62,000 bases of DNA from Octopus vulgaris (lineage: Eukaryota): positions 117,944,001 to 118,006,000 of the forward strand of contig OX597817.1 in the NCBI GenBank assembly GCA_951406725.2, read 5' to 3'. Made by a program: the position numbers and the translations under genes. Below are positions 1 to 62,000 of this stretch, in pieces; positions within the stretch are counted from its first letter, which is position 1; each line of letters begins with the position of its first letter. A model generated the notes under the pieces. The model worked only from the letters and a program-made list of their open reading frames with translations, had not been told where the DNA came from and ran no database searches.

Positions 1-248
1 ACGTTTTTAAACAGCATCTCTTTCATTCGATTCACTAGTTGATGCATTACCTAATACTGATGATCAATTTTGGATTTCATTTCGAAGGGTAATATATTCA
101 TGAAACGATTGTAAGATATCTCAACCTCTTTGAATAATTATACTCTATATCTTTATCTATTAATACAATATTATTTATATTAGGGACGTATATCTTCTGT
201 GATTTTTCAATGAAAGTTTTCCTGCTCATACTTTATTATATATATATA

Positions 249-345
249 GCCAGCGCGGTGGCGTCATTTGAAGACTAAAACAATGCGAAGCGCATTGTGA
301 CCAGCGATGTGTAGCAACATCTGATAGCCTGGTCGGTCACAGTGA
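249..345. repeat. Short structured interspersed-repeat fragment between TA tracts
   Basis: Hairpins CAATGCG-AAG-CGCATTG (281-297) and TGTGACC...GGTCACA with an inner GATGT/ACATC stem; GC-rich island in AT-rich flanks. Confidence 0.45.
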
Positions 346-561
346 TATATATATGAGATGATGGTGTCATTGAGACCCAACGGTGTCAGGTAATGCTGAA
401 TAAGTGCTATAGACAGACCATTGTTAAGTTCCAGATTCGGTAATATTGCGAATAAGGGGTTCAACTTTGGGTCTATGTCAGCGTGTGCATATAAGAATTA
501 TTTGCGTAATAAGATAAAAAAACCAAGGCTGTATAGATATTAGAGCATTTATAGATGGAAA

Positions 562-613
562 GCCTTACAGTTGTTTCTAGGATATTTATTAATAACATCC
601 CTTCATCAGAGAC
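562..613 (-). ncRNA. Minimal type I hammerhead ribozyme (family 1)
   Basis: Minus strand reads GTCT-CTGATGA-A-GGGATGTT(ATTAATA)AATATCCT-A-GAAAC-AACT-GTA/AGGC; core intact, one change in the helix III palindrome. Confidence 0.7.
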
Positions 614-756
614 GGTGTGAGAGGAAAGTTAATTCATAGTTAGTTTAGATGTGACACAAAATAGAGTGAGGTGGAGGAAAGAAAATAGATGCAAGATATG
701 TATGGGTATTTTGCATCACATCTAAACTAATTATGACTTAATTTTCCTCTCACACC

Positions 757-808
757 CTCTCCGATGAAGGGATATTATAAAAAAATATCCTAGAAATAGC
801 TGTAAGAC
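757..808 (+). ncRNA. Decayed hammerhead copy (family 1)
   Basis: CTCT-CCGATGA-A-GGGATATT...AATATCCT-A-GAAAT-AGCT-GTA/AGAC; U4>C and C15.2>T substitutions. Confidence 0.6.
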
Positions 809-879
809 CGATCTATAAATGCTCTAATATCTATACAGCCTTGGTTTTTTTATCTTATTACGCAAAAGCTTCATATATT

Positions 880-913
<34 letters not shown>

Positions 914-1395
914 TGCAAATACCATAAGGGCACAGATAGTGTGCCTAAAGCCACCTGGAGACGATGATCTCCTGGTGCTAAAAGCTACAGTAACACCCAT
1001 CCTTTGTAGTTAGCCATATTGAGATGGCTATTATACTTTACATTGTCGAGCGGTTACTGTGTACATCTCGTTCAGAGATTTAATAATGCTTGCAGACAGT
1101 TTTTCGAAATCAGTGACGGAAGTTACTAGAAAAACACATATATTTGCTTACAGGCTTTCCCTTTCATCGTGATCCGGTGATTACCACCCGTTGACAAGAG
1201 GCAGCAACCTCGAAACCGCGGTCCGGTGCGTATCACTTAGGCTTACAAGAAAGGGATGGCCTCCCTTTGCAAATACCATAAGCGCACAGATAATGTGCCT
1301 AAAGCCAGCTGGAGACGATGATCTCCTGGGGCTAAAAGCTACAGTAACACCAACCCTTTGTGGTTAGCCATATTGAGATGGCTATTATACTTTAC
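914..1395 (+). mobile_element. Retrozyme-like element: about 1.36 copies of a 354-bp unit with one hammerhead
   Basis: Near-identical 128-bp direct repeats at 914-1041 and 1268-1395 (period 354) enclose a hammerhead fold at 1185-1228. Confidence 0.7.
1185..1228 (+). ncRNA. Minimal type I hammerhead ribozyme (family 2), core decayed
   Basis: CACCCG-TTGACAA-GAGG(CAGCAA)CCTC-GAAAC-CGCG-GTC/CGGTG; predicted cut after 1223; core differs from CTGACGA at two positions. Confidence 0.7.
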
Positions 1396-1507
1396 GTATC
1401 TATCTCTCTGTACATAAACACACATGCACATATATACATTCATAAATATCTGTTTTGCATCTATATATATATGCATTCATACATATATAGATAGATAGAG
1501 AGAGAGA

Positions 1508-1544
<37 letters not shown>

Positions 1545-2286
1545 ACAGACACAGATATGTCTGTCTTTATTTATTTATGCTTGAATGTGTGTATGTTTTC
1601 ATGCTTGTATAACTTGAATTTTAAAATGTAGGTAACATGCTTAAGAAAAATCTACGTATGATGGACGATGATGTTAATTTTAAAATAAAAGCTGTTATTT
1701 ATAGCTAGAAAGAAACTAAATAAAAGAAACCGGAATTAGGAGGTATATATACAGGAGCTTCGGCTGTTGCTGACGATACTGATTCCATTAAAAGAGCGAT
1801 TTTGTATAAGCTGAAATTTATATGCAGGTAACAATGAGAAATATCTCAAACGCCTTATTGTCAGTTTTCATACAAATTATAAAATTTATGATTCTAATAT
1901 TCTCGATATCAGGCGTGGTTTATTTCTTGTTTGAAACTGCAGATTACACATTTATGGTTAATATTTCACATATATTTCTTGCTTAAAACTTTAAATTCCC
2001 AAGGGAGATATATGTTCTAAAAAAATGAAGAACAAATAAATATATATATATATATAAATAACTATGACTTATTTCGCATCGGTTAACTGTCAGCATTATA
2101 TCTAACATTATGTTTAATATGATTTTTCTCGTTCTTTTTTCTTTCTTTTTAGTGTAATACAGTAAACAATAGAAAATAGTCAATACTACAATCTGTATTA
2201 ACAATTTGCTGTAAATAATTATAAGTTTACGCAGGAAAATATGTAAGGCAATAAAATTGTGTGTATGTGCGTATATACAGAATACC

Positions 2287-2317
<31 letters not shown>

Positions 2318-2411
2318 GTATAGATATATATACAATATATATATATATAAATACTTAAATATATGCTTATAAATATGCATATATATACACATAATCATAT
2401 ATATATATATG

Positions 2412-2449
<38 letters not shown>

Positions 2450-3299
2450 CATCTAATATAGGATAACATTTTTCGAAAAAAAATTTATCTATGGCTAACA
2501 TATTAAAATATACCTTTAAAGGTTAAATTATATATATATATACATATACGGGAAATCGTGTTTATGTGCGGGTATGTGTGGAAGCTCGTGACTTAGTAAA
2601 TTTGTGATTTCCATTCTTGGAGCGGTATGTTCGGAGCATTTCGTTTCACGTTGCTCCGCTCACTTCGTTGGCAAAATCGATTGTTCCTGTGACGGACCGC
2701 TGTTCCCTCCAGGGATGGGGGGTATTTACGTCACGGAATCCAAGAAACCAGTCTTATGAAGAAGTAGTTGATCACACTGCCGGTCTCAATATATATATAC
2801 ATTCTAATTTTTTGCCTGCTTTGAAATAAACCCCTTACTGTAACTACACAGTATACTTTCAGGTGGCAAGAATTGGTTTGTAGGTGTATTTTTTAAAATC
2901 TAATTTTTCCCAAATATTCCTACAACAGAACGTCACAATCTGTTTTCTATCTATCTATTGCCTTACATATTTTTCATATTCCGATTTTGTTTTTGTATAT
3001 GCCATATCTAGCGTATTCGTCATAGCATGATTTCTGCTCAAATTATTTTTGCCTTCACTGTGTTCTTATAAAAATGATTTACTTACTTATATATTTGCAA
3101 AGATCTTTATGTGTTAGCATTATATTATAATTGTTAATTTAGTGTTTAAGATTAACAATACAGTCTTTTCCTACGGGGAACCTAAGTACTGACATTAATT
3201 TATCACAAAATTCTTTTTCACTGGGAGTGGAAGAGGGTTTATTGTTTATATTCCTCATGTGTCTGATTGTATCCAAGTGTTATACTTCATTTATATCAA

Positions 3300-3515
3300 C
3301 GAGGATTGCTGAAAAGTTCCTGGCTTTAAGGGCGTCGCGAAAGGAGTGGTTGGAGTCACAACATTCCAAGTTCTTTTACAGTACTTAATATAACTGAAGG
3401 ACTGCTTCAATGAGTGTCTGAATCTTAGAGGGCAAAATATTAAATGAAATCATAATTAACTGACCCACCCGTAATTTTTTATACCCAATGCAAGGAACTT
3501 TTCAACACTCTTTCT
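3300..3515. mobile_element. mariner-type MITE
   Basis: Imperfect TIRs of about 25 bp (GAGGATTGCTGAAAAGTTCCTGG / CAAGGAACTTTTCAACACTCTTTC); no coding capacity. Confidence 0.55.
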
Positions 3516-4635
3516 TATATACACTCCTGCCGTAATATTTACACCCAAATTAGTTTTGTAAGTGTAACTACACCAATCGTTAAATGTTTTCTTCTACGTT
3601 ATACTTAATCTGCTTCTTGTTAAATTTCCTCAGCTCGTACACTTCTTGTCGCCAATGTTCTTCTAATGTTTAACTATGGTAAAAAAAAAAAAATATTCAT
3701 TTACAGACGCATTTTATTCAATGTATGAATTTTCCTCACGCCCTACCAATATTTCGAATCTCCTAAAAAGAGATTAGTATGGCATCATCATTTTAGATGT
3801 GCCATGAACATTTCTTATATTGTTATCCAATCTGTATTCAAGAATATTTAGCCTACAACTTGTCTTTAGTATCTCGTGATTGCATTTAATACCCCGTCAG
3901 AGATTACAATGCAATTAATCAACATTCTTCTCAAGCACAGCTCCATATGTATCACAAGCCCCAAACATGAATGTTTAGCGAACTCTTGAATTTCTTTCCT
4001 ACGAAGATTATATTAACAACTATCTTTTTTTTTTATCCTGTACTCAACGCTATTGTCATCTTTTCCGAAAGAGATTGTAATGTACCGCATAAACAAGATG
4101 TAAATAATTACTTTAATCATGAATTTACCCAATAATTACGCCTGCATAATTAGAATCGTAAACTAATATACTTCTAATTATTCCAAATTTAACTGCATTT
4201 AACGTCATCTCTTGAACTCTGTTATTTTTCACCTGTTAGTTAACATTGATTAACCTGTATGATTACCAAACATTGGTTTTATTTCATTAGGAGCATCTGA
4301 AATGTGTTTTTAATGATTTCAAATAGTGCTAATACTATCACTAATCACAATGCTACTCTAATTATAAATGCATTTAAATAAAAATATCTTCGAAATTCAT
4401 AAATTAGTCCTTAAGTTATGAACTGTATATGACCGCGTATGTACCGTTGGCGATTTTTTTCCTCCGTCTTCCCTTCTCTGGATCTTTCCTTTCCTATGTT
4501 TCTGACGAAGAGCTCCGCTCGGAACGTTAAGCCCACTTTCTTCCCTTCCTTCCTTCCTGAGCGTCCAATAATACTATATTTGTTCTACGTCCCCGTGTTG
4601 TTGTGTTTTCTTTTTGTGTTTTCATGTTTGGATTA

Positions 4636-4677
<42 letters not shown>

Positions 4678-4941
4678 CATATAAGGAAAGAGTGATGGGA
4701 GAGGGAGAGGTTTGTGTGTGTGCGTGTGCATATGTGTGTATGTGTGTGTATTTATGCGTGTATGTGTGAGGAGGTTGTCTTTTTTAGCAACATTTCAATG
4801 CTAGGTATTTTAGTAGAACATTAAGTCGGTTACGTTTATTCGACTGTAAAAGCATGAAGCGTAAAACTTCTCGGTAGGACTTCAGCTCATGATGCCGAAG
4901 AACGTAGTAAATGTTCCAAAATATGTTGTCAGACATTTTAA

Positions 4942-6065
4942 CAGTTAGTTAGTTAGTTAATTTGGCTCAAAAGCAAATAGCCAGGCCATGTAGGGGGACA
5001 TGGAGCTAAGTACAGGGTGGTGTTCATGCAAAGAGTTCAGGCCACTTGAGGTCCAGGGAGGCTTTGAACAAAACGGTCGTCGGCATCTTCACCATCTCGT
5101 CTGGCAGCTTGTTCCACGGATCCGCAACCCGGACGGAGAAAGCTCCTCTCCTTCGATTGAGATGAAATCGTCGCAGGTAGAGCTTTTCGGAATGACCCCG
5201 CAGCCGACGCTCCGGAGCAGGAGTGAAGAACAGCTCTTTCGAGAGGTTACACTTTCCGCTTATGATGTTGTGGGCGAGAATGAGATCACCACGGCGGCGG
5301 CGTTTTTCAAGAGAACAAAGGTCGAGCGTCCTCAGCCTTTCTTCGTAGGACAAATTTCTGAGACCATGAACCATGCGGGTAGCCAGCCTCTGGACTCTTT
5401 CGTGGGGCTGTATGTATTTGAGGAGATAAGGAGAAGAGGATTGACGCCAATACTCCTATTTGGGTCTCACCAGCGTGACATAGAGTGGCAGGAATATGGC
5501 TGCTGTGAGCATTCCGAATGACCGTCGAATCAAAAACAGAATTCCGCGCGGTTTGTTGGCAGCATGGACGCACTAGGCCGAAGGCGAAAAGGAGGAATCC
5601 ACCAAGATACCCAGGTCCTTTACCTGATCGGTCCTCTCCAGCAGCAGACGACCCGGCTCGAAATCAAGTTGAGTTGCAGGAGTAGAGCCGACAGGCAGAT
5701 GACAGCACTTTGACACGTTCAGACACAGGTCCCAATCGTTAGACCACTTCCAAATTTGGTGGAGGCATCGACGAAGATCCTCTATACTACCGCGAGGAGC
5801 GACCAGTTTGATATCGTCGGCAAATAGAAGGGTGTGTTGCGTGAGGTCGTCGGGCAAGTCATTTATGAAGACTAAGAACAACAAGGGCCCAAGCACTGAA
5901 CTTTGAGGCACGCCACTGCTCGCACTGGAGACGTCGGACCGCGAACCATTAACTTGAACTTCTGGATTCTTCTTGCAATTTTTGCTGTCAGTGTCCATGT
6001 TCTTGGCAGGATTATGACCAATGCAGTGGAAGACCACACGACCTACTCGGAAAGACCAATCCCAA
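4942..6065 (-). mobile_element. 5'-truncated CR1-like LINE, 3' half of RT ORF2, pseudogenised
   Basis: SGVPQSSVLGPLLFLVFINDL, LLFADDIKL, KDLGILVD, LSYEERL..LDL.SLEKRR.RGDL and WNKLP motifs; TAG stop at 5573 and further disruptions; (TAAC)n tail at 4943-4960. Confidence 0.9.
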
Positions 6066-6397
6066 AGTAGATAAAACAAAGTAATAGTGCGTAAATATTA
6101 CTTAAAACCCTCCCTGAGACAGGGAAAGCTAAAGAGGATCCTTGTGACTCGAACCCACCGTATAGAAGTTCTACTATTTGATCGAAACTCTCACTCGAAT
6201 TTCGCTATATATTTTAGAGAGATTTTTTCTCCTGTTCTGTTATGACATGAACAACTCTCGGTGCTAAGAATTGTAACCAAAATGAATAAATACTCATCTA
6301 CGTATAAGTATATATGCATGTATGTATATATGTTTGTATGTATGCATATGTGTGTACATATATAAAACATATATGTGAGCAAATATTCGTGTGTAAA

Positions 6398-6455
<58 letters not shown>

Positions 6456-6518
6456 TATACATTCGTGTAAATATATATATATATATAAAACTTATATATG
6501 CGAGCGTTTGTCGACTCA

Positions 6519-6578
<60 letters not shown>

Positions 6579-6618
6579 CGTGTGAACAGACCAGAGAAAG
6601 AAGGGCACTCAACACATT

Positions 6619-6895
6619 ATTAGGTATACCAGAAAGTCAATTCTGGCCCATGATGATTCCTTTTGGGTGAAAACAGAAAGCAATCCATCGTTCGACGTCT
6701 CTATGTTTAGCTTTGACGGGGCTGAAATCGCCAGCCTCGACGGGTTATACATCTTTGATTACTTCAAGAGACGTACCCACCCATAAAGGTCGGCTCTTTA
6801 TAGAGACGACGTCCTGGATATCTCAAGCCATATGAACGGCCACACCAAGGATAGGTTCAGGAAGGGGATTATACAAATATTTAAGGAACGCTCGG
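6619..6895 (+). pseudogene. Penelope-like retroelement reverse transcriptase fragment
   Basis: Manual translation gives IRYTRKSIL..WVKTESNPSFDVSMFSFDGAEIASLDGLYI..G/LYRDDVL..DRFRKGIIQIFKE, matching the PLE RT MGSFDGAE and GLYRDD motifs; contains a stop and a frameshift. Confidence 0.8.
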
Positions 6896-6934
6896 TATAC
6901 GTGGTGGCAGGGAAAGGAGAAAGACCGGCATCTA

Positions 6935-7536
6935 AGTTGTTTGGTGAAATATAAAAGCTTTAGTCCACTTTGAAATTTTATTCCAAACCAGACGATAGCA
7001 AAGGAGATCTACTGCGAATATCTTAAGCAGCTTCAGTCTTGGTTTCATGACGAAAGATGTTCTACCGTCAGGATAATGATCGGGCACATACAACGAGGAT
7101 GACATTCCAAAGGCTGGAGTGGTTTCAATGGGAAACGATGCTCCACTCACCATATTCACCAGACATTGTCCCATCTGATTATTATTTATACAACAGTCTT
7201 CATAATTATTTGGACGGAAAAAATGTGAATTCTGTAGAAGCGGTGAGAACAGCACTGGAGTATTTTTCGTCACGAACAAGTGAATTTTGGAAGACGAGCA
7301 TTATAAACCACCACATCGATGGAAGAGCATTGTAGAAAATGGAGGGTGTATTTCAAATTAAAATAAATCTTTGTTTATCATAACTATTAAAAATAGAAGG
7401 TGCATTATCTATGGGATAACCACATCGATGGAAGAGCATTGTAGAAAATGGAGGGTATATTTCAAATTAAAATAAATCTTTGTTTATCATAACTATTAAA
7501 AATAGAAGGTGCATTATCTATGGGATAACACAGTAT
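6935..7536 (+). mobile_element. mariner transposase C-terminal fragment with 3' end
   Basis: VVW..VHFEIL, QDNDRAHT and WETMLHSPYSPDIVPSDYYL (YSPDLAPxD motif); TIR-like end ...ATGGGATAACACAG-TA; 109-bp tandem duplication at 7310-7529. Confidence 0.85.
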
Positions 7537-10139
7537 TACTCACTCCAATTTCATTCTTATATTTCTATGCTTATGATTGTGATCCACTTTGCCTTATTTT
7601 GTATATTTCAGACCAAACTAAATTATCGAACATATTTTTGAAATTTTCTTTTCTTGACATCCTGCACGTCTCATATATTTTCCGTCGTTCCACCATTTTC
7701 AATACATTAATGTTACTTAACAGTATTTGTTTTCTTATAGCATTGAGTCATGAGCAGGCTTCATCATATTGCTGAAACTTGTTCATGACTCGATATGATT
7801 GATGGAAATATCGTGTAACATGCAGACACTTCGATTTTCTTAGAAAATATTATTTAAAAAAGATATATGAAAGATTTTTTCCCATTGATGTGGAATAACG
7901 TCTTTTCCTTTACTTTTAATGTTCCAAAAGCTTTTATCACTTTTCGATATGCTTGTCAATTTTGCTTTAGAATTGTGCCTACGGATTATATAATTATTTT
8001 CACCTATATCATAAACATATCGTGTGACCGATTATAAAATCGAATCGAGTATATAACTTCTTTTCCTTCGGGGATCACGTTAGATAATAATTTTCATTGT
8101 TTACATTTATAACATAGCCGCATGGTTTGTGAGAAAGGTTTAGTTGAGAGAATCAATTCTATTATATTACTATTACGCCCAATATCGAAATCTGAGAAAT
8201 CAATGATAAGGTCGATTCAGTGGAATATGAAATCACAAAACAGAGTGATGTAATTTTATACCATATTGATCTGTGTACTGCCTTTTGCCCATGCCAATCT
8301 TTGTAAATATGAATATTGAGGATGATAATAATTATTACTCATAAAGAAGATGCAGCACTGTAATAATCATGCAGACATTTCAAGGTGGACAATTCTAAGT
8401 AAAAGTAATTCAGATTCTTTGCAAAAAGTATTTTATAGCTCTGAAGATACTCATGTTTCTAGCTAAGCAATCACTCGTGGTTTTGCAGACTTTTATAACA
8501 GTTTCAAAACAGGGTGCCTGATAATGTAATTTTGAAGTCAGTTTTCATAAGTTTAAGCAAAATAGTCTTTGTTTAGTTTTGGTAAGTCTGATCCTTTTCT
8601 ACAGTAACTATTCAGAAAGGCTCGGAACATTCAAATGTAAATAAACATGAATCATCGTTTCAAGATGTCTGATGAATTGGTTTTTACTTTTACACATTAT
8701 GCAACCTAAATAATTACCATTCTTAGAATTGGCAGTGATTTTCATATCGGATAGATAAAGTTTGAAAAGAGTAGAAATGAAATATATGTTTGAACGTTGA
8801 CATCTACATTCATTATAGTTGTGAAATTATGTGTGTTCAGTAATAATTGAACAAAAGAGATCCAGATGGTAATTATAATTATCAAGAAACATTAACCGGA
8901 ATATGACAGACAATATTAAAATTCATGACTGCTTGAAAGGAAATTCTTACGTTGAGGGAAATGACCCCATTATGCTATTGTTGTGTTTGCATTGTACCTT
9001 TTCGTCTTAAACGCAGCATTAATGCATTTGCACTGAGTATAAAGGGACACACCAGTTTAACACATCCGCAACGAATGTAAACCGTTTGCATCATATGGTT
9101 TTAGAAAGACGAGCTAATGAGCAATGCCTTCTTACTTGCATTATAATATAATAATATACATTCAATACTAAGCTGTATGTATTATGTGTAACTACCGATA
9201 ATTTATTACAACTACTTCCACAAGACGAACAAGTTTCTCGTAGATACTGCGTATGTCTAGTGTTTTTAATCATTGTTGGCATGCGTCTCTACATATTGTA
9301 GTAATGGTTGGGGAAGAGACAATAATAGGCTTGCAACGTGTATGTAGGACTATGTTAGCTAATTATACAAAATGCTCATACGGAATAAACCGTCTGACAA
9401 ATTTTTATGTAACAAAGCTGCTAAATAATTGTGTTATTATATCTAGAAGCATAAAGGAAATAGTATTAAAATGCATTCAAATAGTAACAAAAATATTCAT
9501 TCGAAATATATATATATATAAGTATGTATATACATTTAAGAATATATATGTGTAATAGGAAAATTGAATTGCTAAGATTGGATTATTAAATATGTTAAAA
9601 TTTTAATAAAACCATTAGTTATTCAAGGAAACATTCTTTATGAAATCATGAAAATACAATATACTTTGTATATTGAAAATTCTCCGAGGCGTTTTATTTA
9701 ATTTCCTAAATTTAAATAGGCTGGGTCGATTTCAGATTCCTCCATTTATTGCAGAATTTCGTTTTTCTTTGTATTTAAGACACTATTATAGCCAGTAATG
9801 TTAATCCCACATTTGTGAGCAAAGCGTAAGACATGGCGGGAAGGAAAATAAAATAAAAATGTTATTTAATCAAATGATTCGATCAAACAGTTCAATAAAA
9901 CGTTGGCTATTTCCTCCAGTAAATGCTTAGTTTTTGCATTAATGCAATATATTTCCCGGTTGCGTCTAAATACACACACTCACACACACATATATATATA
10001 CATACACATATATTTACATATATATATATATATATATACATATATACACATATATATTCCTATATACACATAAATATATACACATATATATATATATTCA
10101 TACATATAAACATACATACATATATACATGCACGCAGAC

Positions 10140-10189
<50 letters not shown>

Positions 10190-11439
10190 GAAATGTAGAA
10201 TTCACCGAAATTTAGAATTCACTTAATTGCTGCTATATTACTACTAACCAGTACATAACGGCTTATATCAATTAGTATATATGTGTGTGAGTGTATGTGT
10301 GTACATATACATATCCGTGTGTGTATATATATATATCTATATATATGTTCGCGCGTGCTTCCACACATTGAGAAGAAAAGTAATATAAATGTTACAGATA
10401 TTTTCCAGAAGATTGACAAAGATGAATCAATAGTTTTGCACAAGATACGATTGCGAATTACAATAGGAAATAGAAAAGTAATATAGCTTGCTGAATGATA
10501 GATTAATTTATTGATTACCAGACTCACATGCCTAAGGGTTCGTTCAACTGTAAAATTTCATATATGATATTGTTTTATAATTTTGTTTATATGAAACTGA
10601 AAAAATACATGATGTACAACGCAGTCATTGTGTTCCTGCTAAGCTTTTCAAATTTAATATCAAAGTTTAAGAAGAGATCAGGACAAGATTTAATAGGAAA
10701 ATTAGATGAAACTACAAATGGAAGAAGCAAAAAAAAATATTTGCTTTATATACAAGTTTAACACGACTTCCAATGTTAAAAAGGAATAAGAATTTTTTCA
10801 GCGCTATCTTCTAATGCCTCTATGTTCACATAAAGCATGTGAAAATATCGATTTATTTGGTTAAAAATATTAATTTCGTTTGAAAGCACGTTAAAATATT
10901 GGGATGTTTGCGTGGATTTAAAGGACATGTACACACATATGTACAATTACACGTGTGTGTTTGTGCACGTACGGACATATGCATAAAGATAAATACAAAC
11001 ATGCATATATGTTCATATGTATGTACATGTGTACGAGTATGTGCATGTGTGTGTGTGCGTGTGTGTGGGTGTGTATGTACATGTGTGTGTGTGTAGATTT
11101 ATGTTCTGACTAATCCTAAACATCTAAAAATTTTTTATTGAATCTGAAAAATCGAAAAAGTTCGTCAATGGATGCATCTTCAATATCCCATAAATTTTAA
11201 GACATCTCCATAAAATACATCACGTTTTACACGTTTTGCTAAATCAAAAATGACATACATTGTTTTTCTTTCCTTTCGAAGAGATATGAATTGTGTATGA
11301 TTGTATAACATATTGTTCTAATGAGTACACTTTGTATTTCTGTTTAGCAAGTTTATCAAAAAATACGTAACTACAAGAATTTATGCTTTGGCACATCATT
11401 ATATTACATGTGTATAGTCGTTGATGTTTCTTTAATATT

Positions 11440-11810
11440 AGCTTCAAATTTTGGCACAAGGCCAGTCATTTAAGGGGAGGGGCTAAGTCGATTAAATCGA
11501 CTCTAATGTTCGATTGGTACTTATTTTTTCCACCCCGAAAATATAAAAGGTAAAGTAGATCTCGGTTTCATTTGAACTCAGAGCCTAAAGACGGACGAGA
11601 GGCAGCTAAGTATTTTGACCGGCGTGCTAACGGTCCTGCAAATCAGCACGCCTTTCACTTGACGTTTCTTAACATTGACTAAATTTGACACAATGCCAGC
11701 AATTTCGAGGGAGGTGATAAGTCGATTAAATCGACCCCAGTACATATTTTATTGACCTCGAAAGGATGAAAGGCAAAGTCAACCTTGGCGTACGAGATAC
11801 TACTGAGCAT
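11440..11810 (-). mobile_element. Two tandem tRNA-derived SINE copies (family B)
   Basis: Reverse-complement match to the plus-strand copies at 24858 and 51765 (tRNA-like head, GACTTTGCCTTTCATCCTTTCGGGGTCGA-like body). Confidence 0.7.
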
Positions 11811-11864
11811 TTTGCAGTGCTCCGTTTGGACATTTTTAAATATTAACCATGATCTAAAGTCGGC

Positions 11865-12065
11865 AAGCAGGCAGAATAGTTAACAAGATGGCCAAAGTAC
11901 TTATTGGCATTTCGTTTGTATTTTTCATTCTGAGTCCAAATTCTACAGAGGTCGACTTAGCATTTCATCCCTTGAAGTCGATAAAATAATTACCAATTCA
12001 ACAGTGGAGCCGATCTAATTAACTTAAAACTTCCCCCGAAATTGGTGGCCTTTGAAACTATTATT
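11865..12065 (+). mobile_element. tRNA-derived SINE (family B)
   Basis: GGCAAGCAGGCAGAATAGTTAAC head, B-box-like GAGTCCAAATTC, shared body with 24858. Confidence 0.7.
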
Positions 12066-12600
12066 AACGATAATATTGCTGCCAAATATTGAAAGTGACT
12101 AAATCTTCGATTTTGGATGGGCATTACATATCAGATTAATAGTAGAAATTTCTGTATTTGACACAAATATTTTGCATATAAAGGTCACGGAAAACTGACT
12201 GATATATTTACCTATCCATGAGAAAGTTACAGCACAAAACACTCGATTGCACAGTACTAATAATATTTCAAATATTTTCCAGATTTGCATCTTATAAAAT
12301 GATAGAATGAGAAGCTTAGTATAATTCTTGGCGCAAGTTGCTATATACATCTTATTGTTATGTATTTTATAATTTGTGTGTTTAAAAATTACTGTAATCC
12401 ATGCAGACGTCTACATGCCCATGTAAAATTGTCATAAATACTAGCACACATGATATAGAATTAAAATAATTCATTGGAAAATATTTTTTCCGTCTAAGGT
12501 AGAATCGATCAAGATTTATTTTTTCGTATATATTTTTTTCTCTCCATGTTTGAAATCGCTTTGAGAAAAATGGAAAAACGCATATACATGTGTCTGTGTG

Positions 12601-12656
<56 letters not shown>

Positions 12657-12700
12657 CATATATAGATAGATAGGTAGGAAGAAAGATAGCTAGATAGATG

Positions 12701-12738
<38 letters not shown>

Positions 12739-14245
12739 CATATATGTATATCTTTATATAAACTGTGTCTACTTATATATTATGCCTGTACATTTTTCTA
12801 CAAGTATGTAATTATTGTTTCTATTTGAGATTTCAGAAATAAGTCTCCAGTACTTAATGCGCTTACTAAACACAAAGTGGTTTAAGCATAAAAACCAATT
12901 GGAAGGCATAGGACATTTTGGAATTGAAAGTCCACATAATTTCACAGTCTTTTTAATTATATAATGGTGACAGCCAATCGAACTTTTACGTATAGTTCAG
13001 ACAGGAAGGATTATAGAAAGCCAGACTATATTTGAATATTGTCTTGTCATTTTGACCTGCGAATGTAAAAGCTCGGAAGTAAAAGAATTCGTTAGCGAAA
13101 TCTTGAACAGCAAAACAAATCTAGAATCAAATCTGGAATGTCGTCAATTATTGTTAATACTTACGTCAGAGTATAACAACCTGAATAAGAGGCAGCTGTA
13201 AGATGTAAACATTTTACAAGAAAAGTGAAACTGAATTCACCTTGTCAGGCTTCAAGAAGTTGCAAGAATACCAGGAGCCGTTATCTTTCAATCAATGATG
13301 ATTGAAGATTGATCACTAATTCACGAACCGGAGAAAAGATCGGAAGAAGCTCTATCGTGTATATCAAATAAGGGTGTAGACAGAAGTACATGAGTACAAT
13401 GAATAAATCTTATGCGAATTATAAAACAAAAGACATATATTATGCATGTTTGAAATAGCTACAGTTGCGCACAGATCGGTGTACTACCTGAAAGAATAAT
13501 GGAAATAAAAGAAATAAATGGGCTGCAATCAGGAGCTAAACATACAAAGCATCCACTAGAACGATTACTGAAGTCTGGTGCTGTTGGAGAGAACGACACA
13601 ATGAGAAGGTCTGAATTTAATGTGACACATTATGACATGTAATAAATTGAAGGTAAAATATATGGTAAGAGCCACTGATGAGAATTCAGATGCTTTGAAT
13701 CAAAATTCGAAATTACCGGTGATCTGGCTTAGTTAGCTAGTTAAAATTATCTCCCTTGTCAGTTATAAAGACAGTGCATTTGTGGCTATTGCGTTGTTCT
13801 TACTGTCATTTCTACAAATGCTGGTACTACTTAGTATATTCTGACACTTTTGTGATATTCATAAATTTGCAATTAGGCTGTTAAATTGCTAATAAACCAC
13901 CCATATTATTTATAGTTTCCACTTTTACTTTTATCGTTTTTTAAAAAATCAGCGTGAATTCAACGGTTTCCTTATAAACTGACGAGGTTAGTTGAGGTTA
14001 ACCCTATGCGCGGTAGGAAACACTGACGAGAATTAAGATCCTCGGTGTCAAAATTCGATATCACCAGTGATTTGGCTACGCCCGCTTATTACCCTATAAC
14101 TTATTACCCTATACCACATTAGGGACGTCTATAAATTTGCCATTGGGTTGTTAAATTGCTAATAAGCCACCCATATTATTGATGTACATGCATACATACC
14201 CGTACACATACATACCCATACACATATATATACATACGTATATAC

Positions 14246-14314
<69 letters not shown>

Positions 14315-15159
14315 CGACGTAAGAATGACTAAGGGTGAATTTCCTGTCTAGAAAAGGATACTGTTAACATTTACGTCAGAATATAACATCCTGAATAAGA
14401 GGCAGCTCTAAGATGCAAACATTTTACAAGAAAAGCTTTTGATCATTTCCTCGATAACAAGGTACCCATTGAATTTCAATTTTTTTTAAATTTTCATATA
14501 TATGTCATATATTTTATTTTTCATATATTTTTAGTTTTCATACATTTGTTCTGTTTGGGATTTTACATTACTGCGTTTATTTTTGCTTTGTTAATTTTGT
14601 TCTGCTTTGACTTGCGATGATTTTGTGTAGGGTATATCTTTTCAGTTAGTATTTGTGTAATTTACTGTACTACCCTATTTAAGATTCATATCTTACTTTA
14701 CTATTACAGCTATACCAATGATACCTAATCCAATACTTTAGGATTACATGTAGACTTATTCTTACTTTACTTCACCTGTATTCATATATTTATTTATAAT
14801 CTTTGATTAAAATTTTATTTCTCTTCACTATTTTGTACTTATGAATTCCTGCTAATTAACTAGGTAGATGGGAATATTTCCGCTTTAAAATAATTAGCGA
14901 AACCATCGCTGCCTTTCCTTTGTATCTTTGCAAATACTAAACATGAGTTCCAACTACTATTCATTTTGTAACATTAGAAAAATAACTGAGTGACGATGGC
15001 TAGAAACATGCTGATCAACTATATCCTCTTTCTTCTTGTTCTTCCTCTTCTTTGGAAGTTGATTTCATTTAGTTCTGACAAAGATATCATTATGGAGGTG
15101 GCTCCCTACTTTGTCGATCTGTAAACGCACCTAAATGCATATACGTAACAGCTGCAAGC

Positions 15160-15194
<35 letters not shown>

Positions 15195-15204
15195 TTTCTC
15201 CTCG

Positions 15205-15217
15205 TAATAATAATAAT

Positions 15218-15291
<74 letters not shown>

Positions 15292-15301
15292 TAATAATAA
15301 C

Positions 15302-15338
<37 letters not shown>

Positions 15339-15340
15339 GT
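15205..15340. repeat. (AAT)n microsatellite
   Basis: Direct reading. Confidence 0.95.
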
Positions 15341-15387
15341 TATAACATATTTACGAGTATTTATTTTGAATAGTTACTAATTCGTAT

Positions 15388-15735
15388 ACTCTTTACTCTT
15401 TACTCTTTTACTTGTTTCAGTCATTTGACTGCGGCCATGCTCGAGCACCGCCTTTTGTCGAGCAAATCGACCCCAGAACTTATTATTCGTAAGTCTAGTA
15501 CTTATTCTATCGGTCTCTTTTGCTGAACCGCTAAGTTACATGGATGTAAACACACTAGCATAGGTTTGTCAAGCAAGCGGGACAAACACAGACACACAAA
15601 CATACACCAATATATGTATATAGGTGTATTTTACTATAGCCTCGGGCTGACCAAAGCCTTGTGAGTGGATTTAGTAGACAGAAACTGAAAGAAGACCCTC
15701 GTATATATGTATATATACGTATATATATATGTATA

Positions 15736-15775
<40 letters not shown>

Positions 15776-15796
15776 TGTATATATATATATATATGC

Positions 15797-15871
<75 letters not shown>

Positions 15872-16015
15872 TACATATATATATACGTATATATACATAT
15901 ATACGAGGGTCTTCTTTCAGTTTCCGTCTACTAAATCCACTCACAAGGCTTTGGTCAGCCCAAGGCTATAGCAAAAGACACCTACCCAAGTTGCCACGCA
16001 GTGGGACTGAACTCA
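15388..16015 (-). mobile_element. Composite SINE (family A: tRNA head, CTTGGGCAAG core-like segment, microsatellite, tail) with an internal inverted duplication
   Basis: Matches the copies at 24397, 38047 and 53512; 15623-15745 is the reverse complement of 15862-15982. Confidence 0.85.
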
Positions 16016-16323
16016 GATAATATATGTATTATGCACTGAAGCGCGGGACTATTCAAGATGTAACGGATTACAACGAAACTAGACGAGCTTTTCATTTTAG
16101 GTGCAGCCTGACATACTGACGATAATTACGTCTCCAGCCAGAATTCGAAATCATGACCCAGGTATATCTGTTTCCTTAATTCTACGGCGATTTAGCTGAG
16201 AATATGTTAAATGCTACTCGTTTGCCCGATTTTTGTTGGTCCGTTACATATTTTCATTAAGATTAGTGGTTAAGATGGAGGATTTTACTTCTACTCTTTA
16301 GCAAGTTGGTCCTTCTTGTACCA

Positions 16324-16366
<43 letters not shown>

Positions 16367-16472
16367 GAGAGAGGGGGGGTTACAATTTAAAGGGAAAATC
16401 CCGGGGAATAATTTCAAGGTAGCTAAGTATCCGAGGATTTAAATCTGGGATAGTAAGTCTTATTTAGTAGAA

Positions 16473-16730
16473 AATTGAACAAGGAGACGAACTCTCAGGA
16501 TGTTGTTAAGGCATATATATATTGAATTCTTCTGCACATATTTCGAAGGATGAACTCCAAAATGCCTGACAGGATAAATTATGTTCAGCAATGCATCAAT
16601 CTCGTCAGGAAGGATAGAAATATCTTCAAACTCATCAAACAGCCATTTTGGAGTGCATATGTTTATCTTGAAGAATTCAAGATATAAATAGTTTAACAAC
16701 ATCCCGAGAGTTCGTCTCCTTGTTCAATTC
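16473..16730. repeat. Imperfect foldback element
   Basis: Nested inverted arms: AATTGAACAAGGAGACGAACTCTC.GGATGTTGTTAA (about 16475-16509 vs 16693-16729), TGAATTCTTC/GAAGAATTCA and ACTCCAAAATG.CTG/CAG.CATTTTGGAGT. Confidence 0.75.
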
Positions 16731-17198
16731 CCTTATACATATATACATAACTTCAATAATAAATATGAATGTCTGTGTGTCAATGTGTGACACTTCTTCA
16801 GCTTTACTCTTGGAGACCTTAGCCCAACATATCATACCATTTTGAAATCCGGTCGACTCTGTGAGTAAATTAATAACAGGGCCGAATCCGGACCCGCAAT
16901 CCTGTAATTTTTAATTCCCAAGTTTTCATTACTGCGATTGTTTTCGGCAATTCGTTTACCTGATTTTCTTCGACAAATGTTATTGTTCGATAATAAATTT
17001 TATAATATATATTTTGGACTCCGAAGTTTTCATTATTGCGATTGTTTCCGGCGATTTTTTACGTTTTGTTTTCGGCGATTTCTTTTTGCAATGAATTTTT
17101 TGTACGATAACAATTTTTATAACTTGGAAATAAATTATGGGAATAACCGAAATTAATTGCGAAATACAGCGATTATTTTCGGCTATTTATTTTACGTG

Positions 17199-17690
17199 AC
17201 TTTTTGCGATGAATATGATCAGCATTGCGATATGACTCTGAAGGAGGCGATTCTCCAAATCACTTCAGAGATATATTTGTTGTAACGAATACCACCTGTG
17301 GACTTTCCAACCCAGTTATTCTCCAGGAAAAATATCAGGAGGCTCTCAGTGAGGATATTCATCATCAAATGATACTTGCTGATCCAGGATTAGAAATGAA
17401 TCTTTAGATTGCAAATTTAGCTCTCTGAAATTCAAGACAAAGTGAAAAACTACGTTCAAAGAGATCTCAGCAACTGTGGTGTGCCAAAAACAAACAGACA
17501 GACTGAACAAATCAACAGAGACATTGCGAGAGAAACGGGATACAACATGGAAGAACTGCAGCAATGTGTTTAAATCAATGGGCCCCTGTGGAACCAAGAC
17601 CAACATGAAGTCCTTGATGACATCAGCAACAACAGTGGAGGGATTTTCTTCTTGGGTGCATCTGGAGGTACTGGTAAAATGACCAAATAC
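17199..17690 (+). pseudogene. Degenerate Helitron Rep-helicase fragment
   Basis: Translates across breaks to D.H.DMTLKEA..SP..FRDIF...TCGLSNP.IL.EKY..ALSEDI..RETGYNMEEL..GGIFFLGASGGTGK (PIF1 Walker A), collinear with the Helitron at 58-59 kb. Confidence 0.8.
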
Positions 17691-18052
17691 AACGCCTACC
17701 GACATTTTTTAAACAGCCTGGTTATATCATTAAGATTGAATTTGACTTGACAAGTGCGCAAAAGCTACATTCCCCACACTATATTCAGTAACAAATGAGA
17801 CAATGAAATATTGAAAATAATTCCACATTGAAGGAGTTCCAAAATTAGATGAACTAAAAGCAAGTTAAGAAAAAGCTAAACACACGGAAAAAAATTTCTT
17901 AGAATACAGCCTAAAGTAATTCTATTGAAAAAATCGAGGAAAAAGCACTTCATAGTAAATATCAAAATATTTTACATATCAGTGTTTAGCTTCCTCTGAT
18001 TTAAAATCAGAGAGTCTATCATAACAGCCACGGATCAGTGCATGAAGCTATC

Positions 18053-18266
18053 ACTTTTTGCGATGAATATGATCATCATTGCGATATGACTCTGAAAGAG
18101 GCAATTGCAACAAATTCTCCAAATCACTTCAGAGATATATTTGCTGTAACGATTACCACCTGTGGACTTTCCAACCCAGTTATTCTTCAGGAAAAATATC
18201 AGGAGGCTCTCAGTGAGGATATTCATCATCAAATGAGACTTGCTGATCCAGGATTAGAAATGAATC
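18053..18266 (+). pseudogene. Local duplicate of the Helitron fragment at 17199-17402
   Basis: High identity; the 17.2-kb copy lacks 10 nt between ATT microrepeats. Confidence 0.8.
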
Positions 18267-18296
18267 AATATCATAAAGAAGAGCTGCAGATCAATA

Positions 18297-18829
18297 AGCC
18301 GATTGCATAAAAAACAACCGGAAGCAATCGATCGCATTGTCTCCGGGTGTAACCTTCTTGCACCGTAATTTTATCCCAACACAACATGATAGAGCTGCAC
18401 AGTATCTGAACTAGGTAATTTGCAAGAACCTGACCTGTCCCGAAAACGATCATTTCTCACTCCTATGGAAATTTCCTTTTCAGAATAACATAATGATCGA
18501 TGCAAAAAGGGTATATATTATATCTTGAAGTGCAAATTTGCATAATGTGGGGGGTCAAGATTAGAACAATCGCCGTTGTTGTACGTGCTCTTGGGAAAAT
18601 AGCAAAAGTGGTTGACTATTACTTATCTCAAATCGCTAGGAATCCAGAAATGGAAGAAGACAAGAAATAGTGCTCTTCCTGACCGAAAATCTTCCCATAA
18701 AAGCCCATACACATTTAAAACCATTCATTACTGAATCAATGATGTTAATAATAAAAATATAGCAACAACAATAACAGCATGAAGAAGAACAGTATGCAAC
18801 AACATTAAGCACAAAAATATTACTACTTC

Positions 18830-18830
<1 letters not shown>
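18297..18830 (+). mobile_element. R4/Dong-like (RLE-type) non-LTR retrotransposon 3' fragment
   Basis: RLHKKQPEAIDRIVSGCNLLA..HDRAAQYL..ICKNL (decayed CCHC knuckle), LLWKFPFQ and VKIRTIAVVVRALGKI; followed by a (CTA)n(TAA)n tract. Confidence 0.7.
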
Positions 18831-19026
<196 letters not shown>

Positions 19027-19029
19027 TTC

Positions 19030-21200
19030 AACACTCGTTCAAAACACCATACAGGAATGAAGTCATACCGTAAATACCCAACAAAATGAACCATGTCCAC
19101 ATCATGTGCCACAGAATGCCTATACCCGACAGAACACAACTTACGCTGCATAAACGACACACAATACAAAATATGATAGATCAGAAGACTCAAACCATAC
19201 CCCATAATAAAATATATTGAAAATACAATATCCCCTCCAAAAAGAAAACAATGCAATACACACCACCCCACCAGTACTAAGGTGCAAAAAAATGATACAA
19301 TAGAAAGTTGCTTGTAGCGATGTCGAAAAATAGTAGTGGTGATGAGACACAGAAATTTCCGAAGAACTCTTGTAAAGTAAAGATGCAGACTGACCACAGC
19401 TGTTATCTAAATACAGCATCAGCACATAATGTATCAAGGTGGAGGAAGTGGATCAGTGAAGAAAACAGGATACGTAGAAAGTGAACCTACTATGAGGGGC
19501 TATAGAAAACAGAAGAAATTGGGTGACAGTATTACAGGTAGAAGATATCACAAGGAAATGGGAAAAGAAAGACCAGGCAATAGGAAAGACAAACAACAAT
19601 ACAAGTGATAGAGCTCAAGCCAAATGAAAACCTAAAGGCAAATATAATTATAGCGCAATCAATAAGGAAAGGATTTATGTGATTTAAGTGAGGAAAATCA
19701 GAAGATTTTTAGATGAGTTGCAGGAAGTAATGAGGAAGCGATTGGCAGCATTAAGAGGCACCAAAAGAAGGAAGCTGCTACAAAACACTAGGGAAGTAGA
19801 TTCTGTTTTCAGAATATTGGGGACACTATATTGTTGATCTGTAGGGGTTGTAGTCAATACAAGATTAGATATCACACAGGGAAAGATTAAAATTGAGGAA
19901 ATGTAGAAAAGGAGATTAGAAAATAAAGTGAAGACTTTAAAACTAGATCTGAATAGAATAGAAGCCTGGAAACGGAACAAGTTAGGAAACACAAGCTGCA
20001 AGTAGACAAGAGCGAAGGTTAGAGTTATAAATATCTATGAGTATTAGAATCTGACAGAGTTCTAACCATAGAAATGGAAGCAAAAATTGAGGGGTACATA
20101 AGAAGAGTGAGGAAGCTAATGAAGTGAAAAGCTAAATGGTCCGAATCTAGTAAAGGTTGTAAATATTTGAACAGTATCATTTCTTAGACACTCAGTAGCT
20201 TTTGTAGATTGGACAACAACTGAATTAGCAAAGCTAGACAGAGGAACTAAGAAGGAATTCAATACTAATATAGGACTGCACACAAGGGCATGAGACGCAC
20301 GATTTTACTTACCTAGAAAGGAAGATGGTAGAGGATTATTATCAGTAGAAGACTGCGTGGAATTAGCTAGAGTAGATATAAAGTCCTATATAATTAATAG
20401 TGAAGATAGTCTATTAAAATCTGCTAGAGTAAATACAGTAAGACATAGGAAAACCAAAAGCCCTAACGAAGTTAAAAAACAGAAAAAAGAACAGAAATTA
20501 TCTGACTGGCAGGAGAAGGCCTTGCATAGTAGAATCCCAAAGATACTTGCAGTAAATAGTAGTAGTAAGATATGGCTATGGTTGCAGAAAGGAAAGCTGA
20601 AAAGTAGTAGCTGCAAAAGATCAAGCATTAAGAACTGATTGGAACAAAGCCAAGACAGACAAAATCCAAGTAAATTCCCAATGTAGATCACGCAAATCAA
20701 AAGAGTAAAGTGTTACTCGTATAGTAAATAAATTTAGCATGCAGTGCACAGAAATAATCCAAGAAAATACATGACAACCTAGGAAGAGTAATCCACTGGG
20801 AGTTATGTAGAAAGCTAGGATTTGAGCTTACTAATAAATGGTATGAACATGAATCTAGTGAAGTACCATAAAGTAGGAAATACTTGATGTTGTGGGCTTT
20901 AACATTCAGACTGACTGAGTAATAGAAGCTAGAGGGCCTGTGTTAGTAGTAGTAAATAAAGAGAATAGAAAGTGCCAAGTAACTGACTTTACAGTCATAA
21001 ATTGGGAACTATCTCTAAATATCTGAACATATGGATAGAGAAAATTGGCATAAAACCTAGATTAATACAGCTCCAGAAAACAGTGTTATTAGGGACAACT
21101 ATGATACTTAGGATGGTTCTTCGCATCTAAGGTTACATGTTGTAGCCCGATGTAGCCCAATTCGTTGCTTTTATATGAAAATAACAACAACAACAACACC

Positions 21201-21239
<39 letters not shown>

Positions 21240-21240
21240 C
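19030..21240 (+). mobile_element. R4/Dong-like retroelement, degenerate, RT core absent
   Basis: N-terminal ESEPTMRGYRK and *KRRLENKVKTLKLDLNRI; then YKYL*VLESD, FYLPRKEDGRGLLSVEDCVE, HDNLGRVIHWELCRKLGF..KWYEH, FNIQTD..EARGPVLVVVNKE and LQKTVLLGTTMILRMVL; (AAC/AAT)n tail. Confidence 0.85.
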
Positions 21241-22119
21241 TAATAACCTTATTCAGTAAATGTCACTGGAGTGGAAAGATCATAAAGAATAGTTATTATG
21301 AATGAAAAACAAAGACCCTGTGTTGTCTGCCGCGTTCTCCTCGATAAATTGATAATCTCCACTATTATATCGAATATTAATAGCACGCACACAGATATCA
21401 AATAAATAGAACCGATCCACTACTAAAGATTGCAGTTGCCAGAGAAATTGAAGACGGAAAACGAATAGTGTTTAATCGACAGATTGAACATCAGTTGACT
21501 GAAGAAGAAATTATAAGAGGAACTGGCTTATTGATATATGGATCAATTACATAAATCTTAGCATTTAAAGCCCACTAACTCTTGGATTTTGATAGCACTC
21601 AAATATATCAAAACTTCAAATGACATTGTTGGATTGTTACCTCTAAGTATGGGGAGAGAAAGAACCAAGAACTAACTAGAGGGGAACGCTTTTGAGTAAA
21701 TCAAATTGTGCTGGAGTATTTTGCTACGTTAGCATTATTTCTATACTTGCTATAGAACAGAGAAAAGTAGACTCTAGATATAGCCGTAGAAAATAACAGA
21801 AGATAGTCAACTGTTTACTAGTCATGCAGGTTTTAAAGTTATGTGGAAATATTATGAGGGAATTGGATATTCGTGACTATACTCTGAAAGTGTTGGAAAA
21901 TTACGTTAAAATAGAATTTAGAGTGTCTGTGAAATTAAGAGTATTGGGGACACTAATTTGTTGATCTGTAGGGATTGTAGTCAAAAGTGACGTAAAAACT
22001 CTTTAGAGTGGAGAAAAGATACGGGAGAATTGTAGAGAGTTTTGGTATACATTCATTATTCCATGAAGATGGAATAATGAATGAATAATTTAAGGAGGCA
22101 TTATTTGCGAACTGTAACG

Positions 22120-22265
22120 CGTGTACATTATTTACATTATTTACAATTGACAGATATTTGTCCTCATCTTGTTTGTTGTTTCGGCTGATATACTCTCCAG
22201 CCTTCATCATGTGTCTTGGGGAAATTTTGAACCTGGGTTCTCATTCCTAAGGTATTTTTTCGATG
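22120..22265 (-). mobile_element. Hammerhead-bearing SINE-like element (family 3), 3' part
   Basis: Reverse complement of 44623-44762; GACAC-ATGATGA-A-GGCTG..CAGCC-GAAAC with C3>A and the cleavage-site region deleted. Confidence 0.8.
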
Positions 22266-22354
22266 TTGTTGTTGTTGTTGTTGTTATTATTATTGTTATT
22301 ATTATTATTATTATTGCTGTTGCTGTTGTAGTTATTATTATTATTATTATTATT

Positions 22355-22908
22355 GAGTGAGAGAGCAGCGCATGCCATCAAAGTGACACTGGGGTAAAAT
22401 ATACGAAGCCCAATATACCCATCATGACTACCCGTCTGATAAAGGTACACCAGGCACATGCATCACAACCATATGTGCGCGACATGGTGATCTCATATCA
22501 AGATAAACAGCACATAACCTTGCAGGTGGGGCCCAGTTAGAATTTTCTTCAGGTTGAGTAGCCCATCCCGCTCAAAAGGTCCCTGAATAAGGGTTGTTTA
22601 AGGATGTTGAAAGAACCACCCATGTTTCCAGAGGTGAATTATTCAAACCCAAAAGAATCCCTCTCAACACATGGCTATGATGCTCCCCCACTACTTCTGC
22701 TCGTGATCAGAGATGCACATATCGTCAGCCACTAAGGGACATGCTCAACTGGTTAAAGTCAAACAACTGACAAGCAAATCTGTGGTATTGAGCAGAATAT
22801 TTGCTGTAGCCCATCTTTTATACCAAGACAAAACAATGTACATGATAACACTTCCAATCAGTTAAGATCAGAAGCCATGAGAGCCTCTGCCTGGTACTGC
22901 ATCAGGGC

Positions 22909-22910
<2 letters not shown>
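22355..22910 (-). mobile_element. 556-bp non-coding insert flanked on both sides by (ATT)n
   Basis: Sharp microsatellite boundaries; about 45% GC; no long ORF; strand assigned tentatively from an (AAT)n tail. Confidence 0.6.
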
Positions 22911-22992
<82 letters not shown>

Positions 22993-23003
22993 CATTATTA
23001 TTA

Positions 23004-23092
23004 TTGAGGTCAAGATGAGGACAAATATCCGTAAATTGTAAATAATGTAAATAATGTACATAATTCCTCATCTCTTAAATATTGAACTGTAG
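23004..23092 (+). repeat. Inverted copy of the family 3 element 3' end
   Basis: CAAGATGAGGACAAATATCCGTAAATTGTAAATAATGTAA is the reverse complement of about 22131-22171. Confidence 0.8.
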
Positions 23093-23224
23093 TAACAAGG
23101 ATATTAAATTCTGAATTCACCCCCAAAAACCTTTCCATCTTCCTATAAAATGTGTGAATAACAAAATAGAGCAAGGAAAACTTTGAGGTAGTAATTATAA
23201 GAACAAGGGAATTTCTGATTATCT

Positions 23225-23935
23225 GCATAGCCTTACCCTAGACAAATACTAAAATTTTAATTTTAGAAGGGAAGTTGGAGCGAGAGGATTGACAATTGTA
23301 TATAATTATAGAGAAGTGAAAGTTGAGAGTTTCATGAAGCAATTTATTAATAGAAACAGGGTGCTTATAATAGCAGAATTTTTAAGAGATGTAAGTTGAA
23401 AGATTGCAAAAAAAAAATGGTACATTCGAAGCAACGAAGTAAGAATACTACGAAAAACACGTAAAATACGAAGCAAAATATTTGCAATATTTTAATAGTT
23501 ATTAAAAATATTGAAGTGAGTCGAGCGCAGAGACCATTTCAATACTTCAAAAGGAGAATTTCAAAGAAGGAGACAGAGATATGATTCTAGGTGAACAGAA
23601 TAACACAGAACAAGACAGATCAGGAAGATTACAAACATAAAAAAGAATAACGTCTAGACTGAATGAAGAATGTGTAGTGAAAGAGAAGAGACGTTTGTAA
23701 GTAAACTCTTTGGGTATAAGCTGCTTGCTGAGAGAGCTTATATGAGCTGGAGATATGACGAAATTACTAATATGGATGAGTGAGTTACAAATATGAATTT
23801 GAAATCAAAGAAAAATATATAACTATAATGCAGAACATATCCGTGGATATGACTTTGTGATATAAAAGTTCAAACAAATCGGGAAACGGATCATTTACAC
23901 CCAGATATTGTCATATTCGATAAAGCGGAATAGTT
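23225..23935 (+). pseudogene. Very decayed R4/Dong-like C-terminal fragment
   Basis: EVGARGLTIV and DIKVQTNRETDHLHPDIVIFDKAE (resembles the RLE motif WDF.IQTD..I.H.RPDIV); many stops. Confidence 0.5.
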
Positions 23936-24396
23936 TTCTTGCTTAATCAGTTCTCTTTATCCTTGTGGACATATAGTGGTGTATAAAATTGTGAGAAATC
24001 AAAAAGAAAACAACATTAAAAAAAAAATGAACTTCAGAGTCAGCAATTGCCGTGATGTTAAACCAACTGGAATAGGAGTTTTGAGGATCGTGGCAGAGGT
24101 TTAGATGATTTCTTGGATATATTGGATATCGAGATGAATTTCTTCATCTTGAAAAAAGAAGAAAAGAAAACACGATGCTTGACATAATAAAAACCATAAG
24201 AGCTAAAAAAATCTTTGGTTGTCGAATTCTGTTTATTCTGTATCAAGCCAATACCAGTAGAAGATCCAAGAAAAATCTAAGTGAAAGAAAAGACATAACA
24301 ACAAGAGCAACAACAGCAACAGCAGCAACAACAACAACAATCATAATAATTACTGGCTGGATCCGTGAAAAGTTCATGGAAAATATAAAATATATA

Positions 24397-24560
24397 GGCG
24401 TAGGAGTGGCTGTGTGGTAAGTAGCTCGCTTACCGACCACATGGTTCAGGGTTCAGTCCCACTACATGGCATCTTGGGCAAGTGTCTTCTACTATAGCCT
24501 CGGGCCGACCAAAGCCTTGTGAGTGGATTTGGTAGATGGAAACTAAAGAAGACCATCGTA

Positions 24561-24593
<33 letters not shown>

Positions 24594-24803
24594 GCGTGAG
24601 TATGTGTTTGTGATTCTGTGTTTGTCCTTCCAACATGGCTTGTCAACCGATGCTGGTGTGTTTACGTCCCCGTAACTTAGCGGTTCGGCAAAAGAGACCG
24701 ATAGATTAGGCTTACAAAGAATAAGCTCTGAAGTCGATTTGCTCGACTAATGGTGGTGTTCCAGCATGGCCACAGTCAAATGACTGAAACAAGTAAAAGA
24801 GTA
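24397..24803 (+). mobile_element. Full-length composite SINE (family A)
   Basis: GGCGTAGGAGTGGCTGTGTGGTAAG head, GGGTTCAGTCCC B-box, CTTGGGCAAG, internal TA/TG tract, tail ending GACTGAAACAAGTAAAAGAGTA. Confidence 0.9.
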
Positions 24804-24857
24804 TCTGTAAATTGTGTGCTGGTGCCATGAGAAATATTTCTATATTGTGACAGTTAA

Positions 24858-25070
24858 AGGCGGCGAGCTGGCAGAATCCTTAGCAGGCCGGGCGGAATGC
24901 TTAGCGATATTTCGTCTTTTTTTACGTCCTGAGTTCAAATTCTGCCGAAGTCGACTTTGCCTTTCATCCTTTCGGAGGTCGATAAATTAAGTACCAGTTG
25001 CGTACTGTGGTAAAAGAAATCGACCGGCCCTATCCCCCTCAAGATTCCAGGATTTGTGCCTATAGTAAAA
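24858..25070 (+). mobile_element. tRNA-derived SINE (family B)
   Basis: GGCGGCGAGCTGGCAGAATCCTTAGC head; GAGTTCAAATTC B-box. Confidence 0.85.
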
Positions 25071-26130
25071 AAGTATTTTGCGACGGAGCCACGACGAGGA
25101 GGTGGTGTAACATTGGCTCAAAATGAGAGGAAAGAATACATTGAGTTATAGTTTCTGATGTTCTGCCTATATTTCATTCCTTCAATGTCGGTATTCTCTA
25201 AAATTTGTTCTAATTGGGCAGTATTAGGCAGCATTTAAAAGATAATTCTGTGTTTCATCTTGCATATTTTCCCTTCCTCCTTGAACTCTGTTTTTCATAT
25301 CTTGAAGGCAATTCTGCCTGTCATCTTCGTCCATATATCTCGTTTCTTGAACTCTGTTTCTCTGTTCTAAGTATAACTGCCATTGCTCTTGATTCATTAA
25401 TAGTTTTAATTCTGTTTGGCTCTATGAATTTGATCTTTTTAATGCTTTCGTCCATTGCTTGGTATAACAAAAGTGAAAATGGAAAACTCCTGAACAAAAC
25501 AGAGAAATTGTAACTTAACAAAAAATATAGAAAGCGAACATAATAACACATATATCTGACAGTAATTCTTCCATATTTTCCTCTCATAGAACACTAAAGC
25601 CTCCTTTTCCTCATCAACAGAAGGATGTTAATTTCGTTCTTTTTCCTGTTTCCGATTAAATCATTTAGCAAACGACAGAATAATTCTTGATATATTTGCC
25701 CCACATGCATTTGTTCATATTTCTGTAAGAGTTAATCCATATTCAGAATCTGTGTTTCTCAAAGAAGGAAAATGAAACATCTTTATTGTATTGTACGGTA
25801 TTCATCTTTTAATTACATTTGTGACTATATTTGTTTCGTCTGTAATGTTTGCCTTTTAAAAACTCGCTGTATTTTACCTTTGGTTTGTCATATTATTTTA
25901 TATAGAAATTTAGTCAAATGTTTAGTCAAATGCATCACGCCACTACACACACACACACACACGCATACACTCACAGATACAATCGCATACACACTCACAC
26001 ATATACACACAAGCACACACAGATACACACGCATGCACCAAATGCGTATAAACACACATACTTGTATGTATCTATATATCCATTTATATATGTGTGTATA
26101 TATATATGTGTGTATATATATATATGTGTA

Positions 26131-26182
<52 letters not shown>

Positions 26183-27774
26183 TATGTATATATGTATATG
26201 TATATATTTACATATACACATATACATATATATACACACACACACATATATATGAATATACATACGCACGTGCGCTTACACACACTCACTCACACACACA
26301 CACACATATATGTATTAACGGAGTATAGGCGTAAAGCAGTGTTAAATATGAGCAGAATCTAGGTTAGCTGTATTATGTTTGCACATATTTCAAATGATAA
26401 AGGTAAATACACTGCAGTTAACCTTTGAGAAAAAATCTCTCTTCTGGTAAAAGGTGTGGAAACACATAATTCGTTCAGCTTGCCTTTGGCAGTTGAAATG
26501 TGTGACAAACATATATGCATGCATACTTATAACGCAGTCCTTTGAACCCATTCGAAATTAGTTTAATAAAGTATGACCTAATAGTGCCTTTTTGATGTAG
26601 TATTTTACCATGAGGCAATCTACGAATACATTTATTTTCTGTATATGGGGTTCCAATAGAAATCACTTAAAAATTTGATATATTACCCTAATATCTTACA
26701 TTATATACTTTGACTTATTTTTATATAATCAGAATTTTGTGATTCAGACAATAGTGTGTGTGTATCGAAATTATACATCACTCTAATTATATTTAAATAT
26801 ATGATGTGCTGCTCTGCTTCATAAATATTTTATTGGATAATTACATATTCAATAATTTTTTTTTTTAATATGATTCAATTTTATAGTTAAATGTCATAGT
26901 TAAATGGTTATACAGGAAAGGGGAATCCGCTTAGTTTATGGTGGGGAACTTTGTAACAATTTAACACAATATATAGTTAATAGGTGCAAAATAGTAAATA
27001 TACCCATAAATATAAAGAGACGTAAATGCTTTCCTGAACGACACATAAATCTCACATTTATCAGTTTCATAAAATTCTTGTGTGTGGAGGGTGCGTGTAA
27101 TTACGCGTGTGTGAGTACGTGTGTGTGACTGTACGTTTGTGACTTGTGTATAGAAAACATTTATCTGTATCATATGAGAGATCAGAATATTCATTATCAG
27201 TTTATCATTGCTTGATGTAATACATCCAACTGATGCAATTCAGATTCCTAGGTATGATCTCAGGTTATTATGCTATTGTTATTTGAGAACCCCCGTCGGA
27301 TGTTGAATGACATAACTTAGTTATGAATAAAATTTATTCTCTACTGAGATTATATTAACTGTGTAAGCAAAGTGACTGGTCAAGGGACTAATAAGTTTGC
27401 CTATACATTTGATATAATAAGTTGCTGATTGCATTAATGTACTTGATTACACTATATTCAACATGGCCAACATACATAGTATTTGCATGTATGTATGTAT
27501 TGAATGTATGTATGTGTGTGTATGTCTGTTTGCATATATGTTAACCATCCAAAGACAAGAGGGTATTTTAAATCCGTGAGCGTTCAGAACAAGGTTAACA
27601 TGCTATACTATTGATCATATTGCCTCTGTACAACAAACGAGCTACTATCAGACGATAAAAGAATTGAGGGTCTAATCCCCAGAGAGAACATGCGTGAGAT
27701 ATGCAATATGTATATATGTGCGCGTGCGCGCGTGTGTGTGTAGGTATATATATACGTATGGAAGGCCAGAGAAG

Positions 27775-27805
<31 letters not shown>

Positions 27806-30231
27806 GATACATAGATACATAGATACATTTATATATATATAGTGATTTGATAATCGATATCGTTAGAATAAGCACCATACTTTAAAAAATAAGTACTTCG
27901 ATTTTGTCGACTAAGCCCTTCAAGGTTCCGCGCGAGGATGACTGTGTTCCAATGACGAAAACAAGTAATGTATAAACGACAAAAGACACCAAGCCTATAT
28001 GGCATGTTGTTTATTTACCAGCTACCAATTATGTATATTTTTCTAGTATGTCCATATATTGAAGTAGTGTTGCCGTGTTCAAATTTAATTAGTTACCACA
28101 AGTCTTCGGTTATAAAGATGCAATCGTTATTTTCATATAATATTTTATTAATAACATAATCATAAATTATTATTTATGGCATATTTGCTTTGTAAATAAT
28201 ACTATTATTCTTTTAAATTCTTCTTATTACACTGATTCTTTGTAGCGTTTATATTGATGCCAACTCAGAAAATTACTAAGAATTCTAAAAATGTTAAAAG
28301 TATTTTTTGCTGCTGTCTCATTTATAATTATGTGATATTTCCCATTATATTTGCATACCGTTTTACAATATATTGTATGCCATTTTAATTATATTTAGTA
28401 TAGAAAATAATGCATAATATTTAAGATATTTATTTACCAAATCAAACAATTTATTTGAATTCCTACTCTAATATATATAACTATAACGATTGTAATCGCA
28501 TAAGATTTTACTCTTTTCCATTCTCAGACACTTGTACGTACTAATATTATATTTTATGAGCATTTCAGTTGCATACAAATCTAAAATCAATATTATCACA
28601 CCAATACGAAAGCATGTATGCGCATCTGCCTGTACGCGTGTCTTTGTATGTGTGTATGTGCATGTGTATTCATGAACGTATGATTTTGTCCACTTCCTTA
28701 TTTTTCTATACAATTTTCCCTAAAAACGGTAAGCCCTATGGGGGAAATTTAGATAACAATTATGATTTGGATAACTATTAATATATTCAATTTTAGCGAA
28801 ACTCTTACATAAAGAGCAAATCCGTTTCGCTTAAACAGTGAAGCTACAGGAAAGAGATGTTATGTGACTGATAGTTGTAATGTAGTTGTAATACGGGAAA
28901 GAAAATAATAGGCAGTGCTGAAACATTGTCAGTTTGTGACGTTCGAGTGATATGATTAAAATCGTAATATTCTAGTCTTCGTAGGCACAGAACTTGAACT
29001 CACATATCAATTCTAAACTTTACACATTGGTTCTTACGAATATCATTCATAAATATCTAGTTTTTCTGGATCAATATCATACATTGCGGCCGTTATTATT
29101 TTACTTTATGTTTCATTTAGACAATATTTTCAATTATTTTTGCTATTCACTCTTAATTCATAAATGATTTTTATCTATACATATCTATTGCTCGTACATA
29201 TTGATGCGTATCTTGCTAGTAGATTTGTTACTAACCTAAGCATGCTTTTAAAATAGTACACCCTATGGAAAATATTAGGATTACAGCTTCGGATAGAGAC
29301 TAATGTAGTCTTCGATCATGCTGCGCGTGAAATAAACTTCTCTGGGAGTGTTTAACAAATTGTTTGAAAATAGATATATAGAAAAATTTTCTTCAGTGGC
29401 CACTTGATAAATACAATAAGAATCGAAACACATGGATAATAAAACATCTAAAGGATCTCAATTTGCACATAAGCATCTTCACGAAATCATAATTCAAATT
29501 TGCCCATTTAATACGCATAAAGTTTATGAGTATTTCCAACATTACGTTTGTAGATATATACATATTTGTATGGGGATTTGTTTCAACTTATATATTTATA
29601 ATAAGGGGAAAATGTATCAAAGTAAAGTCCTAAAAGATAACAAGTCCAGAGGTAGAAGATTACATACAAATATGCTTAGAATATTAGTGATGAAAACAAT
29701 GGAATCAGGATATATAAATTGTTATGAATTCTAGTGAGATACGTAGAATCTATTTGTAGATTGAAACAGAATGTATGAATTAGAGGAAAATAATTATTTA
29801 TAACTAGCAATGAATCATGGCGTTGCCCGAGTGTTATGACCTACACGTATATTGTATTATTTGCTCCTTTTTTATGGGCAGAATCGGTACAGCTGTTATT
29901 GTTTGTTTAAAAGTGAAGGGCGAGGGTACAATTTGCATGAAAATGCTTTTTGTTCTTAAGAAGTATCAGAAACTATGTATTGTTCCATCGTATAAAAGGG
30001 GGTTAATACGACATTATCCAGAAATCACGTTTCCAATATTTTAATTTCCCCCCAATCCCCACCGCAATTTCTTAGTTTGTAACTTTTTTCTATTTTTTTC
30101 CTTACTAGGTATAAAAATAACGAGATTACGAATCTGGGGAATATATATATATATGTATATATATACATATTTTAAAGTTTAATTTTTCTTGAAGAAAAAC
30201 TCAATGCTCCTTCCTCCACCTCGCCAACCAA

Positions 30232-30470
30232 TCACCTATCAGCTTTCCAAAAAGCTAAAATCTCCCAATCTTGCACTTTCGGCTGATGTTTCCTGCGTGC
30301 GTAGAATTCTACTGAAATAGGAGACTTAAAAAATACCAGACGAATACCATAAAACCACCCGACATGCTAGAAACAACAGACATTATTTCTGAAGAAACTT
30401 CCCCGTTTTCCAAAAAGCTAAAAGTGAAACATTGGGAGTGTGTAGCTTTTCGAAAGTGGTAGGTGATGGG
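30232..30470. repeat. Fragment with subterminal inverted and direct repeats, probably a non-autonomous DNA element
   Basis: TCACCTATCAGCTTTCCAAAAAGCTA vs TAGCTTTTCGAAAGTGGTAGGTGA are inverted; TTTCCAAAAAGCTAAAA occurs twice. Confidence 0.4.
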
Positions 30471-33400
30471 TAAAATTCTTAAAGGTTCGTACTCTCTGGT
30501 TTTTTTCTCCATGGATAACTAAGGATAAAAATTTGAAAGCAGTCAAAAATTAATTGGGTGCGGAAAACGCATTTTGTCGGTGAACTCCTAATCGCCTGTA
30601 TCGCAAACATAGGAATCGGAAGAAATTTAGGAAAAGAAATAAGGGGTGGGGACGGAAATGTCCCCTGGGACATTCTAGAAAGAAGACATAAAGGACAGGA
30701 TTTCTAGGAAAACTTCCTTGTTAGTTTATATCAGTTTTTTAAATACGCTCATCAAAAACACAAATTACACGATAGAAAAAGATAATTTCAGTTGGATTTG
30801 AGCCGTAAATTTACGCGTGCACGCTGCAAGAAATAGAATAATTCGCACAGAAGCTTCACCTGGAGTGTGTGTATTCCAAAGGAAGTTATTTTATGGTATT
30901 CTTTCTCAAAGTTGTCAACTCGATATATATGGAATCATATGATTTATCGTTAATTTCCGTAATTTTCTTTAATTTGTGTATGCGTTGAAGACAGCAGAAA
31001 TTGGAAGAGGGGATAAAGTGAAAAGGCCGCATTTGCTTTGAAGTGACAAGAGAAAATAAGAGAGATGATAAAGCATAAGATGTACATGTATATGAAATGG
31101 ATGTGTGTGTGTGTGTGAGAGAGACAGAGAGAGAGAGAGAGAGTGAGGGAAGGCATGTGTTGTAATATATGAAGTATTTTTATGTATGTGTATGTGGCAC
31201 TCACTCGCTCTCGCTTCCCTCTTTCACACACACGTTATATTTCTCATACACGTAAATAGCGGAGGTAAAGAACACGGACATCACCCGATTTCGGCGAAAC
31301 CGTAACATAAACACCGGGAGTTCGTATTCTTTACCTTCACCCATAAATGCATATGCATACATCTTTTTTGTGCTTGAGAGAGAGGGAGAGACAGTGAGTG
31401 TATTTCGTCATGAAATATAGAAAATTCGATGTCTGTTAATGCAATTGTTTTTGGTTGTGGTTTATTTTAATGCAGTCTTTATGTGTCCATTTTCATAAAT
31501 GTTTGAGACATCGGACGACAGTGAAACATTAGAAGCAAATCGAAATATTGTCCGAATATGACCTCAAAACTGTGCGACCCTAACCAAGTTGCCGAGGTTA
31601 TTTTAGATGTAAAAAATTGTTGCGTCAAAAAAATTATTTGTTAGATAGATAATAAGCAGCTTTCTTTATTATAATACACATGTGACTAATTTGGAGAAAC
31701 ATTAATTTCATTATTCTCACATCGTCACTCTCGTAATGTAACACTGTAATCTTGGTTCAAATTGAAAGTGAAACTATTTTCATTTTCTAATGAATTCTGG
31801 TCGTTGTAAAGAAGTCTATTTGAAATAACTATAGTTGGCTGTTGAGATAACGTAGAAGACATGTAAATGAAATTAAAGTTTGAAATATGTAATTGATTTA
31901 ATTGTTCTGGTCTTAACATCAGTTGGTAAGAATAGAAGTTATTTGACGACACCTTTTTTTGCTTTTAATTGACACTCCAGTTGACGGTTCAATTCGTAGG
32001 CTATCGAAATGACACCCATTTTGTCTTTTCCATAGAATAAGAGTATACTGGAGAGCATGATAAGAGGGATGAGTTTGTGAAACACATTTAAGGTTGTTAT
32101 CTCGAACACAATGAGAATAACATGATTTTCATGGAGTTCACCAACCATAAAAATGGCTCTTTCTTTAGATGTGGGCTCATTAAAAGAGCGTAAAATGCTC
32201 TTTACTATAGTATACTAAAGACGTAAGGAGCGCAGAAACACACACACACATAAAATTGATAATATTCAAAACAGTAAAATGTACACACACTAAATGTAGT
32301 CAATATAGATGCAAAACATACTTTATGTAGCATAGTTATGCTATACAAAAATAGAAAACCACCAGTTTAGAAAAAGTTACTGTGTCACGAACGTAACAAG
32401 GTACAAAAAGTCAACATTTATTTGTGATATGTACTAAAAGTTATAGAATTCAAGATTAAATATCACGGTGAAGAAAGTGAAAGAGCAAGAAAATTCAGAA
32501 GGCATAATTCAATTTTTCATACAAAAATGATTTATCTTACAATTCTGAAACGAACGGTGAACCAATTGCATAGAAAAGAAAGTGTTGCTGTTGTGAACGT
32601 TAATTTAAGATATTTGCTGAAGGATGTACATAGCAAGATATAAATTAATTTGACATTACATTATATTTTTTAACTGTGTAACACTATAGACTGTAGAATA
32701 AATACTGACTAACGCAGTAAGAATGTTCTGCGCCATTCATACTTACAGTGATGCAGAAGCTTTGGAGGAATGTAAAAGTAATCTTTAAACTCTTTTCGAA
32801 TTTGTTATAATAACCAAAATAACACTTTTTCCGGATATATTTGAGAGTATTGTGAGTGCTGTTAAATCAGCAATATCTTTATGTTCGTAGTACTTGAAAG
32901 TTGTTGTTCGTTTAAAATTCTGGCCCCAGCTAAACTTTCAATATAGGTGCGTTTTGGTGTTGGGCAGGAGTTTGTCACATACGTAAACTAAGACACACAG
33001 ACACACACACATACATTAACGCACGCTTGAAGCCTATCTCTGCCCCTGTGTGTGTCAGTCGTCGCAAAAATGTATGTATACTAACAGACGCATTCACTTT
33101 CACATACATATACTTGTTAGTCATCGGCCTAACATACGTAACACTCAAATAGAAAAGGTGACGCCATCGTCGCTACGGTGGTGAAATAAAATGTCGTTTA
33201 CGACAGGTAACTAAAAGAAAAATGACAATGTTAATTTTTTGTTATGCAAATATTTGAATGAAAATATGGTTTAGTTCGCAGCTAAAAACCTACTGTATCT
33301 TTTCATACCCAATACATCAAAATCGACAACTCGGATTTGGAATGCATAAGGAACATATGCGTACACACGCACACAGACAAACTCTCTTTTATAGATATAG

Positions 33401-34196
33401 ATAAACAGTGGTCTCTTCTGTATTATACAAATGAGCATAAAGAAATAATGGATAAAAAGTTTCAAAGACAGTATAGTCAGGTAACCTATTGTGATCAGGG
33501 GTGGTTTAAATGGATAAACCAAATAGTGCGACTCTGTGATAGCGTCAGATAAAAATTCACATGTCAAAATGTTACTGGTATGATTTTCCATGTTTTTTTA
33601 AGGCGTACTTTCTCAAACGGCAAAATTTAGTAAATATCACTTGTCTGCTATTCACACTGTTTGCAGATCTGTTAAATTTATCAACTGTGGAGTACTTTTC
33701 AACGAAGTATATCTATAAAAAAGAAGAACGAAAATGCTACATAAAAAAATGCATTTATATGAAATATGTAGAAGACGTTTTCGTAGCATTCCTAGTGGTA
33801 ATTTCGGCTGTTTTCTTCATGGCAAATTAAGTACTGTGGTCAGAATGGTTTTCAAAAAGGAGTGGCCGTAGTAGTCAATTAAGCAGTAGGAGCAATAATA
33901 GTCGTCGTAAAGTTATCTACCCTGAGGTCTTCACAGAAATGGATTTGTCTAATCTCTAATCTTTATTTCTTATGAATAATATACATGTATTTTCAGTGGT
34001 CTGAGCTTAAAGAATTTCAACTCGGTCGATACTTCCTTATGAAATGCACTTCGTTGCTAATGCGTTCATTTTTGGCTGGCACTGTCTTTGAATTTCTAAT
34101 TTGGAAAAGTTGTGAGTTTAGGATATTTATGGATGCACATCTGTCTATGTGTTCGCTGAAAGATATTTTCTTGTATTCCGAAATTCTAAATCTCTC

Positions 34197-34245
<49 letters not shown>

Positions 34246-34258
34246 TACATATATATAT

Positions 34259-34311
<53 letters not shown>

Positions 34312-34412
34312 TACATAAATACATACATACATGCATACATACATACATAAATAGATATATGTGTGTGTATAACTATGTATATGTAATAGTATATATATAT
34401 GCATATTATATA

Positions 34413-34483
<71 letters not shown>

Positions 34484-34879
34484 GTATGCATGTAACTATA
34501 TCGATATATATGTACCTACTTCCATACTAAATATTGGATATTGGATACAGTTTACTTAGATATTTCGTATCTGTTGACCATTTAAAATTTAACAGTATCT
34601 TCGATACTAGAAATTGTCATAACATATCTATAACTTTATATCTTTTATATCCAGCTTTTTTATAAAATTAATTGCATATTTCGAAATACTTGCGTAATAA
34701 ATTATTGTCTGTGTGTGCATCTATATATATATGTGTGTGTGTGTTTGAGTGGGAGTATGTATATACATGGCTGAGTGTTTGCCTGTCTATATATTTGTGC
34801 CTGCATGTGTACATAGGTTTAGCTATATATGCATTTATGTATATACATATGTACGTACGTATGTATGTGTGTATGTATG

Positions 34880-35205
34880 TCCCAGCTACATGGTTTCGTG
34901 TTTTGTCCCACTGTGGGACACCTTGGGCAATCGTCTTTTGGGGCAAGAACTTGTTCAGTGTATCTGGTAGACGGAAACTGGAAGAATCCCGCCATATATA
35001 TCTATATCTATATATATGTTTGTGTGGGTGTGTGTGTGTTTGTTCCTCACCACCGCTTGACAACCTGTGTTGGTGTGTTTACGTCCCCATGACTTAGCTG
35101 TTCCGTAAAGACACCAATAAAATAAGTACTAGGCTTAAAAATTCCTGCGATCCATTTGTTCGACCAATGCCCTTCTACTGGGCCGCAGTCAAATTACTGA
35201 AACAG
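34880..35205 (+). mobile_element. Composite SINE (family A), degraded head
   Basis: CACCTTGGGCAA, GGTAGACGGAAACTG and ACGTCCCCATGACTTAGC segments shared with 24397. Confidence 0.75.
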
Positions 35206-36325
35206 ATGTTACATAATATACACTTATTTTCTATCATCTTGCTTTCATTATTTTATTTCTTAATAATTTTAGATATATATTATGGATATATGTTTTGGAT
35301 TATTCATACGCTTTACCTAGTCTCTTAGAAGTTGTTGGCCAATTACATCTTAACCCTATTTCAGGTATTAACATTTGTTACAAAGTATCTGTGAGCTGAT
35401 TTCTTTTTATTTTATCCAGCTGTTTTATACCATTAATTATATCTTTCTAAGCACTTTTTGAATAAGTTCATCTCACTACATATCCTTCTGAGAAATTCTC
35501 ATCGCATTTGTTTAATTTATATAATTTTATATACTCCGACTTATTATTGTAATTCTGTTTTTACTTTCTCTTTCATCCTCACCCATTTTAATTTAACTTA
35601 CGCTTTATTTGTATTTTTATTGATATTAATCTCTATATTTCATAAACATATCTGCAAATTTCTCTCTCATTCCGTGAAATTTCATTTTCATTTCTCTCTC
35701 TATCATTAATGTCAGTAGGTTATTAACAACAATCCACCTAACCCCTCTCGCTCCTTCTCTCTTTCATATCGTACATCATCTGCACATTCGCCACCACCAA
35801 CCTTAATGTTCTTTTTAAAATCTTACAAAATCTCTCCCTCCGTTCTTTATAAAATAATCTCTTCCATACATTAAATATTGGAAGATGATCTTATGTATGT
35901 GTTACTGGAGTTGAAAGATTGATGTAACCATGATATTTTGTTGATCAAATGAACAAGACTTCTATATCTGCATTCGTTTGTAAAATGTACAATAGACCTA
36001 TGCTATTTATAACATACGCACAAGTGGAGACACGTAAAAAAATTTATTATACACTAATTTTGCATTGTGCTTGCTGCGAAACGGCCGTCATCCTATGGAT
36101 ATGTACTGGTGAAATAAATATATTCATCTCATATATCCTGACATTTTTTATATTTTATATACACGTCATAACACAATTTCTACTGATTGGGTTTACAGGT
36201 GTTCACTGCACAGGTTTCTACATTACATTCCTACGTATTGATTTACTATGTGGTCTGTAACCTTGTCCACTAAAGGAGCGTTTTTGTGATTACCACTGTA
36301 TTATATAAATCCATATATTGTACAT

Positions 36326-36376
<51 letters not shown>

Positions 36377-38046
36377 GGTGATTCAGCAGTTCAAACTTCC
36401 ATTTGCTAAGTGCATTATTTATTTGTACGCATTTGTGTTGTATGATGTAAAAACGTATCTATTATGAGATTTTTTTTAAATCTTTGAATGGTTGACGGAT
36501 CTTTATAGACTCTCCTCTACAAGTCAACAGGTATCATAATAAAATCTGTACATTATAATCTCAAGTGCTACACGCAAATTCATGAAAGTTTAGGAAATGC
36601 ATAAGAATACAAGACATTAAGAAAAAAATTGAATATATAATCACGTGAAACTTTTTGACATTTTTAACTGAACTCTGCCTGAATAAAAATGACTTATGGT
36701 TCTGTATATTTGACGCCAATATTTGTTTCGTTTTCATAATCTCTCTCTTACGCTCAGGTTTTTTTCTATCCTTTTACACACATTCTCTCTCACAAATGTG
36801 TCTATACTTTCAAGTATTTATGTTTCTGTCTATTTCCAGATATTTTGGCAGTTCTGCTTAATAGCAAATATATCTAGATATAATGTTGTGTTCGATTAAT
36901 CTTCTTTAATTTTAAAGTAATATAAAACTTACGTATTTTCGAATCAATGTTTACATATATGAATACAGTTTTATATATGTTTGTGTGTGCGTGGTTTCGT
37001 GTGATTTTGCTTGCTTTTAGAATTTTGTTATGTTTATATTTGCTTTCCAAACATATATTTGTACCATCCTCGTTATACCATTATATGTGAGAATTCATAA
37101 AGAGAAATAACTTTAGCTAGGAATTAGACATCATTGACAGTCTAGTGAGATTTAAATGCACACAAAAGTAAATTTGGACAACATTACGTTTTATGGGTGA
37201 CTAGAACTGGAGCCACTGGAACAAATAATCAAATTTTCTTTTATTGATATTGATTTTATTTTAATCTTCCAAACCACAAATATTTACACATAAATACGCT
37301 GGTTGTAACTCCAAGTTCAAAGGAATATTGAATTTTTAGTCCTGTATCATAAAAAAATGTTTAACAGAAAGAAATCATTTAAGTAGATTCACAAATATTT
37401 TAAATCAGTAAATTAAATTTTATTTTGGCGATATATACAATGGTTCGTAGTTTCTATTTAGTCCTGGAGATCTGCATTATTTAGGATTGTTCACATATTT
37501 CCGCGTAGTTCTACATTTATATTACTAAGTTTCAGAATTTCCTCCACTTCTGCAATTTTATCGACGTAAAAGTATTCGACTTCACTTCTAGATTTATCTG
37601 CAATATCTTATATACTTCGCAGGTAATACTAAAATCTAAAAACATTTTTAAAATTTAGTATCCATAAAATTTCCTAGATATGGGGAGCGCAAATATAATC
37701 AGATATGTCGGAATTTGATGTTCTTCCATTGTTGTCAGATGCTCGTAAGCAAATAAATGTAAACCTTAACTGCAACGAATATAATAATGGTAAGAAATTT
37801 AGTATACGTTAGAAGAATAAATATATATTTTTTAAGACATCATATGTCGTGTACTTTGTATCCAAAATATGTTTGTCTTAAGAGAAGTAAATTAATTCAC
37901 ATTCATACGCACAACATATAACGTCTCTAAAGTTTTGTTCAAATGACGCATAATTTCAAATTTTCCATCTCATTTCATTGGTGTAGACAGAAATACGCAT
38001 TTATGCATATACAAGTACACACAAATTATATATATATATATATATA

Positions 38047-38437
38047 GGCGTAGGAGTGGCTGAATACCAACCACATGATTCCGGGTTCAGTCTCACTGCA
38101 TAGCACCTTGGGCAAGTGTATTCTACTATTGCATCGGGCCGACCAAAGCCTTGTGAGTGGATTTGGTAGAGGGAAACTGAAAGAAGCCCGTCATATATAT
38201 ATATATATATATATACGTGTGTGTATATACGTGTGTGTATATGCTTGTGTGTCTGTGTTTGTCCCCCAAACATCGCTTAACAACCGATGGTGGTGTGTTT
38301 ACGTCTCCGTAACTTAGCGGCTCGGCAAAGAGACCGATACAATAGGTACTAGAGTTACAAAGAATAAGTTTTGGGGTATATTTGCTCGACTAAAGGCGGT
38401 GCTCGAGCATGGCCACAGTCAATTGACTGAAACAAAT
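38047..38437 (+). mobile_element. Composite SINE (family A)
   Basis: Collinear with 24397-24803. Confidence 0.85.
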
Positions 38438-38760
38438 ATTGCCACACATATAGGCACACACATAAACAAAATGTATATGTGTTTATGTGTCTATGCATTT
38501 GCGTGTGCGTGTATGAGAGCCTGGGTAGAGGGTTGGCTATCGGTTTATGACGATGAGGATGTTGTTGTTCGATTAAACTACCATTGAAATAAAGTATAGA
38601 TACTTGAATGTTTCATACATATACATGTATCGTTCACGTACTCCACGAACAAAGGATGCTTCTCATGTGGGTTGCTGATGTATTTCATTCATACCAATTC
38701 ATCTTCATTACTGGAAATTCTATATACTATTTTAAATATAAAATCTCTTTTCTCTTTCAG

Positions 38761-38961
38761 ATTCGAGAACTCGACTGCATGTTAGTGGATTATGTCGCCG
38801 AAAATCAACGTAGCATACGTCCAAGAAGAGCACGAGGGCACGAGTTAGCAATCCACCATTTCAACATATTCACACAGTATACCTACCACCTGACAATCCT
38901 CGACGTCCTACTTGTGGCTGTCACAAACAACATCTCACTTTCTGCCGCTGTTACATACTAG
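38761..38961 (+). other. Candidate exon, unidentified
   Basis: Strong acceptor (TCTCTTTTCTCTTTCAG|) followed by about 200 nt of raised GC and CpG content; no recognisable homology. Confidence 0.3.
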
Positions 38962-39696
38962 GTTTTAATATTAAAAGACCGGTCAGTTTCACATAACTGC
39001 TTCCAACTAAACTGATTTCTTACCTCGCCCCAACCCGCCCCGCATTACACCCCCAACGTATTACATCATGCCTAGAAATACATCTCGGAAACTACGTACA
39101 TCTATTCATCTATATAAACTGAACATCGCACACACACGTACACTCTAGTGTGGTTACCACTTGCGGGACTACTAACTTCAGAAACACACGCGCTAACAGA
39201 CATTTTGAGGCAAACAGAACGCCAGCTGATGCCATCAAACAGATCTCTAGATATCACTTGCGCGTCAATTTTCAAGCATCTTTTTTCCACCTCTTTAATT
39301 TTCTCTGTCCTCTGTACTCTGTGTAAGTTTGACCTATTGAGATCAATTTCAATATATGTATACTTAAAAATTCATCAGCTGGAAATCTTCACATTTTGCT
39401 TTCTCACATTTTGCATGTATACATATATACATATTTTGTAATTTATACGCAAACTATGATATTAAATATATTTAATGTGTCCAATTTTTTTAATCCTCAT
39501 AATTGCATAATTGTCTCTATTCCCGCTCAACCTGATCCGTCTTATAGCCTTTCTGTACCTTGTGAATTCGATCCCATATGAAAACATCAATGTTGGAATC
39601 TTCTGAGTACTACGGAGTGTCTCTGACTCTCATCTATTGACTAAATATATGCACACGCACGCGCACACATACATACATACATACAGACACACACAG

Positions 39697-39746
<50 letters not shown>

Positions 39747-39753
<7 letters not shown>

Positions 39754-39879
39754 TTAGATAAAACCACTATTAGGCAAATCAAACAGTGAAAAACATAAAC
39801 CTAAATCTAATAGTGGTTTTATCTCTAATTTAATTTATATTTATACTGTAAAATTAGATTTAATCCTAAATCTAATTTT
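39747..39879. repeat. Two adjacent short inverted repeats abutting a (TA)n tract
   Basis: 39747-39773 vs 39807-39835; perfect 13-bp stem AAAATTAGATTTA-ATCC-TAAATCTAATTTT at 39850-39879. Confidence 0.7.
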
Positions 39880-39953
39880 TTCCTGTAAGTTTGGATTTAC
39901 TCCCTAATATTATTATATATATATACATACATACGTACGTACGTACATTCACC

Positions 39954-39989
<36 letters not shown>

Positions 39990-40443
39990 CCGAAGATGAT
40001 ATTTGATAAATTCTTTTGTGTTTATATTTTTAAAAAATGATATTTATCACGTGAAACGTTGTGCGACTTCCGGTTATGTGACTGAATAAAGAGGTACAGT
40101 AAGCATATGCAATCATATTACTTCCAGTGTAGAATCTTTTATTTGAAAGTATGTGCATCACAATATATTTACATCATGCAGGCTTGAATTTCTTTACGTG
40201 CTATGATGTATCTTATTGTATTGTTAAATGATGCCATACAAAATACAGCTTTTCATCGCCCCCCCACACACACACACACACAAACACACACACATATATT
40301 ATTGCATCGTCCTCAACAAAATGTTGATATTCGGAAAGCATTTTCCATGATTTATGCTGGATGAATTTTACGTGCAACTGTACTGGCAATTAACAATTCA
40401 AAATATGAAGGTAAATAATATTTCTGACTATATATATATATAT

Positions 40444-40509
<66 letters not shown>

Positions 40510-41046
40510 AGCAGTCACGATATTTTCAGAAAACCTACAAAATACCGAGTGTACACAATAAAAAATAGAGGGTAAAACAGGTAGACAAAGAAGGACAAAG
40601 AGGCGGATTGATAGAGCTGATGTAGTATATATAATATATACAAAAACGTACACAAATTATAAACAAGAAGGTAGTAATACCGCAGTTGTAAGAAAACAAG
40701 AGAAAATGCGGTAACAAGAAGGAAAAAAAAAGAAAAGAAGAGGGAACGAAAAAAGGAAAACTAAAAACAAATAAAAATTACTCTTAGTAAGAAGCTAACA
40801 TACGGACGTGAGAGCTTCAGGCGCAACACACTTCAATGATAATGCTGTAGAAAGAAAGATTTTCTGAGCATTCCTGTTGGTCAATAAGGTTTTTGACAAT
40901 GCTTGTAGTCCCACTGATCTGCCCACTTAAGCAAACACATTGAGACACACACAACTCTCTTTCTCTTTCTCCTTCTCTTTCCTCTCTCTCTCTCCCACTC
41001 TGTTTCTCTGTCTGCTTGTCTGTCTGTCTGTCTCTGTCTCTCTCTA

Positions 41047-41108
<62 letters not shown>

Positions 41109-41113
<5 letters not shown>

Positions 41114-41190
41114 ATATTTCGGAATGGTCATATTGCCAGTTTAGCCAATAAAAACACACGCACTATATATTTGGTGTTGTTTTGCTTCAG
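41109..41190 (-). repeat. Dispersed 80-bp repeat; inverted partner at 50359-50441
   Basis: Reverse-complement match; both copies end at a (TA)n tract on the same side. Confidence 0.75.
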
Positions 41191-41245
41191 TGATATTTCA
41201 ACACACGACTTCACATAAAAAATCTTGCACAACAAATATTTAAAC

Positions 41246-41467
<222 letters not shown>

Positions 41468-42558
41468 AGAGAGAGAGAGAGAGGAAGATAGCTAGCTAGT
41501 TCGATAGATGCATGGATAAATGAATAGATAAATATAGATGTGGCTAGCTTATGGGGTAACCCAGTGTTTCACGTCCATAAAGCGCTTAGCTTATTAGCGT
41601 ATGTTCAGACTCTGAACCTGTTGGCCTGATTTGACCAGGTTTAGGGTCTGAGGAAACTGACCATATCTATCTTTATCTATATATCCTCTGCTGCTCTATA
41701 ACTTAGAGTATGCTTCTTTTTCGGATTCAGGATTTACTGACGATCACCAGCGCACTGCTCACATATACACACATACACACACACACACACATATATACAT
41801 GCACATACTCATACACACACACACGGACACACTCACACACACCCGTACACGCAATCACAGACACACACTCGTACACACATGCCCTCCCATACACACATGG
41901 ACACGCGCACGCATATGTATGCTCATGCTCACGCACAGATAGATAGCAATTTATTCAACATTTATCGAGCATAGAAGACGGTTTAGCTGTCTTTGAGAGA
42001 ACCATTATATGGATGAATGTGTGCGTTTGTGAAGAAAACAAAGAGAAAACCAAAACCGCTATCTTATGTATAAAAAAACTGATATAGTCAGTATTTAAAG
42101 CACACACATTTACGTTTAAACACACACACACATACAGATATACACACACTGACACAATCATCTCTGACAGGTTTCAGATGAATCTCAACGCAGGAATATA
42201 AGTTGAAAACATATGGTGGTACAGCGAGACGTGTCACTGGAGATTGCAAAAATGTGATGAAATAATTATTTGACAAATGAAAAAAAACATGACAACACGA
42301 ACAATACTAAACATGTGAAAGATTTAGCTGTTTGAACAAAATGTTTAACATATGGGTTTGTTAAACTAGTAAAAAAAACGGCTGATCGATAAATTGGTTA
42401 ACGGAGTAACTAAACCATTAATTAACAATAACAATAACGGATCGAACCAGTGCGTGTGTTTATTATTACCGGCATAGTGCTCCTCCCAAGGTTCAGTAGC
42501 ATTTCTTTCAACACACGAATTCACATCAATAATCATGCAAACCGAGTACAAATACGAG

Positions 42559-42632
<74 letters not shown>

Positions 42633-42636
<4 letters not shown>

Positions 42637-43120
42637 TAATATTAAGGGATCAGCAAAAGAAATGCATCACCACATACCGAAGTTCAGAAATAGCAGCCAA
42701 AATCTAAGCCATTTCTTCTACTTAAAAAAAGGTCTACTAGAGAAACCATAATACTTGAATCTTATTCATCCAGGCAAAGGGTATCGTAAAGAAAATCAAT
42801 CAATATCCGATTATCCATAGACGCGCGTTTCGGAATTAAGTTTTAAATAAAGAATATCCAAAAATATAAACTTTACTAACCACATTCCTTCTCAGTATGG
42901 ATTTTCTGCAATAATCCGAAGGTACTAAAACATTAGAACGACTCCTACATTGAAGGAGTTTATATTTTTGGATATTCCTTATTTAAAACCTAATTCCGAA
43001 ACGCGCGTCTATGGATAATCGGATATTGATTGATTTTCGTTACGATACCCTTTTGGCTGCTATTTCTGAACTTCGGTATGTGGTGATGCATTTCTTTTGC
43101 TGATCCCTTAATATTAGTAT
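42633..43120. mobile_element. Penelope-like foldback with hammerhead (family 4)
   Basis: Arm A 42633-42702 pairs with 43051-43120; arm B 42779-42872 pairs with 42957-43050; 76 nt are present only in the left arm. Confidence 0.8.
42813..42902 (-). ncRNA. Type I hammerhead ribozyme with long loop 2 (family 4)
   Basis: ATCCATA-CTGAGAA-GGAAT(47 nt)ATTCC-GAAAC-GCGC-GTC/TATGGAT; 7-bp stem I; core is non-canonical (G8 changed or one base lost). Confidence 0.7.
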
Positions 43121-43122
43121 TA

Positions 43123-43215
43123 CTAGAATTTACCGTATAACGGTCCTGTTTTCATACCGAATTCTACTTGGGAAATTTATTGATTACTTCGTAATTAATT
43201 AGTTTTACTCTTAAT

Positions 43216-43218
<3 letters not shown>
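43123..43218 (-). mobile_element. Helitron-type 3' end fragment
   Basis: Minus strand: ACCGT-TAT-ACGGT hairpin, 5 nt, then CTAG|T. Confidence 0.45.
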
Positions 43219-43250
<32 letters not shown>

Positions 43251-43251
<1 letters not shown>

Positions 43252-44255
43252 TAGTGGAACCCGTGGAAATTCCACAGAACGAAAACGATTGAGAGGAGCT
43301 ATTTAAGAAAGAAAGGATGATTTTAATTTATATTTTTATTTTCATTTTGCTAAGTTATTTCACTTTCAGTCACAATAATATATCATATGATTTTAAAATT
43401 TCTCTCTGCTAAACACTATTTTTCTCTCATTCTCTACCACAAGAACAAACTTTTTAACCGTGTAATTCTTCTTTTCGTATCTTTAACAGTTTCTCTTTTT
43501 CTTCACCTCTCACTTTCACTAACCACATGCGTGACAGCATAATGCATCGGCTGGCTATCTGTTCTATCTTTCTTTCTCACATTCCCTCTTTCCCTCTCTT
43601 AGTCTACCTCCTCCCTCTAATTAACAAATTAAAGCGTAAAGTGTGAAATAACAGGTAGGAGAATAATACTACACATTTAGTTTGATTAAAAAATTGTTCT
43701 CTCTACCAACACACCACCACAATAACCATCATCATTGTCATCACTATGTTTCATTAACAATGCTCGTTTCATTTCATTTCAGATGAGCCATTTTTTTTAT
43801 ATCTACTTTTTCTTGCTGTCAATGTAACTCTATTCTGACAATACAAACACTATCGGCTTCTCTGTCTCTCTTTCTCTCTCTCACTCAGTGTAACTGCCTC
43901 CTTTGTCCATCTCTCTCTCCATCTACCTTTCTTTAACCTTAGCACCAGAACATGACCTTTTGCTACATATTTTATAGTAAATATATTTCTTCCTCTTTAC
44001 CTTTCATTCCCCATCCTACAGTGCGTCGTTAAAACTTCACTTTCCCCCTTTTCTCTCGCCGTCTTTTTCTCTTGCTCATCGTCTCCTCCTTTCAACTAAC
44101 TTCGTAACGTATTTGACCTTATTTCTCAACTCCTTCCTCACTTCTTTCTTCTCTACTCACACTCCTCCCCTCTCTCACGCTTCCTCCGCCTCTCATTCAC
44201 TGTACTTCCACCTCTCGAACTAATTCATTACGGGCGAAAAAACTATCAGATAGTA
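43251..44255 (-). mobile_element. Non-autonomous Helitron-like element (about 1 kb)
   Basis: Minus strand: GTGGA-ATT-TCCAC hairpin 8 nt before CTAG|T at the edge of a (TA)n tract; CT-rich non-coding body; 5' boundary uncertain (about 44250-44265). Confidence 0.55.
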
Positions 44256-44431
44256 TTTATTCTTTATTTTTTTTTTCATTTTATCTAGTTTCAGCTCACG
44301 AGCTGTGGCCATGCTGGGGCACCGCCATTTATATATATCAAGTGTCGAACAGAAAGAACTCAACAAGGAGAAAACTAGAAACTTGATGAAATTTTAACGG
44401 GCAAGAATTTTTGACAAAGACACGATAATTG

Positions 44432-44560
44432 AGTTCTAGATTTAAGAGATGAGGAATTATGTATATTATGTACGTTATTTACAATTGATGGGTATATGGC
44501 GTAGTGGTTAAGAGCGCGGGCTACTAACCGCAAGATTCCGAGTTCGATTCCAGGTAGTGA

Positions 44561-44608
<48 letters not shown>

Positions 44609-44762
44609 CAACAACAACAACACCATCGAAAAAACCTTAGGAATGAGAACCCAGGTTCGAAATTACCCCAAGATACCTGATGAAGGCTTGATGGTATATC
44701 AGCCGAAACGTTTGTTAACAAATAAATGAGTGCAAATATCGCAATTGTAAATAGCGTAAATA
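44432..44762 (+). mobile_element. tRNA-headed SINE with internal microsatellite and hammerhead (family 3), preceded by an inverted copy of its own 3' end
   Basis: A-box TGGCGTAGTGG 44497-44507; B-box GAGTTCGATTCC 44540-44551; (AAT)n(AAC)n 44565-44622; CTGATGA 44677-44683, stem II GGCT/AGCC, GAAACGT 44705-44711. Confidence 0.8.
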
Positions 44763-45584
44763 AAGACACGATAGACAGAATATTCGCAGCTGAGTCTTCT
44801 TTGTCAGTCAATGACAAAAAAATATCATAGTGATTTCACGTCGTTACCATTGAGAACTCCCAGTTTTGCAGCGCCGGTGTTATTATTAAACTACTGGAAA
44901 AGGCTAGCGATTGTATACTAAACCAGAAACAAACAAGTCATAACATAAATGTAACAGACATAGAATTATACATATATAACAGTACGAAGCCTTACAGCTA
45001 TATACAACTGTAGAGAAATAATAATAATCATACATATATCGCAAATACAACAGAAAGAACTTTGCAGCTATCGAACGAACTTTGTAGGGTTGCGTAAAGA
45101 TGAAATGGAGTAAGCCCTAGAGGACGTAGCAGAAACCCAGACCAGCAAAGCGCAGTTTGGTCAAAGGCAGGGCGAAAAAGAACAACACTGCCTTCGCCGG
45201 ACACCTGTCACGTGGTATGGAAGAGGTAGCGTTGCGACGGGGAAAGAGGTGGCGGCAGAGAGGGAACGAAGGACCAGAGGGGTTAGAGAAACAGAGAGAG
45301 AAGTAAAAGGTACAAGGAAGGCAAGCAAGGGTGGAGAATAAGTTAAAGTAAGAGTAGAGGGGGAAAGAGATAGAGTAAGAGGGAAAGAGGGCGAGACAGA
45401 GAGAGAGAGAAAACGAAAAATAAGCGTTGAGACAGGGAAAGATGGGACAGCAGAGAGAGAACAAGGGAGCAGAAGGATTAGAGAAACAGAGGGAGAAGAG
45501 AAGGGTACAAGGGAGGCAAACAAGGGTAGAAAGAGAATAAAGTTGGAGAAACAGATAGAGTAATAGTATAGGTGGTATGTATGT

Positions 45585-45850
45585 ATGTATGTATATGAAT
45601 GTAGGTAGGTAGTAGGTAGGTAGGTAGGTAGGTAGGTAGGTAGATAGGTACGTAGGTACGTAGGTAGGTAGTAGATAGGTAGGTAGGCAGGTAGGTAGTT
45701 AGCTAGGTAGGTTGGTACGTTGGTTGGTAGGTTGTTAGGTATGTAAGCTGTACCCTTTCCATCTGACTCAGAAAAAAGCATTACTAACCTAGTTGTAGCA
45801 CGAAAGGAAGGAAGGAAGGAAGGAAGGAAGGAAGGAAGGAAGGAAGGAAA
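45585..45850. repeat. (GTAT)n, (GTAG)n and (GGAA)n microsatellites
   Basis: Direct reading. Confidence 0.9.
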
Positions 45851-46589
45851 GCACTTTAAGGTGTCATCCATTAAGACAGAAAACGAAAATTAAAGTCTGT
45901 CTTCAACAAAATCTTCAATCGTAAATGCAGAGTAAGAGAAACTGATCTTGGAATAAGTCGCAGTGGAGGTGGTGTCATGTAGAGGAATTGTGTATGAGAG
46001 AGAGAAATATACTATTCTATTCATGCATTCGATCTTTTCAAATTCTAGTAAATTCTCATACGTTTCATACAATTTATTGGTATACTTCTAACATGATATT
46101 TGTGACAACTCCACAGTGATAGTCATTCAGATTAAAGGCAGTATTCGGAATTGATCGAGTTTAATAGTAGCTTCTGTAGATATATTACTGTAGTTTCAAC
46201 AAATTAGATTATTTCAAATCAGATATGATTAATTTATCGATTCTCTTCAGGCTTCGAAACAAACTCCACGTTTATAAACAGAGATATATAGATGGCACAG
46301 ACAGTAAAAAGTTGAAATACATGCTGAACTGTTTGATGTTTCTGACGATGTGGTAGTATATGGTCGACACTAAAATATTGAATAAAGGCAATCTTAGCAC
46401 ATGTAAATACCTATCATGGTAAGAACAAGAGAGAAATGCAAAATAAACTCCTATATGATTGTGTACTGTATCTATAAAAAAAGCATGAATATCTCTGAAC
46501 GCAAGTAAAATGGAGCAAATATATGTAGATGATATTTCTCATTTAAATGGAAATGCTTTTACAGTTATACATATTTTGTCATACATAAG

Positions 46590-46625
<36 letters not shown>

Positions 46626-46732
46626 GTAGGGAGAGAGAGAGAGAGAAAAAGAAAGACAGAGAGAGAAATTGATACAGATAGACAAGCTTGGTCTTGATAT
46701 ACAAGATATACACATATATATATATATATATG

Positions 46733-46763
<31 letters not shown>

Positions 46764-47409
46764 CCATATATATATAAAGAGAGAGAGATAGAGAGAGAGA
46801 GAAAGATAGACATACAGATAGACAGATCCAATAGACAGACAGGGACTGGGCGAGAAACAAAAACAGAAATTATTCGGATGACCACTCATGTATACCCTTG
46901 TAGATCATTGTATATTTATAAAACAAATTTGCATGATGGATAAAGTATAAACAATTCTAAGAGACGAAGCCATAGTAATTCCAGATCTACAGCTGTTTCT
47001 GAGGGCTTGGAATTCCGTAATTGTTGTACTGCTCAGAATTAAGAAATTCAAGGATATGCAACCAACAGAGGATGCATATAAGCGTCGCCGTAAAACTGGC
47101 CTCCATTGTCAGGGTGGGAAGATGGATTGTGTGGGTTAAATTACCTTGACTTTTCCTCTTATATGTTGCTCTCAATGTAAATGTGTTTTGTAAACATAAA
47201 TAACTACATATTTGAATATTTTCAGTTGTTGCCACCCACTACATATAAATCCCTATATGTTTTTACATGAGTCTATTTTACATATCAAGCACATGCATGT
47301 ATCTCTGCATCACTGTCTCCATATTTGATCACTTAGAATTTTCTTGTAGCTAGTTATCGACTTCACTACAGCGCAATGATTTATAAAAAATATGAGAAAG
47401 TTTTGTTAG

Positions 47410-47515
47410 ACCATGAGCTGACAGAATCGTTAACTACGCCGGAAAAAATGATTGAGCATCGTTTCGTCTGTTTTAACGTTCTGAGTTCAAATTCCACCGA
47501 TATTGGTTTTCATAC
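47410..47515 (+). mobile_element. SINE family B head fragment
   Basis: GAGCTGACAGAATCGTTAAC..GAGTTCAAATTCC. Confidence 0.7.
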
Positions 47516-47519
47516 TCGT

Positions 47520-47970
47520 CTAGATGTTGTACCCACATTGATCATGGAATACGAAATGGTCGACGACTCCCTGCTCCAGAGCTCTTGGATCATTTTTTGC
47601 ATCTGGGATGTCTTCGATCAACGTCATAGTTATCAATATCCGATCTAGAGCTCGTGAAACTGCAGACACGGAAGCAGGTAGCATTCTGGGTAATGCTGCC
47701 TCTAAATCCCTATCCGTCTGTTGAATGGTTGCAAGTGAGTTGGCATCAATAATCACCCGAAGCTTGACTCGCATTTCCTCATAAACCTTAACGCGGTGAG
47801 CACCTCCTCTGGGCAACTTGTAGCTCCTCCCAGACCGTAGTAATGTCGCTACTATGGATCGCGTACAACTCCTTTTAATGCCAAGTGTGTCTGCCAGTTG
47901 CCGGTAATCGGTTTGATGCCCCTCGAAGGTCTCAACCACACTTGCCCTATCGTCTACCGATATATGCATG
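47520..47970 (-). pseudogene. IS630/Tc1-like transposase N-terminal half
   Basis: HTH-like YRQLADTLGIKRSCTRSIV, LPRGG, second HTH SVSAVSRAL, ending at FVFHDQCGYNI (resembles FIDECG, first catalytic D). Confidence 0.7.
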
Positions 47971-48879
47971 TACCTTCCGCGTGACTGCATGATTACAATT
48001 TGGTGTATGAGAAACGGATATAAAACGCAACTAATACCGACCAGTTCGTGGACAGAAGAATGACGTAATTTATTTCTTCCGGGTAGCTATAACAGCATAA
48101 TAATATTATTTAATCTTTCATTTTTAACATTTACTTCTTAGAATGTGAGTAAAACAGAGATGTAAATTTAATGAACTTATTTCCGAACTTGAATGCTCAT
48201 ATGCGAAAAGATGCTTCCTCTCATTGCGAGTAATTTGAAAACTCCCGACGGGCATTTTATATAGAAATGCTAAAGTAAATGCTAAATTCTTTGCTCGCGA
48301 AACTGATGACTAAATTCTTGTACCAATTTCTTTTTCGCGACTTTGAATAACCTGATTACCAAAGTTAGTGACAAACGTACTATCATAACTGCAAAAACCT
48401 AAATTTTTTTAATGTTCCGGTTAAACCTTGATTTCATCACACATTGTCTAAAATTCTTGTGTGTGTGTGTGATCGTATTTTATCTGCGTCTATGTAAATT
48501 CGTGTGCAAACGTAACGAAATGGTTGCGGATATATGTTTGTGTGTATAAGATATAATCTCATAACGTGCATTTCGAAAGTCCTATAGGGTTACAGTAGGA
48601 TTAAGCTTTTTACAGGAAATACATGTGGAAATCCATTAGTGTATGCAGAGTTTACATAAAAATTACAAAACAAGAAAAAGTACATGGGGTCCAGCAGTGC
48701 TGTCAAGGCCATTCATTAGATGATATGCAGGTACGCAGCTTCAACTGGAACATCCATTTAGACAATATTTATGCAACAATATAATATAGCAAACTTAGCA
48801 AGTAATAGCAATTACCAATGCACAGAAACAACTGTGGTAATTACTTATTAATGTCTGATCATTCCATCTTCTCGTTATA

Positions 48880-48988
<109 letters not shown>

Positions 48989-49490
48989 GTTGTGTGTATA
49001 TGAGGTCTCAGGTATGAGTATGATCGTATGCCACATAGATACGGTATAATGTATTGTTTATAAAACAAAATATTATGCACACATACAGTGAAAGAGAGAG
49101 ACAGAACTAGAGAGACAGAGACAGAGAGGCAGAGAAAGTGATAGGTAAAGAGTGGTAGAATAAAATGAAGGAACAATAAATAATACTTCTTCTACAAGAT
49201 AATGCAAGGGAAAAAAGTAAACTTGCCATAAATCTTTAGCAATGGGATTGCGGATTATATATCAAGGGGAAAATAAATGCGTTGCTACCGTATAACTTCC
49301 TGCTGAACGTTAGGTAAAGCTTGCATGACAGTAAGCAGGTATATGGAGTGTTTTCCTATATAAATGTGTGGTAATATATTATCGAAAATTATGATTAAGA
49401 CTTTCCTTTATATGCGAGTGTGTGCATGTCTGTGTGTGTGTGCGGCGTGTACGCGCGTAAATGTGTATGTGTGTGTGTGTCTGTGTGTGT

Positions 49491-49565
<75 letters not shown>

Positions 49566-50436
49566 AAAAGTTGCGGTACATTATAGATTAATCTTTTCAG
49601 AAATGTATTCAAAATTTTACTTTTAGCTTTAGGTAACATTACCAAGGATAAAATTAGGAATTCAAATTCACTGAAGTGACAATGAAGGAACTCTAAAAGG
49701 CATGTCATCATTTCACTAAGTTCATATATTGTTTCTGAAATAAATGGCAATGGTTTGATATATTTTCAAGTAAACCCCAATTAGTTGCCGTTTATTTCGA
49801 GATTACTGTTTGTTAAACTATGCGAAAGAGAAATATGTAAATAAACAGATCAACATACAGACGGATAGGTACATAGGTTACAAGAACAGACACATATAGA
49901 GACACGGATCCACACATATAAAGATGCACATCCATACATACAAACATGGTACGTAGCTACATAACACACATACAGATATGCACACACAAGGAGACAGAGG
50001 TGCATACATATGCAAACACATGCTCACACACACATACATAAAAAATACACAAACACGGACAGGCAAGCACATAAATATGCAAGATACGTACATAGAAATG
50101 CACACACATACATACATATGCATATACACACATATATACATACATACACATACAAACACACACACATACATACGTACATGCATGCATGCATGTATAGGCA
50201 CACACACACAGACAAACCTACACACATGCGCACAAACAAACAAAATAACGGCCTGAGTCAAGACTATTGAAAGGACCACAGATGAGATCACAGAAGTGTG
50301 ACGAAAGAACTCTGGCCGAAATAAGATTAAGATTAATGTAAAAATTAAATAAACAAAGCTGAAGCAACTTAACACCAAATATATATTGCGTGTGTTTTTA
50401 TTGGCTAAACTGGCAACATGACCGTTCCTAAATACG

Positions 50437-50484
<48 letters not shown>

Positions 50485-51764
50485 GAAATTATTGTATACA
50501 GTGCTCAGATGTATCACAACTTGTCAAAAGTTCGTATAAAACATATGCAGTAATGTAGAAATGTCTGAAAACTGAACAGTGTATGAGCCAGATACTTGCG
50601 TGTAAGTGGGCAAAGAAAACGAAAGAAAAGGGAACTCATCACACTTAGTATGGGTTATGCATTATTACTTAAGACAGAATCAAGCTATTTTGAGAAATAC
50701 ACCCACACACACTCGCACGCACACACATACACACACACACATATGCAATTTACCATGACTTTCAGTCTACACACATATGTATGTTCCACCTGATACACTA
50801 TCTATAGGATACCCATATATGGAGAGTTGAGCTCTTATGAGAAAATGAAACGTCACTCACACTCGGATATACTCTGTAAGAAATCACTCTGACGGGTACA
50901 TTCCTTCTCAACTACTGTCCTTAAAACATCATTGATTCCTTTCCTATTACTGTTACATATCAATAAAGAAATCGAATGTATTGACAATAATATATGCGTT
51001 TAATGGAGTCTAAATATGTATTCTTAGCATGTAGTTGAATATACTCCCCAGTCCATATTTTAAACACGTCAATGTCAGTTATGATTTATGAGCATCACCC
51101 CATTTCTGCATGGAATAACGCCAATATGTCATCAAGTTTATATCAAGGATCATCTTATTATAACGTAAAAATTAGAATATTAAGTAGAATCCATGCGAAA
51201 AATTTCATGCGCAAACTATATTGTGATACATTAAAGGAACCGCTTGCGACACATTAATTACAATTTTGCAATTATTTCACTGTTTCTTTTTTTTTCTGTA
51301 GCGTTCATACGAGGGCTATTATTCATTTTACATACATCCTATCATTTTTGAGATTAATGTGTACATTAATAATCATAGAGACCAGAAACACACCACATAG
51401 ACACAATATTCATATAATAATGCATCGTTAATATCTGATTATATATGGGGATATTTTATGAGCTTACAGAGGAGTACTTAACAAAAGCGATATTTTGCGC
51501 AGTGATATGCATTTATCATCTAATTTCTTTCTTCTTTGAAATACGTATTTTTGAAAAAACTAAATTTAACAAATATACGCTCAATTTAATTGCAGACATT
51601 TCGTTTCTTTACACCTCTGAATTTCTAATGGTATAAAACACAAATATCACCTGGTATGGAGTCGGTGGTGAAGAAAATGCCGAAGGCTTATATTGTTTGT
51701 TTTCATAGCAATAATCTTTAATAGCTTATGGTGTCATCAACCATTTAATATTCGCTAGTGTAAG

Positions 51765-51965
51765 GAGGCGGATTGGCAAGAATCATAAGCAAGTTGGACA
51801 AAATGCTTAGCAGGTTTTCGTCCGTCCTTACGTTCTGAGTTCAAGTTCTGCCGAGGTCGACTTTGCTTTCAATCATTTCGGTGTCCAGTTAAACACTGAG
51901 GTCGATGTAATAAACTTACACCTTCCCACAAAATTATTGGCCTTGTATCAAAATTTGAAATCAAT
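51765..51965 (+). mobile_element. tRNA-derived SINE (family B)
   Basis: Collinear with 24858; GAGTTCAAGTTC B-box. Confidence 0.8.
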
Positions 51966-53511
51966 ATCAGTACAAAGTGTCAATGTATTTAGATACTAAT
52001 TTTCTGGCGCAAATGAATGACAGAATCTTCCGATGACATTTTGTAAGCCTTCTAGGAACTTATCTTTAGGGGTGAAATTTTAGAGAACGGGCAAGAGGGG
52101 ACTCAACTAAATATATATAATTGCGAAGTGGGGGTAATGAACTGAATAATGGGTTAAGAACGTCGTTCGGTTCACCAATCCTACAAGGGACAATCTGATT
52201 AGCTTACGCAGTTTCCATACAGATTCCGTTCGCCAACATTATTTACATTCATTAGGTTGACACAATCTATGACAGAAGACATTTTCCCAATTTGCCGCGA
52301 CGAAATCATGAACCCATACTGCAAATCAAATATATTAAATACAATAACAAACCTATTCCCATTATAAATGGTTAAGAAGAATATCCATTCATTATGTTAA
52401 ATTAACGATTTTAGGTATAATAAACATTTGAATTTTACAAGCCAGTTTCAGGGTCATAGAGAAAATGTTCTCATATGTTCGTTATATATATATATAAATC
52501 TATTGAATTATGCATTGTAAACTATATGATGACATAATGAATGTTTAATTTTTAGATGAAATAACGAGACACTTGAAGACAACAAGACGCTGGAGCCAGC
52601 GATCACAAATCTCCATAGTTGCTCGACCGGCATTCATTGGAGATGCATATTTTGTTTTGAAAATCTCATTTTCGAACTGTTTTCAATAAAGAAGAGATGG
52701 TTCAGGATGTTGTATTCTTGAATACAGTTAACCCAGTAAATTGAAACAGAAACCAACTACAGTTCCTCAATAAAAAAGCACATATGACTACATTGTTAAA
52801 AGGTCCGCTTCACTCATATTGCTTCAGGTTCAATTCTAGTGCGTTGCACTTTGAGCAAGTACGAGCATATGTACAAGTCGCGTCAACGAATATTTTGCGG
52901 TCGAATCTGGTAAACGCTAACGGTGCGCAAAAATATTATATGTGAAAATATGTGTATATATGCATTTATGTTAGTATGTTGCTTAACTGCCGTATTTCTA
53001 GTGTCAGAATATTTCCTTCAATTTTGTCCTATTTGTACTCCTACAACTAAACGCACTTTTGTAATAAATGCATCCGCTTTGCTATTGCTTCGTATGCTTA
53101 CTTTATCCTCACCATCACAACTGTCATAATCATCATTCCCACATTTATCATTGACATCATCACAATCATCTCTATTATCTTCAACTCAATTTCTGTCCTT
53201 ATTGTTTCTTCCACCATCAGAGTTATTCCATTCTTAGCAGTAACATCACAATTATCATTGTCACCATTATCGTCTCTACAGTCACTATACCTGCCTTTAC
53301 TTACTTAACTGCCCATAACTATATAACGACTACTTTTATAAATCAGTTCTTGATATGTTCTCGTACGGATGACGATGAGCTTTGTTTGATCGGTGTTTTA
53401 ATAACACAAAAAACATATTTTCAATGAATCATATGCTAATTTATACATACAGAACGATAAATGGATAGAAACAAACACACACACACATATACATGTACTA
53501 ATATATATATA

Positions 53512-53925
53512 CTCTTTACTCTTTACTCTTTTACTTGTTTCAGTCATTTGGCTGCGTCCATGCTGGAGCACCGCCTTTAGTCGATCAAATCGACCCCGGA
53601 ACTTATTCTTTGTAAGCCCAGTACTTATTCTATCGGTCTCTTTTGCCGAACCGCTAAGTGACGGGGACATAAACACACCAGCATCGGTTGTCAAGCAATG
53701 CTAGGTGGACAAACACAGACACCCCCCCCACACAAATACACACACATATATATATATACATATATACGACAGGCTTCTTCCAGTTTCCGTCTACCAAATC
53801 CACTCACAAGGCATTGGTCGGCCCGGGGCTATAGCACAAGACACTTGCCCAAGGTGGCACGCAGTGGGACCGAACCCGGAACCATGTGGTTGGTTAGCAA
53901 GCTACTAACCACACAGCCACTCCTG
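53512..53925 (-). mobile_element. Full-length composite SINE (family A)
   Basis: Reverse complement of 24397-24803. Confidence 0.9.
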
Positions 53926-55139
53926 TACGTATATATACGTACGCACATTGATAAATACGTACACACATATCTACACACGTACACATTTATACTTCCGATA
54001 TTTTACCACAACACAAAAGTTAACGAGTAAAATATCTTTAAGGAATTACGCACACGCTGCTATCGCTGCTTGTCAACATATGCAACACTTAAGAAGACAT
54101 CGGAAATGAAATTGTGTGTTTCCCAGCAATCAGCTTCTGTGTCGCTCATCTGCAATTTTCTGAAGCAAAGAAACACACCAACAAAAGAACACTTCCAAGA
54201 TGTCAGCATTATCTCATCTTGATTCCTTTAGATGTAAGCGATAGTAACGTGTTATTAAACACACATACTTAAAATATACGCTTCGTGTATTTTCCCGTGA
54301 ATTCAATACCCTGGTGGAGTATATACACTCTCAATGCACCCGAGTCATGGACAGGCGAGGTAATTCGCCTTCAACCCCATAGGAAAGGGATGAACATCCA
54401 TGTTTTTGTCATTTTTGTGGCTTAGCAACATCACGTATCCCCCAGGAAAGAAAGCAAGACACCTAGGCAGTCCACGACTTACAGGCTCGTGGCTTGTAAA
54501 ACCATGTTCTGGCATGCCGGAAATTGCGTGTTTTGCGATATTATCATCCTAGAGCTGCTTTTATTTCATAGGTAACAAAATAATTCTCAAGATTTGAATC
54601 TGACTGAGCAGAGATGTGAAGACCATGTCAATGCAATCTTACCAAAACAACAAGTATTTTATAAATGTTTTGACGTCAGGTGGTACTTAACACATATTCT
54701 TGAGGGTGACTAAAGCAAGAAAAAATAATGAAGAAGATAGAGACGTATCAATGGCTTCCTGTCGGCTTAACAGAGATAAATGAAATGTTACAATTAAGAT
54801 ATACATAATCTTCCCCTACATTCAGCTGCTCCGGCATTGTTGTCTGCAAAACATTGAAATATCGGTTACATATATAAAAAAATCAACGACACGGAAATGT
54901 ACTTCGGTTTCAAAACACATTAATGATAATTATCCCTTTTGAAATATTTTCTTCAGAGATCTAAACAGAAATCAGTTAATTGAATATGCACATACACTCA
55001 TTTTCTCGGGCTTATACAGCTGGACGTAATTGATGATACTCTCATAATCTTTGTGTAATAAAGAGAAATACATGAAGCAATAAATATATAAATATTTTGC
55101 ATTCTCTCTCAAATGCTTCGTTCAGAGTTTCCACATAAC

Positions 55140-55224
55140 CTTCCCCTTCCTGGTTCAACATCCACAGACTAGTTTCGGGGTATTTGCCCCACTAGTGTGT
55201 GGATGTTGAGCCAGCAAGGGGAAG
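55140..55224 (-). ncRNA. Hammerhead-shaped hairpin (family 5) whose catalytic core reads CACTAGT
   Basis: Minus strand: long stem I, CACTAGT, GGGG(CAAATA)CCCC, GAAAC-TA-GTC, long stem I. Confidence 0.65.
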
Positions 55225-55314
55225 CCTCTTGGAGTTAATCAACGGCTCAACGGCAGCATTCGTCCTAATTTCCTGGACTGCTATGTTAGCTGGGCGTAAG
55301 TATTAACATATATG

Positions 55315-55380
<66 letters not shown>

Positions 55381-55385
55381 GTATA

Positions 55386-55430
<45 letters not shown>

Positions 55431-55457
55431 ATATATACATATATATATATATACATA

Positions 55458-55501
<44 letters not shown>

Positions 55502-56764
55502 CAGGTTGCACCCTAACCGCATAGCTAAATCAAGAGTAGAACAGAAAGAACAAAACATGCGGGGGAGTCCCCCCCCAAAAAAAAAATAAAAAATAGACGA
55601 TAACACACCAAACAGCAAACTAGTCAAAAAGAAGATACACGGACCATTCATACATGAATTTAAATTTAGGAAGTTCTAAACATATTTAGATAATTTTTTT
55701 TTTCTTTTATAATGAAGATACTCTGGAAAACTTTACTGTTAATACGCCCACTACTTGTGTTTCATCCATTTGTCACTGAAATCTGGCAGTTGATATATAG
55801 AGAGTGATAACACAAGAACATGCTGCTTTGACCTCTGTTTGTAGATATCTCTTCAAATACTGCGGTGAAGAGGAAGCGGTGATGGGAATGCAGCAATAGA
55901 GAAGCGGAGATGGGGAAACGGTGATTGGGAAGCGGAAATGTTGGAGGTATACAGTTAATACTCTATACTTAAGTGGCCCATGGTTTACCTAACGTCGTTA
56001 GTAATTTTAGACGTACGAGCTAGCTTGGGCGGAATATTTTGTGACGGTACATTTTTTTTTTTTTATGAGAGAACACTGCTCACAAAAAATTTGTGGGGGG
56101 TCTCGAAATGGGGACTCAAACATTACTGATTCCATCATTTAGGTGGTCAGCTATCTGAGAGTGACTGGCGTTCATACCAGCATGATAAAAGGAAGATGAT
56201 TAATTTCCGAATAAACTTCCCAAAGAAAAGAACAGCAAGAAATGCTGCCATGTGTCTAGATTGAAAGGGATTCCTCCCAACATGCATAACTTATTACATC
56301 TGTTGTAGGCAGAGAATTGAGCTGGTATAATATGAATATAGCCACGTACTCCGTCTTGGTGTTAATAATCATATATCAGGGAGTGCTGCTCTCTATACAT
56401 TTTTCTAGAGAGAGCCAAAAGGTGAGAAAAGAAATAGGGGAGTACGTTTCGCAGTACAAACAGAATTCACTAGTCGGTTGTGCAGTTTCAGGGAAAAAGT
56501 TTTCTCTATCCTGGGAACTTTTCATGACATCTGTTTCAGTGTATATTTCCGCCCTGGATAGTAGCCAAGAACCAATCATGGCTATTTACAAACATTTACC
56601 TAGCAGTTCAGCATTGCAAACCGATAAAGTACTAGGCTTTAACAACAACAAGTATTGGTGTCGATCCATCCAACAAAACATTTTTAAGGCGGTTTCCCAG
56701 CATGGCCGCAATCTTATGACTTAGAAAAATAGTATATAAGAGACATTTACGTATGTGTCTTTTA

Positions 56765-56967
<203 letters not shown>

Positions 56968-57175
56968 TCATGTCTTTTATAGAATGAAGCAGTGGTGGGA
57001 TACCGCCTTGAAAATTTTTTAATCGGGTGTATCGCCCCCAATAAGTACAGCTTTTAAAGCCAGGTATATCGGCTCACTTTGCTGAATCGCTAAGTTACTG
57101 AGACGTAAACATACAAGCACCGGATCTGAAGCGGTCGCGGGGACCAAATATTAACACAAATACACATACACATAC

Positions 57176-62000
<4,825 letters not shown>

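What the first reader, a model, noticed from the sequence alone, without database searches (positions are those of the whole stretch)
914..1395. Retrozyme-like 354-bp unit with one hammerhead: candidate circular-RNA replicon
Seen: 128-bp direct repeats exactly 354 bp apart, no ORF, and a well-formed hammerhead between them (GAGG/CCTC stem II, GAAACCGCGGTC, CACCG/CGGTG-type stem I). The left end abuts a TA tract. The core reads TTGACAA instead of CTGACGA; the G>A change is at a CpG. Established: metazoan non-LTR retrozymes are tandem monomers of a few hundred bp with one hammerhead each and give circular RNAs. Inference: a 1.36-mer is what reverse transcription past the start of a 354-nt circle would leave. 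I do not know of this family being described in cephalopods but cannot search.
Basis: partly seen in the sequence, partly recalled or inferred. Interest (0 to 1): 0.8.

Follow-up and report, generated by a model that had tools for sequence, protein, structure and literature searches.

The report
Fossil hammerhead retrozyme copy, 1.36 units
This is a single, old, non-coding copy of a known kind of animal mobile element (a ~354-bp 'retrozyme' that carries a self-cutting hammerhead RNA motif); the motif is real and has a rare but documented paired change in its core, but this locus has only one motif and so cannot make RNA circles itself.

Summary
Positions 914-1041 and 1268-1395 are 128-bp direct repeats (121/128 identical, no indels) exactly 354 bp apart. 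There is no open frame, and a (TA)n tract lies on the left.

At 1176-1236 (+) there is a complete type I hammerhead architecture. A descriptor scan finds it as the only hit in 62 kb, and none in 300 window shuffles or 20,000 element shuffles. Rfam models do not detect it, even at E<=10.

- The "damaged" core TTGACAA is the U3-A8 covariant of the C3-G8 pair. It is documented in nature and active in vitro. All six CpGs in the motif are intact, so simple decay is unlikely.
- Helix III (ACCGCGGT) is a perfect palindrome, the mark of hammerheads that cut as dimers in tandem transcripts.

The locus has one hammerhead in 1.36 units, so it is a relic insertion, not a replicon. The 354-nt unit folds much better than shuffles (z -3.9 to -4.8).

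It best fits a dispersed monomer-type copy of a metazoan non-LTR retrozyme, the non-autonomous Penelope-like-element class. No host genome was available, so copy number, permuted ends, circles and the host (cephalopod unverified) are untested. It is a new member of a known kind, of modest interest.

The parts
874..913 (.). (TA)n-rich microsatellite abutting the left end of the insert; probable target sequence
   Evidence: Read directly. Penelope-like elements show an insertion bias for microsatellites, (TA)n for Naiads (PMC8557442). No flanking target-site duplication was found.
914..1041 (+). Upstream partial unit: the 3'-terminal 128 bp of the unit, a pseudo-LTR-like 5'-truncated copy
   Evidence: 121/128 identical to 1268-1395, offset 354, no gaps.
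1042..1395 (+). One full 354-bp unit (non-coding, 45% GC), ending at the shared 3' boundary ...CTTTAC
   Evidence: Period 354. At least 3 stops in every frame. The circular fold is -103 to -109 kcal/mol against -82 +/- 5 for shuffles, z -3.9 to -4.8.
1268..1395 (+). Second copy of the 128-bp repeat (3' end of the full unit)
   Evidence: There are 7 differences (3 transitions, 4 transversions); JC distance 0.057.
1153..1261 (+). Long imperfect hairpin that carries the hammerhead at its tip (helix I extended by CCCTTTC/GAAAGGG and flanking pairs)
   Evidence: Minimum-free-energy circular fold of both versions of the unit.
1176..1236 (+). Type I hammerhead ribozyme motif
   Evidence: Only descriptor hit in the 62-kb window; 0 hits in shuffles. 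Hand-drawn structure checked pair by pair. Not detected by Rfam models.
1191..1197 (+). Catalytic core box TTGACAA: U3 and A8 replace C3 and G8 (a covarying Watson-Crick pair); U4 G5 A6 A9 are canonical
   Evidence: Sequence. The U3-A8 covariation is natural and active in vitro (PMC3088659) and gave about 1,300 hits in Schistosoma with a U3-A8 min-HHR descriptor derived from a variant found via the PLE Cercyon (PMC4209133).
1198..1211 (+). Helix II (GAGG/CCTC, G10.1-C11.1 closing pair) with 6-nt loop CAGCAA
1212..1223 (+). GAAA box, then helix III/loop ACCGCGGT (a perfect 8-nt palindrome, 1215-1222) and C17; predicted cleavage falls between 1223 and 1224
   Evidence: Palindrome verified. Cofolding two copies forms an 8-bp intermolecular helix III: -43.5 kcal/mol against 2 x -17.0. 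A short palindromic helix III is the hallmark of dimer-acting metazoan type I hammerheads (PMC4209133).

Best explanation
The 482-bp segment 914-1395 is a single, old, dead-on-arrival insertion of a short non-autonomous retroelement of the metazoan non-LTR retrozyme type, the class now regarded as non-autonomous derivatives of Penelope-like elements. It consists of one full 354-bp unit preceded by the last 128 bp of another.

Inferred life cycle of the parent family:
1. Tandem master copies are transcribed.
2. Hammerheads of neighbouring units pair through their palindromic helix III (ACCGCGGU) to form the active dimeric ribozyme.
3. Each hammerhead cuts after GUC, at 1223|1224 in this copy.
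4. The 354-nt monomer, with 5'-OH and 2',3'-cyclic phosphate ends, is closed into a highly base-paired circle by the host tRNA ligase RtcB.
5. A Penelope-like reverse transcriptase/endonuclease copies a circle or an uncleaved multimer into a nicked (TA)n site. It runs for 1.36 unit lengths and leaves a pseudo-LTR-like partial tandem.

The core of this family's hammerhead probably carried the compensated U3-A8 pair instead of C3-G8, rather than two random inactivating hits.

Shown here: the anatomy, its non-randomness, the dimer-compatible palindrome and the strong self-pairing. Inferred: all steps of the life cycle, the mobilising enzyme and the status of the family. The locus itself has one hammerhead and cannot release a unit-length RNA.
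For: - Exact 354-bp period, 128-bp overlap and sharp boundaries.
- A complete type I hammerhead is the only descriptor hit in 62 kb. There were 0 hits in 300 window shuffles and 0 in 20,000 element shuffles, and 6 in 400 even with any core of up to 2 mismatches.
- The helix sizes (about 6 bp, 4 bp, 2 bp plus a palindromic tetraloop) match the published description of canonical metazoan type I hammerheads (PMC4209133).
- Cofolding gives an 8-bp intermolecular helix III.
- The two core differences fall on exactly the two positions that pair with each other. U3-A8 is a documented natural and active covariant. The other core positions and all 6 CpGs of the motif are intact.
- Unit length 354 bp, GC 44%, no ORF, no LTR/PBS/TSD. 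Mussel retrozymes are 350-390 bp and low in GC.
- The circular fold has z -3.9 to -4.8, matching 'highly self-paired circRNAs'.
- The insert ends lie 44 and 172 nt from the cleavage site, so the template was not a cleaved linear monomer (sequence).
- Partial tandems and microsatellite targets are Penelope-like hallmarks.
- Retrozymes group with Penelope pLTRs, and dispersed monomer copies are common.
- RtcB circularises mussel and axolotl monomers in vitro.
Against: - Rfam hammerhead covariance models give no match, even at E<=10 on 81 nt.
- The isolated 76-nt region does not fold better than shuffles (z -0.34).
- No second copy exists in the window or in any accessible collection, so multi-copy family status is unproven.
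- There is no target-site duplication and no recognisable Penelope 'tail'.
- The U3-A8 descriptor was added after seeing the sequence.
- Cleavage by this particular U3-A8 motif is untested.
- The host species, and therefore the presence of Penelope-like partners, is not established.
Confidence: 0.7

Rival explanations
1. The hammerhead was canonical (CTGACGA) when inserted, and the locus has since decayed. T3 and A8 are two independent neutral transitions, one of them at a CpG, and the motif is simply dead.
For: The insert is old: the two repeat copies differ at 7 of 128 positions, JC 0.057. G8>A would be a CpG transition, since C7 precedes it. Rfam does not recognise the motif.
Against: At about 2.8% divergence per copy, roughly 0.4 substitutions are expected in the ~13 conserved core positions. 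That both hits are transitions landing on the one pair of core positions that base-pair with each other, restoring a Watson-Crick pair, has a probability of order 1e-3 to 1e-4 (my estimate). All 6 CpGs in the hammerhead are intact, CpG o/e 1.13. The window shows only weak CpG depletion, 0.87. U3-A8 is known in nature.
Confidence: 0.15
2. The hammerhead-like motif is a chance resemblance inside a local segmental duplication that has nothing to do with retroelements.
For: Single copy in the window. No Rfam hit. No target-site duplication.
Against: The descriptor gave 0 hits in 300 shuffled windows and 0 in 20,000 shuffled elements. With a lenient core the expectation is 0.015 per window, or about 1e-4 for the 482 bp. 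Features not in the descriptor also fit: the 8-nt palindromic helix III, a 6-nt loop 2, a distal 5-bp helix I, and a strongly structured 354-nt unit. A 1.36-unit arrangement is not what a simple tandem duplication produces.
Confidence: 0.05
3. It is a miniature LTR-type element (a TRIM or a plant-style LTR retrozyme): 128-bp LTRs flanking a 226-bp internal region.
For: Two direct repeats flank an internal segment. A purine run AAGAAAGGGA lies 10 nt upstream of the 3' repeat.
Against: The repeats end TG...AC, not TG...CA. There is no TGG-type primer-binding site after the 5' repeat and no 4-6-bp target-site duplication. The hammerhead is type I and lies in the internal part, not in the repeats as in plant retrozymes (PMC7229834). 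The purine run is the 3' strand of the extended helix I stem.
Confidence: 0.04
4. This locus is itself an active source of a 354-nt circular RNA.
For: The unit is complete, strongly structured, and carries a possibly competent hammerhead.
Against: Only one cleavage site is present in 1.36 units. Two are needed to release a monomer. The 2-bp helix III with a palindromic loop implies a need for a second hammerhead in the same transcript.
Confidence: 0.02

Closest known systems
Metazoan non-LTR retrozymes (Cervera & de la Pena 2020, PMC7229834), especially the 350-390-bp Mytilus galloprovincialis family
   Same: Unit size (354 bp), low GC (44%) and no coding capacity. It has one type I hammerhead per unit with a short helix III, gives a highly self-paired RNA, and lacks LTR, PBS and PPT.
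   Different: Only 1.36 units and one hammerhead at this locus, where the family is defined on tandem dimers to multimers. The core is U3-A8 instead of C3-G8. Sequence relatedness to any described family, copy number and circRNA expression could not be tested.
Hammerhead-bearing pseudo-LTRs of Penelope-like elements and their non-autonomous derivatives (PMC4209133; PMC8557442; bioRxiv 10.64898/2026.07.22.740005)
   Same: Partial-tandem (pLTR-like) insertion architecture with a microsatellite at the insertion site. The helix III is palindromic. The U3-A8 core variant was first seen via the Schistosoma PLE Cercyon.
   Different: No RT/GIY-YIG ORF, and a 354-bp period too short to encode one. The hammerhead here has the canonical layout (4-bp helix II, about 6-bp helix I with an internal loop), not the minimal PLE form. 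No 30-40-bp tail was recognised.
Newt/salamander satellite 2 and Schistosoma Sm-alpha hammerhead repeats (classical type I, dimer-acting)
   Same: Type I topology and a 2-bp helix III capped by a palindromic loop, which implies cleavage as a dimer in multimeric transcripts. The repeat unit is about 330-350 bp.
   Different: Those occur as long tandem arrays or SINE-like families with a C3-G8 core. This is a solitary copy with U3-A8.
Plant LTR retrozymes (PMC4918200)
   Same: A non-autonomous retroelement associated with a hammerhead and circular RNA intermediates.
   Different: The plant elements have type III hammerheads inside real LTRs of about 350 bp, plus PBS, PPT, 4-bp TSDs and GC >55%. 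None of these is present here.

Membership tests
Hammerhead ribozyme, type I | Three helices around the core in type I topology (helix I open; helices II and III closed by loops) | tested here: met
   Helix I 1177-1190/1224-1236, helix II 1198-1201/1208-1211, helix III 1215-1216/1221-1222. All listed pairs are standard.
Hammerhead ribozyme, type I | Conserved core nucleotides U4 G5 A6 A9, G12 A13 A14, A15.1-U16.1, H17, G10.1-C11.1 | tested here: met
   All present: T1192 G1193 A1194 A1197, GAAA 1212-1215, A1215-T1222, C1223, G1198-C1211.
Hammerhead ribozyme, type I | Positions 3 and 8 form a Watson-Crick pair (C-G in nearly all members; U-A is a documented covariant) | tested here: met
   T1191 and A1196+1 (A1197 is A9; A8 = 1196? 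see note): the core TTGACAA reads U3 U4 G5 A6 C7 A8 A9, so positions 3 and 8 are U and A. This is not the canonical C-G but the covariant reported as natural and active (PMC3088659; PMC4209133).
Hammerhead ribozyme, type I | Scores at or above the gathering threshold of an Rfam hammerhead covariance model | tested here: not met
   No hammerhead family is listed at gathering score, at E<=10 on 601 nt, or at E<=10 on 81 nt.
Hammerhead ribozyme, type I | Site-specific self-cleavage | not testable with these tools
   Needs in vitro transcription of monomeric and dimeric constructs.
Metazoan non-LTR retrozyme | Type I hammerhead inside a non-coding unit of about 150-450 bp with low GC | tested here: met
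   354 bp, 44-45% GC, at least 3 stops in every frame; definition from PMC7229834.
Metazoan non-LTR retrozyme | Head-to-tail tandem of at least 2 units, so that two hammerheads flank a monomer | tested here: not met
   1.36 units and one hammerhead at this locus. Monomer-type derivative copies are recognised for the family, so this bears on the locus, not necessarily on the family.
Metazoan non-LTR retrozyme | Absence of LTR termini, PBS, PPT and short TSDs | tested here: met
   TG...AC ends, no TGG primer-binding site, no TSD.
Metazoan non-LTR retrozyme | Monomer RNA is highly self-paired | tested here: met
   Circular MFE -103 to -109 kcal/mol; z -3.9 and -4.8; 0 of 200 shuffles as stable.
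Metazoan non-LTR retrozyme | Multi-copy family in the host genome, with dimers or multimers | not testable with these tools
   No eukaryotic genome collection is available. There was nothing in the window, the protein database, or the metagenome/viral/prokaryote scans, which gave chance hits only.
Metazoan non-LTR retrozyme | Expression as linear and circular RNA of unit length | not testable with these tools
   Needs host RNA-seq, Northern blot or RNase R.
Penelope-like element (autonomous) | ORF with a telomerase-like RT and a GIY-YIG endonuclease | tested here: not met
   No ORF longer than 58 aa in or next to the element. The nearest RT fragment (5573-6079, minus strand, RVT_1) is 4 kb away and LINE-like.
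Penelope-like element (integration signature) | Partial tandem (pseudo-LTR) with a 5'-truncated upstream copy; microsatellite target | tested here: met
   A 128-bp partial copy lies upstream of a full unit, and (TA)n lies at the left junction; features as described in PMC8557442. The tail extension was not identifiable.
LTR retrozyme / TRIM | TG...CA LTRs, PBS, PPT adjacent to the 3' LTR, 4-6-bp TSD, hammerhead (type III) within the LTRs | tested here: not met
   The hammerhead is type I and lies outside the repeats.

The most novel reading that the evidence does not exclude
The copy is a fossil of a still-undescribed retrozyme family of its host (possibly a cephalopod). The family's canonical-format type I hammerhead would use the U3-A8 pair as its normal, active core and produce about 354-nt circular RNAs from tandem master loci. 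U3-A8 would then be a selected catalytic variant in a circRNA-forming retrozyme, not only in minimal Penelope hammerheads, and this element class would be extended to a new animal group.
Probability: 0.25. Interest if true: 0.45.

Novelty: new member of a known kind. Interest (0 to 1): 0.3.

Why it matters
Retrozymes are the one known ribozyme-driven route to circular RNA in animals, and they are candidate non-autonomous partners of Penelope-like elements. A family with a U3-A8 core would have two uses. It would be a natural experiment on the one Watson-Crick pair inside the hammerhead active site. It would also show that standard tools (Rfam models, CUGANGA descriptors) undercount such elements: this motif is invisible to Rfam although its architecture is complete. 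As a single decayed copy, the locus matters mainly as a pointer for a genome-wide search in the host. It is not a new mechanism.

Tried and rejected
1. Rfam 15 on the whole window (gathering score) and on 601-nt and 81-nt sub-regions at E<=10 gave no hammerhead or other ribozyme. The only hits were spurious miRNA-like matches on the TA tract.
2. Folding the isolated 76-nt hammerhead region gave z -0.34, which is uninformative.
3. Search for other copies:
   - blastn of the element against the window found only itself.
   - The 58-aa ORF 1191-1367 against the 5.8-billion-protein database found no candidate.
   - A pattern scan of metagenome contigs gave 4 hits, all in 63-67% GC contigs with no hammerhead core upstream, i.e. 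chance.
   - Two viral-contig scans gave 0 hits.
   - The prokaryote genome scan gave 4 hits that do not extend beyond the 21-25-nt seed.
4. Host identification:
   - An exact look-up of a window ORF found nothing.
   - The Helitron ORF's best homologues are only 55-58% identical. They are spread over rotifers, gastropods, flatworms, arthropods and Octopus bimaculoides, so the cephalopod origin is unverified.
5. The LTR/TRIM reading is rejected: no TG...CA ends, PBS or TSD.
6. The coding reading is rejected: at least 3 stops in each frame on the circle.
7. A relation to the adjacent 390-bp palindromic element 489-878 (a possible inverted truncated copy, as at Penelope insertions) is rejected: there is no sequence similarity.
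8. Two papers on 3-8 pair mutants (PMC1986816, PMC2271363) are not held. Activity of the covariant is cited from PMC3088659 instead.

Full report
**Observation**

The repeat finder and a direct comparison show two 128-nt copies, 914-1041 and 1268-1395. They are 121/128 identical, have no gaps, and start exactly 354 bp apart. Similarity ends abruptly on both sides. The left end abuts a (TA)n tract at about 874-913. The right end runs into TA/TC/GA-type low-complexity sequence. No ORF longer than 58 aa overlaps the element. Read as a circle, each of the six frames of the 354-nt unit has at least 3 stops. The element has 44% GC against 35% for the window. No other copy of it occurs in the 62 kb.

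**The hammerhead**

On the + strand at 1176-1236 the sequence draws as a type I hammerhead:
- Helix I, 1177-1190 with 1224-1236: 3 bp next to the core, a bulged C, 2 bp, a 3x3 internal loop, then 5 bp.
- Core box TTGACAA, 1191-1197.
- Helix II, GAGG/CCTC, closed by the G10.1-C11.1 pair, with the 6-nt loop CAGCAA.
- GAAA, 1212-1215.
- Helix III: two pairs (A-U, C-G) around CGCG.
- Cleavage triplet GUC, ending at 1223.

These helix sizes match the published description of canonical metazoan type I hammerheads: helix I about 6 bp, helix II 4 bp, and helix III 1-2 bp capped by a 2-4-nt palindromic loop (PMC4209133).

I wrote a descriptor for this architecture, accepting CTGANGA or TTGANAA as the core. 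It hits only position 1191 in the whole window on both strands. It hits nothing in 300 dinucleotide-preserving shuffles of the window or 20,000 shuffles of the element. The TTGANAA alternative was added after seeing the sequence, so I repeated the test allowing any core with up to two mismatches. That gave 6 hits in 400 shuffled windows, an expectation of 0.015 per window or about 1e-4 for 482 bp, against the one real hit. A looser 'minimal hammerhead' scan also finds only this site. The motif is therefore not a chance resemblance.

Against this, Rfam 15 reports no hammerhead family at gathering score, at E<=10 on 601 nt, or at E<=10 on 81 nt. The isolated 76-nt region also folds no better than shuffles. 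By the standard automated criterion the motif is invisible.

**Two points that change the reading**

First, the core. The two changed positions are 3 and 8, and these are the two core nucleotides that form a Watson-Crick pair in the active structure. C3-G8 to U3-A8 keeps the pair.
- Cervera and de la Pena found the same covariation via the Schistosoma Penelope-like element Cercyon. A U3-A8 descriptor retrieved about 1,300 hits (PMC4209133).
- The two repeat copies differ by JC 0.057, or about 2.8% per copy. At that divergence only about 0.4 substitutions are expected in the ~13 conserved positions. Two transitions landing on just this pair has a probability of order 1e-3 to 1e-4 (my estimate).
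- The CpG argument is weak. All six CpGs of the motif are intact (o/e 1.13), and the window is hardly CpG-depleted (0.87).

I therefore think the U3-A8 core was inherited from the source element. This is an inference that only other copies can settle.

Second, helix III. ACCGCGGT (1215-1222) is a perfect 8-nt palindrome. Cofolding two copies of the 61-nt motif gives an intermolecular 8-bp helix III, with both helices II kept. The energy is -43.5 kcal/mol against 2 x -17.0 for the monomers. This is the known design of hammerheads that are poor as monomers and cut as dimers within multimeric transcripts.

**What the element is**

The 354-bp period is itself informative. In a partial tandem the period equals the unit length, so the template unit was 354 nt. 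That is far too short to encode a reverse transcriptase.

The unit RNA is strongly structured. As a circle its minimum free energy is -103 to -109 kcal/mol against -82 +/- 5 for shuffles (z -3.9 and -4.8 for the two versions, 0 of 200 shuffles as stable). The minus strand gives z -2.4 to -3.6. The hammerhead sits at the tip of a long imperfect hairpin, 1153-1261.

The following all fit the non-LTR retrozymes described by Cervera and de la Pena, which include a 350-390-bp family in the mussel (PMC7229834):
- unit size and low GC
- lack of coding capacity
- lack of LTR termini (TG...AC), primer-binding site and target-site duplication
- a type I hammerhead
- a highly self-paired monomer RNA

The arrangement is a full unit preceded by a 5'-truncated copy, next to a microsatellite. 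That is the pseudo-LTR signature of Penelope-like integration (PMC8557442). [quoted passage not shown] It also notes dispersed monomer-type copies that probably cannot transpose (10.64898/2026.07.22.740005).

Neither end of the insert coincides with the cleavage site. The ends lie 44 and 172 nt downstream of it. The template was therefore a circle or an uncleaved multimer, not a cleaved linear monomer.

**What it is not**

This locus has one hammerhead in 1.36 units. Releasing a monomer needs two cleavage sites, and this ribozyme design needs a partner copy. The locus is therefore a relic, not a replicon. It is not an LTR/TRIM element, not coding, and not related to the 390-bp palindromic element just upstream.

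**Limits**

None of the accessible collections contains the host genome. The following searches gave nothing or only chance matches: a protein search with the longest ORF of the unit, one metagenome scan, two viral scans and one prokaryote-genome scan. Copy number, end structure, core composition across copies and expression are all untested.

The host is also unverified. The window's Helitron ORF has homologues of only 55-58% identity, scattered over many invertebrate phyla; one of them is Octopus bimaculoides. If the host is an octopus, partners are plausible, since O. vulgaris has 30 recently active Penelope families (PMC13282606). Hammerhead_1 motifs have already been counted in a cephalopod genome: 235 in the giant squid (PMC6962438).

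**Verdict**

The segment is best read as a fossil, monomer-type insertion of a Penelope-associated non-LTR retrozyme, carrying a dimer-type type I hammerhead with the compensated U3-A8 core (confidence about 0.7). It is a new member of a known kind. Interest is modest (0.3), and lies mainly in the U3-A8 core and in the fact that standard models miss it.

Noticed in passing
window 489-878: A 390-bp almost perfectly palindromic (foldback/MITE-like) element lies directly upstream of the TA tract. Outer arms 489-556/811-878 are 94% complementary, inner arms 564-663/707-806 are 88%, and it is 81% self-complementary over its full length. It is single-copy in the window and has no similarity to the retrozyme unit.
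   Followed up: partly
window 57397-61864 (minus strand): A nearly intact Helitron Rep/helicase gene is split into ORFs of 1186 aa and 292 aa (Pfam Helitron_like_N, PIF1 and Pif1_2B in the homologues). The best database relatives are only 55-58% identical and come from many invertebrate phyla, including Octopus bimaculoides.
   Followed up: partly
window 5024-6079 (minus strand): A fragment of a LINE-type reverse transcriptase (Pfam RVT_1, E 3e-12) with a downstream C-terminal ORF. It is not Penelope-like by eye, and it lies 4 kb from the finding on the other strand.
   Followed up: partly
window 15555-16020, 34668-35097, 38001-38273, 53698-54030: A short interspersed repeat recurs in ORF translations (motif ...SSFRLP.PLTR.WSA.GYS..HLPK..RSGTE...). 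It is embedded in TA/CA microsatellites. At 15555-16020 it occurs as an inverted pair. It is probably a SINE-like family of the host.
   Followed up: no
window 7057-7335 (+) and 47520-47990 (-): By eye these ORFs resemble the C-terminal DDE part of a mariner-type transposase and the N-terminal helix-turn-helix part of a Tc1/mariner-type transposase. Pfam gave no hit at E<=0.01, so this is unconfirmed.
   Followed up: partly
whole window: The sequence is very rich in (TA)n, (GA)n, (CA)n and (TATC)n microsatellites, with 35% GC and CpG o/e 0.87. No host gene is evident, so the region looks like TE-rich intergenic sequence.
   Followed up: no
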